DNA of 58,461 bases, taken from a virus. Of the stretch, positions 1-58,461 are shown piece after piece (position 1 is the stretch's first letter; each line of letters starts with the position of its first letter). Location of the stretch: IMG/VR virus record IMGVR_UViG_3300033417_000009; one strand, 5' to 3'. The notes under the pieces were generated by a model, which saw only the letters and a list, made by a program, of their open reading frames with translations, made no database searches and was not told where the DNA came from. The position numbers and the translations under genes were made by a program.

Positions 1-127
1 CAACCACCCCGCCGCTCATACTAGAAAGCTGCTTCTGGATGTCCTGGCCCAGCTTTTTCTCCCGCACACGGTAAGCGAGCACACAAAGCTGTCGTGCCTC
101 TTTGTAGTATTTGAGGGCCAAGTCTGC
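1..127. repeat. 127-bp terminal direct repeat, identical to 58335..58461 (circular-closure overlap of the contig)
   Basis: Read directly: caaccaccccgccgctcatactagaaagc...gagggccaagtctgc occurs at both ends with no mismatch. Confidence 0.97.
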
Positions 128-286
128 GTCTTGTTCGCGAACGACTGCCGCCGCGTCAAAGAGTGCGTCTGCAAGCCGGCGCATCTCTTCTTTGGGGTGG
201 TACTCGCGGTTGCGCCCTGCGCGCAGGCGCTGGGGTACGTTGGAGATCAGAGCGCGGGCAGGCGTATCGGCTTTACTTCGCGGCAT
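1..286 (-). CDS. 5-prime part of a 133-aa hypothetical protein that spans the contig junction (continues at 58334..58219)
   Basis: ATG at 286..284 is preceded by aggaag. Reading through the junction gives MPRSKADTPARALISNVPQRL...ALKYYKEARQLCVLAYRVREKK..., joining in frame to the 58219..58455 ORF. Confidence 0.6.
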   Translation of the reverse strand, partial: MPRSKADTPARALISNVPQRLRAGRNREYHPKEEMRRLADALFDAAAVVREQDADLALKYYKEARQLCVLAYRVREKKLGQDIQKQLSSMSGGVV

Positions 287-321
287 ATTGCATCTTCCTA
301 CAAGGTAACCTCGACTGTCAA

Positions 322-3300
322 CTACGGAGTGTTAGTTGGCGTGCTGGTAGGTGTGCGTGTGGGTGTGACGCTGCGAGTTTTGGTTGGGGTCTCGGTACGT
401 GTGGGCGTCCACAGTGGGCCGATGGTGTTCAACACCACCTGCGCAGGAACCACTACGTGAGTCGTGGGCGTAGGCGTGTTCTGGCTCGTTTGCACCACAG
501 GCACAGCACTCGGTGATGCGAGCATGGTAGGTGTCGGGCTGCCGCCCGGCCCGAATGTTGGTGTTGGAGCTGTCATGGACTCCCGCAGTACACGCACGAA
601 AAAGGTCGCGGCGGGCAAGAAAGTGTTGGCGCCTACTGCGCACACACTCACGAGCACCTGGTCAGGTCCACTTACCATCGCTTGCCACAACAACGGGGCG
701 GATAGGAATTGCTGTGGAGATGTGATTGCCACCATGCCAAGCTCAGCACCCACCACCGTGGTTGTGTAGTTAGCGCACTCGCCGCTGTTGACGAACCGAA
801 AGTCGGTGGTCACAGTTCCGGTAAGTGGCCTCAGTTCCCATTCAATGTTTGGTATCGTGCCAGAAACGTTGCCGCCTAACCTCGTGCCTATGGTAAGTGC
901 CTCCCCATCAGCATCCGGCTCGCTAAGCTGTTTGATCTTGTTGCCGCCACCATCCGCATCGGCGGTAAGGGTGAAATCGCGTACTGGCCCGGGCGTCAAC
1001 ACCACCTCGTCCCAACCCCAAGGCATCGTCAACAATAAGTCGTATTCATCAAAGCCGGTTAATGTGATCGCAGAAAGCGCAGGCGTGGGCGCTGGCGTCG
1101 GCTTGCCCAGCAACAGGCCCAGGTCCACCGGCCCGGCCAACGGCAACTGCACCACACTTGCTGCTCCGTTTTCCACGCTCACATGCACCACCGTACCGCC
1201 GATGCCCTGTGCCCCGGCGGGCAGGAAACCATCCGCAGTCGTCACCCACGTGCGTATAGATGGGCGCATGAGACAGTTTTCTGTGGTGGCTTGCGTGTAA
1301 CGGATCTCAACACTCACGCGCCTATTTGCGGCTGCTAACCCCGCGCTACCATAAACACGCCCAGTGAGCGCCACCGGGTTGCACGCAGGTGTGAAAGTCG
1401 GCGATGGGGCGGTTACTACCGGAGTTGGTGTTTCGGTAGGTACTGGCGTCAAAGTTACCGTTGGTGTTGGGGTGTCAATCTGGAACTGAAAACGAGCCAC
1501 GCCGATGCTTTTGTCGTCGAGGTCAGTGGGAAGCAACGTGGCTTCCCACGTGAACACAAGATCTCCCTGCCGCGCTGAGATCACCGAGCCCCAAGCGTGT
1601 TGTCCGCACACCTGGTCAGGTACATCGTGTTCCCCACCTTTCGGCGTACCATCTTCGTCAAACCTGCGGAACACTTGCCGCTGCAACCCGGTATCGTCTG
1701 TCGTCCATGTGATTACAAAGTCACTGCTTTGCTCGTGAGTAACCGGGTGTACAGCGATATTGATGGCAGTCGTAGGAATAGCAAGTTCAAAAAAAGTCTG
1801 AGTGCCAGTCTGTACTATGTTGGCCAATGTGACATCGCCTACCAATGTTCCCGATACCGATATTCGTTGAAAACCAACGCCAATCCCGTCAGCGTCAGCT
1901 ATGGTTGCAACCAATACCACCGTGCCATCTGCTGCTACTGACACGCCACCTACGTTGTTAATACCCGCAGGTGCTATTGGTTGTAGAACTTGGGTTCCAT
2001 CTGCGTTGTATCGGTACACTACAACGCTTGCCAATGTGTTGCTGGACCACGCGACTGCGCAGTCACCGGCATCGTTACAAGAAATCTTTGGTAGTGTTGT
2101 ATCTACGTCCAACACTTGCGTTGGGCTAAGCGGTACACCGGCCCATGTATACCGTCTGACTGCAACGTCCGCACCTTCGTTATCTAACCACGCAACAATG
2201 AACCCGTTTACATGTGCTGCTACAACAGGGAATTGTTCTTTGTGCGCGCCCCCGCTGTTCACAAAGAAATCATCTTGCACCAGCACACCTGCCGCGTCCC
2301 AAATCTTGCAAAACACGTTCGTGCGTACAAGGCGCGGGGACTGCCAACAAATAACTGTACGCCCAGCAGCGTCCTGCGCTACCGCCGGTCTGCGGTTATC
2401 GTACACAACATTACTTGATACGATCGTTTCACCTGTGATGGCAGCTAGAACTGCATCGAAGTCACGAACATACACAGTGTCGGGTGACGGCGACACGCTT
2501 GTCCACACTACTTTTGACGTACCAGACGCCGTGGTTGCTGCTGCACAATGCTTCTGGGCGCCAGCAACAGTCTCGTTCACCAGCACATCACTCTTTACCT
2601 GCCCGGGGCGGGGTGTGCGTGTTGGTAGGCACGGTGTGCTTGTTGGTGTAGGCGTGTCGAATTGGAATTGAATGGCTTCAATAGACGAATGCTTCGCGCC
2701 CCATTGGTCCTGCGTTTGCACACTTTCCCACAAGAAAGTGTAGAGACTGTCATCGGTACAGGCGAGAACCACATTACGCTGGAAACCATCCCGCGTGCTA
2801 TTCACCGCCCACGGCCCTTCCGCCAACGTGCCATCCACCCTGAACTTTGCGGCCCACACGCTGGACTCGCTGCCATCGCCAAGGTCAGCGCCAGGGTTCA
2901 GAGTGTCGTCTAGAAAATCAGACCACGTCACGACGAAGTCACCGGAAATTTCGGCGCACACAGCCGGTGCACTCCGCTCTGCCACCACATCCGGCACTCC
3001 GCTGTCTTCAATGACCTCCAATTCTGCAAGAAGCCCTGTACCTGTATTGGTCATGCGTCGTGCTTGTACATTCTGGTTCACACTGTCATCTGTTTCCCAC
3101 ACGATCACAAAACGGTTCCCATCCTCATGGCTAACCGATGGCGAGAACTGACTGTCTTGCGCCGTTCCCACGTCGAACAAAGGGGTTGTGATGGCAGGTG
3201 CGCTATTGAGCGCGAGGCCCCGTACGGCTTGGATTACGCTCAGCGACGGGTTTCCGGAAATCAACATCGCATCATCATCTACACCCGCTTGCGCGTCCAC

Positions 3301-6189
3301 GCCCGGCTCAATTTCAAGGTTGGCAGTGTCGCGCAACACAACATCGCCTGACGTTGGTCCAGCCCCGTCAAATGCCCGTGCCAGGATACGGCTCGGGTAA
3401 GCTGCGGTGTTGACCGCCTCTTCCCACACCACCACGAAATCGTCCCTGTCTTGCGGCCACGAAATTATTGAGGGGGATACATCAAAGTTCGTGTTATCTC
3501 CCGGCACAGTGAACTCGGCGCCAGCGGTAGTCACGCTCGTCACCCGACGACCCACCACATCAAACAGCGTTGGGCCGGTGTCCTGAGACCACACCACCAC
3601 AAACTCACCGCTTGTGGAGGTAGCGGCGACCCGGTGCTTTTCCCGCAACACAAACTTTACAGAAGCCCCAGTAGCATTGATGGTAAATTGGGCGTCACTT
3701 GGCGTAGCGGCCAAGTCCAGCTCTCTCCCTACAATGTTCGCGCTCCCGCCACCGGCCTCATCCCAAATCGCAAAAAGCAGGTCGTTATCTTTGCTGTAAG
3801 CAACCGCTGGGTGTGACCGTGACGTGCCGGCGTCAGACCCCGTGCTCACCTGCCGCTCGTCACCCACTTGGTGCGGCCGAGGGGTAAATGTGGGCAGGCT
3901 GGTAACTGACGCAGTGGCAGTCCCCGTGTTTGTGCGCGTGGGCGTTTGCGTTGGTGTGTCTGTGGGGGTGCTCGAAGGTGTGCCTGTACTCGTGGGTGTA
4001 TCCGTGGGAGTTTCTGTTGGCGTTTGTGACGGGCCGGGCGTGGGGGTGCCAGTGATAGTAGGGGTGTTCGTAATCGTTTCTGTTGGCGTAACAGTAGGAG
4101 TTGCGGTCGGGGTAGCGGTTAGCGTAAACGTCGGCGTTGCCGTTGGCTCTGCCGCCACCAACAACAACTGCGGCCTCTCCCCGACAACGCTCCATTCTTT
4201 TGAGCGAAAAAGCGCGTTGTTGTAAAACTGATAGTCCTGTGCCGCAGCTTTCCTCACAAGCCATCCTTCATTCGCTTCTGCGCCGCTAACGAAGTCTTTC
4301 ACGTCATCGGTTACATCAAACTCGAAGAAGCCGAACGGAGTAAATGCATTCATCAAACTCACCGTGGTCGCTACAGAGTCTGCGTGCCCCGGCGTGTTAA
4401 GCCCGTTCCACGTTGCAGGACATGCCGTCGTCGGGCATCTCCACGTGGCCTCTGCTTCAACCCACGGCGTGATGATTCGGTATACTTCCTGCTGTATGTC
4501 GTCGGCGCCCCAAAACTTGTTATTAGTTTTGTAGTAGTACAACCGTAGTTTGGCCTGCTGAATAACGCGCCCACCAGTTTCTACTGCTTGCATCTCAGCC
4601 GTGTTGAAGCGAATAGCGATGCGGCGAAATTGCCAGATCTGTAGGAAATCCTTGGTGCTAAAATTCCTGTTTAAGTAAAAGGAGTTGAAAAAAGTGTCAG
4701 CTTCCGCGGTCAATGTTGTGTTCACAGCGCCAACCGGGGTTTGCGTTGCCGTGACTGTAATCGTGTTCTCTGGCGTGGGCGTGTTAACGGTTGCTGTCAC
4801 CGTTGCCGTGAAAGAAATGGTAGGGGTTGCTGTAGGTGTTCGCGTGGGCGTCTCAGTAGGTGTTTGCGTCGGGGTACGGGTGGGTGTTGGCGTTGGCGTT
4901 GGTGTTGCGGTGGCTACAGTATCTGGGCACCCGGCGAACACGACGCCCCTCGCTTCGCTGGTTGTTACCACGTTAGCAGCAGCGGCGTGCGTTAGCTCAC
5001 CTGTGAAAGGGGAGCTGACCAGTGAAGCGGTGCCTCCAGCCAACCCAACTGCGCCAATGTCGGAAGAACTCACAATCGTACGTCTTGTAACCTGACTCGT
5101 ACCGTCAGACCCGTAGCTAACTTCCCCGCCGATCACGTCGATCTGGTCAAGCCCGCTCATCAACACCACAGCACGGTTCGGCAACGCGCTCATCGCCAGC
5201 GACCAGGCTGTTCCAGTTATGGCTTCTTGCGAACCGCTCGCCGTATCATGTGCGCTAGGCCCGGTGGCTGCCAAAGGCCACACTTGCCCATCTGTGTCCA
5301 AGCCAAAACCCACCAGCACCCCGTTGTAACTACGGAGCGTGCCATTGCTACGGGCGTGGCGTACGGTCACTGTGTAGGCGCCGGGCGTCGCCAACGTGAG
5401 CGCCCCCACCAACGTTATCATTTCAGTTTGCGGTACAGCGGCCAACCGTACCTGAGTTGCTGCTACGGTCACGCCGTTGATTTGAAGGTCATAATCCGCA
5501 GTCAGCGGGGCACCACTATCTATCGTGGCTGACAACGACGCCATGGCTACCACCCGCGTGTCCGCTTCCGTCGTAGTCACGGAAGCAGAAAAACCGCTGA
5601 TGGCTGTGAGCAAGGGGCTAGTGGTTGTGACCCCGGTACCGTCAAGGTCGTCATACCCATGAGGTAAGGTCAGCGTTGTATCATAGCTCGTCAGCGGGAA
5701 AGCCACCACGTCTATGTTGTCGGTGGACAGCGTGCCCCCTGATGTCGCGTGCTGGAACTTGAATGTGCGTGCCCCGTCACTTTCTAGCCCAGGCCACAGC
5801 GAGACAACCACGCCGTTGCTGTAATCGCCGGTGCCTGGTATGTACCGCTCCAATTGCCGGGTCATCGCTGCGGTGGTTTCGCCGCCGCTGGCGCCATCCA
5901 ACGTAACCGCCCACGCCCCAGTTTCCCCGCTCCCCGCAGTGAGAGCCCCGTCGAAGGACGCAAAAGCCAACACCGAGTCTCCTACCTGCGGCACGGCTAC
6001 CGTTACTGAGTAACCGGTGTCTTCAAGCGTTGCGCTGGTGGTAGTATCGACTGTGTCAGTAGACAGGCGTTGGATATCGAGACAACTCGCCAGTGGGGTG
6101 GGCGTCTGCGCATACACGCTCAACCGAGCCATCAGCAAGATTGCCGTAACCAGAAGCGTTTTCGCGCTCATCGCCCGCATCACACTCAT
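322..6189 (-). CDS. Giant secreted multi-domain protein (1955 aa): Sec signal peptide, Pro-Thr linkers, DNRLRE-like domain, two arrays of FVVxW...RRF propeller-like repeats, C-terminal fibre-like module
   Basis: Uninterrupted ORF. The N-terminus [30 protein letters not shown] resembles a Sec signal, and its ATG overlaps the upstream stop (ATGA). There are at least 6 (TPx)n linkers and about 13 repeats such as [14 protein letters not shown] and [15 protein letters not shown]. The motif [21 protein letters not shown] is also present. Confidence 0.85.
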
Positions 6190-9100
6190 CGTACTACCAC
6201 ATAGTAAGTCATCATGGGCGCTGTCGTGGCCCGAATGGCGCACAGTCGCACCGCTACTTGCTCAATTGGTAGAGAAGCGGGCAGGACAAAACCGTCGTAC
6301 CACACGTCCGGCACAAAACCAGCCGGTGAAATGAAAACGGCCATGCCCTGCCGCGCACCGAGTACATCAAGGACCTCAAACACGCACTCGCCGGTAGCCA
6401 GCGCTCCAGTGTTGAAAGTTACCGTTCCCAACAACAGAGGTTCCGCCAACGTCGGGTACGGCCACACACCAGCGAGCACGCCGGTAGCCGCCTGGCCGTA
6501 GGGGATAATGTCGCCGTCTTCAGTAGCAGCGCCAATATCAGTGATCTGGTGACCGCTGGCAATGCCATCTTGCGCCAAGGTGAAGTCGGTTACGGCCCCG
6601 CGCACCAATGTTACCCTGTCAGTGCTCTGGGTTGCGGTCAGGGTGTACTGACCCACGCCGGGCACCACCGCGAGCGCTGTAACGGCTTCTGCCAACGCCG
6701 GGATCTGCGCCACGCCTACCAGCGTGTGCGCCGAGACCGTGGCTCCTTCGTTTTTGAGAGGAGGAATCAACACTCGCATTGGTTGCTGTGCCCCTTCGAG
6801 CGAGAGCTGCACTACGCTCCCGGCTACGGTTGTCGCCGTGACGGGCAGGAAGCCGTAGTCATCAAGAGTCACGGTTTTGGATGACACGTGGATCAAACAC
6901 CCATTCACCAATTGCTCTTCAGTGGTGTCAATGTGGAAACGCCTGCCCGCAGCAAGTTGCCCGTCCACGTCCACCACCTGCCCTGTCAGCCGCACCGACA
7001 CGCAAGAGCTGGTAGGGACAATGTCATCTTGCGTAAGGTCGCGTCTCGGGGTCACGCTTGCCGTAGCGGTAGCCGTAATCGTAGGGGAAGGCGTGTTCAA
7101 AACTACTCCGACTACCGCCACAGCCGTGGGTGAGGGCGCTGGCGTGTGTGTCAACGTAGGTGTGCTTGTAGGTGTGCTTGTAGGCGTGTTCGTTGGAGTC
7201 CTGGTAAAGCCAAATTGAGGAACCTGTGGCACAGCGACCAGCGACGGCGTTGGCGTCGGCGTGTTCAGCGATACCATCGGGTCCGCCTGTATTGAAGGTG
7301 TCGGCGTAAACGTAGCAACGGAAAGCTGTGAGAGTTGGATGCCGGTGCCCATCACCGCGTTATCGCAAGTCACGTCCATCGTCGAAATCTGCCGTACCGG
7401 GTCCACAGTTGGGAAATCGTCTTTTTGCACTGTGAATTGCAGGTAACAGTGTGCCGGTGTGTCGGCCGGGATTGTGAGTGTGGAATCGGGGGTGAATGTA
7501 ATCACGCCCGCTGCTTCCACAGCGGACCACGTGACCCCACAGGTAGTGGTGATCGAATCTTGGTAACTGATAGAATCGTTGTTGCCGGTGCAACCGCCCG
7601 GGGGGTCAGTAGTCTTGCAGTTGAGCGTGAAGGTAGCTTGCGTCAGGTCGCCCTCGGTCCCCCCTGTTACGGCGGCTAACCCGAACGTAAGCCGCACATC
7701 ATCAGTCTCCCCCACGGTATCAACCGCCGGTTGGTTCTCGTAGGTAATCGCCAGCACGACGTTACAAGTCCCGAGCGCGGACGTTGAAGTAGGCGTGGCG
7801 CTTGGCGTGCTCGTGGGTGTGTCAGTGGGTGTGCTTGTGGGGGTAGCTGTCGGCGTTGAAGTGGGCGTGTCAGTAGGCGTGCTTGTAGCCGTCCCAGTAG
7901 GGGTATCGGTGGGCGTGCTCGTGGGCGTGCTCGTGGGAGGTGACGCTGTTGGGGTGTTCAAAGACACTTGCGGCGGCACCGCGACGCTTGGTGTGGGTGT
8001 GCTCGTGTTTAAAATCGCCTGCACCACGACCGCCGCCGTGGCGGTCCTTGTAGGAGAAGAAGTTGGCGTGATTGATGGCCCTGCCACCTGCACTATCGGC
8101 ACCGCTGTTGCTGTCGGTGTAGGAGATTGCGTGTTCAAGATTACCGCTACCACCGGCTGCGGGGTTGCTGTGTTAGAAGGGGTAGGTGTGTTCAACACGG
8201 CTTGCATCACCGACTGTGGAGTCATCGTGTTCGTAGGTGTGTTGGTAGGAGTGTCCGTAGGCGTGCTGGTTGGTGTTGCAGTTGGCGTGTTCGTAGGGGT
8301 ATTTGTTGACGTGCCCGTTGGTGTAACTGTAGGAGTGATCGTTGGCGTGTTCGTAGGGGTTTGTGTCGGCGTACTCGTCGCGGCGGGGGTCAACGTGGCC
8401 GTCGGTGCCTCGAACGCCGCCTCGAACTGCACCGCGCTGGCGCGCAATGTGTCGCACGCGCGGCGCACGCCAAAGTCAGACGCATCGAGATTCACGCAGG
8501 TCCACGCTGCCGCTGTGTCAGGGTCAACCGTGTAAAGCGTGAACTTGTCTGCGTAAGATGTGTTCGTTGAGATCGCAGCCGCAGCGACGGAATCAATCAC
8601 ACTAGCGGTACACGAGCCGCTGCTGCCTGTGGTCCGCGACGAGATCAGATTCAGGCCAGCGTGGATCGGCTCCGAGATCCCCAGCGTGGCGCACGAGTCG
8701 TGCGAGAAGATGCAGTTCACCGTGCTGCCGGTTGTGATGTATGTCGTGTCGTCGTCGGTCGGAGGACCCTCGTCCAGGCACAGGTGCTCCGATGCCTCGT
8801 CGCAGCCGCTAGTGGTCCACCCCATATCACAGGTGCCGGTGCCGGTGGTTGGTAAGGGCATGATTCGAACGTTGCCGGGGTACTCAGTGCCGGTGTGTAC
8901 ATCAACGTCGTCGAAGTTGATGCTGGCCGTCACGTTCGCGAGGGTGTTGCCGACATCGACGCGGGAGTAGTTGACGCTAAAAGATGTGGTCGCGCAGGCG
9001 TCGATTGCCTCGATGAGGTATCCGTTCGCGTCGTACAGATTCAGGTAGACGAGCCCCGTGCCGAAGAAGTCGCGGACCGCCCGGAACTCCACCCTGTACC

Positions 9101-9560
9101 ACATATCGAGGGCCAGCGCTGTCGATGTGGTAGCGCACGCACTCCACCCGCTAGCGTACGTGCCGATGTCGAGCGTGCGGTCCGTGTTCAGAGCAATACC
9201 GTGCCCATTAAGGTTGTCCGTCACGACATACTGGTAGATGACCGTATCGTTCGCGTCGGGAGCAGTCGTGATGCGGAGTCGAAAGGAGGAGCGCAGGTGA
9301 TTATCGTTGTAGCCAGTCTGCTGCACCCGGCACTGCGCGGCGGACGGATTCCACTGGTAGCACCGCCCAGTGAAGCAATCGGTCGCGGTGCTGGTGCAAG
9401 CTCCCGAGACGGTGCCGTTTTGTACGCCTGCGCCGTTGGCCTCGAACGACATGTGAAACAGGTGCGTCGCGTGGGCAGGACTTGCCACTACCCCTAAAAA
9501 GATGGCGCGAACCAGCACACGGCTAATCCACGCCATCTTATCTCGGGGGAAAGTCGCCAT
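6186..9560 (-). CDS. Giant secreted protein (1124 aa): signal peptide, LamG/ConA-like N-domain, long Pro-Thr/LNTPTP linkers, Cys-rich Ig-like domain, C-terminal fibre-like module
   Basis: Uninterrupted ORF with signal-like MAWISRVLVRAIFLGVVASPAHA/T (an alternative start is at 9536). PT linkers span roughly 7100-7260 and 7790-8400. The last ~272 aa are colinear with residues near the C-terminus of the 322..6189 protein. Confidence 0.85.
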   Translation of the reverse strand: MATFPRDKMAWISRVLVRAIFLGVVASPAHATHLFHMSFEANGAGVQNGTVSGACTSTATDCFTGRCYQWNPSAAQCRVQQTGYNDNHLRSSFRLRITTAPDANDTVIYQYVVTDNLNGHGIALNTDRTLDIGTYASGWSACATTSTALALDMWYRVEFRAVRDFFGTGLVYLNLYDANGYLIEAIDACATTSFSVNYSRVDVGNTLANVTASINFDDVDVHTGTEYPGNVRIMPLPTTGTGTCDMGWTTSGCDEASEHLCLDEGPPTDDDTTYITTGSTVNCIFSHDSCATLGISEPIHAGLNLISSRTTGSSGSCTASVIDSVAAAAISTNTSYADKFTLYTVDPDTAAAWTCVNLDASDFGVRRACDTLRASAVQFEAAFEAPTATLTPAATSTPTQTPTNTPTITPTVTPTGTSTNTPTNTPTATPTSTPTDTPTNTPTNTMTPQSVMQAVLNTPTPSNTATPQPVVAVILNTQSPTPTATAVPIVQVAGPSITPTSSPTRTATAAVVVQAILNTSTPTPSVAVPPQVSLNTPTASPPTSTPTSTPTDTPTGTATSTPTDTPTSTPTATPTSTPTDTPTSTPSATPTSTSALGTCNVVLAITYENQPAVDTVGETDDVRLTFGLAAVTGGTEGDLTQATFTLNCKTTDPPGGCTGNNDSISYQDSITTTCGVTWSAVEAAGVITFTPDSTLTIPADTPAHCYLQFTVQKDDFPTVDPVRQISTMDVTCDNAVMGTGIQLSQLSVATFTPTPSIQADPMVSLNTPTPTPSLVAVPQVPQFGFTRTPTNTPTSTPTSTPTLTHTPAPSPTAVAVVGVVLNTPSPTITATATASVTPRRDLTQDDIVPTSSCVSVRLTGQVVDVDGQLAAGRRFHIDTTEEQLVNGCLIHVSSKTVTLDDYGFLPVTATTVAGSVVQLSLEGAQQPMRVLIPPLKNEGATVSAHTLVGVAQIPALAEAVTALAVVPGVGQYTLTATQSTDRVTLVRGAVTDFTLAQDGIASGHQITDIGAATEDGDIIPYGQAATGVLAGVWPYPTLAEPLLLGTVTFNTGALATGECVFEVLDVLGARQGMAVFISPAGFVPDVWYDGFVLPASLPIEQVAVRLCAIRATTAPMMTYYVVVR

Positions 9561-9665
9561 CCTCAGTTGCTCTCGCTCCGGCGACCCCTCGTGGTTTCAC
9601 ACGTTGCCTACATCACACATATGTAAGGTGCACCATCGTCGCCACCACGACTAGCAAGCCGTGGC

Positions 9666-10259
9666 TTAGAGGAACTCAACCCGAATGCCAGTGACTTTGG
9701 CGGTCGCTGCAAGGTTACTAGTGCAAGAGCCGCTGTTGTCGCGGTCCACTTTGATGACGAACGGGAACCCAGCGCAATTCGTTCCAGTACAATCGGCCAG
9801 CAACGTGTCACGGTACAGCGTTGCTGACCCTGTAAATGACGATTTCATCAAGGCGTTCGCGCCAATGTTCTGCGTTGGATTTGTAGCTGTGGTGTTCGTA
9901 GGAGTAATAGCATCCCAATCACAGGTGCTCACACCGGTTGTGCAAACAGCATTCGCCACATTCCAGCACACGTTTGACGCTGATGCGCTTGTAGTGTGCC
10001 ACCAAATGTGGATCTGGAACGTGGTATTTGCATCCGGGTTCACCATTCCCATTAGAGTAAACGCCTGCGTCCCAGTCTGCGTACAGTCCATCGTAGTGTA
10101 ACGATGATTCGTGCCCACGTTCACGGTGCGCGTGCAGGAATTGGAAACCGCAGTTTCTAGCGCCCCGCCCGGGAAAAAGATGTCGCTTGCCGCCACCGGC
10201 AGTGCCAGCGCCAGCGCCAACCCCACCGTTGTCACCACCTGCCAAAAATACTTTCTCAT
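9666..10259 (-). CDS. Secreted hypothetical protein (197 aa)
   Basis: SD gggaggag lies upstream of the ATG. The signal peptide is MRKYFWQVVTTVGLALALALPVAA/SD. The protein is Cys/Thr-rich, and its C-terminal half resembles that of the 13652..14659 protein (VCW motif, C..C pairs). Confidence 0.7.
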   Translation of the reverse strand: MRKYFWQVVTTVGLALALALPVAASDIFFPGGALETAVSNSCTRTVNVGTNHRYTTMDCTQTGTQAFTLMGMVNPDANTTFQIHIWWHTTSASASNVCWNVANAVCTTGVSTCDWDAITPTNTTATNPTQNIGANALMKSSFTGSATLYRDTLLADCTGTNCAGFPFVIKVDRDNSGSCTSNLAATAKVTGIRVEFL

Positions 10260-10312
10260 TCGTCTCTCCTCCCGTGTAGTGTCATGGGCCTCACGGCCAT
10301 TGTTGTGAGCTC

Positions 10313-10341
10313 AGGGTACTTCACCACGCGAAAAGTGTCAA
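10313..10341 (-). promoter_or_regulatory. Candidate sigma70-like promoter (TTGACA-N17-TACCCT) upstream of 9666..10259
   Basis: The minus strand reads gtgaTTGACActtttcgcgtggtgaagTACCCT. The -10 is weak. Confidence 0.3.
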
Positions 10342-10755
10342 TCACTTCCGGCGCAGGAACTGAAGGTACTTCTCGCTCTGGCTGTAGTCCACGGTCAAGT
10401 GAACGCCCCGCGATGCTCGCACTTCTACTGACCACAGTACACCCTTGTGCCCGCGCATCACTAACATCTCGTTGTCCCAGCCGAAGTAAGGGTCTTCAAC
10501 GGCAACCGGGTACGACAAGCGGAACATCTCACGGCGCCCGTGCATCTCGAACAGCAAGTCATCGGTCTCTTCACCCACCGGGATCGTCCCCTCTCGCACC
10601 AGCACGAAGAAGTCGCCGGTAAACGCCCGGCGGTCCTCGTCGAGCCCCATGCTGAACATGCCGGGAAACGCCGAGTCATCAAAGAACGTCACCATGCCGA
10701 AAAATGTACCAACAACTTGCTTGCCACTCTGGTAAACTACAACTTCCTTTGCCAT
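10342..10755 (-). CDS. Hypothetical cytoplasmic protein (137 aa)
   Basis: The ORF has protein-like composition (MAKEVVVYQSGKQVVGTFFGMVTFFDD...). Overlapping ORFs on both strands are Arg/Pro-rich. Confidence 0.6.
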   Translation of the reverse strand: MAKEVVVYQSGKQVVGTFFGMVTFFDDSAFPGMFSMGLDEDRRAFTGDFFVLVREGTIPVGEETDDLLFEMHGRREMFRLSYPVAVEDPYFGWDNEMLVMRGHKGVLWSVEVRASRGVHLTVDYSQSEKYLQFLRRK

Positions 10756-10764
10756 CGTCGCCCC

Positions 10765-11085
10765 CTACTGCCCAGGAAACTCGTGCAGTAGCCTCGTGCC
10801 CCCAGGCACTTCTGCTGCGGCACTATCAGCACACGCCGCCGACATGAGCCCGGCCTCAAGGCCGTCGCGGCAAGCAGTGAGCTGCGGGATCACTCCGTCC
10901 ATCACACGCTTGGCAATGGCAGCCTCCGAGCAGTTCTTCTCTGCTTGCGCTTGACATTCGGCCTGTGATGCCACAGCCACCGTGCCGACCACCAGCGGCG
11001 ATTCGAGGGTGGACACCAGGTTCTTGTAGGTAGTACAGGCACTCAACACCACGGCACATACGATCGTTAACACCAACTTTTGCAT
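10765..11085 (-). CDS. Lipoprotein (106 aa), possible spanin-type or exclusion protein
   Basis: SD aggaggaaaag precedes the ATG. The lipobox is MQKLVLTIVCAVVLSA/C. Confidence 0.6.
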   Translation of the reverse strand: MQKLVLTIVCAVVLSACTTYKNLVSTLESPLVVGTVAVASQAECQAQAEKNCSEAAIAKRVMDGVIPQLTACRDGLEAGLMSAACADSAAAEVPGGTRLLHEFPGQ

Positions 11086-11199
11086 CTTTTCCTCCTGTCG
11101 GCAGGGCTAGGAGGGACAGCCGCACCTGCCCCTCGTTGCCTTGCGTTGTCACGGACTGTGGTTAGACTCGTTTGTCTACTCCTGCGTTTTGAAGGGAAC

Positions 11200-11451
11200 T
11201 TACCGCTTTCCGCGTGCGGGCTTCCGGCGGTGGTGGGGGACCATCCCCCGTTTCGGGGCAGGGGAGTGCCCCGAAGATCGTGGACGTTGGATAGTGTTGA
11301 CCTGCACTTGCTGGATGTTTTCGAGGGAAACGAGCGGGCGCCCCTTACGATCGTAGATGGAAATGCACCCGGCTTGCGCTAGCTCCCGGTTCGTGCAGGT
11401 AGTGCGTACCTCAAAGGTGATGATCTTGGCTTTCGCTGTTTTCATTGGCAT
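11200..11451 (-). CDS. Hypothetical basic protein (83 aa)
   Basis: The start overlaps the endolysin stop (TGATG). Sequence begins MPMKTAKAKIITFEVRTTCTNRELAQAGC... Confidence 0.5.
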   Translation of the reverse strand: MPMKTAKAKIITFEVRTTCTNRELAQAGCISIYDRKGRPLVSLENIQQVQVNTIQRPRSSGHSPAPKRGMVPHHRRKPARGKR

Positions 11452-11795
11452 CAGCGTACCCCCTTGTGCTCAAATGAAAAGTGGTTGCCGTCCGGGCGAG
11501 AAAATCGGCCGCCCCACCGCGCTAGCTCATGCTGGCGCTCCCACCACTCCCCCAGCGGTGTGTAGGCTTCGGATGTGGTCAGGTAGGTGCCGTCTTTGAA
11601 CAGGTTCAAGTCGATGGCAAGGCGCTGGGTGTGCAAAGAGTTGGAGATGCCTCGGCCGTCCCTAGCATACATGGCTGCTATTTCAGGGGCGCGGTAGGCT
11701 TCACCCAGTGTTACATCAAAGCCCATCCCACGGGCTACTATCAGCAACCACCCGATGTGCTGCGCAAACAGGGATTGTTTTTCTCGTAACGTCAT
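11451..11795 (-). CDS. Endolysin, peptidase M15 (VanY / L-Ala-D-Glu peptidase-like)
   Basis: Zn-ligand motifs of the M15 family are present: SNSLHTQRLAIDL (H..D) and WGGRFSRPDGNHFSF (terminal H). It is 114 aa and lies among membrane-protein genes. Confidence 0.8.
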   Translation of the reverse strand: MTLREKQSLFAQHIGWLLIVARGMGFDVTLGEAYRAPEIAAMYARDGRGISNSLHTQRLAIDLNLFKDGTYLTTSEAYTPLGEWWERQHELARWGGRFSRPDGNHFSFEHKGVR

Positions 11796-12040
11796 CGTGT
11801 TAGGTAGTCCAGCAGCACCTTACCCAGCGTCACCACCGCCCCGGCCGCAGCGCCGATCATCGCCACCCGCACCTGAAGCACCGCCAGATCCACGTTGTGT
11901 GCGCTGATTTCCTTCTGGCAATCGTCTATGCGTCCGTGAAGGGAACGCTCCACTTCGCGGGTGCGCTCATCGCACCGGCGAATCTCGGCCAGCACGAGGT
12001 CTCTCTGAGCGGGCCAGCCGCAATCGTAAGGGTGTTCCAT
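11792..12040 (-). CDS. Small coiled-coil protein with C-terminal TM segment (82 aa)
   Basis: The C-terminus VAMIGAAAGAVVTLGKVLLDYL is hydrophobic. The gene is translationally coupled (overlapping start/stop) with both neighbours. Confidence 0.55.
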   Translation of the reverse strand: MEHPYDCGWPAQRDLVLAEIRRCDERTREVERSLHGRIDDCQKEISAHNVDLAVLQVRVAMIGAAAGAVVTLGKVLLDYLTR

Positions 12041-12642
12041 CAGCGTATCCCCAAGCGCGAACCGATCTCAACGACCAGCGACAACTCCCCGAACCCCAGC
12101 ACCACAAACAGAATGGCCGTGTGAATCGCCATCGACGCCCACCCCGATCCGCCGTGGAGCAAGGGCATGCTGGCTGCGTAGCCGACTACGCCGAAGCAAC
12201 CCAACAGCACCAACGCCAGCGAAGCGTACGACGCCCAGCGCAGCACCGCCCACCGCCGAACAGTGAGACACCACAGGGATACTGCGAAGACGACGAAGCC
12301 CAACGCCGTGTGCGGGGCCATCCGGCCCGGCGTGCCCGTGCCATCTGCGTCGCTGACAAAAAGGTGGTCAACGCCGAGGTCGCCAACGCCGTACTCTATC
12401 AGGTGGATGGCGGACCAGAGACTCAGAACAACGGCCACGGCTCGCACCACCCATCGCCAGCGAATGAAAATAAGGGCAGTCGATGAGATGGCGAAACCCA
12501 ACGCCGTCGCGAACTTCATTGACACTTCCCCCGCGATCGGTTGACGCAGCCATATGGCGCGGTCATCGCCAGCCCAGTTGAGCCACCCGAGCCACGCGGC
12601 CATCACCAGCATCGCAACGACGAACACCACCAGCGCCATCAT
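12040..12642 (-). CDS. Polytopic membrane protein (200 aa, about 6 TM)
   Basis: Six hydrophobic stretches. The motif GRMAPHTALGFVVFAVSLW resembles N-terminal membrane sensor domains of bacterial signalling proteins. Confidence 0.65.
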   Translation of the reverse strand: MMALVVFVVAMLVMAAWLGWLNWAGDDRAIWLRQPIAGEVSMKFATALGFAISSTALIFIRWRWVVRAVAVVLSLWSAIHLIEYGVGDLGVDHLFVSDADGTGTPGRMAPHTALGFVVFAVSLWCLTVRRWAVLRWASYASLALVLLGCFGVVGYAASMPLLHGGSGWASMAIHTAILFVVLGFGELSLVVEIGSRLGIR

Positions 12643-12872
12643 TCGTGCCTCGCGTGCTGTTCGTCAAGTAACTCCCGCCGCCCCTCCAGCTTGCCCCGAG
12701 CCATGGCGGCGGCGCGGATTTCTTCGCGCATCTGCGCCAGCGCGGAGTTAGTGTTGACGTGGGTGCTCATGGCGATCTGCTTCGTGCGCCACGTGAGCCA
12801 CGCCGTAATCAGGAGCATCAACGGCACCACGACCGCCTCGATGAATCGCACGCTAGCCACGATCAGGTCCAT
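12639..12872 (-). CDS. N-terminal TM plus coiled-coil protein (77 aa), i-spanin-like or holin-associated
   Basis: Taken from the internal Met: MDLIVASVRFIEAVVVPLMLLITAWLTW followed by the charged helix ...REEIRAAAMARGKLEGRRELLDE. The upstream extension in the ORF track is Arg/Ser-rich and not protein-like. Confidence 0.5.
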   Translation of the reverse strand: MDLIVASVRFIEAVVVPLMLLITAWLTWRTKQIAMSTHVNTNSALAQMREEIRAAAMARGKLEGRRELLDEQHARHE

Positions 12873-13209
12873 TCGGCACCTCGAAGATGGGCTTGATGAT
12901 TGGCTTCGGCGTCGGCGTCGGTACGCCTTGCGCGTGTGCAGCAGGCACGAGCGAAGCGCCGGAGATTGCCTTCTCGATGCCCACCCCGGTTTGCGTCGTG
13001 CCAACCGCGCTGGTGAATATCGTCAATGCGGCGACGAAGGATTGCGTTGCGAACTTGAGCCCCCTTTGCTGTCCGCGTTCTACTGTAACCGCAACTCCCA
13101 AGATCATGCTTAACACAATCACAACCCAGACGGGTGACACAAGGGTTGCTCCAAACTGCGCTGCGACCATGACCGCTGCCCCGTAGCTCAGGACCTGCGC
13201 GTCCTTCAT
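12853..13209 (-). CDS. Membrane protein (118 aa, 2-3 TM), holin candidate
   Basis: Taken from the internal Met: MKDAQVLSYGAAVMVAAQFGATLVSPVWVVIVLSMILGVAV... The upstream extension looks non-coding. Confidence 0.5.
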   Translation of the reverse strand: MKDAQVLSYGAAVMVAAQFGATLVSPVWVVIVLSMILGVAVTVERGQQRGLKFATQSFVAALTIFTSAVGTTQTGVGIEKAISGASLVPAAHAQGVPTPTPKPIIKPIFEVPNGPDRG

Positions 13210-13243
13210 CGCCCGTCGTTCTCCACGAAGCGGGTGCGGCCCG

Positions 13244-13444
13244 TTACCCTTGCTTAGCGAGGCCCCGGCTGATGGCGTAAGCGGCGGTGGAAATGCCTGC
13301 AACAACTGCTCCCCACGGGTCAGGCAGGAAGCCCGCGATCTGTGCGGCCACCGCCCCAACGCTCGTCAACACGGTTGCCCAAAACTCTGTGGTGGTGTAT
13401 CCGACCTTGACCACCTTACGCGACATTTCAATCGGCTCCGGCAT
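13244..13444 (-). CDS. Small two-TM protein (66 aa), holin candidate
   Basis: SD gaggg precedes the ATG. TEFWATVLTSVGAVAAQIAGFL and WGAVVAGISTAAYAISRGL are two TM helices with a charged C-terminus. Confidence 0.55.
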   Translation of the reverse strand: MPEPIEMSRKVVKVGYTTTEFWATVLTSVGAVAAQIAGFLPDPWGAVVAGISTAAYAISRGLAKQG

Positions 13445-13655
13445 CTACATGACCCTCCTCGGTCTCTATACATACTTGGACGGGTGTCGGCAAACACTTC
13501 ACCGTGGCGTTCAAGCGCGTGGTGATAGCGTCTTGCCACGTGACCACGGTCGGGTCTGGCGGGGGCTGCCGCAGCTCAACTGCCACAGTGCAGCCACCCA
13601 CCAACCCCAGCACCACCACCCCACTCCACAACGAAGTCGCGGCAGCGAAACTCAT
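13428..13655 (-). CDS. Small lipoprotein (75 aa), o-spanin-like
   Basis: The lipobox is VVLGLVGG/C, followed by the Pro-rich stretch RQPPPDPTVV. The start overlaps the upstream stop (ATGA). Confidence 0.5.
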   Translation of the reverse strand: MSFAAATSLWSGVVVLGLVGGCTVAVELRQPPPDPTVVTWQDAITTRLNATVKCLPTPVQVCIETEEGHVDAGAD

Positions 13656-14659
13656 TGCGTTTCCCCGGTCAGCTCAATGCGCGTGAGCAAGGCGGCACCC
13701 TGCATCGGCCCCACGCAGTCGACGGAAGGGGCGCGGGTGATTGCCAGGATGCCATGGCTCGCAGCACAAGTGCCGGCGGCAGTGCCCGCCGGGCACGCTG
13801 TGCCGGCCTGGTCTGCCGGAGTGATATTGAAAGCGGTATGGATGTCCGCGTTGGCGATGTCCCCGGCACTGGTTTGCGTGGCGGTGGAGAGAGCCACGTT
13901 GGAGGCGGTGTTGAAGCCCCACGCCTGGCCGGGGCGCGTGATCTCCCACACAGCTTGCCAGCACACGCGGGTGCCCGCCGCAGGCGTGATCGCCGGTTGC
14001 CACGTGAGGTTGACGGTGATAGTGTTGGTGATGACAGAGCGGGGGAACATCACGTCGCAGTGGAGACGCCGCCCTGCGCTGTCGTGCAGGAAAGAGTACG
14101 CTTCCTTGAGCGGAATGTTTGGGCCGGGGGCGTTGGAGGGGCAGCCGTTCCCCAGGTTCGTGGTTGCTATGCTGATCTCGTTGCCGAGCACGTTGGAATC
14201 CCCGTTCGAGTCAGCCGCCGGGCACGACGCAAGCGGCTCCGCGCCGCTAAGGATGTCCACCGCCGTCTCAATCTCAGAGCTCGTGACCACTCCATCAAGG
14301 TCACAGTCACCAGTGCACTGGCAGAAGCCGCTCAAGCAGAGCTGCCGCGGCGCGTCCACGCAGTCGGCCGACGTAGTGCAAGCGACCGGCCCAGACGCCG
14401 ATGCATCAGCCAGCGTTGCCGCCAGGAACCCATCCACGCTCACGCCCGTGCAAGCCGTGGCCGGGAACGAAAGCGACCAGGTGCCGGCGCCCGCCGCCGC
14501 TGGCGCAACCGCGAGCGCCCCCAGCGCCAGGGCTGCCCAACCCCGCCGCCAGAGGCGCCGCACCCACAAAGGCCCACAACCGACCATGGCCCCACCCACT
14601 ACCACAAGCGCCCCCGGGCGCGCAAGCCACAATATGTGGGGCTGGCCCCGTCGGGGCAT
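13652..14659 (-). CDS. Secreted protein with dockerin-like Ca-binding repeats (about 335 aa; start uncertain, 14659 or 14587)
   Basis: Signal-like RRLWRRGWAALALGALAVAPAAAGAG. Two EF-hand-like loops, GDCDLDGVVTSSEIETAV and DSNGDSNVLGNEISIAT. The C-terminal half is similar to the 9666..10259 protein. Confidence 0.6.
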   Translation of the reverse strand: MPRRGQPHILWLARPGALVVVGGAMVGCGPLWVRRLWRRGWAALALGALAVAPAAAGAGTWSLSFPATACTGVSVDGFLAATLADASASGPVACTTSADCVDAPRQLCLSGFCQCTGDCDLDGVVTSSEIETAVDILSGAEPLASCPAADSNGDSNVLGNEISIATTNLGNGCPSNAPGPNIPLKEAYSFLHDSAGRRLHCDVMFPRSVITNTITVNLTWQPAITPAAGTRVCWQAVWEITRPGQAWGFNTASNVALSTATQTSAGDIANADIHTAFNITPADQAGTACPAGTAAGTCAASHGILAITRAPSVDCVGPMQGAALLTRIELTGETQ

Positions 14660-14739
14660 GGCCCATGGAATGAGTCGTTCGAGATCATGAAAAAATCGGT
14701 GTTGAACGTGCCCATTTCCGCGGCGCGCACACGCCCCCC

Positions 14740-14822
14740 GGGGTAGGGTAAGGTATCTCCGGCGCCTTGCGGCGCAAGGGTTTCCAGCTCCCACCGGCTT
14801 CTTTTCTGGGTCACCCTACCCC
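14740..14822 (-). promoter_or_regulatory. Structured element in the probable leader of the minus-strand operon
   Basis: The 10-bp arms ggggtagggt (14740-14749) and accctacccc (14813-14822) enclose the hairpin ccttgc-ggc-gcaagg (14765-14779). Confidence 0.3.
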
Positions 14823-14838
14823 AACGAAGCGTCACAGT

Positions 14839-14861
14839 GTTGACGCGCAAAAAATGTCAAC
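14839..14861. promoter_or_regulatory. Inverted repeat GTTGAC-N11-GTCAAC in the divergent control region (operator candidate)
   Basis: Read directly: gttgacgcgcaaaaaatgtcaac. The same arms with N12 occur at 27983-28006. Confidence 0.45.
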
Positions 14862-14983
14862 TCTGCACGTTCGTTCGCGGTTCGCCGGCCGCGGCTCTAC
14901 GTGCGCGGCGTGGCACAGCGTGGCACGCATCGTGCACCGTACAGAGGGTGAGCGGCAATGGTGCCGTTCCAAGAAGGAGAGAG

Positions 14984-15361
14984 ATGTACATGTACCATTA
15001 TTTAGAAGCAAAACGAGAAGAGGACGCGCACGCACTGCCTGACGTGGAGATATGGCGAGACACTATATGTGTAGTGTCTTGCGATACTTGCGGCGAATAC
15101 GATGTGCCGCAATGCGTCGCGACCGCTACCACAGACGCGTGGTGCCCATCATGCGGTCGTGCATGCGAAGAGCTTACGCTCGGCGGTAAGCGCGCGTGGT
15201 GGTACCGATTCGGCGTGCTTGGCTACATGCCTGATTCGGACTGCTTCGGACCATTCGAGTCCGAAGCCGCCGCGTACGAAAACGCGCGCAAAAACGCGGG
15301 GTATTGCCCACATGGCGCGGCGGACGACGCGCCGTGCGAAGCGTGCGATTCTGGACGTTAA
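14984..15361 (+). CDS. Cys-rich (Zn-binding) early protein (125 aa)
   Basis: SD aagaaggagagag precedes the ATG. CDTCGEY...CPSCGRAC...CEAC motifs are present. Confidence 0.6.
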   Translation: MYMYHYLEAKREEDAHALPDVEIWRDTICVVSCDTCGEYDVPQCVATATTDAWCPSCGRACEELTLGGKRAWWYRFGVLGYMPDSDCFGPFESEAAAYENARKNAGYCPHGAADDAPCEACDSGR

Positions 15362-15367
15362 AGTAAC

Positions 15368-15393
15368 TGACATTTGTCATATGACATTTGTCA
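15368..15393. promoter_or_regulatory. Two tandem 12-bp near-palindromic operator-like sites, TGACATTTGTCA-TA-TGACATTTGTCA
   Basis: Read directly. Each unit has the arms TGACA/TGTCA, and the period is 14 bp. Confidence 0.55.
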
Positions 15394-15449
15394 CTTAACA
15401 TCCCAACGTCGAAACGTCCGACCTCGAAGGGATAGAGTAAAATAACAGC

Positions 15450-15471
15450 GTTAATTAACAATGTTAATTAA
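15450..15471. promoter_or_regulatory. Two copies of GTTAATTAA (a third copy at 24947-24955)
   Basis: Read directly: gcGTTAATTAAcaatGTTAATTAAaacg. An 18-bp GC palindrome, cgccgggcgcgcccggcg, follows at 15519-15536, just before the SD of the next gene. Confidence 0.4.
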
Positions 15472-15551
15472 AACGCCTGGTGGTTGCCCGGCCGCCGGGC
15501 GCCGGGCTTGACTTGTTGCGCCGGGCGCGCCCGGCGAAAGAAGGAGAAAAC

Positions 15552-16298
15552 ATGATGGACACGTACAAAAACTGGCGCCCTACAGCGTACGACCGTGGGG
15601 GCGCGTTCCTGCGCGAGCGGCAAGCGTGGCTGGTGGTCCCGACAATCCACACGCGGGACAGTGATACGCTCGAAGAAAGCAACTTCGCTACTGCATTAGC
15701 GCTACTCGGTGGAGAGTCTAAGACGGTAGAAGTGCATCGTTTCGGCCATTGGGGTCCGGGATGGTGCGAGATTATCCTTGTTGCGCACGGCTCGCCCCAA
15801 GCGGAAGTTGCAAAGAATATCGAACGCCAGCTTGAGCAATATCCCGTGCTCGATGACGACGATTACGGCAACCGGGAGTATGAAGAGTACCTTGAAACGG
15901 CAGAGTCCTCCGTGCCAACTTGCTATTCCACCGACTTCACGCCAGAGGAACGGGCGCGAATCATTAGCGCTTTCGGCGACCAGTATGGTTACGACATCGA
16001 CAGCGTTAGCAAGGAAGCTCTGCGAAGCGTTGCCGTGGCGCTTGACTTCGCCGTAGAAATTGACGGCGAGCTATACCATCACAGCGACGTGGCAATCAGC
16101 CACGAACCTGCTTGGCACGTGCGCGAGAATGGCGCTGTAACGCACATACCGGCCAGCACCGCCCAAACCCCTGCTCAAGCTCGCTGGCTCGCTCTAGCGT
16201 CAAATATGGCTGAAATAACAGGCCCCAGTGAAACAACGGTCACGCGGCTATGGGTACGCCGCGACGGCTGCCCTGAATACCCACAAGAGGAGGAATGA
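15552..16298 (+). CDS. Hypothetical early protein (248 aa)
   Basis: SD gaaggag precedes ATGATG. The sequence is acidic and protein-like (MMDTYKNWRPTAYDRGG...HRFGHWGPGWCEIILV...YPVLDDDDY). Confidence 0.65.
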   Translation: MMDTYKNWRPTAYDRGGAFLRERQAWLVVPTIHTRDSDTLEESNFATALALLGGESKTVEVHRFGHWGPGWCEIILVAHGSPQAEVAKNIERQLEQYPVLDDDDYGNREYEEYLETAESSVPTCYSTDFTPEERARIISAFGDQYGYDIDSVSKEALRSVAVALDFAVEIDGELYHHSDVAISHEPAWHVRENGAVTHIPASTAQTPAQARWLALASNMAEITGPSETTVTRLWVRRDGCPEYPQEEE

Positions 16299-16300
16299 CA

Positions 16301-16677
16301 ATGAGGCACGAAGTAAAACCAGTTTATACTTTCGATGAACTGAAAAAAGATGCCCGGGAGCGGGCGCGCACGTGGTGGCGTGAGGGCGCTCTTGACCATG
16401 AATGGTGGGACCACGTTTACGATAATTGGCTTGATCTAATGGCGACGAACAGGAACACGAATGCGCGGACCCGTGCGACTGTACACCGGCAATGGCCACG
16501 GCCATCACCAAGGGCAACGAAGCAAGCGAGCTATTCCAAGAGTTTACGACCGACGCCGCTTACTTACTCTTTCGTTGGCTCGAAGAAGAACACGACTGGT
16601 TGCTCTCCGATGAAAGCGCCGCCGAGAACATCACGGCCAACGGTTATGAGTTTGACGAAGATGGGCGCGTGATTTGA
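16301..16677 (+). CDS. Conserved-looking small phage protein interrupted by an apparent frameshift near 16436-16441
   Basis: Frame 2 reads MRHEVKPVYTFDELKKDARERARTWWREGALDHEWWDHVYDNWLDL and then becomes Arg/Pro/Thr-rich and not protein-like. Frame 1 opens at 16435 and reads SNGDEQEHECADPCDC...LFRWLEEEHDWLLSDESAAENITANGYEFDEDGRVI. Confidence 0.5.
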
Positions 16678-16699
16678 AAGGGAAAGGGAGAGAGAAAAC

Positions 16700-17311
16700 A
16701 TGCGTATACCAAAACAAATCCTTGCTTTGCACAAGGTAGCATCTACGGATTCCAGTCGGCCAGCGCTGCAAGCAATCAATTTCAACCGTGATTCAGGCGG
16801 CAAACCATGGGCAACCGCAACTGATGGTTTTGCCCTAGTTACAGCTACGTGGGTAGAAACAGACGCGCCCGATGAAAGAAAACAGATTAGAACCACTGTA
16901 CCGACACCCGCAATTGTCGCTATCGCACGCGCCACAAAAGAGGACGTTATGTTAGACTCAACCGCACGAACGTTGCGCGCCGAAAACAGCATACACCATT
17001 ACGAATATGACAAGAGCTTTCCTGACGCGTTGCAGCTAATAGAGCCAGACCGAGAAAACGTGGCCCAGTTTAGCATTGACGCTTGCTTGTGGATTAAGAC
17101 GCTGCAAGCGCTCGTTGCGGTTGTGGGTGTCAATCGCAAAAAGCAATGCCATGTAGTGATGGAAATCGCAGCCGACAACGGCGCACCCATCAACTGTTAC
17201 GCCGATAGCTCTAATGTGGACGTGCAAGCGTGTGCTGTAATCGCGAAATTTGCCGCGCCCTTGAACACACAAGCCAAAACCAAAATCACCATACGCAAAC
17301 AGGGCAAGTAA
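16700..17311 (+). CDS. Short DNA sliding-clamp (DnaN)-like protein (203 aa)
   Basis: SRPALQAINF...ATATDGFALV resembles the DnaN motif sR..L.gv...l.avATDghRL. KSFPDALQLIEP resembles the clamp fPdy..viP motif. Confidence 0.5.
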   Translation: MRIPKQILALHKVASTDSSRPALQAINFNRDSGGKPWATATDGFALVTATWVETDAPDERKQIRTTVPTPAIVAIARATKEDVMLDSTARTLRAENSIHHYEYDKSFPDALQLIEPDRENVAQFSIDACLWIKTLQALVAVVGVNRKKQCHVVMEIAADNGAPINCYADSSNVDVQACAVIAKFAAPLNTQAKTKITIRKQGK

Positions 17312-17349
17312 AGTTCCCCGCTCCCGGCACCCCACAAAAACGCCGCAAA

Positions 17350-17565
17350 CCCTTGCGCCACATGACCAAACCCCGCCCCGAGAAAGTTCCACTATTCCGG
17401 CCCCCCTTAAGCCGGGGGTCGGGGGGTCTAGGTAATAGATTGTATATAATAAAAAATATATATTCTTTTTATTTCTATGACCCCCTACCCCCCACCAACC
17501 CCCCTCTTTTCCAGCCCGGAATGGTGGAACTTTCGATTTTACCCCCAGCCCATGTGGCGCAAGGG
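17350..17565. other. Origin-like region: long imperfect inverted repeat flanking a ~50-bp AT-rich core
   Basis: Arms: cccttgcgccacatg (17350-17364) pairs with catgtggcgcaaggg (17551-17565). gaaagttccactattccgg (17382-17400) pairs with ccggaatggtggaactttc (17516-17534). The core 17429-17480 reads taggtaatagattgtatataataaaaaatatatattctttttatttctatga in an otherwise GC-rich genome. Confidence 0.5.
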
Positions 17566-17657
17566 CTCCAGGCACCACAGCAAACGAACGAGCGTGGGGA
17601 ATTTTCCCCTTTCCCCACCCATTTTTGCGCGTTCTGGCGGTGAAAATGGGTGTTAGG

Positions 17658-17686
17658 TTGACATCTTCAACGACTCAAGATATGAA
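17658..17686 (+). promoter_or_regulatory. Sigma70-like promoter TTGACA-N17-TATGAA
   Basis: Read directly. It lies 44 nt upstream of the ATG at 17730, which has the SD aaggagg. Confidence 0.5.
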
Positions 17687-17729
17687 CTGCCGTACACAAA
17701 AACTCACAATCCAAGGAGGATCAAACTAA

Positions 17730-18449
17730 ATGTCTCAAGTCATAAACAAGGCGATATTACCCGGCATCGTCGAAAACCTGCCTGTTTTCTGCACCATTAC
17801 TCACGCACTGCACGGTAAAAATTGGCGCCTGTCAATTACGGGCGTCCATGGTCCCCGTGCTGACGGTAATTGTTACGGCTCATGTGGACAGATAATAGAC
17901 ACCGTGCGTCAAATTCTACCCGCTGCCCTGGCTCCCGGTTGGACTTTCGCAATGCTTGCAGAGTTTTGCGACGCGTGGGAGCGCTGGCACCTAAGCGATA
18001 TGTGCGCCGGGTGTTCTCACCAGCGGGACAACTGGAACACCTCTGCAATGATCGAAGTGGTTGAATACGGGTTAACAACAGGAGCGCTTACGCTGCGCAA
18101 ACAAGCAATTGAGGCAGCCGCTAGAGCAACGGCGAATTATGAACTCGCCGATCTAAATTACACGGCTCGGGCGCTCATATTGTTAGAAGACTGGTTTAGC
18201 CCGCGTTACTCGCCCCCGGACGCTGATTCACCGCTCTCGGGTTGTTACGAGGTGAAAAAACGCTGCTTGAAAAGTCGCAAGCACGTGCTCCAAACGGAGC
18301 ACCCGGATGGGTTGCTTCTCAAACCGTGCGAAGTATGCGACTACCGATACGGCTCCAAGTGGCTCTATGAACCCGTGCCTGCGCAAGTGTTAACATTTCT
18401 TGCCGGGTTGCCGGATGCTGAGCAAGATTTGCCCGCCGCGTGGCGATAA
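17730..18449 (+). CDS. Hypothetical Cys-rich protein (239 aa)
   Basis: Strong SD. The sequence contains WERWHLSDMCAGCSHQRDNW and CEVCDYRYG. Confidence 0.65.
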   Translation: MSQVINKAILPGIVENLPVFCTITHALHGKNWRLSITGVHGPRADGNCYGSCGQIIDTVRQILPAALAPGWTFAMLAEFCDAWERWHLSDMCAGCSHQRDNWNTSAMIEVVEYGLTTGALTLRKQAIEAAARATANYELADLNYTARALILLEDWFSPRYSPPDADSPLSGCYEVKKRCLKSRKHVLQTEHPDGLLLKPCEVCDYRYGSKWLYEPVPAQVLTFLAGLPDAEQDLPAAWR

Positions 18450-18481
18450 CAATCAATCGGATCGGAAAGAGGAGAAGAAAA

Positions 18482-18649
18482 ATGAAGTTTACAATCACAG
18501 TAGAAACTGACAACGCCATTTTTGAAGACGGCGCAGCAGGCGCTTTACGGGTGATGTTACTGGGGCTTCTTAATCGGCTAGAGCCTGCCAACTCGGGCGT
18601 CATTCGAGACGCGAACGGTAACACCGTTGGCCACTGGGAGTGGCGATAA
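18482..18649 (+). CDS. Small hypothetical protein (55 aa)
   Basis: SD agaggagaag precedes the ATG. Sequence begins MKFTITVETDNAIFEDGAAGALR... Confidence 0.5.
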   Translation: MKFTITVETDNAIFEDGAAGALRVMLLGLLNRLEPANSGVIRDANGNTVGHWEWR

Positions 18650-18650
18650 G

Positions 18651-18860
18651 ATGCCCTCGTCAATCATCTACACCTGCGACCGCTGCGGGGCGCGTGTTTC
18701 CAGCACACGCGCACAGGCGCTTTGCTTGAACGCCACCAACCTTAATCGCTCAAGGATCTACTGTTCCAGAACCGTCGCGCATCTGTGCGGCCCCTGTGCA
18801 GGGGTAATCCTTGACCATGCCCGTGAAGCCGTAAGCCTCGTGCCCACGAAAGGAGATTGA
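18651..18860 (+). CDS. Small Zn-ribbon protein (69 aa)
   Basis: MPSSIIYTCDRCGARV...HLCGPCAG. It abuts the previous stop. Confidence 0.5.
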   Translation: MPSSIIYTCDRCGARVSSTRAQALCLNATNLNRSRIYCSRTVAHLCGPCAGVILDHAREAVSLVPTKGD

Positions 18861-18864
18861 TTCC

Positions 18865-19080
18865 ATGCCCACCAACTCCATACCTACCAACAAAGGCCCT
18901 TTTCACAAAACTACTTTGGCCCTGGTAGCTGCGGCCGAGCTGCTCACCGCTGCCATGGTCGCTGTCTATTACGACCGCGCCACGCGCCCAGACGTGTGGC
19001 GCGCCAGTTTCGATGTGTGTCACACCCAGCTCGAACGGGTGGCGCTGGAGTACGAACAATGCTCGAAGCGCTGCCGCTAG
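18865..19080 (+). CDS. Small membrane protein (71 aa)
   Basis: SD aaaggag. The TM segment is TTLALVAAAELLTAAMVAVYY. Confidence 0.5.
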   Translation: MPTNSIPTNKGPFHKTTLALVAAAELLTAAMVAVYYDRATRPDVWRASFDVCHTQLERVALEYEQCSKRCR

Positions 19081-19147
19081 TCATGATCTTCGTTGTCCTT
19101 GTCGTGCTCTACCTAACCAGACACCCTTAACCCCGGAGGAGACCAAG

Positions 19148-20632
19148 ATGCCCACTTCCCCTATGCAACAGGCAATTTATGACCTCGCCCCCTCCCGGCA
19201 ATCGTTCACTGTGAACGCTGTGGCCGGCAGCGGCAAAACCACAACCGGCCTTGCTTTTATCGAGCGCGTCTTACCCGATGTCCAAAACGTGCTCTATTGT
19301 GCTTTCAATAAGCACATCGTTGAAGCTGTTACCGACCGATTGCACCACAACCAGAAGCTAGATTGCCGGACCATTCACAGCTTGTGCTTCCAGCAAGTCA
19401 AATTGGAGTCCGACGCGTCCCGTGCCACGGTCAAGGCGAACAAATATGACAAGCTGGTTGCTGCTGTGCTCGATGCACACTCCGCACTCTGGCGCGATCT
19501 TGGCTATTCCCGCGCCTGGGACGCCGTACCCTCTTTCTCAAAGCTGGTCGATTTCGTGCGGCTGACCTTGACCCCGCCTGATGCCCCCGACGCTATCCAC
19601 GCCATGGCAGCTACCTATAGCTTACTGGCTCCTGCAACGTGGCTGGAATTTATCCCCAGTATTCTTACCGTCGGCGCCAAGCAAGCCGCTCGCCAAGGCC
19701 TCTATGATTTCACGGATATGATTTACCTGCTCAACCGCTGGGACGTGGCCTTAGACCCTTACGATTTTATTTTCCTTGATGAAGCCCAGGACTTGAACGC
19801 GACGCAACTCGCATCCCTGCGGCGTTTCGCGGGACCAGAGAGTGTGGTCATGGCTTGCGGCGACCCGCACCAGTCCATCATGCAATTCTCGGGTTCCGCC
19901 CTTGACTCCTTCACCCGCGTCAAGGCAGGGTTGTGTCACGACAAGGAAATGCCCCTTTCCGTGTGCTACCGCTGTCCCACCAGTGTAGTAGCGTTAGCTC
20001 AGGAGATGGTCCCCCATATTGCTCCAGCCCCGGATGCTATCGAGGGCGAGGTGCGGAACATCCATGAGTCAGAGTTAGCCGACCTCGTGCGACCCGGGGA
20101 CATGGTATTGTGTCGGACGAATGCCCCCCTCGTGTCCGTCTGCCTCGCATTCATCCGCCGGGGTATCCCTGCCCATATCCGGGGCCGGGACATTGGCGCA
20201 TCACTGGCTGCCATAGTCACCAGCGTCAAAGCTACTACCCTGAGCCACTTCCCCGATGCCCTGGATGCATGGGAAGAAAATGAACACACGCGCCTTACCA
20301 AGGCCAAGGCTGGCGAGGGCGCCTTTGACGTGCTCCATGATAAGGTAGATTGTGTCCGCGCTGCTTTTGCGGGGATGAACCCCGCGTCCATCGAAGATTT
20401 CGCAGAGCGTCTCAAGGTCATTTTCTCCGAGGACAATGCGCCTAACCTTGTCACCTTCTCCAGCATTCACCGGGCAAAGGGTCTTGAGGCACCAAACGTT
20501 TTCATCCTGCACCCGGAGAAACTCAGCACCGACCTCGAAGCCGAGCGCAACGTCAAATACGTGGCCGTTACCCGCGCCATGCAGTCGCTCTCGTTCGTCC
20601 GGCCCACCAAGGCGATAGAAGAGCGTTGGTGA
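19148..20632 (+). CDS. SF1 DNA helicase, UvrD/PcrA-like (494 aa)
   Basis: SD ggaggag. Walker A is AVAGSGKTTT and Walker B is FIFLDEAQDL. Later motifs are CYRCP, VLCRTNAPL, SIHRAKGLE and VAVTRA. Confidence 0.8.
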   Translation: MPTSPMQQAIYDLAPSRQSFTVNAVAGSGKTTTGLAFIERVLPDVQNVLYCAFNKHIVEAVTDRLHHNQKLDCRTIHSLCFQQVKLESDASRATVKANKYDKLVAAVLDAHSALWRDLGYSRAWDAVPSFSKLVDFVRLTLTPPDAPDAIHAMAATYSLLAPATWLEFIPSILTVGAKQAARQGLYDFTDMIYLLNRWDVALDPYDFIFLDEAQDLNATQLASLRRFAGPESVVMACGDPHQSIMQFSGSALDSFTRVKAGLCHDKEMPLSVCYRCPTSVVALAQEMVPHIAPAPDAIEGEVRNIHESELADLVRPGDMVLCRTNAPLVSVCLAFIRRGIPAHIRGRDIGASLAAIVTSVKATTLSHFPDALDAWEENEHTRLTKAKAGEGAFDVLHDKVDCVRAAFAGMNPASIEDFAERLKVIFSEDNAPNLVTFSSIHRAKGLEAPNVFILHPEKLSTDLEAERNVKYVAVTRAMQSLSFVRPTKAIEERW

Positions 20633-20670
20633 ATGCCCAACAAAAAGTGCTTGACACCCGCCGTGACCCC

Positions 20671-20919
20671 ATGTTACACGTCGCCACACCACAACCGATG
20701 AAAATGCCCATGCCCAAAAAAGAGTTCCCCCAGGCGCGCCGTAGCTGCATCACAGTCCCCCCGGCTGAAGCTACGGCGCCCCCTTCCACCACGCACCTCC
20801 ACGTGCGCATCCCACTCGGGCTAATGCGCACGCTGGAGCTAGTTGCGGCAGCGGATGATCGTACCGTGAGCTACGTCGTGCGGAGGGCTCTTGAGGAGCA
20901 GTTCACAGATCCAGCTTGA
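20671..20919 (+). CDS. Ribbon-helix-helix (CopG/Arc-like) DNA-binding protein (start uncertain, 20671 or 20698)
   Basis: The C-terminal HLHVRIPLGLMRTLELVAAADDRTVSYVVRRALEEQF fits the RHH beta-alpha-alpha pattern. A weak TTGACA-N17-TTACAC promoter lies at 20651-20679. Confidence 0.55.
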   Translation: MLHVATPQPMKMPMPKKEFPQARRSCITVPPAEATAPPSTTHLHVRIPLGLMRTLELVAAADDRTVSYVVRRALEEQFTDPA

Positions 20920-20957
20920 ACTACCTAACCCACAACCCACAAAGAGGAGAATCAGCC

Positions 20958-21587
20958 ATGCCCACTGCCACGAAACGTAAGCCCCCCGTCACCACGCCCG
21001 CCGACGCCAAGGCCGATGCCCAAGCCGAAGTCAAGGCGCTGGCTACTCAAGTAGCTCGCTTTCCAACCATTGAGTTCATCGAAGACGCTCAAGGGTTGGA
21101 AGTTGCGCACCGCCAACAGCTTCAGCTTGCAGACATCAAGAAGCAGCTTAAGGCGAAGAAAGACGGCATCTTGAAGCTGCTCAAGTTGGTCGAGAAAGAA
21201 GTCAAGGAACTCTTTGCGGAGCCTGAGCGCAGGGTGGAAGCCGCTCTCGCCGCCACCAAGGTTGCCATCGCCAGTTACAACCTTTGGCTTCGGGAGCAAC
21301 AGGAAGCCGAGCGTGCGAAACTTGCCAAAAAAATCGAGAGTGGCAAACTCACCGAGGCCCAAGCCGGCGCCCGCGTGGCCCGGCTCTCTGAGGAGTTGGG
21401 CGCCGCCCACGTGTCTGCCCGCAAACATGCAGTCATGCGAATCGTAGACCCTTCAAAAGTCCATGATCGCTATTGGGTAATAGATGAAGTGGCGCTCCGG
21501 GCCGATGCCCTCGCTGCCCACAAAAACGAGCGCCCTCTCCCCACGGGAGTGGAAGTCGTTGAAGAAGAAATTATCGTCAACCGTTAG
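20958..21587 (+). CDS. Coiled-coil protein of the recombination module (209 aa)
   Basis: SD agaggag. The sequence has long heptad-like Lys/Glu/Ala helices. No family was recognised. Confidence 0.6.
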   Translation: MPTATKRKPPVTTPADAKADAQAEVKALATQVARFPTIEFIEDAQGLEVAHRQQLQLADIKKQLKAKKDGILKLLKLVEKEVKELFAEPERRVEAALAATKVAIASYNLWLREQQEAERAKLAKKIESGKLTEAQAGARVARLSEELGAAHVSARKHAVMRIVDPSKVHDRYWVIDEVALRADALAAHKNERPLPTGVEVVEEEIIVNR

Positions 21588-21615
21588 ACCCGCTCGCAGG
21601 GAGGAAAAACGTCAC

Positions 21616-22680
21616 ATGAGTTATCTCGACACCCCTGACACCGGGCGTCTCTCTTACGACAACGTTCGAGCCATCCTTGTTGCATGGCTCGATCGCCACA
21701 AGCGCACCGATTTCCCGTGGCGCGTTCACCCGGATGACGTGGAAGTACCCATCGTGAATACTCTCTACACCACGCCACATGATGAATGTCTCTGCGGTCA
21801 CGCCCTCAGTAGACATACTCGGCGCGAGGGCACTGAGCCTGAGGAGCGCCCGTGCGACATGTGCGTCTGCGCCACCTACCGCAACTGCATCAAGCATGTG
21901 GGTAAGTTGGATTTGCTGGGCCAACCTACCGGGGCCAGCGGCAGCTATTGCCCGGTAGACCACAAGACCACTTACAAAATCGACGCCAAATTCGTCCGGC
22001 AGTTTGATATATCGAGCCAGCTTTCCGGCTACCTGTGGGCAGCGGGTAAGTTATGCGACACGCCCGGCCACCAGCTCGTGGCGTTCATCAACGCCATTGA
22101 GCTATCCCAGCTTCCCACATCCGACCGACGTTGCTCCAAACACGGCGTACAGTACAACGAGTGCTCGCTAGAACACATGAACTGTCAAGTAATTGGCCCG
22201 ATCGAGCGCACGGCCTCGCAGATCGAACGGTGGGAATCGGATGCAATCACATTCGGCATCAGATTCCATAAACTGTGGTCACACGCCCGCCGCTTCGGCG
22301 CCGACGCCATGCCCGATGTACCCATGGAAGGCACATTCAACAACTCCTGCGGTTGGTGTGAGTTTCGGGAGTGGTGTCTATTTTCTCGTTCCACGCTACA
22401 AACAGAGCGCTTCACGCACTCCCCGTGGGAACCATGGGTCCATGCATCTTTGAAGAAGCCCAAATTCACCACGCTCTACATCGACAACACCATTATGCAA
22501 TCCGTGGCCAATTGCTCCACCCTGACCGTTGCTCGCCACGGCTTGCACATGACAAACCCTGAGCGCCAGGGTCCCCTCAACGCAGGAACCGCAGTTCACG
22601 CAGCCCTCGAAGTTTGGTTCAAAGGCGATTCTGTGAAAAAGGCCCTGGCAGCTTTCGATGAAGCCTACATCCCATTTTAG
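21616..22680 (+). CDS. PD-(D/E)xK nuclease, Cas4/RecB-like with Fe-S cysteines; motif order appears circularly permuted
   Basis: SD gggaggaaaaa. Motifs in order: VEVPI (E), GKLDLLG (motif II), PVDHKTT (motif III), SQLSGYLWA (QxxxY), CGWCEFREWC. The normally N-terminal segment IMQSVANCSTL...NAGTAVHAALEVWFKG comes only after those. Confidence 0.7.
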   Translation: MSYLDTPDTGRLSYDNVRAILVAWLDRHKRTDFPWRVHPDDVEVPIVNTLYTTPHDECLCGHALSRHTRREGTEPEERPCDMCVCATYRNCIKHVGKLDLLGQPTGASGSYCPVDHKTTYKIDAKFVRQFDISSQLSGYLWAAGKLCDTPGHQLVAFINAIELSQLPTSDRRCSKHGVQYNECSLEHMNCQVIGPIERTASQIERWESDAITFGIRFHKLWSHARRFGADAMPDVPMEGTFNNSCGWCEFREWCLFSRSTLQTERFTHSPWEPWVHASLKKPKFTTLYIDNTIMQSVANCSTLTVARHGLHMTNPERQGPLNAGTAVHAALEVWFKGDSVKKALAAFDEAYIPF

Positions 22681-22704
22681 TCGGGAGAAAAGTCAACCCA
22701 ACTA

Positions 22705-22734
22705 TTGACATCACGCCACATGGTTGTGTAGAAA
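22705..22734 (+). promoter_or_regulatory. Sigma70-like promoter TTGACA-N18-TAGAAA
   Basis: Read directly. It is preceded by aaaaGTCAAC (22692-22697). The ATG of the next gene is only 13 nt past the -10, with no SD. Confidence 0.45.
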
Positions 22735-22747
22735 ACAACACTCGCAA

Positions 22748-22981
22748 ATGACCACTGCCCAATCAGCTTACGTGTTCACTGTCCCGCACAATCGCATCGC
22801 AGTGTTGTGCAATCGCCATTGTGTCGTGGAACATGGCCCTTACGTAGTCCGCAATTTCATCGGCGACCACATCGACACCCTGCGTCAACACTTGCGCGTG
22901 CTCAAGAAGCGCACCCCCACAAAGAAGCGCACTTCCACAACGAAGGGAACCCACAATGTCCAAGAGGCTAACCCGGGCTGA
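22748..22981 (+). CDS. Small hypothetical protein (77 aa)
   Basis: MTTAQSAYVFTVPHNRIAVLCNRHCVVEHGPYVVRNF... with a basic C-terminus. It would have a near-leaderless start after the 22705 promoter. Confidence 0.5.
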   Translation: MTTAQSAYVFTVPHNRIAVLCNRHCVVEHGPYVVRNFIGDHIDTLRQHLRVLKKRTPTKKRTSTTKGTHNVQEANPG

Positions 22982-23816
22982 CGCCCAGCGCCCCCGTAAA
23001 CCGGACCCAGACCTGCTGTTCGAGATCCACTACTACCACGACCCAGACCCGGAGAAGCCAGATGGCTTCGCGCTCTTCCGCGATGAGCAAAAACAGTTCG
23101 ATCCCACCGCGTGGGCTACATGGATTGGCGACAGTGTAACTGCCGCTGTCGTTGCCGCGCGCCTTGAACAACAATTCGTGATTCAGCCCGAAGTAAAACA
23201 ACCCATGAAGTGGCATGCCGGGGCCACAGACCAACTCGAAATGCAATTGGTCCGCCGGGTGGCCTCGTACCCGTGCAACGTCGTTCTCACCGCGCACATC
23301 GCCGATGCCTACGTAGAACAGCCAACGCCGCAGGGCGTCCGCCGTTCCGACCGACGCGTACCCATGGCCGAAACCAGTGAAGGGCGCCCTATCCTCTTGC
23401 AAGGCATTTCTGCTCCTGGGCGCCTGGCCCGAGACAAAGGTCTCGTGTCACAATACGCCGAAGTCTACCGCGCTTACGTGGTGATGGGCAAGAAAGGCCC
23501 GGAGTGGTACTTGCAAACAGAACCGGACGGCGATTGGATTGTGATGTCACAGTTGCTCGCTCCTGATGGCGCACGCCCGGACTATAAAGAGCTGTGGGAC
23601 AACTACAAGGGGCCAAAGACCCGCCCTCCAGTCCACGCTATCATCTACGGCCACCCCGGCACCAAGAAGAGCACCTTTGCCGCCACCTTCCCAACCCCTA
23701 CCTACGTTGCCGCTTTTGATGCCTATGGCAAAGACATGCCCTACACACGTCTCGGTGAAGTAGAAGAAGACGAAAGTGACCTTGGCGTACCCATCAAGAG
23801 AGTGTACCGTGCCTAG
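22956..23816 (+). CDS. AAA_24/Sak4-like RecA-fold ATPase; Walker A lies at the C-terminus (apparent circular permutation)
   Basis: ATWIGDSVTA (Walker B-like) and CNVVLTAHIAD (the nvi..aH motif) lie in the N-terminal half. VHAIIYGHPGTKKSTFAATFPTPTYVAAFDAYG (the P-loop segment that normally opens AAA_24 proteins) lies at residues ~228-260 of 286. Confidence 0.6.
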   Translation: MSKRLTRADAQRPRKPDPDLLFEIHYYHDPDPEKPDGFALFRDEQKQFDPTAWATWIGDSVTAAVVAARLEQQFVIQPEVKQPMKWHAGATDQLEMQLVRRVASYPCNVVLTAHIADAYVEQPTPQGVRRSDRRVPMAETSEGRPILLQGISAPGRLARDKGLVSQYAEVYRAYVVMGKKGPEWYLQTEPDGDWIVMSQLLAPDGARPDYKELWDNYKGPKTRPPVHAIIYGHPGTKKSTFAATFPTPTYVAAFDAYGKDMPYTRLGEVEEDESDLGVPIKRVYRA

Positions 23817-23822
23817 CCACAC

Positions 23823-23993
23823 ATGCTCATTTATCTTACCATCATCTTCGCGGTGCTCTGTGCCGCGCTCTGGATTATCGCCCTCTTACTTTCCCTCGCG
23901 ATTTACGCAGATCGCACTGGGGAATGTGAACGGAAATTAGGGACACCCGAGCCCCGGAAAGGAGAACTCGCAAATGGCAAAAGCAACCGATGA
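23823..23993 (+). CDS. Small membrane protein (56 aa)
   Basis: MLIYLTIIFAVLCAALWIIALLLSLAIYA, then a charged tail. It is below the ORF-track length cut-off and was read by hand. Confidence 0.4.
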   Translation: MLIYLTIIFAVLCAALWIIALLLSLAIYADRTGECERKLGTPEPRKGELANGKSNR

Positions 23994-24168
23994 AGTGTTG
24001 GCCCGCCTGCAAGCGGAAGAAGCTGATATTGATCGCGCCAGTCTGGCGCTGGTCAAAGACAGTGCTCTTGCAAAGCCACGCCGTCGTCGTGAGAATGATG
24101 ACGCGGTCGAGCGCGTGGCCCGGCCCTTGCGCCGCCCACTTCGCCCGACCGAAGAAGAGGATGGTTAG
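23974..24168 (+). CDS. Small charged hypothetical protein (64 aa)
   Basis: SD aaaggag precedes the ATG. Sequence begins MAKATDEVLARLQAEEADIDRASL... Confidence 0.5.
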   Translation: MAKATDEVLARLQAEEADIDRASLALVKDSALAKPRRRRENDDAVERVARPLRRPLRPTEEEDG

Positions 24169-24264
24169 GGCAAAACTCACAAAGTGCGCCTGCCTAGCAC
24201 CCACCATGACCGCTGACTACTGGCAGTGAAATAGTTGGCACCCAACAAGGAAAGGAAACACGAT

Positions 24265-24942
24265 ATGGCAGCGAAAAAGGGAGCCGGTTTCGACTGGGAT
24301 TCAATCCCAACTTCCTCGATGTACCCCAACGGGTACTACAACCTGGAAGTGGTGAAGACCGAAGTCGGCGAGAGTCGCAACGGCTACAAACAGTACACAT
24401 TGGAACACCAGATCACGGAGCCCAAGGAATACGCTGGGCGTCTCTACTGGGAGCGTTTCACAATCGGCAACGACGCCGACCCGGAGGCTGAAGACCCGGA
24501 CACCTGGAAGCAGTCCGTCGGCGCCCAACGTCTGAAGAAGTACCTTCTGGCTGCGAAATTCAAGACCAACGGCCAACACCCCGATGAGTTGATCCCGGAG
24601 CTGGAAGGTGTGGAAGTGTGTGCTCACCTTGCCATCAAGATCCAGACGAAAGGTGATTACAAGGGGCAGGAGCAGCAAACTTCCAACTTCTACGCCCTCG
24701 GTGAAAGGGAGCCGCAGTTGTTGGCGGACTCCGACAAGCCCAACGCCCGTCGCGTCCCGCGCAAGCGACACGAAGTGGATGAGGAAGAAGCCCCGGCTCC
24801 GACCCGTCGGCGTACTCGGGTTGCTGAGGAGGAGGAAGAGGAGGAGCCCGTGCCTCGACGACGACGACGGGCAGCGGAAGAGGAAGAGGAGGAGGAAGAG
24901 GAGGAGCCCGTGTCACGCCGAGCCCGGCGCAAGCGTTCTTAA
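24265..24942 (+). CDS. ssDNA-binding protein, DUF669 / T7 gp2.5-like, with alternating acidic/basic C-terminal tail
   Basis: GFDWDSIPTSSMYPNGYYNLEVVKTEV..GYKQYTLEHQITEPKEYAGRLYWERFTIG matches the DUF669 opening. The tail is EEEEEEEPVPRRRRRAAEEEEEEEEEEPVSRRARRKRS. Confidence 0.65.
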   Translation: MAAKKGAGFDWDSIPTSSMYPNGYYNLEVVKTEVGESRNGYKQYTLEHQITEPKEYAGRLYWERFTIGNDADPEAEDPDTWKQSVGAQRLKKYLLAAKFKTNGQHPDELIPELEGVEVCAHLAIKIQTKGDYKGQEQQTSNFYALGEREPQLLADSDKPNARRVPRKRHEVDEEEAPAPTRRRTRVAEEEEEEEPVPRRRRRAAEEEEEEEEEEPVSRRARRKRS

Positions 24943-24958
24943 CGCTGTTAATTAAAAG

Positions 24959-24985
24959 GGGGGTGGGGTCAAAAGCCTCACCCCC
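24959..24985. terminator. GC-rich hairpin between the SSB and polymerase genes (terminator or attenuator candidate)
   Basis: gggggtgggg-tcaaaag-cctcaccccc forms a 10-bp stem with one G-U. It has an A-tract and GTTAATTAA on the 5-prime side and no T-run on the 3-prime side. Confidence 0.35.
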
Positions 24986-25006
24986 ATTCCATAAAGGTCA
25001 ACGCCC

Positions 25007-26149
25007 ATGCCCCGCCGTATTGGTAAGGTGCCGCCGTCCGGCCCCCTCACCGCCCGCATCGTCGCAATCAGTGAAGCCCCAGACGAACACGAAGAACGGT
25101 TGGGGCGCCCATTCGCAGGCCCCTCCGGCTATTGGTGGGAGCAATGGCTTACAGCGGCCAGCTTACATCGCGAAGACATCTATGTGGACAACGTGTTCCC
25201 TTACAGGTGCCCCGGCAACAAAATAAAACATGGTCCCCGTGATGAGATAGAGACGTGGGCCAACAATCTCCACGCCCGTCTCACTGCGTTGAAAGACCCC
25301 ATCGTGATCGTTCCCATGGGTAACGTGGCCCTCCGCGCCCTCACCCGTGAACCATTGTGGGCGCACACTAGCCGCAAGATTGGCGACTGGCGCGGGTCCA
25401 TTTTGCCCTACCACATGACCGATGGACGCCAGGCAAAAATCATCCCCACTTACCATTCCGCCGCCACGTTCCGCGACAACTCGCTTGTGAAATTGATTGT
25501 GGCGGACTGGTGCCGTGTTGCAGCTGATCAGCACTTCTACAAGCTACGCCATCCAGTCTACACGAGCTACATCCCTGGACATACCCGGCGTGGTACACTG
25601 GAGCGCTACCTCGATGCAGCCAGGGATCCCGCTGTAGTCATGGCCATCGACATCGAGTGCCCAAACAAACGGATGGCGTGCGTAGGTTTCTCTTTCCATC
25701 CCGATGAAAGTCTCACTCTGCGCTGGCCTGACGACTACGCGGCTATTAAGACTCTCTGTGAGAGCCCCTGTCGCAAGGTGGGGCAGAACTTTCGTTTTGA
25801 CCGTTACTGGCTCCACCCTCCCTCGGGCTTAGCAGAGCTGTCCCGCAAGCACTGGCTCATGCCTCGGCTTCCAACCATCCGTGTGGCCGGGCGCATCTTT
25901 GACCTACTAGACATGCACCATGCCCTCGATAGCACCCTACCCCATGACCTCGCCACTATGGCCTCGCTCGACACTCGTCAGCCCTACTGGAAGAAAAGCT
26001 GGAAGGATTCTGACGAAGTTGACCGCACGCCCTTCGATGACCTTTGTCTCTACAACGGTATTGACTGCTGCGTCACCCGATATCTCTATGACATCTACAC
26101 CACACGATTGAAGGAGACCCATTATGATGAACCACAAGATTTTCAATGA
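25007..26149 (+). CDS. DNA polymerase A, N-terminal fragment: family-4 UDG-like domain plus 3-prime-5-prime exonuclease domain
   Basis: ISEAPDEHEERLGRPFAGPSGYWW...DNVFPYRCPGNK matches GEaPG..E...G.PF.G.sG. Exo I is AIDIEC, Exo II is QNFRFD and Exo III is LYNGIDCC. The ORF stops about 15 aa after Exo III. Confidence 0.75.
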   Translation: MPRRIGKVPPSGPLTARIVAISEAPDEHEERLGRPFAGPSGYWWEQWLTAASLHREDIYVDNVFPYRCPGNKIKHGPRDEIETWANNLHARLTALKDPIVIVPMGNVALRALTREPLWAHTSRKIGDWRGSILPYHMTDGRQAKIIPTYHSAATFRDNSLVKLIVADWCRVAADQHFYKLRHPVYTSYIPGHTRRGTLERYLDAARDPAVVMAIDIECPNKRMACVGFSFHPDESLTLRWPDDYAAIKTLCESPCRKVGQNFRFDRYWLHPPSGLAELSRKHWLMPRLPTIRVAGRIFDLLDMHHALDSTLPHDLATMASLDTRQPYWKKSWKDSDEVDRTPFDDLCLYNGIDCCVTRYLYDIYTTRLKETHYDEPQDFQ

Positions 26150-26357
26150 CCCTGACGACCGCTCCAATTACAACGACCCGCTCCTAGATCAGATCAACCT
26201 CGACGATGACGAGGACGACCTCGAAGATGGCGATGAAGACGAAGATGAAGATGAAGAAGACGCGTGGAGCGATGACGAGGACGACGACTACTTTGAACAG
26301 GAACGCCCTTGGAAAATACGATGGCCTGACGGGCGTAATGCTAATGAGTGGTATTGA
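26124..26357 (+). CDS. Hyper-acidic 77-aa protein inserted between the two PolA fragments (DNA-mimic candidate)
   Basis: SD AAGGAG lies 7 nt before ATGATG. By my count 33 of 77 residues are D/E (DDDEDDLEDGDEDEDEDEEDAWSDDEDDDYFEQE). It sits in the third frame, overlapping the end of 25007..26149 and the start of 26338..27987. Confidence 0.6.
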   Translation: MMNHKIFNDPDDRSNYNDPLLDQINLDDDEDDLEDGDEDEDEDEEDAWSDDEDDDYFEQERPWKIRWPDGRNANEWY

Positions 26358-27987
26358 CCCACCCCACCGCCGCACAAAAAACTACCTCGCGTTCTACCGC
26401 CGTCATTATCAGGAGTTATCCGAACCCCTCTTAGCGCTCATGCGCCACGGCATCCGCGTGGATGTGACCGGCGCTCGTCAGCTCTATGCTACGCTCCGTG
26501 AGCATTGCAATAAGGTAGCCGCGCACCTGGATGACCTTGTAGGCGCCAGTACTTGCGTTTGCTCTCACCACACCAACAAACACACCCCTAAGACCATCAA
26601 CATTTACAAGGGCGTGTTACGCAAAGATGGCAAACCCCGCAAGCCAAAACTCAAAACCACCCACCCGTGCGAACGATGCGCGTGCAACGATTTCACTCCA
26701 CGCTTCCCGTCATTGATCGGGAAGAAAGGGCTTTCCTCGCAAAAAGTGGTGCGTTACCTGTACGATCGTACCACTGGCCTCGGCTTCCCGAAGCAGAAAC
26801 TCCAGGGCCAGACCACCGGCAACGAAATCACCATTCGCAAGCTAACGCTCCGCGCTCGTAATTTTACCTCGCCCAAGCGTGGTCCTAAAGCCAGCGCCCC
26901 CTTCTGGCAACGTGACCCTGAGCACGCCATTGCTGTTTGCCAAGCAATCCTTACCCACCGAGAATGGAGCAAATTATCCGACTACGTTAACGTGACCAAG
27001 TTCGACATCGACGACCGAGTGCGCTGTACATACAAAACCACCACGGAAAACGGGCGCCTTGCTTCCAGCAAAAACCCCCTGGGCACGGGCTACAACTTGC
27101 AGAACATCCCCCGTCCTGGAGGGCCATCCGACCCACACACCCACATCCGTAAGGTGTTCCTCCCGGACGATGGGATGGTTCTCTGGGAATGTGATTTCTC
27201 ACAGATTGAAGATCGTATAGTGAAGGTACTCTCCAAAGTACCTGAAGCAATCGCTGAAGCAGGCCTACACCCTGACACATTCGATAGCCACAGCATAGGG
27301 GCTCAGCGCATCTTCTCCCGCGTGCTCGGCATACCACCTGAAGACGTAGACGTAAAAGTGGAAGTGGCCCCTGGCACCTCCCGTCGCCAGATCTCCAAGC
27401 CCATCCGTCACGGCATCAACTATGATATGAGCGCCGCTCGTATCCAGGACACCTTACTCAAGGATGGCGTGGTCCTACTGCTCGCCATGTGCAAAAAGCT
27501 GCGGGCCGCAGGTCGTGAACGCTACGTCGAAATTTACCAACGAGAACGGCGCAAGCGTATCATGCGACACCACGCGCTCGTGAACTCATGGGGGCGCCGG
27601 TTGGATTTCCACTGGTGCCGCCTTGATGGCGCTACTTATCGACGGGGCTACGCTTTCTCCGCAGCCAGTGAGAACGCGGATTGCTTGAATCAGCTCGCCT
27701 TGATTCCCCTTTATTATTACATCATGGACAACAACCTCCAGAGCCGTGTCAACTTGCAGGTCCACGATTCACTGGTGGGCTCCTCCCCGCTGGGCGAACT
27801 GTGGGAGATCCTCAACTTCCTTAATACCGTGATGTCCCAGGTTCGTGTGTACGAGGGGGTGGAACTGGGCGTGCCGGTGGAGTTTAAAGTGGGCACCACG
27901 TGGATGTGCGAGTTATCTTACAAGCGCTTGCCGTCACCAAAGGCACTGCAAGCTGACGTGGAAAATTTGCTGGAGGGAAGGGGTTGA
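26338..27987 (+). CDS. DNA polymerase A, polymerase-domain fragment (549 aa)
   Basis: EPLLALMRHGIRVD opens the pol domain. Further motifs: GRLASSKNPLGTGYNLQNIPR, motif A DFSQIEDRIV, motif B RRQISKPIRHGINYDMS, motif C QVHDSLV. The upstream 44 codons in the ORF track are an out-of-frame reading of the acidic ORF. Confidence 0.8.
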   Translation: MLMSGIDPPHRRTKNYLAFYRRHYQELSEPLLALMRHGIRVDVTGARQLYATLREHCNKVAAHLDDLVGASTCVCSHHTNKHTPKTINIYKGVLRKDGKPRKPKLKTTHPCERCACNDFTPRFPSLIGKKGLSSQKVVRYLYDRTTGLGFPKQKLQGQTTGNEITIRKLTLRARNFTSPKRGPKASAPFWQRDPEHAIAVCQAILTHREWSKLSDYVNVTKFDIDDRVRCTYKTTTENGRLASSKNPLGTGYNLQNIPRPGGPSDPHTHIRKVFLPDDGMVLWECDFSQIEDRIVKVLSKVPEAIAEAGLHPDTFDSHSIGAQRIFSRVLGIPPEDVDVKVEVAPGTSRRQISKPIRHGINYDMSAARIQDTLLKDGVVLLLAMCKKLRAAGRERYVEIYQRERRKRIMRHHALVNSWGRRLDFHWCRLDGATYRRGYAFSAASENADCLNQLALIPLYYYIMDNNLQSRVNLQVHDSLVGSSPLGELWEILNFLNTVMSQVRVYEGVELGVPVEFKVGTTWMCELSYKRLPSPKALQADVENLLEGRG

Positions 27988-28012
27988 CAATCGTGAAAAA
28001 GTCAACTAGAAA
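27983..28012 (+). promoter_or_regulatory. Sigma70-like promoter TTGACA-N17-TAGAAA overlapped by the inverted repeat GTTGAC-N12-GTCAAC
   Basis: Read directly: gGTTGACAatcgtgaaaaaGTCAACTAGAAA. The ATG at 28020 lies 7 nt past the -10, which would give a leaderless mRNA. Confidence 0.5.
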
Positions 28013-28019
28013 CCAACCT

Positions 28020-28322
28020 ATGCCCCAGCCCCGCGTCAAAATCAAAGACCTGCCCGTGAGTCGCCAATACGTGTGGCGCTTGCGCAGGGTAGCGCAGGGC
28101 AAGTGTGGTATTTGTGGGCGCCAGAACCTCCACTACGGGCATTACTGCCGCGCCCATTACATCGTTCAGATCCTTGCGTCCCGCAACCGAAAACGCCGCC
28201 TCACGGGCAAACTACCGTCCGCAGTCCTTCCTCGTACTTTGACCCCAATGCCAGAGCCACAGCGCAAACGCACCATCGTCCAGGCTGCACTCCGCCTGCG
28301 GCAGTTGGGGGTATCTCTATGA
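28020..28322 (+). CDS. Basic Cys/His protein (100 aa), possible regulator
   Basis: MPQPRVKIKDLPVSRQYVWRLRRVAQGKCGICGRQNLHYGHYCRAH... The track start at 27984 is the TTG inside the -35 box, so it was rejected. Confidence 0.5.
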   Translation: MPQPRVKIKDLPVSRQYVWRLRRVAQGKCGICGRQNLHYGHYCRAHYIVQILASRNRKRRLTGKLPSAVLPRTLTPMPEPQRKRTIVQAALRLRQLGVSL

Positions 28323-28735
28323 CACACAAACGCAAGCTCTTCACCGCTGTTATCTTGGGTGGTTGTGCTAGTGCCACTGCGCACGCCGTGAAAACAGTCG
28401 TGTACCACATCCCCATTGAAAGTTTCTGCGCAGCGTTCGACCCTCCACCACCGAATAGACCCTCGTTCACGTGTGACATCCAATACACCGAAGAATCACG
28501 CACCCCGTACACTGTTGCAACGGGGTTCCTCCCCATACGCGACATGGTAGCACTTACAATGGGTGCTGGCCCCGGTGCTGCTGCTACAAACATTGCCCTG
28601 CATATTCTCTATGTAGAAAACGGACGGTTACGAGAAGCAGTGTTAGCTATCCCTAACGCTGACACTCTCCCCAACAAGTTCTACGTTAAAGACTGCGTGA
28701 GCGTACGCCTTGAGTGGAAGGAACCGCATGGATGA
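28319..28735 (+). CDS. Lipoprotein (138 aa) encoded in the early arm
   Basis: The lipobox is MTHKRKLFTAVILGG/CAS. The upstream extension in the track is Pro/Arg-rich and not protein-like. Confidence 0.55.
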   Translation: MTHKRKLFTAVILGGCASATAHAVKTVVYHIPIESFCAAFDPPPPNRPSFTCDIQYTEESRTPYTVATGFLPIRDMVALTMGAGPGAAATNIALHILYVENGRLREAVLAIPNADTLPNKFYVKDCVSVRLEWKEPHG

Positions 28736-29186
28736 AGCAATCGCATTCCTCGAACGGTGCATTGATTTGCTCAAGGCCAAAAACACCGGGTATGCCACAG
28801 GTGATGACCCTCTATTTAATTTCAGGAACTCCAGCGCCGTTCGCTCCGGGCGCTCCTCTTCGTTCACCTACTGTATGGATCTGGCTGACAAACAATGGCT
28901 TGCCATTCACGCAGCAATCAAGCGCGGTGACTACCGCGCCCGGGCAGATTTACAGGAGCGCTTGATGGACGTGGCTGTTTACATGGCCCTAGCGTTAGTG
29001 CTTCTTGACCACGAAAGGAAAGCTATGGCCAACTTTCACGATCACGTCTGCCCAACTTGCTTCACTGCTTGGTGCCACGAGTTATGGGACTGCGCCATCC
29101 GCGATGGGAGCCAGGAAGCGTTGTGCCCCCAGTGTTCCATTTGTCGTATAAAGCATCCCAGCAACGCCCGGCACCCCTGCGAGTAA
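28728..29186 (+). CDS. All-alpha DUF1599/MazG-like protein with C-terminal Zn ribbon (152 aa)
   Basis: LLKAKNTGYATGDDPLFNFR...DKQWLAIHAAIKRG...LMDVAVYMALALVLL fits the pattern of phage NTP-pyrophosphohydrolase-like helpers. The C-terminus has CPTC...CPQC. Confidence 0.4.
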   Translation: MDEAIAFLERCIDLLKAKNTGYATGDDPLFNFRNSSAVRSGRSSSFTYCMDLADKQWLAIHAAIKRGDYRARADLQERLMDVAVYMALALVLLDHERKAMANFHDHVCPTCFTAWCHELWDCAIRDGSQEALCPQCSICRIKHPSNARHPCE

Positions 29187-29209
29187 TTGCATAGAGAAAA
29201 GACCATACC

Positions 29210-29473
29210 ATGCCCACCCCTGATGAAATCAATGACATGCTATCGTTTGCCCGTTATACGGACATGTTAAACATGGGGTTGCGCTCCGCAGCCACTCTCA
29301 TGTGCGAGGATTGCGAGTTCATCGCCACCAACCCCACCACCGCCCACCGCAAAGTAGAGCTAGAGTACGACGAAGAATATACCGAGTTCTTCCACCGTTA
29401 CTATGACGAGCAGGGCAACCCGGAAGATGCCAAAACCTGTGCGGCCACTGCTATCTGGATGGCTTTGCGGTGA
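29210..29473 (+). CDS. Hypothetical protein (87 aa)
   Basis: An acidic, protein-like ORF, coupled to the next gene (ATGA overlap). Confidence 0.55.
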   Translation: MPTPDEINDMLSFARYTDMLNMGLRSAATLMCEDCEFIATNPTTAHRKVELEYDEEYTEFFHRYYDEQGNPEDAKTCAATAIWMALR

Positions 29474-30726
29474 TGCCCAAGCGCTATTACAACAAACGCC
29501 TCCTCGATCTCTTCATCGAGTACATGGGGGTCACGTCAATCCCACGGCAGTATTTGACATGGTCGTTCCTCTCTACTCTTGGCGCCTGCCTCAATGACCG
29601 GGGCATCTACGAGAACAACGCCGGCAAAGTTCTGTACCCTAACCTCTACGTGCTCCTGGTTGGCCCCAGCGGCATTGGTAAAGACAGCGCCATCGACGCT
29701 GCCACTGATCTCGTGGAAGAAACCAAGTATGTGAACCCTTACTACGGTAAACTCACCGGTGCAGCGTTGGCCGACATGCTGGGTCGCGCCGAAGCCCGTG
29801 CCGCGTCCATCGAAAAACGCCCCACGATCTGGCTCATATTCCCCGAGCTAGCCAATTCTTTTGGTAACGCCAACCAGGCCGACGATTTCATCAAGCGTCT
29901 CACGGCCATGGCGCACCCCAAGAAGCGGGCTTACCAGGAGCACACCCGGGGGCTTATGCAAGAGAGCGGGGAGTTATCTTACGCCGCGCCTATCATCCAT
30001 GCCATCTTCGGCTCCACGCAAGCGTGGCTCCTTGATACCGTGAAACATGAACAGGTGCAGAGCGGGCTCTTCGCCCGGATGTTCGTGGTAGAAGCCCGGC
30101 GAAACTACAAGAACCGCGTGGTTGACCCCCGCCGGCCCCAGGGCTGGGAGAAGATGGAAGCCGAGCTAAAGCTGCGGTTGAAAGAACTGTTTTCCCTGTG
30201 CGGAATCTTCGCCCGCACCAAGCAGTGCAATAAAGTGCGGGAGCACTGGGTCCTGTCCCGCGAAGCGCCACAGTCCGAAGTCGAAGCCCCAATGTGGGAG
30301 CGCCAGCCGGAACTGACCGACAAGTTAGCCATGCTCCTGTCTGACACCGTCCAATATGGGGCTGAAGATTACCTGATTACCACGCCAGTGTGGAATGAGG
30401 CACGTCACATGGTGCTGGAGACGCACCGCAACTTCTTGGATCTCTACAAATGGGGCTCTCGGGTTTCACAAGCAACACGGGATGTGGAAACCGTGGCAGG
30501 CGTCATCCGCGACGCTGGGCGCATTCCCCACTCTCCCTTGCTCAAGCGTGCCAACCACCGGGGCATTAACGCGGAAGGGGTAAAGCGGGCGTTGGGAGAG
30601 CTGGAAGGGCGGAATGAGATCCTTGTTGACAAGATCCACACCAACAACACTAAATCCAAGCGAACGAGCGTTTACACCTGGGCGGCTTTTGCTCACGAGT
30701 TTGATGAAGTGCGGGGTGGCGATTGA
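29470..30726 (+). CDS. P-loop NTPase, DUF3987-like (replicative helicase or primase-associated candidate)
   Basis: Walker A is LLVGPSGIGKDSA and a Walker B-like segment is TIWLIFPELA. It is 418 aa and sits in the replication module. Confidence 0.5.
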   Translation: MMPKRYYNKRLLDLFIEYMGVTSIPRQYLTWSFLSTLGACLNDRGIYENNAGKVLYPNLYVLLVGPSGIGKDSAIDAATDLVEETKYVNPYYGKLTGAALADMLGRAEARAASIEKRPTIWLIFPELANSFGNANQADDFIKRLTAMAHPKKRAYQEHTRGLMQESGELSYAAPIIHAIFGSTQAWLLDTVKHEQVQSGLFARMFVVEARRNYKNRVVDPRRPQGWEKMEAELKLRLKELFSLCGIFARTKQCNKVREHWVLSREAPQSEVEAPMWERQPELTDKLAMLLSDTVQYGAEDYLITTPVWNEARHMVLETHRNFLDLYKWGSRVSQATRDVETVAGVIRDAGRIPHSPLLKRANHRGINAEGVKRALGELEGRNEILVDKIHTNNTKSKRTSVYTWAAFAHEFDEVRGGD

Positions 30727-30905
30727 TGAGATGTGTAATGATAGTGTTGGTAGCGATGGCCGGCTGCGGCGGTAGTGGGTTCTCGCCGCAGGGCGAGCAG
30801 CCTACCCCGATCGTGGTCGAGTTCCCGACGCCATGCCCAACCGTGAGTGTCCAGGCGCAGACCGACGCTCAGGGCAGATACTCGTTCACGGTGAAGGTGC
30901 GATGA
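30723..30905 (+). CDS. Small lipoprotein (60 aa)
   Basis: The lipobox is MIVLVAMAG/CGG, followed by a DAQGRYSF beta-sandwich-like motif. Confidence 0.45.
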   Translation: MMRCVMIVLVAMAGCGGSGFSPQGEQPTPIVVEFPTPCPTVSVQAQTDAQGRYSFTVKVR

Positions 30906-31165
30906 TGAAGGTTGTGAACCGCCGTACCAAACCGAGCGGGTGCAAACCAATTTATGTTGGGCGACCAACAGTATGGGGAAACCCTTTTGTTATTGGCAAA
31001 GATGGCAGCCGAAAAGAAGTCATTGCCAAGTATGAGAAATGGCTGCTTGCGCAGCCAGGTTTGGTCAAACGCGCACGTCAAGACTTACGGGGCAGGGATC
31101 TTGAATGCTGGTGTGCCCCTGCTGCGTGCCACGCTGACGTGTTATTAAGAGTGGCTAATACGTAA
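30902..31165 (+). CDS. DUF4326 domain protein (87 aa)
   Basis: IYVGRPTVWGNPFVIGKDGSRKEVIAKYEKWL...LRGRDLECWCAPAACHADVLL matches the DUF4326 signature. Confidence 0.7.
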   Translation: MMKVVNRRTKPSGCKPIYVGRPTVWGNPFVIGKDGSRKEVIAKYEKWLLAQPGLVKRARQDLRGRDLECWCAPAACHADVLLRVANT

Positions 31166-31178
31166 GGGTGAGGGTGAG

Positions 31179-31424
31179 ATGAATGTACTGCAACGAGATA
31201 GATCCATACGTGCTCCGGCTTGCAAAGTCGCCGTAACTCGGGTTCATGGATACGACGAAATGACCGCCCGCGAATTTGCCGAGGCCGCGGTGAGATTCGG
31301 CGTGATTGACGAAGCCGCACTCATGGACCCGAGCGGTTATGACCGGGGCAAAACGCTTCGTCGCCTCGAAAATCTCCGGCGTTGGGTGGTGAGCCAGCAA
31401 ACGAAAGAATGGACAAGCGCATAA
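31179..31424 (+). CDS. Hypothetical protein (81 aa)
   Basis: ORF with an upstream purine-rich SD (gggtgagggtgag). Confidence 0.45.
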   Translation: MNVLQRDRSIRAPACKVAVTRVHGYDEMTAREFAEAAVRFGVIDEAALMDPSGYDRGKTLRRLENLRRWVVSQQTKEWTSA

Positions 31425-31539
31425 TCTCGCCGGGGTGGTCCCGGCAACGCCGTCCGCGCGCGGCGCAATCGGTGAAACGAAGCGTCCTGACCAGACGTTG
31501 TGGCCCCCGGCGCGGCGGGGCATCGAAGGAGGATGAACG

Positions 31540-31863
31540 ATGTACAGACAGGGAGACGTACTGATAATTCCGATCCGAACCACGCCGCCGCCGCTGGGCG
31601 AAAAACTACCGCTCGATGAGAGCGGCGAGGGCGTGATTCTAGCGCACGGTGAGGCGACCGGGCACAAGCATTTTCTGCGAGGACGAGACGTGGGTCTCTG
31701 GGAGCTTGCCGGGGGCGATCCGGCCACGCGCTTTTGTCGCGTGGGAGGCGGTGCCGTGCTGCGGCATGAAGAGCACGGCAAAATCAATATTCCCGCCGGG
31801 AATTACTTGATCCGGCGGCAACGCGAATACACGCCAGAGGCCCTGCGCCTCGTCGGGGACTGA
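31540..31863 (+). CDS. Conserved phage beta-barrel-like protein (107 aa)
   Basis: SD ggagga. RQGDVLIIP...LAHGEATGHKH...LRHEEHGKINIPAGNYLIRRQREYTP is a recurrent phage motif set of unknown function. Confidence 0.6.
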   Translation: MYRQGDVLIIPIRTTPPPLGEKLPLDESGEGVILAHGEATGHKHFLRGRDVGLWELAGGDPATRFCRVGGGAVLRHEEHGKINIPAGNYLIRRQREYTPEALRLVGD

Positions 31864-31874
31864 GAGAGTCTACC

Positions 31875-33335
31875 ATGAAGAAAAAATACTCATTCAACGA
31901 TCACCCGGAGCACCGAGGACAACTCGACGCGTGGCGCGACAGGTGGATTGCTAACGCGATGTCAACGAAGCCGATGGACGACGCAGACCGGGAGGCGATG
32001 TGGGCAGCAGTTCGCGGGCTGTACGAGGCTGCGGGCCTCACGCCGCCGCCCGATCACCGCATCGTGTTTGTGCCGTCACCATTCGTAGCACGATTTGCTG
32101 GGGGGTTTGCGGCAGGGATCTGGCACTTACGCAAGTCCACCCTCGACGCCACCTACGACGTCACCAACGACGCCACCCTCGACGCCACCTACGACGCCAC
32201 CCTCGCCGCCACCCTCGACGCCACCCTCGCCGCCACCGACGACGCCGTCACCCGCGCCACCCTCGCCGCCACCTACGACGCCACCAACGACGCCACCTAC
32301 GCCGCCACCACCGACGCCACCGACGCCACCGACGACGCCACCCTCGCCGCCACCAACGACGCCGCCACCCTCGCCACCACCCTCAACGCCACCCTCGACG
32401 CCACCCTCAACGCCACCCTCGACGCCACCCGCGCCGCCACCCTCGCCGCCACCAACGCCGCCACCCTCGCCGCTACCTACGCCGCCACCCGCGCCACCTA
32501 CGCCGCCACCCGCGCCACCTACGCCGCCACCTACGCCGCCACCACCGACGCCAACGACGACGCCGTCACCCACGCCACCCTCGCCGCCACCGACGCCGCC
32601 GATAGATGGTATAAAATAAACACCGTTGCGATACGGCATCTGGCGAACCTCATTAGCCCAAGGCACGCCGAATTTTTGCTCGGCTGCGCCAACCAAGCGT
32701 GGTGCATGTGGGATGGCGGGAATCAGCACTCGGGGTGGGTTTCGTATCTCTCTTTTTTCCGACACGTAGCAAAATTGGATTTGCCCAAGTACGAAAAGTT
32801 CCAGCACTACGAATCTGCGTGCATCCACGGCGGACCACGCGTGATGCACAAACAGTTTTGCGTCGTGAGCGACCGCCCTCGCGTGTTGCTCGTCGATGAG
32901 CAGAACCGACCACACTGCGAAGACGGGCCGTTCTGTGAGTGGTCAGACGGTACTGCCCTGTTCGCCGTGCATGGCACCCGCGTGCCGGAGTGGATCGTCA
33001 TGCGCCCGGAGAGGATCACGGTGAAAGCAATTCTCGCGGAACAAAACGCCGAGGTCCGGCGCGTGATGCTGGATCGCATGGGTTTGGAGCGATTTTTCTC
33101 CGACGCTGGGGCAGAGCCGCTGCAACGGGATGAATGCGGGGATCTGTATCGAGTGGACATGGCAGACGATGAACCGCTGGTATTTGTGCGAGTGCTGAAT
33201 TCGACGCCCGAGCCCGACGGCACCCGCAATCAATACATACTGAGAGTCCCGCCGAGCATGAACACGGCTCGCAATGCCGTGGCGTGGACCTTCGGCCTGG
33301 CGGGCGACAATTACGCGCCGGAGGTAGAGACTTGA
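31875..33335 (+). CDS. DUF6745-like protein with a ~155-aa internal T-x-(D/A)-A tetrapeptide repeat array
   Basis: The C-terminal half (WDGGNQHSGW...DGPFCEWSDGTALFAVHGTRVPEW...NAEVRRVMLDRMGLERF...NSTPEPDGTRNQYILRVPP...AVAWTFG) matches the DUF6745 pattern. The repeats read TLDATYDATLAATLDATLAAT... Confidence 0.7.
   Translation: MKKKYSFNDHPEHRGQLDAWRDRWIANAMSTKPMDDADREAMWAAVRGLYEAAGLTPPPDHRIVFVPSPFVARFAGGFAAGIWHLRKSTLDATYDVTNDATLDATYDATLAATLDATLAATDDAVTRATLAATYDATNDATYAATTDATDATDDATLAATNDAATLATTLNATLDATLNATLDATRAATLAATNAATLAATYAATRATYAATRATYAATYAATTDANDDAVTHATLAATDAADRWYKINTVAIRHLANLISPRHAEFLLGCANQAWCMWDGGNQHSGWVSYLSFFRHVAKLDLPKYEKFQHYESACIHGGPRVMHKQFCVVSDRPRVLLVDEQNRPHCEDGPFCEWSDGTALFAVHGTRVPEWIVMRPERITVKAILAEQNAEVRRVMLDRMGLERFFSDAGAEPLQRDECGDLYRVDMADDEPLVFVRVLNSTPEPDGTRNQYILRVPPSMNTARNAVAWTFGLAGDNYAPEVET
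32137..32600 (+). repeat. 12-nt periodic coding repeat (gccaccctcgac-like units, about 38 units)
   Basis: Read directly. It keeps all three forward frames and one reverse frame open, which explains the track ORFs 32000..32605, 32095..32619 and 32127..32915. Confidence 0.85.
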
Positions 33336-33529
33336 AGCCACGCGGAGTAATTCTGACGATCGAGATCGAGGCGCGCGATTTCAACGATGCAGTCCAGCGT
33401 TGGCGCGCGTGGATGAACGCTGACCGTGCGGCCAAACCCGAAGAATACATGGACGTGAACTTCATGCCGGACTGCGTCTCGCCGCTGGATGACGCTGTGC
33501 TGCTGCCGCGTACGATGACGGAGGTATGA
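33332..33529 (+). CDS. Small hypothetical protein (65 aa, TTG start)
   Basis: SD ggaggt lies 6 nt before the TTG, which overlaps the previous stop. Sequence begins LKPRGVILTIEIEARDFNDAVQRWRAWM... Confidence 0.4.
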   Translation: MKPRGVILTIEIEARDFNDAVQRWRAWMNADRAAKPEEYMDVNFMPDCVSPLDDAVLLPRTMTEV

Positions 33530-34212
33530 TGATTGAACTGTATACGAGAGACCACTACCGGCCCATCATTTTCGACGGTGACTCAGTGCGTGCCATCCTC
33601 GCGGGGGCGAAGACGCAAGCGCGCAAGATAGTAAAATGGCCAGTGTTGAGCAAAGGCGATGGGACGAAGCGACGCATCTTCACCTCTGATGACGTGGTCA
33701 TTGTCAATGAGTTGCTCAAGACCAAACACCGACACCCACACGACAAACCACTCACGCCGTTCGGCAGGCCAGGAGACTGGCTGTGGGTACGCGAAACGTT
33801 TCGTCAATCGCCCGGGAGCGTCGAGTTTCATTACCGAGCAGACTTAGACGAACCGCCCGCAAGCGGATGCTGGCGATCCGCAACTCACCTACCGGGTCGC
33901 GGGTCGCGCATCGTCTTGCAAGTGGAGCATGTGCGCATCGAACGATTGCAGTCGATCACCGAACAAGACGCAATCAACGAGGGCGCCCGGTTTGTAGATG
34001 TTGGCGCGAATAAATGGGGGCACAAATTACCGGGTTGGTCGATGAAATATCCGCATCCCGGAAAGCCTGAACACTGTTTGGGCACAGCGCGATTTGCGTT
34101 TGCAAACCACTGGAACGCCTACGCAAAACGAGGCTTTAATTGGGATTCAAACCCGTGGGTATGGGTGATCGAGTTCAAACGAGTGATTTTCTCAGAGAAA
34201 ACGGAGGAGTAA
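33526..34212 (+). CDS. ASCH/PUA-like domain protein (228 aa)
   Basis: VRAILAGAKTQARK...GRPGDWLWVRETF...GSRIVLQVEHVRIERLQSITEQDAINEG...NPWVWVIEFKRV matches the phage ASCH pattern. Confidence 0.65.
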   Translation: MMIELYTRDHYRPIIFDGDSVRAILAGAKTQARKIVKWPVLSKGDGTKRRIFTSDDVVIVNELLKTKHRHPHDKPLTPFGRPGDWLWVRETFRQSPGSVEFHYRADLDEPPASGCWRSATHLPGRGSRIVLQVEHVRIERLQSITEQDAINEGARFVDVGANKWGHKLPGWSMKYPHPGKPEHCLGTARFAFANHWNAYAKRGFNWDSNPWVWVIEFKRVIFSEKTEE

Positions 34213-34213
34213 G

Positions 34214-34490
34214 ATGGAAGAAATCATTGTAAACGGAGAACGGTATATTAAGGCGTCTGCAATCCCAACGGGGAGCCGCGCCGTGGTCGTGGTCGATCGC
34301 GGCTGGATCTTCGCGGGGGACGTGTCGGACGAGAATGGCAGGGTTGTGATCCGTCGAGCGGTGTGGGTGTTCCGCTGGGAAAAATGTGGGTTCGCGGCGG
34401 TCGTCGAAGACCCGTCGAAGGCCGACATACGCACAATCGCTGACGTGGACCTGCCTGCTTACGCGGAAATCTTCCGTATCCGAGTGCGCG

Positions 34491-34507
<17 letters not shown>
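34214..34507 (+). CDS. Hypothetical protein (97 aa)
   Basis: ORF with SD ggagg. The composition is protein-like. Confidence 0.55.
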
Positions 34508-34775
<268 letters not shown>

Positions 34776-34802
34776 TTTTCCCGGAGAAAACGGAGGAGTG
34801 AA

Positions 34803-35036
34803 ATGATAAGCCTTACCCGCAAAATCGACCGAAGCAGTGAACGACTTCCATGGCGGTGCGAAGCCTGCGAACAAGAATTTGACTTCGGTGTCTACTTTGA
34901 GCTGCTGGACAAAGATCCTGTCTGGCTGTGTGCCGGATGTCTTACCGGGTTAGATGACGTCCTTGCGGGAAAGCTGGAACGCAGCAACGCGGCCCTGCGG
35001 GGCGTGATTACGCGGCTTAAGAAGAAGGGGGAGTGA
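34803..35036 (+). CDS. Small Zn-ribbon protein (77 aa)
   Basis: SD ggaggag. CEACEQEF...CAGC motifs are present. Confidence 0.55.
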   Translation: MISLTRKIDRSSERLPWRCEACEQEFDFGVYFELLDKDPVWLCAGCLTGLDDVLAGKLERSNAALRGVITRLKKKGE

Positions 35037-35752
35037 TGATTGAGCAGCACCCATGCCCTGAATGCGGCGACTCCGGTTGTGTGCCGGACGGGCAACACCC
35101 ACCAACACCAATCCCCTGTCCTGAATGCGTCCCTGATGAAATCAAGGCACAGCGCGACATGTTGCGCTGTAAAGTCGCGAGCCTCGAAGCAGCGCTTGAT
35201 ACAGCACAAGCAGAAGCAGCCCGGTGTGAAGGCCTAGCTTACGTGCCCGGTTATTCGCAATGCACTACATGCGGGTTTCATTTAGTATCGAACGTTATCG
35301 ACGCTAGTTTTGGTCGCATCGGTGTTGACTTAAACGCAGAACCAGAACCGTGCCCGAACGACGGCACGACTATGCGTTTGGTGTCATGGAAACAGCGGTG
35401 TCTCGAATCTGAAGCGATGCTCAATCACGGCGTGGCCGAAATTGCTGGTGAACGTAAGCGCCAGATTGAGGAAGGCTGGACGCCAGAGCACGACGATGAC
35501 ACCCACTGTAGTGGCGAACTAGCGTCTGCTGCCGTCGTGCTGACGTTGTCCTGTGAATCGGACGTACAAGCGCTTGACGACGATGAGTATGCACCAGAGT
35601 GGGCGTTCGGCCTGCGGCGTAAGTACGCTTATGATCGACGACGCCGACTAATCATCGCCGGGGCCTTGATCGCAGCCGAAATCGACCGACTGGGTCGGGA
35701 GCGATGGGCAGCCCTTGAACATACGCTTAATAAAAAAGCCGAGGAGGAGTGA
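35033..35752 (+). CDS. Zn-ribbon plus conserved C-terminal phage domain protein (239 aa)
   Basis: CPECGDSGC...CPEC at the N-terminus. The C-terminal KRQIEEGWTPEHDDDTHCSGELASAAVV...LIIAGALIAAEIDRL is a recurrent phage motif set. Confidence 0.6.
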   Translation: MMIEQHPCPECGDSGCVPDGQHPPTPIPCPECVPDEIKAQRDMLRCKVASLEAALDTAQAEAARCEGLAYVPGYSQCTTCGFHLVSNVIDASFGRIGVDLNAEPEPCPNDGTTMRLVSWKQRCLESEAMLNHGVAEIAGERKRQIEEGWTPEHDDDTHCSGELASAAVVLTLSCESDVQALDDDEYAPEWAFGLRRKYAYDRRRRLIIAGALIAAEIDRLGRERWAALEHTLNKKAEEE

Positions 35753-35756
35753 AGCG

Positions 35757-35909
35757 GTGACCGGCGAAGAAGCAGTCGCAGCAATTGCGCTTGAACACCT
35801 CGATAAAGTCTTGAGAGAAGTCGAACGGTACAAGCAGATATTGGAGCGCAACCGTGAATTGCTGAAGGAGTTGGCTTGCGTGCGTGCAAAGTCAGAAGAT
35901 CGACGGTAG
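35757..35909 (+). CDS. Small coiled-coil protein (50 aa, GTG start)
   Basis: SD gaggaggag lies upstream of the GTG. Sequence: VTGEEAVAAIALEHLDKVLREVERYKQILERNRELLKEL. Confidence 0.4.
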   Translation: MTGEEAVAAIALEHLDKVLREVERYKQILERNRELLKELACVRAKSEDRR

Positions 35910-36037
35910 GTGTTGGTCTCCGCTCAAGAATACGTTGCCACGGCGGCAGCTCACGATGGCACTGGCGTGTTTGAAGAAGCGTGCCGGAACCATGCGCGGT
36001 GTCTTTTGCGTGCCATCGCGACAGCGCTGGAGGATGA

Positions 36038-36208
36038 ATGATGACCAAAGACGCTGAAAAACTTGTCTGGGAAGCACTTGAGGAAGCGCGGCAGCGCGTG
36101 AAACCTGACGTAAAAAAGGAGATGGAGGGAGAAATAATTGGTCAGGATATCCTGAACTTCCACATGAGGGGACAGGAGCACAACCAGCGGGCTACTGTAC
36201 TACAGTAA
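36038..36208 (+). CDS. Possible last small ORF of the plus arm (56 aa)
   Basis: Hand-translated: MMTKDAEKLVWEALEEARQRVKPDVKKEMEGEII... It overlaps the convergent gene end by 17 nt and is below the track cut-off. Confidence 0.3.
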   Translation: MMTKDAEKLVWEALEEARQRVKPDVKKEMEGEIIGQDILNFHMRGQEHNQRATVLQ

Positions 36209-36785
36209 GTCGAGCTGACCGTGCCGTAGCAGCGACCGCAACCACGGCACACCGTCTCACGATAACCAACCCTGAAAATTGGTCAATGTAAGAGGCAGCC
36301 ATCACACCATTGGGCAGCGCTACTGTTTGCAACGTTACTCCGACTACTTCCCCAAGGTCAGCCTCGGGGACGGCAAATGCATCCTCGGTGCAGGCGCCTG
36401 GCGCCACGAACGTGAACGCCGGTAACGTCATATCCATTGTGATGAGGTTCACCCCAGTCGCGTACGTCACCGACCCCGGGTACGCTCCTACAAAGGTACT
36501 ACTCACAACCGCTGTCCCGTGCGTCAGGGCCTCGCCTGCGACCGTACCAGGGGCCACGTTTTTGATCTGACGCCCCCCGGCTTCAGCATCCCTCTCCAAG
36601 TGGAAACCCGTCACGTCGCCTGGAGAAAGTGATGTAGTTTGCCCCGTGGTAGATGCAGCGAGTTCAAAGTCCTCACCAACGTCGACGCGCACAGAGCGTA
36701 CGCGAGGTGCCCACCAAGTGATTGCCAAGGCCGCTACCGCAAACGTCAGCATTCCCAGCACTATCCAGAACCACCAGCGTCTCAT
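36192..36785 (-). CDS. TM-anchored protein (197 aa) carrying the fibre-like module shared with the two giant proteins
   Basis: N-terminal TM WWFWIVLGMLTFAVAALAITWW. GFHLERDAEAGGRQIKNVAPGTVAGEALTHG...GACTEDAF...LGEVVGVTL...VIVRRCAVVAV is colinear with [31 protein letters not shown]...GECANY...LGMVAIT...[10 protein letters not shown] of the 322..6189 protein. Confidence 0.65.
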   Translation of the reverse strand: MRRWWFWIVLGMLTFAVAALAITWWAPRVRSVRVDVGEDFELAASTTGQTTSLSPGDVTGFHLERDAEAGGRQIKNVAPGTVAGEALTHGTAVVSSTFVGAYPGSVTYATGVNLITMDMTLPAFTFVAPGACTEDAFAVPEADLGEVVGVTLQTVALPNGVMAASYIDQFSGLVIVRRCAVVAVAATARSARLTVVQ

Positions 36786-36787
36786 TG

Positions 36788-37891
36788 TCAGATCCCCAGT
36801 GCCAACGCCGTTAGCAGAAAGTCATCTATGTCAGTTGCCGCGTTGTCAACACGGTAGTAGTCAAGATCCAATCCCGTGAGTTTCCTTGCCGGTGGTAGCA
36901 TAACAAGGTCAGGCCACGCCACAATGACCTTTGGGTTTGACGCGGTCAACACCGTCGCAAAGATGTGACTGTCAAAGCCTGCATCCCACGTGATCCAATC
37001 TACAATACTATCTTCCGTGGTGCTCATGGGTAGTGTGCTCGGTTCAGAAATGGCCCACTTCACTTTCAGCGCGTCCACAATGGTCCCGCTGTGGGGAATT
37101 ACAAAGGTGCCCTTAGCGCTAGCCCCGTTCTTGTCTATGACCAATTGGGAGAGACTCAGGAGCTGTTGGAGAGCAATTGAGGACCATTGCCCCGGCGCCC
37201 CTGGTGTCCATGCCAGGACCTGGTCAAGCAACGTCTCGCTGGGAGCTACCGCAGATACCGCCGTCCCCTGCAATTTCTTGACCGTTGCATTCGGAAACGA
37301 TCCCCCAAGATCACCAGCGAAGTTCATGTCCGTTTGCCCGGTCCCGCCGTGGCTCACCGGCACCACGAAGCGCCCGGTCGGATTATCAAGTTGCAATTGC
37401 AGTGGGTAGCCACCTGCGGCAGCGCTGGTGGTCCCACCCACCGCCGCAAACTCCACATACTTCAACACGCCGGCCAAGATTCCAGCGTTCAAAGTAACCG
37501 TGGTGATGCTCCCGGCTACATTGGCATCTCTAATAGTAGCAATGGCCGTGGTCCCGTCCGAAAACGTGGCTCGTACGTTGCGCCCTACTTGCGTAATCTT
37601 TGGTGTAACCCAATCCCCCACTAGCGTGAACACGGTGGCGGATACTTTAGCGGGAGCGTTCGGCGATGGCGCCGACTCCAGGCCACTGTAATTTAACCAC
37701 CCTGAGTTCACGCTAAGCGCCCGCACCTCGCTTTTAATCTTGCGCAACTCAGCCGAGAGATCATTTTCCCCGCCCGGCGTCATCAAGTCCGCGAGCTGCG
37801 GGAGGTTGTTATCATTGCTGCTTGCATCTGTTTGCCAGCTTGGTCCGTCTGCCGGGACCGCTGCCAACTTATCAACCGTGGGATTTGCCAT
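36788..37891 (-). CDS. Tail fibre protein (367 aa)
   Basis: It is the last large structural gene. ELRKIKSEVRAL and PVSHGGTGQTDMNFAGDLGG resemble conserved tail-fibre motifs. Confidence 0.6.
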   Translation of the reverse strand: MANPTVDKLAAVPADGPSWQTDASSNDNNLPQLADLMTPGGENDLSAELRKIKSEVRALSVNSGWLNYSGLESAPSPNAPAKVSATVFTLVGDWVTPKITQVGRNVRATFSDGTTAIATIRDANVAGSITTVTLNAGILAGVLKYVEFAAVGGTTSAAAGGYPLQLQLDNPTGRFVVPVSHGGTGQTDMNFAGDLGGSFPNATVKKLQGTAVSAVAPSETLLDQVLAWTPGAPGQWSSIALQQLLSLSQLVIDKNGASAKGTFVIPHSGTIVDALKVKWAISEPSTLPMSTTEDSIVDWITWDAGFDSHIFATVLTASNPKVIVAWPDLVMLPPARKLTGLDLDYYRVDNAATDIDDFLLTALALGI

Positions 37892-40800
37892 TACTGTAAC
37901 TCCCTCAATTCCTCCGCAAGTTGTGCCCGAGCCGGGCGCTCTTCCTCACCGCTTTCTATCCGGTTCAACAGATACCTCTTGATTGGCCCATCAAACTCTT
38001 TTTGCACCCGGGCGCTTATCCGATCCATCAACATCCGCAGCAACATTTTCTGCGCTTTCGGCGTGAGTTGTTGGTAGGTTGGTGCGTTGATCTGTTGCCC
38101 CAAAACTGTGGTGAGCAAAGCGTGCCTACGCTGGAGCATCGGCTTGCGGAATTGTGCCGGTAGCTCATATGTGGTCCCGAGCCATTCTTTGTCGCGGTAG
38201 TACCCAAGGCCCATCCCAAGCCGTTGCATCTCTTGCAACACTGGGTTGTCCTTCACCGTGCGCTCGTAGAATGGAGACGCAATATCTGGCCCGAGCCCCT
38301 TCCCGCTCTCCAACTCTTGTCCGGTGACATCTGTACGCGGGGCTAACTGTGCGCGTACGCCTGGGATACGCTCCTGGATGTACTCGGAAAACTCTCGCGT
38401 CTCCCGTGCGTGAGGGTCTAGCACACGACCGGCCTGCGCCACGCCAGCCGGGACCACGGCCCCGCCCACCATCCGCCCGATGAATGCTTCGGCCCGCTTA
38501 CCGCTGGGGTCCTGGATTGCCTCAAATAGATCCCAGAATGCTTGCATGTACGTTTTACTTGTGAAGTTGCGCCCTGTCCCAATGATGAGCTGCGCTGCAA
38601 GCTGTGACAGCTTGTCATCGCTCGTACGAAAGTCACGGGCCAGGTCCATGTAGTCGGTAGCTGCGCCGAACAAGAAAGCGAAGGGGTCCAACCGAGCGTA
38701 CGAGATATGCTTGTTACCAAACTTCACTGAGTATGGTTGCTCCACAGCCCGGTCCACATTCGCCTGCTGTGTATTCAAACTGCCGCCCCCAGTAATGTAA
38801 CCTTTGTCTGCCAACCACATCGCAGCCATCGTCAAAAATGTCCCATTCAACACACGGGCCATCGCCAGGTCTTGCTCCACTGCACCTGCCCTGCCCAACA
38901 GCGCATCCCGCGTCTCTTGCAGCAGCGGCGCTGCCGGTGAGTGTTCCGTCGCCCACTTCAGCAAATTCATAGGCGTGCGTGTAAACGGGATCAGCCAGCG
39001 CAACCCCGGCGTTCGGTGGATGAATCCTACAGCCGCCCTGCCGGTCGCGCCAAGCGCTCGTGTCTGCAACGCACGGTGCGCTGAACGTTCTGCTACATCG
39101 AGTGCAAACTCTGGCGGCTGCGCCATCCACTTGGTGATGAACCCGGGAGCGTCTTCTTTTTTCAATCGCCCTAATCTGAGGGCTTTCTTTGACTCCCTGA
39201 TAGCAAGACCATTCAGCGCCCCTCGCTCGATTACCATGCGGAAAAAGTCATCTGTGGTAGACATAATGCCCACAGGAATGCCGGAGATGCTCCCGAACCG
39301 ACCCTTGATTGGGCGCATCTCGTACTTCGTAACACCACCCCCACGCCCACCCTTCAACCCGGTCTTGAGCGTTTCCAGCATCCCCCGTGTCTTTACCTCG
39401 TGGCTCACCGCCTTGAGCGCGTCCTTCACTCCCATGACCATGCCCGTTAGCTGGCCTTCTACTTCGCTGAAGTACACCTTATCTATGCGAGAGGGGTTCT
39501 TGATCTTACCCAGCGCCGCTGCTGTCCCGGTGTCCGCTATCTCAAACAGGGACGTGGCCGCGTTGCTCATGAAGTTGACCGTCCACGTGCTAGGGTTTGA
39601 CAACAACCCGTTCAGATAAAGCCAGAACAGCTTGTCCGGCGTGCTCGCTTTGTCCATACCCGCCACGTACTTCGCAATCACATCTGGGTCGCCAAGCTTG
39701 GCAATGTGTTCCGCCGCAATCAACGCCCGGTCGATACCGCCGTACTGGTCAAGCACCTTCTTCATCTGCTTGCGCACAACATCGCTGGGGCCGCCCACCC
39801 GGTACTGGTGTGAGTGTAACGCTCGACCGATTTCCGCTGACGACCCGCTGGTGTGCCCTTGCACAACTTTTTGGATGTCTTGTGCTTTCACGAACTCTGT
39901 AAGGTCGGCAAGGTTCCCAGAGAGCGCTTTGCGCCCGGTGTTAAGCAAGTTGCTGGCACTCTGCGCGTTCAACTCCCGCAACGCCAGTGACTCTGCGTCG
40001 TTGAGTGGCTGGCCTAACTTACGGTTGAGTAACTTCAGGGGGTTGATATGCTCGGCCGCTGCCCTGGTTTCCGCCTCCGACACTACGCCCCGGCGCTCGT
40101 CAATAAAATTGTTGTGCTTCTTGGCGATCTGGTAAATGACCGCTTTCACACCTTCTTGCGGTTCGTCGATGTAGTTGAAATTGATGTTCCCTGCCTTGTC
40201 CACCAGATCTGCTTTGTCTTGCTCCGGGGCGCCGACGAAGCCCTCGGGGTATTCCTTATAGGGGCGCTCTGCTTTCACCACTTCCTCTGGCGTCATGGTC
40301 GTGGGTTTGGCCAGCGTCTCGTCTACCGTTTTCTGCGCCTGCGCTTTCGCTCGGACGCTCGCTTGCTGGAATGCTTTCTTCGTTTGCGCTCCCTGAAACC
40401 CACGCAACGGCGCTCCCAACAGTGCACCCCCAACGGTCCCCCCGATCACCTCTTCTTTCGACGGCAGCTCGCCCTCCAGTCCATGGCGTACAAACGGGTA
40501 GCCGCCGCCGAGCATGCCCCCTTCTAGTGCACCCACCATGGCCCCTCGCAGTGGGCGCGTGGCCAGCTTCCCGGCGAGGCCCATGGGCACTGCTGTCAGG
40601 GCCATTGCCGCACCAGCGTCAAGCGGGTCAGGTTTTCTACCTTCAACCCAGCTCCCAAGGAGTTCTCCAAGCCCCGCACCGCCCACGCCACTGGCATAGC
40701 CGACACCAGGACCACCTAACAAAGTGCCACCAGCGCCCATTGCAATGGGTGTACCGACGCGAGCAGTAAATGCTAGCCCTTTACGAAGCAGCCCGATGTC

Positions 40801-40962
40801 TTCGTCACCTTCACCTTCACTGCTAGGGGCTCCGGCGTCACCTGCTGCCCCACGGGAAACCATCGAGGCTGCTTGCACAAGGTCACGCTCCGTCGGCTCA
40901 TTCTCAAACGTCAGCTTTACCGACTTCCCGTCTGCAAATGTGATGGTTTTTGTTACTGCCAT
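37891..40962 (-). CDS. Large internal virion / ejection (core) protein (1023 aa), in the T7 gp16 position
   Basis: Called from its size, its position before the tail fibre, and its Gly-rich membrane-like N-terminal segments (GTPIAMGAGGTLLGGPGVGYASGVGGAGLG). Confidence 0.5.
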   Translation of the reverse strand: MAVTKTITFADGKSVKLTFENEPTERDLVQAASMVSRGAAGDAGAPSSEGEGDEDIGLLRKGLAFTARVGTPIAMGAGGTLLGGPGVGYASGVGGAGLGELLGSWVEGRKPDPLDAGAAMALTAVPMGLAGKLATRPLRGAMVGALEGGMLGGGYPFVRHGLEGELPSKEEVIGGTVGGALLGAPLRGFQGAQTKKAFQQASVRAKAQAQKTVDETLAKPTTMTPEEVVKAERPYKEYPEGFVGAPEQDKADLVDKAGNINFNYIDEPQEGVKAVIYQIAKKHNNFIDERRGVVSEAETRAAAEHINPLKLLNRKLGQPLNDAESLALRELNAQSASNLLNTGRKALSGNLADLTEFVKAQDIQKVVQGHTSGSSAEIGRALHSHQYRVGGPSDVVRKQMKKVLDQYGGIDRALIAAEHIAKLGDPDVIAKYVAGMDKASTPDKLFWLYLNGLLSNPSTWTVNFMSNAATSLFEIADTGTAAALGKIKNPSRIDKVYFSEVEGQLTGMVMGVKDALKAVSHEVKTRGMLETLKTGLKGGRGGGVTKYEMRPIKGRFGSISGIPVGIMSTTDDFFRMVIERGALNGLAIRESKKALRLGRLKKEDAPGFITKWMAQPPEFALDVAERSAHRALQTRALGATGRAAVGFIHRTPGLRWLIPFTRTPMNLLKWATEHSPAAPLLQETRDALLGRAGAVEQDLAMARVLNGTFLTMAAMWLADKGYITGGGSLNTQQANVDRAVEQPYSVKFGNKHISYARLDPFAFLFGAATDYMDLARDFRTSDDKLSQLAAQLIIGTGRNFTSKTYMQAFWDLFEAIQDPSGKRAEAFIGRMVGGAVVPAGVAQAGRVLDPHARETREFSEYIQERIPGVRAQLAPRTDVTGQELESGKGLGPDIASPFYERTVKDNPVLQEMQRLGMGLGYYRDKEWLGTTYELPAQFRKPMLQRRHALLTTVLGQQINAPTYQQLTPKAQKMLLRMLMDRISARVQKEFDGPIKRYLLNRIESGEEERPARAQLAEELRELQ

Positions 40963-40969
40963 GAGCTGC

Positions 40970-42034
40970 TTAGTTCACGATGAAAGTGTTACCGTCTTCT
41001 GTCCTCAGTTGCTTCTTCTTGTTCTTCCCGCTTTTCGGGACCCTTGGGCGTACGTAAATACGCCCATCTGCACCTCGTCGCCATTGGCCAGAACTAAGTG
41101 GAGGTGGTGTTGCTGTTGGGGTGGGCGTACGTGGTGGGTATGGTGTCATCGGCGGCGGTGCTGGCGTTGGGCGTGCTTGCGCGGGAGGTGTAAGCTGTGG
41201 CGCAACATCCATAGCTTGTGCCTCTTCCAGCGGCATCCACTCAGGCAAATCTTCTTGCGCAGGTGGTGACGGTGGCTCCTGTTGCTCAGAGGGTGGCGGT
41301 GGTAAGAGCCCGGCAACCGCCAGCGAGTCACCTTCTGACAGCCCCAGCCTCATGCCATATGCGACGATGGCGTCACGAGAATCTTCTAGGTAACTTTCCC
41401 ACGTTACAGGGGCTCCCCTGAGAGAATCTTTCATCGCGTTGTAACGACTTGTGATCCAACTGCCTAAAGCAGCCATTCCTTTCTGGTTAATGTTGCCCGC
41501 GCCCGTACCTGGCACATACCCGGCAGCCGTAAGCGCCCGTTCTTGCGCAGCCTGCGCCTTCTTTAACTCTGCCGCTGCTTCGGCTTCTTGCTGCCTTGCG
41601 GTATCCAAACCCACCATTGATGGCCGGGCGACCTTCGGCGTCACGTACTCAAAGCCCGAGGGCTTCACGCCAGCTTGCGTGAGCCCACCAACCGTCCGCA
41701 ACTCACGCGCCATGTCAGGGTACTGCGTGACCAGCGCTTCAATATGACGCCGTTGTGCGTCGGCTGCCTGCTGCGCAAGTTGCTGTTTTGCCATCGTGTC
41801 ATGGAACCCACCATAGAGCTGGTTCGCGAGCTGGTGCTGTGCCAACCGTCCCTGGGCATAGCCAGAGAACACCCCGAGGGGACTCTGCCCCATCCCACCA
41901 AGCGCCCCCAGCAAGGGTAATGCTCGGTCAATGGCAGACGGTGCAGGGGCTCCCTGCATGAGCTGCCCCGTCTGAGGGTCGATAGGTTGGTTTGGCAACG
42001 GTGGCGCAAAGATGTTTGCTAACTGCTGTCCCAT
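40970..42034 (-). CDS. Internal virion protein candidate (354 aa), Gln/Ala/Pro-rich
   Basis: Called from position and composition. It has a Pro-rich C-terminal third. Confidence 0.5.
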   Translation of the reverse strand: MGQQLANIFAPPLPNQPIDPQTGQLMQGAPAPSAIDRALPLLGALGGMGQSPLGVFSGYAQGRLAQHQLANQLYGGFHDTMAKQQLAQQAADAQRRHIEALVTQYPDMARELRTVGGLTQAGVKPSGFEYVTPKVARPSMVGLDTARQQEAEAAAELKKAQAAQERALTAAGYVPGTGAGNINQKGMAALGSWITSRYNAMKDSLRGAPVTWESYLEDSRDAIVAYGMRLGLSEGDSLAVAGLLPPPPSEQQEPPSPPAQEDLPEWMPLEEAQAMDVAPQLTPPAQARPTPAPPPMTPYPPRTPTPTATPPPLSSGQWRRGADGRIYVRPRVPKSGKNKKKQLRTEDGNTFIVN

Positions 42035-42035
42035 C

Positions 42036-42821
42036 TCAATACCCTCTCAATAGTTGGGAGTAAGTGAGCACGGGGCTCCTGCTCTGGACCAACCCCACCG
42101 GAGTCCCAAACGGGCTCTGGCGCTGCGTGATGGCCGGGCGCTGCGGGAACGGCAGTAGTTTGCTTTGCTGACCTCCGCCCTCCTGCTGTTGGAACGGGTT
42201 CAACTGTTGCATGAGCTGGATTCGCTTGCCCCACATCTCGGCTTGGTCCCAGAAACCTGGCCCCTGCGTGGCTGGCGCTACCGGGGCCGCGTTGCTCATG
42301 TTGGCCATGCTCATCATTGGCCCTTGCGTGGCTGCTGGGGCTGATCCTACCTGGCTCATATCCACCATAGAATTTGACAACATGGGGGCCATAGTCGCGT
42401 TTGCTGCCGTTGGTACAATTGGCGTTGTCGCCGCTGGTGCTGCCGGGGCCGCGTTGCTTATGTTGGCTACGCTCATCATTGGCCCTTGCGTGACTGCCGG
42501 GGCTGATCCTACCTGGCTCATACCCGCCATAGAGTTCGACAACATGGGGGCCATGGTCGCGTTTGCTGCCGTTGGTACAATTGGTGTTGCCGCTGACGCA
42601 ATGCCGCTGAGGCCTGCCCCAAGGCCTCCAGCCGACCCAGCCGCCCCAGCCGCTGCCGGTGCTGCGCCGGCCGCTCCTGCGCCTCCGCCAATGGCACTTC
42701 CCAGAGAACTTGCTGCACTCCCAATCGCACTCGCGGCAGTTGTAGCAGCACCGGCGGCTGCTCCTGCGGCTCCGGATGCCGCGCCGCCAAGAGCACCGAC
42801 AATACCAGCTAATTGAGGCAT
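42036..42821 (-). CDS. Gly/Ala-rich internal virion protein candidate (261 aa) with a 54-aa tandem duplication
   Basis: SD gaggagga precedes ATG 42821. MPQLAGIVGALGGAASGAAG... The unit TPIVPTAANATMAPMLSNSM.GMSQVGSAPA.TQGPMMS.AN.SNAAP occurs twice. Confidence 0.55.
   Translation of the reverse strand: MPQLAGIVGALGGAASGAAGAAAGAATTAASAIGSAASSLGSAIGGGAGAAGAAPAAAGAAGSAGGLGAGLSGIASAATPIVPTAANATMAPMLSNSMAGMSQVGSAPAVTQGPMMSVANISNAAPAAPAATTPIVPTAANATMAPMLSNSMVDMSQVGSAPAATQGPMMSMANMSNAAPVAPATQGPGFWDQAEMWGKRIQLMQQLNPFQQQEGGGQQSKLLPFPQRPAITQRQSPFGTPVGLVQSRSPVLTYSQLLRGY
42270..42590 (-). repeat. 162-nt tandem duplication (2 copies, a few substitutions) inside 42036..42821
   Basis: ggggccgcgttgct.atgttggc... 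starts at 42283 and again at 42445. Confidence 0.8.
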
Positions 42822-42831
42822 CCCATCCTCC

Positions 42832-43638
42832 TCACTTGATACGAAGCTGCGAACCGAGCGTACCTGGCGTACTCTGCCCAAACATCTGGCCTGGCCCAGC
42901 GCCACCTTGTATTGCCCCACTGAGAAAATCGTACAACTGGAATGGCCACTGCACTTCCCGTTGCACGTTCTGGGTGTCTACATCTAACTCTTGCTGCTGC
43001 TGCGCCCGGCGGATGTCACCCGCTGCCAGTTCTTGCTGGAATGGCGTGTACTGTGCTTGCGTCACAGCCGGGACCAGTTGCTGGCCGTAAAGCTGGCGCC
43101 CCCGCTCACTCTCATAAGCCCCGCCGTAAACTTGATTTGCGAGGTCGGTCAGGTTCTGTCCCAGTCCATAGCGCTGGGCGTTAGCTAGCTCCGTGTGGGC
43201 GCTCCCACCATACGCCTGCGCGTCCCGCGCCGCTGCGTCCAACTGCGGGGCCGCCCCCAACATGTATTGGTCAGTGAGCGCTCGTGCCGAACTGTCGTAC
43301 AGGCCACGCAAGTGCGGGTTTGACTCAGGGCTCAGGTACTCCCCACCAAGCGTCTTCTGCAACTCGTTGATGGACGTATCATAGAGGCCCTGCTGCCCCG
43401 CACCCACTTGCCCAATGCCCTCAATCGCCTGCGTTTGCATGGGGTCCAACCCGGCGACCTGCTGGTTCAAGCCCTGGTTGTACGGTGCGGTTTCCGTGAC
43501 CCACTGCCCTGTGCTGGAGTCATACCGGCGCGTTGGCATCGCAAGGTCAAAGGCACTTTGGAGAAAAGGCTTGGCGTATGGATCGCGGACCCACCCAGGC
43601 CAATTCACAGAGCCTCTTGTTTCACCACTTCTACCCAT
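42832..43638 (-). CDS. Virion-associated protein candidate (268 aa)
   Basis: Called from position in the structural module. It is Gln/Gly/Tyr-rich. Confidence 0.5.
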   Translation of the reverse strand: MGRSGETRGSVNWPGWVRDPYAKPFLQSAFDLAMPTRRYDSSTGQWVTETAPYNQGLNQQVAGLDPMQTQAIEGIGQVGAGQQGLYDTSINELQKTLGGEYLSPESNPHLRGLYDSSARALTDQYMLGAAPQLDAAARDAQAYGGSAHTELANAQRYGLGQNLTDLANQVYGGAYESERGRQLYGQQLVPAVTQAQYTPFQQELAAGDIRRAQQQQELDVDTQNVQREVQWPFQLYDFLSGAIQGGAGPGQMFGQSTPGTLGSQLRIK

Positions 43639-43639
43639 C

Positions 43640-44164
43640 TTACTCTCCTTCGTACAACGGCTTACGGATCACGTACAGCACTGTTTCCCAGCCATCCCTT
43701 GCCATCCGCCGGGGCAACCCCGGGCGCGTTGTGAGCGCCTCCACGTAAGAGTAACCCCTTGCCCGCGCCACTTGTGCCAACGTATCGTCCATCTTTTCTA
43801 CAGCCACATGTGGCGCTCGTGGGTCGCTGTAACCCATCCACACAAGCAAACCCTGGGTGATGTGAAGGAACGGGTCAGGAAGCGGTTGTGTTACCACAAA
43901 CCCCAACGGCTTATGCGTTGCGCTCATGGCCAACCACAGCTCTGCCCCACCTTGTGTGATTGCAGCCAGCACGTGTTCCGGGGTCCACGTTGAGCGAGCG
44001 CCTTGTTTGGCTTTGATATGGAGCAACCCCCGGCGCACGAACGGCCACACTGCCGGGAGCACCTTTGGCACGTCGGCCAGCGGCACGGGGAAGGCCGTGA
44101 TTTCTTCTGCTGGCGCGTGCGCCTTAGGTGTTAGCTCTATCACGTTGTCTTTCACGGGGTTCAC
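43640..44164 (-). CDS. Hypothetical protein (174 aa), possibly GNAT-like fold
   Basis: PLGFVVTQPL...LLVWMGYSD...LAQVARARGYSYVEA is loosely acetyltransferase-like. No strong motif was found. Confidence 0.35.
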   Translation of the reverse strand: MNPVKDNVIELTPKAHAPAEEITAFPVPLADVPKVLPAVWPFVRRGLLHIKAKQGARSTWTPEHVLAAITQGGAELWLAMSATHKPLGFVVTQPLPDPFLHITQGLLVWMGYSDPRAPHVAVEKMDDTLAQVARARGYSYVEALTTRPGLPRRMARDGWETVLYVIRKPLYEGE

Positions 44165-44165
44165 T

Positions 44166-44366
44166 CTACCGCAACACGCTGGGCCACGTCTGCTGCTGTT
44201 GTTGCTGCCCCAAGAGCTGTTGGCGTTGCATCGCCCCGCCTTGTCGGATCTGGTCCATACTGTAGCGCCCAGGCGGGTTGAACTGGCCCGGCTTCGGCAT
44301 CCCCGGTAACTGCCCCTGCATTAATTGCTGGGGGCCACTCTGCAATTGCTGTAAAATCTGTCCCAT
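44166..44366 (-). CDS. Small Gln-rich protein (66 aa)
   Basis: SD ggtggagga precedes the ATG. MGQILQQLQSGPQQLMQGQLPG... The overlapping 119-aa track ORF (44161..44520) is not protein-like. Confidence 0.45.
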   Translation of the reverse strand: MGQILQQLQSGPQQLMQGQLPGMPKPGQFNPPGRYSMDQIRQGGAMQRQQLLGQQQQQQTWPSVLR

Positions 44367-44398
44367 GCCACGGTTTCCTCCACCGCGAAATTACCACA

Positions 44399-44827
44399 TC
44401 ATCCTGCGGGATACCAAGTCTCCGTTGACGGGTCCCACAGGAGCCACAGGGCTTCACCAGTGATCGGTACTTTTGGTGCAGCAATGTTACCCGCGCTCCC
44501 AAGCTGCCACGCACCTTCAACTACAAGCACAGTCCACCCTACGAAACTTTCCGGTGGCGTGATCGTATCAATCACAGCATCCCCGGTAATGTGATGAATG
44601 CGGGAGCTAATAGCCACAGTAGTAGCCGCCTCCAATGCCACGCCCACCTCCGAGAGTTGGTTCACTTCTTGGGTCACATCGCGTAGGTGGCTTTCAATAG
44701 AGCGCACCACGTCCCTCACGAAACTCGCCAGCCGCAAGAGCCAGGTGCGAAGTGGCGCCGACAACGGGATATCGTGCGGGTCGCCCGGCAACCGGGGAAG
44801 CGTGGGGGAACGAGGGAGGGATTTCAT
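44399..44827 (-). CDS. Hypothetical structural-module protein (142 aa)
   Basis: It is coupled to the upstream gene (ATGA overlap) and has protein-like composition. Confidence 0.55.
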   Translation of the reverse strand: MKSLPRSPTLPRLPGDPHDIPLSAPLRTWLLRLASFVRDVVRSIESHLRDVTQEVNQLSEVGVALEAATTVAISSRIHHITGDAVIDTITPPESFVGWTVLVVEGAWQLGSAGNIAAPKVPITGEALWLLWDPSTETWYPAG

Positions 44828-45006
44828 TCCGGCTCTTCTGATCCCTGCCCCGCAGCTTGCTTACGCAAGAACTCATCCATCCTACGTTGCAGCTCCACCT
44901 CTGCTTCCGAGCGCTTCCGATCCTCACGCTTCTGTTTCAGCCAATAGCCACCAGCACGCCGGTCTGCCGCGTTCAGGTCAATAATCAAGGGGCTTCGTTT
45001 AGCCAT
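44824..45006 (-). CDS. Small charged protein (60 aa)
   Basis: SD ggaggtggg precedes the internal ATG. Sequence begins MAKRSPLIIDLNAADRRAGGYWLKQKRE... Confidence 0.45.
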   Translation of the reverse strand: MAKRSPLIIDLNAADRRAGGYWLKQKREDRKRSEAEVELQRRMDEFLRKQAAGQGSEEPE

Positions 45007-45086
45007 GCTTCCCACCTCCAGGGGGTTTTTGTACCAAGTACAACCCATTCTTTCTCTACGCCACTCCCTATCAATCGCCCCAGCCA

Positions 45087-46616
45087 CTACTCCCTCCCCG
45101 CTGGCACGCCATCTAGCACAAGCGCCGTCAACTCGGCATCAGCAAACACATCTACCCTCAGCATGTGCGAACGGGCCGTGGCAATCAGGTTGAAGAACCC
45201 ATCCCGCTGCAAATAAGCCACCGGCCCCGCCCACGGCTGCGGGAAAGGGTTGGGGTCAGGCGTTGGGTAGCCGTTCACCCTGCGTACCACCGACACCAGC
45301 CTGGCCACGTTATCAACGGGCCACTTTGCGAAGATGGGACGCACTCGGTTCAATTGATAGAAATTGATGCCATCCCCCAGCTCACCTGTAGTTACAAACC
45401 CTCCTACCGAAGGGCCATCTGCTGTGGCCAGTGCATGTGCATCGGTGATGATCGCGGGCACCAATGTCTCTTGTGAGACGCCGAACAGCGGGTCTCCGTA
45501 GGTTATCGCCGGGATGTTACCATAACTCCCGTAGGTCTCTTGAAATTGCTGGTAGGTGATGCCGGTAGCCGTGGCGTGAACGGGCTGCACCACCGCTTCC
45601 ACGCCCAACGGTAGGCCCTCCGTGTCCCGCACAAAACTGTGCGTCCACTTCCCCGTGCGCAAGTTGTGGATGAGCATTTCGTCCAGGGGTGCAGTGTCCC
45701 CTTCACGCTCCGTGTAGTGCCACACGGCCAGCGATTGCGTGGGGTCGTACCGAGCGACCGTCCGGGCCAGCCTCCGGGCGTCCATACGCCCCAGGAAGTG
45801 TTCCTTCACCGCGTTCTCCAACCTCGATAGCCCGTTGCCGTCAAAGGTGTAGAAGTCGTCTGGCCCCAAGAAAAGGTGCAGGTCATGCGCATTGGCCACC
45901 ACCTCGTGGCTCGTGGCCCCGACCACCTCGCTTACGCTAGTGAACGACCAGAAGAAGGGAGGGCCGGTGAACTGCCCGAACCACAGACTCCCCTCCTTGT
46001 ACATCACAATCCCATTCCTGATGCGCTTCAAGCCAACGATAGGGCCTGGTGTGCCACGCAGTGCTGCGGTCACTACCCCTGTCGCGATGCTCGGCGTCCA
46101 CAACGTATCCACAGGCGAGAAGTACCACTGGTTTGACCCCGGAGGCACCAAGAACACGCCCTCGTCCACCACCTCTACCAGTGACGCAAGCGGCGGTGCC
46201 ACATCGCTCAATTCAGCCAACGGAATGAATCGCTGTCCCGTCAACGACACTTGCACCGGGTCCGTGCCGTTGGTCGCCAGCACGTGGTTGCCGAACACCG
46301 CAAACCGCCAGCGCCCGCGTACCGGGTCCGTGCGAAAGGTGACGCCCTTTGCCCACTCTTCCCACACCCCACCCCGGAGCCGGTAAAGGTTCGCGGCCGT
46401 CCCTGCTATCACCACCCGCTGACCGCCCGTGAGAACAGCGCTGTGAGCGCCGAGGCACCGAGCGGGGAGGGCCGCGCCCGGCACCCACGACGCCAGCGTC
46501 TTCAACCCTTTCGTCGAGCCGAAAACGCCATCTGTGTTCGTCAGGACGCCTGCTGTGTTCGGGTCCGCATCGGGGCGCCAGTCCAACAATTGCATGGGGC
46601 GTTGCGCTGGCATCAC
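45087..46616 (-). CDS. Virion structural protein (509 aa), beta-propeller-like, in the tail tubular B / nozzle position
   Basis: Called by synteny after the capsid and adaptor genes. Repeated strand-rich segments are present. No named family was recognised. Confidence 0.45.
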   Translation of the reverse strand: MMPAQRPMQLLDWRPDADPNTAGVLTNTDGVFGSTKGLKTLASWVPGAALPARCLGAHSAVLTGGQRVVIAGTAANLYRLRGGVWEEWAKGVTFRTDPVRGRWRFAVFGNHVLATNGTDPVQVSLTGQRFIPLAELSDVAPPLASLVEVVDEGVFLVPPGSNQWYFSPVDTLWTPSIATGVVTAALRGTPGPIVGLKRIRNGIVMYKEGSLWFGQFTGPPFFWSFTSVSEVVGATSHEVVANAHDLHLFLGPDDFYTFDGNGLSRLENAVKEHFLGRMDARRLARTVARYDPTQSLAVWHYTEREGDTAPLDEMLIHNLRTGKWTHSFVRDTEGLPLGVEAVVQPVHATATGITYQQFQETYGSYGNIPAITYGDPLFGVSQETLVPAIITDAHALATADGPSVGGFVTTGELGDGINFYQLNRVRPIFAKWPVDNVARLVSVVRRVNGYPTPDPNPFPQPWAGPVAYLQRDGFFNLIATARSHMLRVDVFADAELTALVLDGVPAGRE

Positions 46617-46942
46617 CGAGGCCCTGGCGTTACGTCAGTACCCGTTATTGTGTCAATAACGCGGCCACTTATTATTACAAAACGGTTTGGGTGCTCCGAT
46701 GTTTTAAACTGCGATTCACCATGGTATTGTTGGTCAGTAACATTCCATTTGGGAATGGACCCGGCCTGCCACGCGGCTACATAGTCGTAATGGTGTTGTG
46801 GGTCGTAAGGGTTTAACTTGATTGGATGTGTGTTCCTAACGTTTTGCGCTTGCTGTAAAACACGGTGCCACCGTTCAAAAAGTGGCCTAGTAACATCCGT
46901 CAAATGCGCCGCTTGCCCATACTGTGTGAGCAACTGTCCCAT
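46613..46942 (-). CDS. Hypothetical structural-module protein (109 aa)
   Basis: Taken from the internal Met MGQLLTQYGQAAHL..., just after the upstream stop at 46947. Confidence 0.5.
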   Translation of the reverse strand: MGQLLTQYGQAAHLTDVTRPLFERWHRVLQQAQNVRNTHPIKLNPYDPQHHYDYVAAWQAGSIPKWNVTDQQYHGESQFKTSEHPNRFVIISGRVIDTITGTDVTPGPR

Positions 46943-46946
46943 CCTG

Positions 46947-47588
46947 TCACCACCACGCTCGCACCCGCTGTTGCGTGCTCTTCTCGATGGACTCGCCAAT
47001 GAGAGACATGAGATGCTCTTGCTCAGATTGCTTCATCATCGCGGCAAGGTCCGGCTCTTTCACAACAGTCTGATAAATCTCTGCCAGCGTCCCGTAGCGC
47101 ACTAAGTCCGCCGCGTTGGTTGTCCAAAAATTCGACACGGTGTCATCGGTAGGGATGGGCACTTTCCGCAAGCCGGTCAGTTCATAAGTATAGACCTGGT
47201 CCGGCGTCTGGAAGAAACGGATGCGGTCCCCCTGCCGCGACCAATGTGAGGGGATGCTTTGTACCGTGGGCTCTACGCTGTCTAGGTAAAGGAGCCGGTC
47301 CCAATGCTCTTCTTGCAAGTGTCGCCACACGTTCCCAAAGAGCAAACGCACAAGCGTTACCGCAATGAACGAAGGGGGAATCTGGTAGGTGTTGGCGCCT
47401 GCTACCGTTTGCAACACCGTTACCCCATCATCTGCAAGCTGGGATGTGACTGGCGTGGCGTAGAGGAACTTGCGCTGGTAGCGACGGATTACGGCCTCCA
47501 GCTTGTCGGCTACCACGTCGGTCAGGTCGTCGCGGCGAAGATCTTTGATGACCGCCTGCTTCAAGTCACCAAAATTTACAATGCTCAT
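46947..47588 (-). CDS. Structural protein (213 aa), in the adaptor / tail tubular A position
   Basis: Called by synteny. Sequence begins MSIVNFGDLKQAVIKDLRRDDLTD... Confidence 0.45.
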   Translation of the reverse strand: MSIVNFGDLKQAVIKDLRRDDLTDVVADKLEAVIRRYQRKFLYATPVTSQLADDGVTVLQTVAGANTYQIPPSFIAVTLVRLLFGNVWRHLQEEHWDRLLYLDSVEPTVQSIPSHWSRQGDRIRFFQTPDQVYTYELTGLRKVPIPTDDTVSNFWTTNAADLVRYGTLAEIYQTVVKEPDLAAMMKQSEQEHLMSLIGESIEKSTQQRVRAWW

Positions 47589-47689
47589 GACCACGCCCTA
47601 ACAGGCAGGGCACTCAGCACGACCCTGTAACTCCGGCTCTACCTCTTCCAACAACTCGGCAACGGTTTTGATTGATACACGCGCTCGAG

Positions 47690-47839
47690 CTACCGCCTGC
47701 CGCGCCGCTTCTTTTGGCCCTCCACGGCCTTGATCGTGCCCTTGTTCGCGCTCGCGTAGAAGACGCGCTCGCCCTTTTCCGCGCCGTACTTCTGCGCCAT
47801 CGCTCGCTTGATCTTCTTGCCTTTTTCGGTAAGCGGCAT
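47690..47839 (-). CDS. Small basic protein (49 aa)
   Basis: Strong SD AGGAGG lies 9 nt before the ATG. MPLTEKGKKIKRAMAQKYGAEKGERVFYASANKGTIKAVEGQKKRRGRR. It replaces the Arg-rich 81-aa track ORF in another frame. Confidence 0.55.
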   Translation of the reverse strand: MPLTEKGKKIKRAMAQKYGAEKGERVFYASANKGTIKAVEGQKKRRGRR

Positions 47840-47860
47840 TCAACGTCGCCTCCTACAACC

Positions 47861-48292
47861 TTATGGCCAAGCGCTCGTGTCGAACTTCATGAGCGGTTGC
47901 CCGTAGCAATCCAACACCGGCACGTTATGCGTCACATAAATGATGCACTTGCCAGGTAACGGCCCCCGGACCCGCGCCAAGCAAGGGCGGTTCTGCGTCT
48001 GGATAATGCCCATGATCTCCGGGCTCTCGAAGCCGCACGCCCTGGGTGTGTCTGTTGGCGTTGCTGTTATCGTTGGCGTCTGCGTGGGCGTGCTGGTCGG
48101 GGTATTCGTAGGCGTGAATGTTAGCGTTACTGTGGGCGTTTGGGTGGGCGTTTGGGTGGGCGTTTGGGTGGGCGTGTCTGTGGGCGTCTGCGTAGGCGTG
48201 TCTGTGGGTGTAGCAATAGGCGTATCGGCCTGGCCCAACGCTACCCCTGAGAAGAGCAGGAAGCCCGCCACGAGCCACAATCGTTTCATCAT
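47861..48292 (-). CDS. Secreted protein (143 aa): signal peptide, PT linker, small 4-Cys domain; inserted in the capsid/adaptor module
   Basis: SD ggaggg. [22 protein letters not shown], then (TPTxTP)n for about 70 aa, then RACGFES...PCLARV...GKCIIYV...LDCYGQ. Confidence 0.65.
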
Positions 48293-48394
48293 CTCAACTG
48301 CCCTCCGGTTCGTATTGACAGGGGTACGGCACCGCCACTGGCCCCGCGCCAAAGGCAGCCACCGTACCCCTCGCCTTCGCTGCCGCGAAGCTCG

Positions 48395-48604
48395 TCAGTA
48401 CGCCTTCTTGCCACGCTTGCGCCCACTGCCATGAGTCGTTGGCTCGCGACCAACTTTCTCAGTGCAGCTTTCGCTGGCGAACGTGCCCTTGTGCGATTGC
48501 ACACCGGTGAACCCATCGTTGCCGGGACCCAACTTCGTATTCTGTATCCCACCCGCAACCGGGTTTTCCATGTACCCGCCACGCCTGCTTGCTCGTGATG
48601 CCAT
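48395..48604 (-). CDS. Small basic protein (69 aa)
   Basis: Strong SD gaaggaaggaga precedes the ATG. Confidence 0.5.
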
Positions 48605-48663
48605 TCTCGTTCTCCTTCCTTCAGGGGCCTTTCGGCCTCCTCAGTTTGTTTTACCAGAGTGCC

Positions 48664-49179
48664 CTAAAATACGCCAACCGAGCGCATGTTGTAGGTGACG
48701 GACCCTTTGATGATACCGCCGCTTCCAGCGCCCGCGCCACCAGCCGCCGCCAGCAATTGGAGTACATCATCTGCCGTCACTGTGAGCGGCACGCTCCCCG
48801 CCACAATCCCGTTCGGGTTGTTCGTGGGGCTGGCAACCGCTGCCGACCGCCCGGCCGTGGACCCATCAAGGAACGCGTCGGCGTCCTGAGTAGCAAGGCC
48901 GAAATCAAACGTGTTCGTGGTCGCCGAGTCGATGTCCGGCAGGTCCAGATACCAGCTCGTAATCCGGGCGCCCTTCGGGATCTTGCAGCACTGCAAGATG
49001 TCAGCGGTCACGAACAGGTGATCGGTGGCCAGGTCCCCTGTATCGAACATGAAGTCTACCGTGATGTCCCCGCCGTGCCCGGCGTCCACAACCGCCGAGT
49101 GGTTGTCGTACGGGATACCACCGGAGATGGTCCCGTCACCATCATCAGTGGCCCCAATCGTTGCTTTGTAAGTAGCCAT
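48664..49179 (-). CDS. Structural protein directly after the major capsid gene (171 aa), decoration candidate
   Basis: Strong SD gaaggagga. Called from its position. It is beta-rich and Gly/Asp/Thr-rich. Confidence 0.5.
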   Translation of the reverse strand: MATYKATIGATDDGDGTISGGIPYDNHSAVVDAGHGGDITVDFMFDTGDLATDHLFVTADILQCCKIPKGARITSWYLDLPDIDSATTNTFDFGLATQDADAFLDGSTAGRSAAVASPTNNPNGIVAGSVPLTVTADDVLQLLAAAGGAGAGSGGIIKGSVTYNMRSVGVF

Positions 49180-49214
49180 TCTTCAATCCTCCTTCAGCCC
49201 GTGCAGCAAGCTGC

Positions 49215-50318
49215 TTAAACGTTGGCCTCAAACGAAGAGACGGTCACAACCCCGTAGTCTTCGCTGTTGAACCGGGTCTTTTTCATGCCGAAGATCGCGC
49301 CCGCAGCCACCCGCAACTGGTTGCCGCCGTCGAACAGCTCCTCAAACCACTTGAGCCGCATGTCATCGCTGTACGCTCGGCCAAACGCCAAGCACAGGGC
49401 TTGCGCCCCAACGAAGAAGCCACGGGCCACGCTCGCCGTCCCCAGTGCGTTGTACCGTGTCCGGCCACCCACAACCGCTTGCGCCGCGCTCCCATAGGGA
49501 GCATACGCAGATTCGTGGATGATGACATTGTTGTAGAGCCCGATGGCTCCGGAGAAGATGGGGTTCTTGGTAATCTGCCCGCCGGCCAGCGCATCACTCT
49601 GGATAGCTCCCCATTGCCCTGCCGTAAAATTGGCTCGCAGGGAACGGGTCTGGAGCGGGTGAATGAACATCACCCCAAAGATTTCCATACCATCAAGCTG
49701 AATGGGCCTGATCGGCGTTACCCGCGTGTGCGCGATGGCCACACAGGTGTCGATCAAGTCAATGGTGAACCCGTTGCCGTTGACCAGTGCCCCTTCGTTC
49801 GCGGCACCCGCCGCAATCACCATTGACGATGGTGCTGACACAGCGTTGTTGCCGGTGTAGCGAGTGTCAGCCTGGTTGGTGTTACCGGCAAGATGGTTCA
49901 CAGCGCTCACCTCGAAACGCTTCGCCCACCAGTTGGCCAGCTTTAGCTTGGCCTGGTCCCGTTTGTTGAAGGGCACACGCTGCTGAGACATCGCCCCCTT
50001 CACCAGAACTGGGTGCCGAAGCTGATTGATGACCAGCGAGTCCGTGAACGTGCTGATCGCTTCCTCGTTGCCTGCGAGGATGTTGTCACCCTGCACGCCA
50101 GCGCCTTCCAGCTCGGCCAGGATGTCGTAGGTGATCTGGTCACCTTCACTCTTCTGCGTGTCGTCGAGAATCTGGCAAATGTTCTGCCCGTCCTCCACGC
50201 TGCTGGAAATGTTGCACAGCTTCCACACAGTGGTTGCCTGGATCGCCTGTTTGAAGAGGCGGTGCGAGAACAACTTGACTGTTGCGGCGTCATTCACGCC
50301 GTAATTCCACTCTGCCAT
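49215..50318 (-). CDS. Major capsid protein, HK97-fold, N4 gp56-like family
   Basis: SEGDQITYDILAELEGAGVQGDNILAGNEEAISTFTDSLVINQLRHPVLVKGAMSQQRV...KLANWWAKRFE matches the N4-gp56 family signature (GD.it..l...l.g.Gv.Gd..l.GnEEal....d.v.I..lRh). Confidence 0.8.
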   Translation of the reverse strand: MAEWNYGVNDAATVKLFSHRLFKQAIQATTVWKLCNISSSVEDGQNICQILDDTQKSEGDQITYDILAELEGAGVQGDNILAGNEEAISTFTDSLVINQLRHPVLVKGAMSQQRVPFNKRDQAKLKLANWWAKRFEVSAVNHLAGNTNQADTRYTGNNAVSAPSSMVIAAGAANEGALVNGNGFTIDLIDTCVAIAHTRVTPIRPIQLDGMEIFGVMFIHPLQTRSLRANFTAGQWGAIQSDALAGGQITKNPIFSGAIGLYNNVIIHESAYAPYGSAAQAVVGGRTRYNALGTASVARGFFVGAQALCLAFGRAYSDDMRLKWFEELFDGGNQLRVAAGAIFGMKKTRFNSEDYGVVTVSSFEANV

Positions 50319-50534
50319 AAGCCTTTCCTCCTGTTCGTCACCAGTGCCCCATGCACCGGCTGTTCAGCTTTTGGTTTCGTTTATCGCCCGAAACCAGGCA
50401 GGGGATCGCGTGCTTCTACCGCGCCGCCATCTGTGCGCTTGCGCTCGCTTTTTTAAAGGGCATGGAGTCCCACAGTCAGCCAGCTAGACTGGTATTAACT
50501 TGTCACAACACCGCCCATAGTGTCAAGCCGTGTT

Positions 50535-51164
50535 TTATTCTGGCGTTATCAACTTCCGGGGGCTGCGCTCGTACCATGTCCAGTTCACGGCTACCAATCC
50601 AGCCCCCTGACAAGACAGGTAAGCATTTCCAGAAGGCAAGCACGGTCCCCGCACACCCCAACTCTGAGTCACTGTCGAAGAACCTTGTGTGGCTGCTGTA
50701 GCAGGAAAAACCACACCCCAGTAAGTTGTGTCACCCGCAGCGTTTGCAAACGATAACAGTGTCTCATCTATACTTGTTATGGTTACTTCAATTGACCCAA
50801 GGCACACGTGCCCGTCGATCTCTTTTGGTATACTCGCCAACACTACCGGATCTCCAGAACAATCCGCGAACAGGTAATGCTGTGTGTAGAATACCGTTTC
50901 ACGTTCATGCCATGGAATATAAGCGACTTGTGGGGTGGACACCGGCGTCCACGTTGGAGTAGTCGTGTTCGTCGGCGTACTTGTCGGCCCCGGCGTATTC
51001 GTGTCAGTTGGCGTGCTCGTAGGCACCGGCGTATTCGTCGGCGTGTTCGTTGGCGCCAGGGTCTTCGTAGGCGACGTGGTATGAGTGTTCACCTGGGCAC
51101 TTGCAGTTGTTACCGCAAGCCACACCAACGCTGCCACCATCACCACAATTCTCATCGAATGCAT
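50535..51164 (-). CDS. Secreted protein (209 aa): signal peptide, PT linker, C-terminal domain; inserted between the scaffold and capsid genes
   Basis: SD gagaggagg. MHSMRIVVMVAALVWLAVTTASA/QV, then [36 protein letters not shown]. Confidence 0.65.
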   Translation of the reverse strand: MHSMRIVVMVAALVWLAVTTASAQVNTHTTSPTKTLAPTNTPTNTPVPTSTPTDTNTPGPTSTPTNTTTPTWTPVSTPQVAYIPWHERETVFYTQHYLFADCSGDPVVLASIPKEIDGHVCLGSIEVTITSIDETLLSFANAAGDTTYWGVVFPATAATQGSSTVTQSWGVRGPCLPSGNAYLSCQGAGLVAVNWTWYERSPRKLITPE

Positions 51165-51195
51165 ACCCCGCCTCCTCTCTCGTCCTTTACACGAC

Positions 51196-52308
51196 CTAGC
51201 CGCTAGCCAGCAAGGTGTCCAGCAAACCAGGATTCTCCCTGTCAATCTTTGCAAGCTGGCGTTCGCTCATGTTGATGATGTCTTCCCGGGTCAACTGCGG
51301 CTTGCTGGAAGTGCTCCCACTGGTGCTAGAGAGCGAACCCTGCTCGACCTGTGACCGTTGCTTCGACTCCCGCACCTTTTCCACTGCCGTTTTCGGCTTC
51401 GTGATTGCTTCTGGGACCTGCGGTGCTACCGCTGGAGCTTTCCCGGACCACCCATCGGCCACCGCTACCTCGTAGAGTATCTCCGGCAACGGCCTTCGCG
51501 TCTCCTGCGCCACCTGTAACGCAACACCAAGCCGCTGTTGAAGAACCTGTTCCATCATCTGATCCGGGACCCCCGCCGCTTTCAACCGCGCCGTCTCTCG
51601 TTGCTCCAGAAAATTCATGGCGTCATCGTAATCCGCTTTCTGCGCCTTGACCGTTGCGATCTGCGCGTTCAACACTTGCTGCTGTTGGAGTGCGTGCTGT
51701 TGCTGCGCCAAGTAAGCAATTTGCTGTTGTGCTTGTATCGTCTGCACCCGACTCGCCTCTAGCGGGTCTTCTTGCCACAGTTGAGCCAGTTCTGTGTCTG
51801 TGTACGGTCGATCGAGGCCAGGGCGACCCTGCTGCTGGTCCTGCTGCCCCCGCCCCTGTAACGTGGATAGCAACTGCTGGAATTGTTGCTGCTGCTGTTC
51901 CAGCGCCACGAACCGGGCTTGCGCCTCATCGCGTTCCCGTTGCGCCTGTCGCAGGTCGGACCACCGAGGGTTCTTTCGCCTCTTCTTCTCGGCGTCAGTT
52001 TCCTGCGCAGTCTCCATGCCCTCCAGGTTTTCATCCCCTTCCGGCTCACCCTCCGGCTCTTCTTCGGGCTCCGGTTCTGCTTCCGGATCTGGAGTAACCT
52101 CGGGCTTCGGCGTGTCTCCTTCCCCATCTGGCGGGGCCTCCGGCTGTACCTCAACACCGTCTGACTCTTCTGGGGGCTCCTCTGGCAACTCCGGCTCTAC
52201 CCCAAAGAAGTTGTCATGGGCCGGTTTAATCGCGGGCTCCGGCGGCGCCTCAGCGCCAAGCGTGTTCGCACTTCCCTGTACCTGTGCCGCGGCAGCTCTC
52301 TTAGCCAT
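51196..52308 (-). CDS. Scaffolding protein (370 aa)
   Basis: It lies between the portal and capsid genes. It has an acidic PE-rich N-region and a Gln-rich coiled coil (ALEQQQQQFQQLLSTLQGRGQQDQQQ). SD gagaggaga precedes the ATG at 52308. Confidence 0.7.
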   Translation of the reverse strand: MAKRAAAAQVQGSANTLGAEAPPEPAIKPAHDNFFGVEPELPEEPPEESDGVEVQPEAPPDGEGDTPKPEVTPDPEAEPEPEEEPEGEPEGDENLEGMETAQETDAEKKRRKNPRWSDLRQAQRERDEAQARFVALEQQQQQFQQLLSTLQGRGQQDQQQGRPGLDRPYTDTELAQLWQEDPLEASRVQTIQAQQQIAYLAQQQHALQQQQVLNAQIATVKAQKADYDDAMNFLEQRETARLKAAGVPDQMMEQVLQQRLGVALQVAQETRRPLPEILYEVAVADGWSGKAPAVAPQVPEAITKPKTAVEKVRESKQRSQVEQGSLSSTSGSTSSKPQLTREDIINMSERQLAKIDRENPGLLDTLLASG

Positions 52309-54505
52309 TCCTGTTGTCTCCTCTCTTCTGTTGTAGTTGTGCCAACGAGCGCACAATCGTTTGATCTTCCTGCGAACGCTGGCGCCCACCTTCCCGCGCC
52401 CCGTCCGCGAACGTCTTCACCAGTTGCATAAACTCATCGCTGGCGTTCTTCATCTCAACTATACCCACTTGCTGTTGCTGGATGCGCTCATCGCTCTGGA
52501 TGTCCATAGCTTTTAGTTGAGCCTCAATCTGCGCCCGTACCTTGTCGTCCTTGATCTTCTCTACCGTTGCCCACGCCTGTGCTTCTGCCAGCGCTGCTTC
52601 CGCCGCAACCTTTCGCGCCCTCGCCTGGATCTCAGCAAAGGATTGCGGTTTCCCACGCCCGCCACCACCAAGCCCTTGCATCACCGCTTTCTGCTCCGCT
52701 TCAGCGTGATCAGTCATCGCTTTCTTCAACTTACGTCGCAGGGAAGCAGGTAGCGGTAAGAAATCAATGAACTCCGGTAGCATGTTGCCTGTGCGAATGA
52801 GCATCGGGGCCAGGTTTGCAAGCGTGCGCATCCACTCCTCACGCACGTGTGGGTCACGGGTGCCTTCATCCAGCACCACGTCATATTCCAGAAAGAGGGG
52901 CGCCTTCGTAAGCTGGATATACTGCCCGTCATCTTGCCCGCCCACGCGCACCACCCGGTCGTCAGCCACCAATTGCAGGTGGTCAAACACTGTTCGCGCT
53001 TCGTTGAAGCGATAACGGCGTAGTGATTCAAACTCCACCGCCAGCAACAACTGTGCGCTTGCCTGCCGTTGTACAAGCGTCACCTGTGCCTCGTCGCCGG
53101 TGCCCATACCCATACTTACTTCTGGGTCAATGCCCGTGACCTCGCGCAACATCTGGGCGCAAGTCGTGAACATCTGCACGCTACCTTCTGGCAGTGAAGG
53201 GCCTTTCTTTTCTACTACTGACCCACGAGACAACGCCCCATCGTTCAAGTAAGTGATGGAGCCAGTCTTAGCCCAAGTGTCCTCAGCCTGCTGTGGGTTG
53301 TAAAGGGCGCCGATCTCAGCCAGTAACCCGCCCTTGGCGTTTCGGGTGATGACCTCCATCACCTGATTGGCAAACTTGGTCATGTACCGCTGCGGGTCCA
53401 CCAACAAGCGCATGAAACCGTACCACAGCTTCTTATCTTCATCCCACTGCCCAGTCATGCAGTTGTAGGTGAACCGTTTGCCGAGCAGCGGGAATGGCCC
53501 GGCCACCACGTTGTTGCCGATCAAGATGGCACGCTTGTAGTCGCGGCCGATGACGCGGTCATGCTCGATCTCAGGCGAGACCGGGTTGCCCCTCGCAATC
53601 AACGCTGGTGCTAGCACCTTGCGCCACTTGCGCTCATAGTTCTCAAACTCCTCTTCGGCAAGCCAATCGTCTTCGCCGGTGATGGGGTCTACAAAGTAAA
53701 CACCCATCACTTCTTCGTAGAATTGGAACTCCACCACCTCAACGTTGCCGGGGCGTAGGGTAGACCACCCAGGATGTTCGCCTTCCACCGGCTCAGCGCT
53801 CACCTCGGATGTGAGATTGGAGCGCCCGGGCATGGCGTTCTCGTTGTCGCGCCCAGTCGCTGCGAGGATGGCACCCCGATGCTTGTGGCCCCACCGAATC
53901 AACGCCTCAGCCTTAGTAATTTGCCGAATGCGTGCTACCCACTTTGCATCTTCCAGACAGGGACGTGTGCTATTGATGTCCCACGCCATCTCATGACCGT
54001 CAATCCTGGAAATAGTAATGAGACCTGCTTCATCCCGTGAACGGTCGAAGGCAACATCAGTCCACCCCATCCCTCGCGCTACCATATCAGTGAATGCACG
54101 AGAACGCTCAGCGTCACCATTCGAGGATTGCACTACCCAGTTGTGCATCTTGGTAGTAAGATCGGCCGCACCCTGTTGCTTCTCATCCATCACATTCCGA
54201 GGCAGAAACTCCACCTCCGCACGGCTCTTCGTTTCCAGCCCGTACAAGTAACGAAGCCACTTCGATGCCGCGTTGAACACCGCGTTGGGGCGCCCATCAA
54301 GGCGCAGTTGTTCTTCATCAGCGGGTGTGAAGTGGTGGCCGGCAAGAAAACGGTCGATCTCCCCTGCCTGCTTACGCCACCGGCTCACAGCCTCTTTGGA
54401 GCTACTGATCTGCCGCCATGCCCATACCGCAAAAGGATTCCCCGTGGCTTGTACTGTAGTTTCTCGGCCTACTTCCAGCACCCGTCTGTCTTCAAGGTTC
54501 GCCAT
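52301..54505 (-). CDS. Portal protein (734 aa)
   Basis: Called from its size and its position between the terminase and scaffold genes. The podovirus-type portal appearance is judged by eye, with no named motif. Confidence 0.7.
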   Translation of the reverse strand: MANLEDRRVLEVGRETTVQATGNPFAVWAWRQISSSKEAVSRWRKQAGEIDRFLAGHHFTPADEEQLRLDGRPNAVFNAASKWLRYLYGLETKSRAEVEFLPRNVMDEKQQGAADLTTKMHNWVVQSSNGDAERSRAFTDMVARGMGWTDVAFDRSRDEAGLITISRIDGHEMAWDINSTRPCLEDAKWVARIRQITKAEALIRWGHKHRGAILAATGRDNENAMPGRSNLTSEVSAEPVEGEHPGWSTLRPGNVEVVEFQFYEEVMGVYFVDPITGEDDWLAEEEFENYERKWRKVLAPALIARGNPVSPEIEHDRVIGRDYKRAILIGNNVVAGPFPLLGKRFTYNCMTGQWDEDKKLWYGFMRLLVDPQRYMTKFANQVMEVITRNAKGGLLAEIGALYNPQQAEDTWAKTGSITYLNDGALSRGSVVEKKGPSLPEGSVQMFTTCAQMLREVTGIDPEVSMGMGTGDEAQVTLVQRQASAQLLLAVEFESLRRYRFNEARTVFDHLQLVADDRVVRVGGQDDGQYIQLTKAPLFLEYDVVLDEGTRDPHVREEWMRTLANLAPMLIRTGNMLPEFIDFLPLPASLRRKLKKAMTDHAEAEQKAVMQGLGGGGRGKPQSFAEIQARARKVAAEAALAEAQAWATVEKIKDDKVRAQIEAQLKAMDIQSDERIQQQQVGIVEMKNASDEFMQLVKTFADGAREGGRQRSQEDQTIVRSLAQLQQKRGDNRNG

Positions 54506-54514
54506 CCACTACCC

Positions 54515-54829
54515 CTAGTGCTCTACCGCCCTCGTCAGCAGGGAGAATACACCATCCGGGTCACGGATTACCACTGCTCCAAACAGGGCGTCACGGGCCA
54601 CGGTACGGCGCACCCCGCTGGCTTTTATCGTGCGCGTGTCAGGTACGTAGTGCTCCATCACCAGGCCTTCCCCATCTTCGGTGAACCCAACCGGGCACAG
54701 GTAGCCGGGTATCTGTCTCACTTGCCACCGTGTGTCAGGGTAGAAGCGCTCTGCCAACAGCTTCACGGCAAGTGGCAACCCTTCATACCACCCGCATAGA
54801 TCAAGGTAATCAGCAACGGTCATTTCCAT
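54515..54829 (-). CDS. Hypothetical protein (104 aa)
   Basis: It is coupled to the TerL nuclease ORF (ATGA overlap). Confidence 0.55.
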   Translation of the reverse strand: MEMTVADYLDLCGWYEGLPLAVKLLAERFYPDTRWQVRQIPGYLCPVGFTEDGEGLVMEHYVPDTRTIKASGVRRTVARDALFGAVVIRDPDGVFSLLTRAVEH

Positions 54830-55698
54830 TATGTGCTCATCCAGCTTACGCCAGGGCGCGTCCCCTGTGACGGTTCATACACCGGGCGCGGACGAGGAAA
54901 CCGCACAAGGAACTTGGGATCATTCATTCGGCTCATCACATCCAGCATATCGTCGAAGCGGGAGCCGGGGTAACGGCACCACTCTTGCGTGATGAAATCC
55001 TTCACCAACCGCGCTTGCCCCGCGTCCCGGCCCTGCGTTTCCGGGTTGGGAAGCCACAGCCGCCCTGCTGTGCCTATGGAAATGAGCGTCCTGATACGGT
55101 CAGGTTTTGACACATTATGCCACTCCCCTTTGCGCCCCAGCTCCTCGATATGGAAACGGTAGTTCTCCCGTTCCATCTTCTCGCGCAGGGCAGATGTATC
55201 ACTCATCAACCCATATTCTTCATAGCCTACCCCAACCGGGCGCCACTTACGGTGCAAACGGAACAGTGCTTCGGCCCGCTCCGGCGGCGTCAACCGCTCC
55301 CGCAGCATCTCCAGCCAGTAGTAGTTCCCGTCAGCGTGTGTGCCGAAAACCCACATGGCCGTGAAGTCGTGCTTCTTCTCCCGGCCTAGCGCCGGGTCAC
55401 ACAAGAGGTACACGTTCATGTCCGGCGTCTTCACTTCCTCGTAAAAATTGAGGGGCACGTTCGCAAACCAGTAGCCGCCAGCGATAGACGGGCGTTGCTG
55501 GTAACTGGACTCCCACACTTCCGGGTCAGCTTTCTTCAAGGCATACAGTTCAGTGCAACTCCAGCGCTCTGGCCAAAGCGGCTCCCCGTGTGCAATCAGC
55601 TCCCCAGTGTTGGGGTCGCGGAAGCCGCACTTACACTCAGCCGACCGCCACCCTTCATCACAGGTGGCTTCAGCAGAAAGTCTAACGACCTGCCACAC
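54829..55698 (-). CDS. terL: Terminase large subunit, nuclease-domain fragment (289 aa from GTG 55698)
   Basis: WQVVRLSAEA...GEPLWPERWSCTELYALKK...SYQQRP...LLCDPALGREKKHDFTAMWVFG...VGYEEYG...DDMLDVMSRM are RNase-H-like TerL nuclease motifs. GGAG lies 9 nt before the GTG. The track start at 55887 (TTG) adds 63 codons that are not protein-like. Confidence 0.75.
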   Translation of the reverse strand: MWQVVRLSAEATCDEGWRSAECKCGFRDPNTGELIAHGEPLWPERWSCTELYALKKADPEVWESSYQQRPSIAGGYWFANVPLNFYEEVKTPDMNVYLLCDPALGREKKHDFTAMWVFGTHADGNYYWLEMLRERLTPPERAEALFRLHRKWRPVGVGYEEYGLMSDTSALREKMERENYRFHIEELGRKGEWHNVSKPDRIRTLISIGTAGRLWLPNPETQGRDAGQARLVKDFITQEWCRYPGSRFDDMLDVMSRMNDPKFLVRFPRPRPVYEPSQGTRPGVSWMST

Positions 55699-55921
55699 CT
55701 GCGGGATCTCCTGTCTCTGCCCGTTCGCGCAACGTTCGCGCCGTTGCTTTCTCGAAGCAAGGGTCACAATACGTGACCGTGGGTAGGTGGCATACCGGCT
55801 TCGTGCAACGTACGCTCTCAAACTGCGGCAAGCTGCACGCCAAGCACTTGTAGTGGTAGTGCCCGGCGCGGGGTTTCGGCGTATCAATTTGCGGCGCTTG
55901 CGGCGCTTGCGATTCGTTCAT
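55682..55921 (-). CDS. Cys-rich 79-aa ORF inserted between the TerL ATPase and nuclease fragments
   Basis: AGGAG lies 6 nt before the ATG. HYHYKCLACSLPQFESVRCTKPVCHLPTVTYCDPCFEKA has three Cys pairs. It is in the third frame and overlaps both TerL fragments. Confidence 0.55.
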   Translation of the reverse strand: MNESQAPQAPQIDTPKPRAGHYHYKCLACSLPQFESVRCTKPVCHLPTVTYCDPCFEKATARTLRERAETGDPAGVAGR

Positions 55922-57569
55922 CGTCGTCTCCTATATCATCTTTGTACTCACAATCGCGCATGTAATCCCACGCTCCATCTTCCTGCGCCCGCCACCCAAC
56001 GAAATCGTTTGGCGTCCACCGAGTTGTGTTCACCAGAATTGACGCATTCGGCTCAAGTCGCGTGCGTACGACGCTGTTGTACACGTCGTGAATGCTCTCA
56101 ATCACAGTCTCGCTTGTGGCTTCCTGACGGTTTTTGTGGGGATCGTCGATGACACAATTTCCGACGAAGATTGACTCAACGCAGAAGCAATGATCGCCTT
56201 CCACCTCAAGGTCATAGACCGGCGCAACGCCGCATTCTTCGACTTGTGAAATCGCATGTGACAGGGTTGGCACAGGACGGCGAGATTCTCGAGGTCGTCG
56301 TTGCGTTTGTTCTCGTCCATGTGGTGTACACCTAGCTTCCCCTTCGTGCCACACTCGAAGCATATCCTGTACTTTTTGCGCAGCGCTGGCGAAATACGCT
56401 TTTTGAAGCGCCGTAGGTAGTAACGGACCCACGCGCCGTCCCGGTAGTTTGGGTTTTTCTTGCCCATCATCAGCACCGAATGTGCCGCGTTCTTGCAGAC
56501 TACGGAACAAAACGAGGTCGTGGAAGAATGCGGGTTGAACGTTACCTTGCACACCGGGCAGACAACCGGCCGAAGCGTACGCCGCATGATCCCACCACAC
56601 GCTGGAGAACAGCACTTGTGCGTTTTCGTACGCGGCACAAACGGTTTCTTGCAGCAAGCGCATCGCTGCTTTCGCTTTTCGCGCTCCTTGCGCATGGACA
56701 TGCTGTAAAACTTGCCGAAACAACTCCTGGTGCAGAAGTAATGAGGGCGTTTCTTGGGATACCACTTTGGGACAAATGTCTCTTTGCACCAGTGACAGGT
56801 CAGTTCCATACACGCGATCTCCTCTCCGCAACGAGCCCGCTTGGCGCAAGCCGGTTTCGGCCAGAATATCGTGGTTGGCAGTAAGCAGCAATGAGTGAGA
56901 GCCAAAGCTGGTGCGCACCACCGAGCGCTTGCCATTGCAGCGCGTTGCACGCACCCTGCGCCAGCCAAACGGGGTGGCTACCTCCGCGCCCACAGTCACG
57001 TGTTCGATGGGAACCCACCCCTGTGCAGTGAGTACCCGCTGGCCTTCCGCAATGCACAGATTCGCCCCCAGCCCGTTGATCGTCCCGTCGAAGCCGCTAG
57101 CAAAAAAGCGACCGCCCGCTTGCAACGTGAACTCGTCTGCCGCCCGCGATTGTTTCGCAACCGCTGCGTGCGGGAACAGTTCCAGGTACATCTCACTGCG
57201 CATCATGTCACGGATGCGTCGGCCGAAAGCCCGTGCCAGCTTCTTGCCGTAACAAAGCAAAATCACAGTGTCCGCCGGGTTATGGCCAAAGTAAAAGGGG
57301 ATCAAGTTCACCGTGCCCCCCTCGGACTTTGAGTGCCTGAAGGGCATCGTCACCATCGTGCGTTTGAACTTCTGGTCTTTCAACGTGACGGCTTCGTAAA
57401 TGGGTGTCAGGATCTGTTGCTGGAAGTAGGTATATTTGTAGGTCGGGTTCATCGCCAAGTAAAACGCGCCATAGTTGTGGCGTATATCGTCCAGGTTTAC
57501 CATCTCTGGGTCAGCCCGCAGTTCGGGCAGTAAGCGCCATGCATCGCCGAGATTTTGAACAAGAACCAC
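55884..57569 (-). CDS. terL: Terminase large subunit, ATPase-domain fragment, interrupted by a 300-codon intein (start uncertain, 57569 GTG or 57503 ATG)
   Basis: Walker A-like TMPFRHSKSEG. Walker B is split as GLGANL/[intein]/CVIDDP. The coupling motif is NTTRWTPNDFVGW. The ORF stops before any nuclease motif. Confidence 0.8.
   Translation of the reverse strand: MVLVQNLGDAWRLLPELRADPEMVNLDDIRHNYGAFYLAMNPTYKYTYFQQQILTPIYEAVTLKDQKFKRTMVTMPFRHSKSEGGTVNLIPFYFGHNPADTVILLCYGKKLARAFGRRIRDMMRSEMYLELFPHAAVAKQSRAADEFTLQAGGRFFASGFDGTINGLGANLCIAEGQRVLTAQGWVPIEHVTVGAEVATPFGWRRVRATRCNGKRSVVRTSFGSHSLLLTANHDILAETGLRQAGSLRRGDRVYGTDLSLVQRDICPKVVSQETPSLLLHQELFRQVLQHVHAQGARKAKAAMRLLQETVCAAYENAQVLFSSVWWDHAAYASAGCLPGVQGNVQPAFFHDLVLFRSLQERGTFGADDGQEKPKLPGRRVGPLLPTALQKAYFASAAQKVQDMLRVWHEGEARCTPHGREQTQRRPRESRRPVPTLSHAISQVEECGVAPVYDLEVEGDHCFCVESIFVGNCVIDDPHKNRQEATSETVIESIHDVYNSVVRTRLEPNASILVNTTRWTPNDFVGWRAQEDGAWDYMRDCEYKDDIGDDDERIASAASAAN
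56102..56809 (-). CDS. HNH endonuclease with three CxxC...C..C Zn-finger repeats, nested in the intein in a different reading frame
   Basis: GGAGAGGAG lies 9 nt before ATG 56809. MELTCHWCKETF..FCTRSC / CACCKKPF..CCSPAC / CPVCKVTF..FCSVVC, then CFECGTKGKLGVHHMDENKRNDDLENLAVLCQPCHMRFH (HNH core, about 56246-56362). Confidence 0.75.
   Translation of the reverse strand: MELTCHWCKETFVPKWYPKKRPHYFCTRSCFGKFYSMSMRKEREKRKQRCACCKKPFVPRTKTHKCCSPACGGIMRRTLRPVVCPVCKVTFNPHSSTTSFCSVVCKNAAHSVLMMGKKNPNYRDGAWVRYYLRRFKKRISPALRKKYRICFECGTKGKLGVHHMDENKRNDDLENLAVLCQPCHMRFHKSKNAALRRSMTLRWKAIIASALSQSSSEIVSSTIPTKTVRKPQARL
56157..57056 (-). mobile_element. Intein (Hint splicing domain) in the TerL Walker B region
   Basis: Block A is CIAEGQRVL (Cys1 codon 57056-57054). 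Block B is LLLTANHDIL. Blocks F/G are VYDLEVEGDHCFCVESIFVGN, followed by the +1 Cys (56156-56154). The central 189 codons carry no endonuclease motif in this frame. Confidence 0.8.
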
Positions 57570-57769
57570 CCACAGTCACACCGCCAATGTCGGCTCTCGT
57601 ACTCAACTTCGCCGAGCATGTGCCCGTCGCAAGCACACTCCGGGCACTCCAGCACGTGTGTACCGACCGGGCACACAGCTACCCACTCATAACGACAAGC
57701 GAGGCACCGCGCCTTCCCGCTTAAGTGCGGGGCGTCCTTGCCGCGCTCAAGATAGACTACATCACCCAT
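57497..57769 (-). CDS. Zn-ribbon protein (90 aa) upstream of TerL
   Basis: MGDVVYLERGKDAPHLSGKARCLACRYEW...ECPECACDG...CDCGW...YCPNCG. The track's N-terminal extension overlaps the previous gene. Confidence 0.55.
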   Translation of the reverse strand: MGDVVYLERGKDAPHLSGKARCLACRYEWVAVCPVGTHVLECPECACDGHMLGEVEYESRHWRCDCGWFLFKISAMHGAYCPNCGLTQRW

Positions 57770-57779
57770 CCCCGGTAAC

Positions 57780-58241
57780 TCACACCGCCTTTGCCGCGTC
57801 CTCCACACGCCTGCGCAACTCCCACGCTTGGTGGCACCCGCAAGCGCATGGAAACTGCGCGTTCCCGTGTAGCTTCTGCTCGCAAGCATGGCACAGTTTC
57901 TCCGAGAGCTGGCCGTTGGCCATCCGCACCCGGTTATCGTCCAGTAGTTGGCACATCACAACAAACAGCTCGTCACGAGCGGAAAGCGTTACCTCTTGCA
58001 CAGGTTTCACCGTGGCGCGCTCAGCGAAGGACTCAACCATGTGCACCTCCTGCCCACGGCGGTTGTGACCTTTCTTACGGCATAAAGCACAAGGCGGTGC
58101 TTTGGCTGCGCCATCCAATAGCAAACCCTTGATACGGTGACCATTGTCGCAAACCCAGATCACCGGCGTTGCGCCTGGCGGCAATCTATCTTCTTGCGGC
58201 GCAGCATTTACTACGTCTTCAACTTGCGTCCCGTTCTCCAT
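57780..58241 (-). CDS. Cys-rich protein (153 aa) upstream of TerL (small-terminase position; function unknown)
   Basis: ORF with CDNGH...CALC...CHAC...CACGCH motifs. No TerS motif was recognised. Confidence 0.5.
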   Translation of the reverse strand: MENGTQVEDVVNAAPQEDRLPPGATPVIWVCDNGHRIKGLLLDGAAKAPPCALCRKKGHNRRGQEVHMVESFAERATVKPVQEVTLSARDELFVVMCQLLDDNRVRMANGQLSEKLCHACEQKLHGNAQFPCACGCHQAWELRRRVEDAAKAV

Positions 58242-58461
58242 CTTCCTTGCCCTCCTTTGGGGTTACATTCCGTGGTACTTGTGGGGGCGCGGGCTGCCCC
58301 ATCTTGTACGTGCGCGTCCGTTCCTGGATTGCTGCAACCACCCCGCCGCTCATACTAGAAAGCTGCTTCTGGATGTCCTGGCCCAGCTTTTTCTCCCGCA
58401 CACGGTAAGCGAGCACACAAAGCTGTCGTGCCTCTTTGTAGTATTTGAGGGCCAAGTCTGC
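58219..58461 (-). CDS. 3-prime part of the junction-spanning 133-aa gene (see 1..286)
   Basis: The frame is continuous with 286..128 once the duplicated 127 bp is collapsed. The track's TTG start at 58455 is an artefact of the contig end. Confidence 0.6.
   Translation of the reverse strand, partial: ADLALKYYKEARQLCVLAYRVREKKLGQDIQKQLSSMSGGVVAAIQERTRTYKMGQPAPPQVPRNVTPKEGKEDGERDAS
58335..58461. repeat. 127-bp terminal direct repeat, identical to 1..127
   Basis: Read directly. Confidence 0.97.

Follow-up and report, generated by a model that had tools for sequence, protein, structure and literature searches.

The large terminase (TerL) of the phage recorded in IMG/VR as IMGVR_UViG_3300033417_000009 is encoded by two stand-alone ORFs, an ATPase fragment (TerL-N) and a nuclease-bearing fragment (TerL-C), which lie in different reading frames in this genome and in about 20 relatives. 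The sequence-only reading of this DNA had described a TerL in pieces, and that description holds for the phage and for its relatives alike. Judging from sequence, the two ORFs probably yield two translationally coupled chains, a genes-in-pieces terminase in which the cut has become an insertion site for small genes. The DNA analysed is the whole stretch of 58,461 nt (hereafter the window), in which all features of the terminase junction are on the minus strand.

TerL-N (55884..57503; 539 aa in the JGI call) consists of the ATPase core, interrupted by an intein, and a clade-specific tail. It ends with a TGA stop at 55886-55884, exactly 35 residues past ...NTTRWTPNDFVGW. A 79-aa Cys/His-rich gene (55682..55921) opens with an ATG at 55921 and is preceded by a Shine-Dalgarno sequence, AGGAG (55928..55932), with a 6-nt spacer. 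The 289-aa TerL-C (54829..55698) starts with a GTG at 55698, which follows a second Shine-Dalgarno sequence, GGAG (55708..55711), by 9 nt, and its protein reads (M)WQVVRLSAEA...GEPLWPERW. Relative to the ATPase frame (0), the 79-aa ORF is in frame +1 and TerL-C in frame +2. The small ORF overlaps the 3′ end of TerL-N by 38 nt and the 5′ end of TerL-C by 17 nt. The stop, Shine-Dalgarno sequences, start codons, Cys pairs, overlaps and frame steps had all been read in this way before, and re-reading the DNA showed them to be correct. The ATPase start had been placed at a GTG (57569); it is most likely the ATG at 57503 called by JGI, which overlaps the stop of the upstream gene by 7 nt. No promoter- or terminator-like site was found in the junction, and the two halves are therefore taken as co-transcribed. 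The whole genome contains exactly one N half and one C half, and no intact TerL.

TerL-N includes Walker A, Walker B with the catalytic acid, and motif III (the coupling motif, TRW), and its segments MPFRHSKS, NLCVIDDPHK (after removal of the intein) and NTTRW align with those of relatives. Pfam Terminase_6N scored 17.8 bits on a close N-fragment homologue, below the cut-off of 22. The tail, EDGAWDYMRDCEYKDD..., is specific to the clade. A 300-aa intein (56157..57056; CIAEG...FVGN followed by Cys; Pfam Hint/Intein) occupies the Walker B site, and an HNH endonuclease gene with its own Shine-Dalgarno sequence (56102..56809) is nested in it in the +1 frame. The HNH gene was recognised by Pfam HNH (5.6e-5) and by PHROG HNH families, and the intein frame has no stop codons across it (P about 5e-5). 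The same intein with the same out-of-frame HNH arrangement was found in a relative with an undivided TerL (L010). Non-canonical inteins with the endonuclease in another reading frame have been described (Gosselin, Arsenault & Gogarten, bioRxiv 10.1101/2025.01.02.630785), and the TerL-N intein resembles them in carrying an out-of-frame endonuclease gene while its own frame remains open. In that study, however, the endonucleases were out-of-frame Endo VII-like or antisense LAGLIDADG/VSR types and HNH was in-frame, whereas the out-of-frame endonuclease here is an HNH. This comparison bears on the neighbouring intein and not on the TerL split.

The ATPase and nuclease domains had been read as separate ORFs. 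The Pfam Terminase_6N alignments and the AF2 model of TerL-C place the cut instead inside the ATPase domain: the break is after motif III, ahead of the last ATPase strand and the lid, and not at the ATPase/nuclease boundary. Of the 215 profile positions of Terminase_6N, an N fragment (P0053) covers 4-154 and a full-length terminase (P0036) 4-182, the alignment of the latter extending beyond the site equivalent to the split. Full-length relatives have only about 12-15 residues between ...TRWHEDDLAGW and W-x-V-x-x-L-P-A. The N-terminal ~80-95 residues of TerL-C belong to the ATPase domain, with the WQVVRL strand and the LWPER/lid helices. In the AF2 model (pLDDT 85.7), an RNase H-like fold begins at about residue 84, after the WQVV strand, some loops and a pair of helices that span LWPERW...YQQRP. 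A Foldseek search with this model matched PhiV-1 TerL (8dgc_E, E = 3.6e-8), T4 gp17 and the G20c nuclease (to 3e-5), and also the HCMV and E217 terminase nucleases. Pfam Terminase_6C scored 23.0-23.6 bits on TerL-C against a cut-off of 22.6, and the acidic residues D101, E160/E161, D250 and D253 are invariant. PhiV-1 TerL and T7 gp19 were the closest solved relatives in a profile search, and they are also nearest in fold; a PDB search with the single TerL sequence of locus L017 gave no match.

A search of 5.8 billion proteins with the C fragment returned 19 closest homologues (43-61% identity), all of them 272-325 aa long and sharing their starting residue (M-W-x-V-x-x-L). At <= 46% identity the matches were mostly full-length terminases of 420-503 aa. 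The intein-spliced ATPase fragment found 18 homologues (49-67% identity), mostly of 223-250 aa. We examined the contigs of 13 homologue proteins together with 160 loci from metagenome and viral collections, sorting them with HMMs of both halves. In one group of split loci the two ORFs abut, through ATGA, TGATG or an overlap of 20-35 nt (L003, L004, L007, L009, L013, L019, L171, L172 and L174); in L003 and L004, a GGAGGA lies 6-7 nt ahead of the TerL-C ATG. In another group, one or more small ORFs are inserted between the halves (the window, L006, L011, L018, L173 and L008). Two loci (L014 and L015) have no ATPase within 750-950 nt upstream of the C fragment, which nevertheless has the same start site as in the other split relatives. 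In L017 and in L010, which recurs as L090 and L091, TerL is fused into one ORF. A gene contiguous in homologues is thus represented here by two same-strand ORFs, each of which is conserved. A DNA search of INPHARED with 3.5 kb around the locus gave no match, and tblastn against INPHARED found distant terminases only (<= 29% identity).

All the N fragments close with a conserved tail, GWRxxEDGxxDYxxxxxYxD, which more distant TerLs lack. In both fused relatives this tail forms the linker in frame: ...EDGGWDVQQNRPYTDGQSKPSDKRGLWDVIRLRA in L010 and ...QDGAWDYIKNIPYTRDDMSHDPNNSRKWKIVHLMA in L017. In a neighbour-joining tree of the C fragment, drawn without support values, all split forms group together as one clade, within which the fused L010 and L017 branch. 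The simplest history suggested by these sequences would be a single ancestral split followed by two re-fusions. Re-fusion would be easy, since a one-base indel at an ATGA overlap suffices to join the ORFs. Because the tree has no support values, repeated independent splitting is also possible. The same break point in about 20 independent contigs, together with a small ORF conserved in two of them, takes the break pattern beyond chance.

The small ORF of the window contains the motifs HYHYKCLAC...RCTKPVC...YCDPC (CLAC, CTKPVC and CDPC). L006 and L011 have homologues at this junction, of 86 aa (BLASTP E = 1e-8) and 65 aa respectively; in L011 a 42-aa hydrophobic ORF follows. Across the three homologues H21, H23, C26, C29, C39, C44, C52 and C55 are invariant, giving a ligand pattern of H-x-H-x2-C-x2-C...C-x4-C...C-x2-C, and so are F34, S36, R38, L46, P47 and D53. 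The dN/dS of the family is 0.27-0.42, with synonymous sites saturated. These homologues and the dN/dS mark the SD-led Cys-rich ORF as a genuine gene, although coding statistics are only weakly better in its frame than in the others (GC3 0.70 vs 0.57). On its conservation, we conclude that the 79-aa ORF is a real gene of very narrow distribution. An HMM of the three sequences found no further copy in 170 loci or in the rest of the window; phmmer, run exhaustively over 1.84 billion representatives, recovered the L011 ORF alone, and a word-indexed protein search gave no match. Pfam and PHROGs gave nothing above cut-off, the best Pfam model being Rhodanese_C at 16 bits against 26.9. The AF2 model (pLDDT 51) is too low in confidence for use. 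Given the eight conserved ligands, the product is probably a two-zinc mini-protein, perhaps of zinc-ribbon or treble-clef type. The small ORF is not the cause of the split, for in most relatives the cut falls at that same residue and the halves have nothing between them.

The window is a metagenome assembly, known here from assembled sequence alone, and two frame changes fall inside 240 nt, as might be expected if the breaks were assembly indel errors or if the terminase were degenerating in a defective element. Such an artefact or decay is extremely unlikely. Over 7.1 kb that take in the junction, the window matches a second JGI contig (58,397 nt, from another sample, 3300033407) at 100% identity. 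Some 20 divergent contigs from JGI, ENA and Logan are broken at the same point, and the frame between the halves encodes a conserved protein. The identical contig and the clade-wide split also bear on the sequencing-error check attached to the earlier reading, making such error unlikely. Against decay, the catalytic motifs are invariant in both TerL halves and the genome is complete and circular, its length being about 58.3 kb as judged from a 127-nt terminal overlap of the window that the comparison with the second contig brought out. A full-length TerL might otherwise be made from the two ORFs by frameshifting, bypassing, or RNA or protein splicing (a group I intron or a split intein). The nuclease frame is +2 from the ATPase frame alike in the window, L003 and L004, and it is open throughout the junction in the window and L006; moreover, terL genes split by introns (PMC12880540) and by bypass inserts (PMC10732093) are documented. 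We nevertheless consider a single chain very unlikely. Since the ORFs abut in most relatives, with a spacing of zero or less, there is no room for an intron, intein or bypass. An Rfam search returned no intron or other RNA family at E <= 10, and the RNA of the junction folded no better than shuffles (z = -0.78). There is no IntC, as TerL-C opens directly at the extein-homologous residues M-W-x-V, and no IntN, as the N tail of 25-35 aa is kept in frame in the fused relatives. At the junctions read, neither an XXXYYYZ heptamer nor matched take-off and landing codons were present. Each C ORF opens with a start codon of its own, and a Shine-Dalgarno sequence precedes it in L003, L004 and the window, a weaker one in L008; the nuclease frame meets stops inside the inserts of L008, L011, L018 and L173, and the halves are not adjacent in L014 and L015. 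A rare fusion by frameshifting in the window and L006 is formally conceivable. The case in which the Cys-rich segment is an in-frame TerL insertion domain, named beforehand as one that would overturn the split, is argued against as well.

The inserts themselves raise another history, in which a free-standing homing endonuclease once cut the TerL loop, the small Cys-rich ORFs are its decayed zinc-finger remnants, and the relatives with abutting ORFs have lost the endonuclease completely. Active-looking HNH elements do occur inside the same gene, and five of the six junction inserts are Cys-rich (those of the window, L006, L011, L018 and L173). The 38-aa ORF of L173 reads CDEC-x16-FCSKEC and shares its CxxC-x16-FCxxxC spacing with finger one of the HNH protein in the window (E = 0.05). 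There is thus a weak indication that at least some junction ORFs may derive from DNA-binding modules of homing endonucleases. Kinship of the window's own small ORF with the Zn-finger repeats of the HNH protein had been suggested. It finds no support: BLASTP between the two gave E = 2.1 and the family HMM misses the HNH ORF. The 79-aa ORF also lacks a nuclease motif and any Pfam, PHROG or library relatives, and most relatives have no intervening ORF. The junction ORF of L018 (62 aa), although Cys-rich, is not detectably homologous to the 79-aa family, and that of L008 (77 aa) has no Cys motif. Pfam found nothing above cut-off in the junction ORFs of L006, L011, L018 and L173, nor did Pfam and PHROGs in those of L008 and L015. 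A repeat search for target-site duplications flanking the insert gave short chance matches only. Because the inserts span at least four unrelated families, repeated insertion fits better than a single relic, and purifying selection indicates that the 79-aa ORF is not simply decaying. On balance, descent of the inserts from one ancient endonuclease is unlikely.

We therefore return to a terminase made as two chains. Two adjacent, co-transcribed and translationally coupled genes would yield TerL as two polypeptides. The first, TerL-N, would supply the P-loop ATPase core as far as motif III, followed by an acidic/aromatic tail, and its intein would have to splice out first. The second, TerL-C, would run from the next ATPase beta-strand through the lid (LWPER...YQQxP) to the RNase H-like nuclease. 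We infer that the working enzyme would form by non-covalent complementation of the fragments within the ATPase domain; any role of the small protein is likewise an inference. The break site would be a loop peculiar to the clade, EDGxWDYxxxxPYxD..., which appears tolerant of cutting and is continuous in the two re-fused relatives. The split probably goes back to the ancestor of a metagenomic phage clade with P22-type portals and a T7/PhiV-1-like TerL, and the break would later have taken in small genes. The one acquired by this phage and two relatives would be translated from its own Shine-Dalgarno sequence into a protein of 65-86 aa, with eight Cys/His positions conserved and a history of purifying selection.

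In domain studies of T4 gp17, the ATPase and the nuclease expressed separately reportedly fail to package DNA in trans. This counts against the assembly of a TerL from two chains.

A further step would be a multi-chain motor in which the ATPase cut is functional and not merely tolerated, with the small zinc-binding proteins, repeatedly found encoded at the break, as dedicated third subunits. On present sequences we regard this as quite unlikely. If the cut were functional, it could uncouple or regulate communication between ATPase and nuclease, or destroy the face of TerL by which bacterial sensors of the Avs type recognise it; if the small proteins were subunits, they might clamp or regulate the two TerL halves.

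TerL is a hallmark gene of tailed phages and is used in phylogeny, annotation and models of the packaging motor. A single ATPase-nuclease chain has been treated as universal (PMC7824862). In the literature searched, of which coverage is incomplete, we found no report of a TerL split at the protein level; split terL genes appeared there only through introns or inteins (PMC12880540) or a proposed 10-nt bypass (PMC10732093). Papers on PaBG, Arthrobacter phages, 0305phi8-36, Avs2 and BME3 spoke of splitting in unrelated senses. The present case would be a known phenomenon, genes in pieces, in a protein regarded as always a single chain. A split TerL would show an essential gene turning into a landing pad for small genes. 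The naturally split clade and its re-fused cousins would offer a ready system to test communication among the ATPase core, lid and nuclease. For annotation, the case would caution that half-length terminases need not be pseudogenes.

Genes in pieces are known from T4-like phages, among them the T4 topoisomerase genes 39/60 and split gp43 DNA polymerases. Their products are thought to reassemble non-covalently, and split and intact versions coexist among relatives. In phage Aeh1, nrdA is said to be cut into nrdA-a and nrdA-b by mobE. The terminase described here resembles these cases in that the cut runs through a domain of an essential enzyme and leaves two ORFs on the same strand, that extra genes may occupy the gap, and that split and intact forms of TerL coexist among relatives. 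It differs in its target, the large terminase, and in being split clade-wide, usually with no intervening gene; unlike mobE, the ORF found in the gap cannot be recognised as a homing endonuclease. T7 gp19 and PhiV-1 TerL (PDB 4BIJ, 8DGC) have the same order of ATPase motifs and the same RNase H-like nuclease, but they are single chains without the EDGxWDY...PYxD linker at which this clade is cut. In the Jug gut jumbo phages (PMC12880540), and likewise in crAss-like phages, terL is fragmented by group I introns or inteins. The present gene is similar in comprising several ORFs and in the clustering of mobile elements, here too with an intein; in those phages, however, splicing of RNA or protein restores one polypeptide, whereas the break studied here shows neither a ribozyme nor an intein signature, and a spacer is usually missing. 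The terminases of phiHau3 and StrepC.1 carry 10-nt UUA inserts that disrupt the frame, for which translational bypass has been proposed (PMC10732093). Those coding sequences are likewise in differently framed pieces, in a phage (phiHau3) that is otherwise functional. Unlike in phiHau3, the downstream pieces here have their own Shine-Dalgarno sequence and start codon, and the gaps between halves range from -35 nt to >900 nt.

Because a 127-nt direct repeat occupies the termini of the window (1-127 and 58335-58461) and an identical contig is circularly permuted relative to it, the window represents a genome of about 58.3 kb that is circular and complete. The repeat was recognised through this contig, which came from a second JGI sample and is 100% identical.

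Upstream of TerL-N, the ATPase-core part of the large terminase, lie two minus-strand ORFs rich in CxxC pairs, encoding 153 aa (58241-57780) and 130 aa (57889-57497). The stop of the latter overlaps the TerL-N start. Both ORFs were without matches in Pfam or PHROG, and no recognisable small terminase was seen.

At the junction between TerL-N and TerL-C (the last ATPase strand, lid and nuclease), about 2.4 tandem copies of a 9-nt unit, GCAAGCGCC, lie at 55880-55902, where the TerL-N tail (ASAASAA) overlaps the start of the small Cys/His-rich ORF (QAPQAPQ). In another split locus, L173, the halves are separated by a 38-aa ORF (157-273; MSYCDECGHAYFWSMSDAEENNHFCSKECEEKAARCGK), which shares its CxxC-x16-FCxxxC spacing with the finger repeats of the HNH protein encoded in the window. 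This ORF may be what is left of the DNA-binding module of a homing endonuclease. In the P0020 group, the split subgroup that diverges most (L014, 1-750; L015, 1-950), the C fragment begins at the same residue as in the other split forms and the upstream ORFs are not ATPase-like. Therefore, the halves in these loci are either non-adjacent or separated by at least 0.75-0.95 kb of extra genes.

TerL-C itself contains a variable Cys-rich insertion at about residues 17-37, just after DEGWRSA (window about 55650-55590). The window carries a short form (ECKCGFRDPNTGELIAH). Of the relatives (P0003, P0007, P0012 and P0014 among them), some have a full zinc ribbon of 40-50 aa (C-x-C-G...C-x2-C...C-x2-C) and others have no insertion.

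Relative L010 encodes a fused TerL with an additional N-terminal region of about 75 aa (2192-2420), which is missing from the window TerL-N. In the split locus L004 (1-900), TerL-N bears an intein different from that of the window and at another site, just after the P-loop (FRHSK), with its end reading ...VVHN|T.

The window TerL-N intein is located at Walker B (57056-56157, minus strand) and carries an HNH endonuclease ORF (56809-56102, minus strand), which is read in the +1 frame and has an SD of its own (GGAGAGGAG). Over the 235 HNH codons, the intein/extein frame contains no stops, versus about nine expected (P about 5e-5, synonymous resampling). The same arrangement of intein and out-of-frame HNH is kept in L010 (3099-3761), at a TerL-C identity of 57%. 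Endo VII-like endonucleases encoded out of frame in inteins were described in a 2025 preprint (bioRxiv 10.1101/2025.01.02.630785), and the out-of-frame HNH gene of this intein appears to be a further variant beside them.
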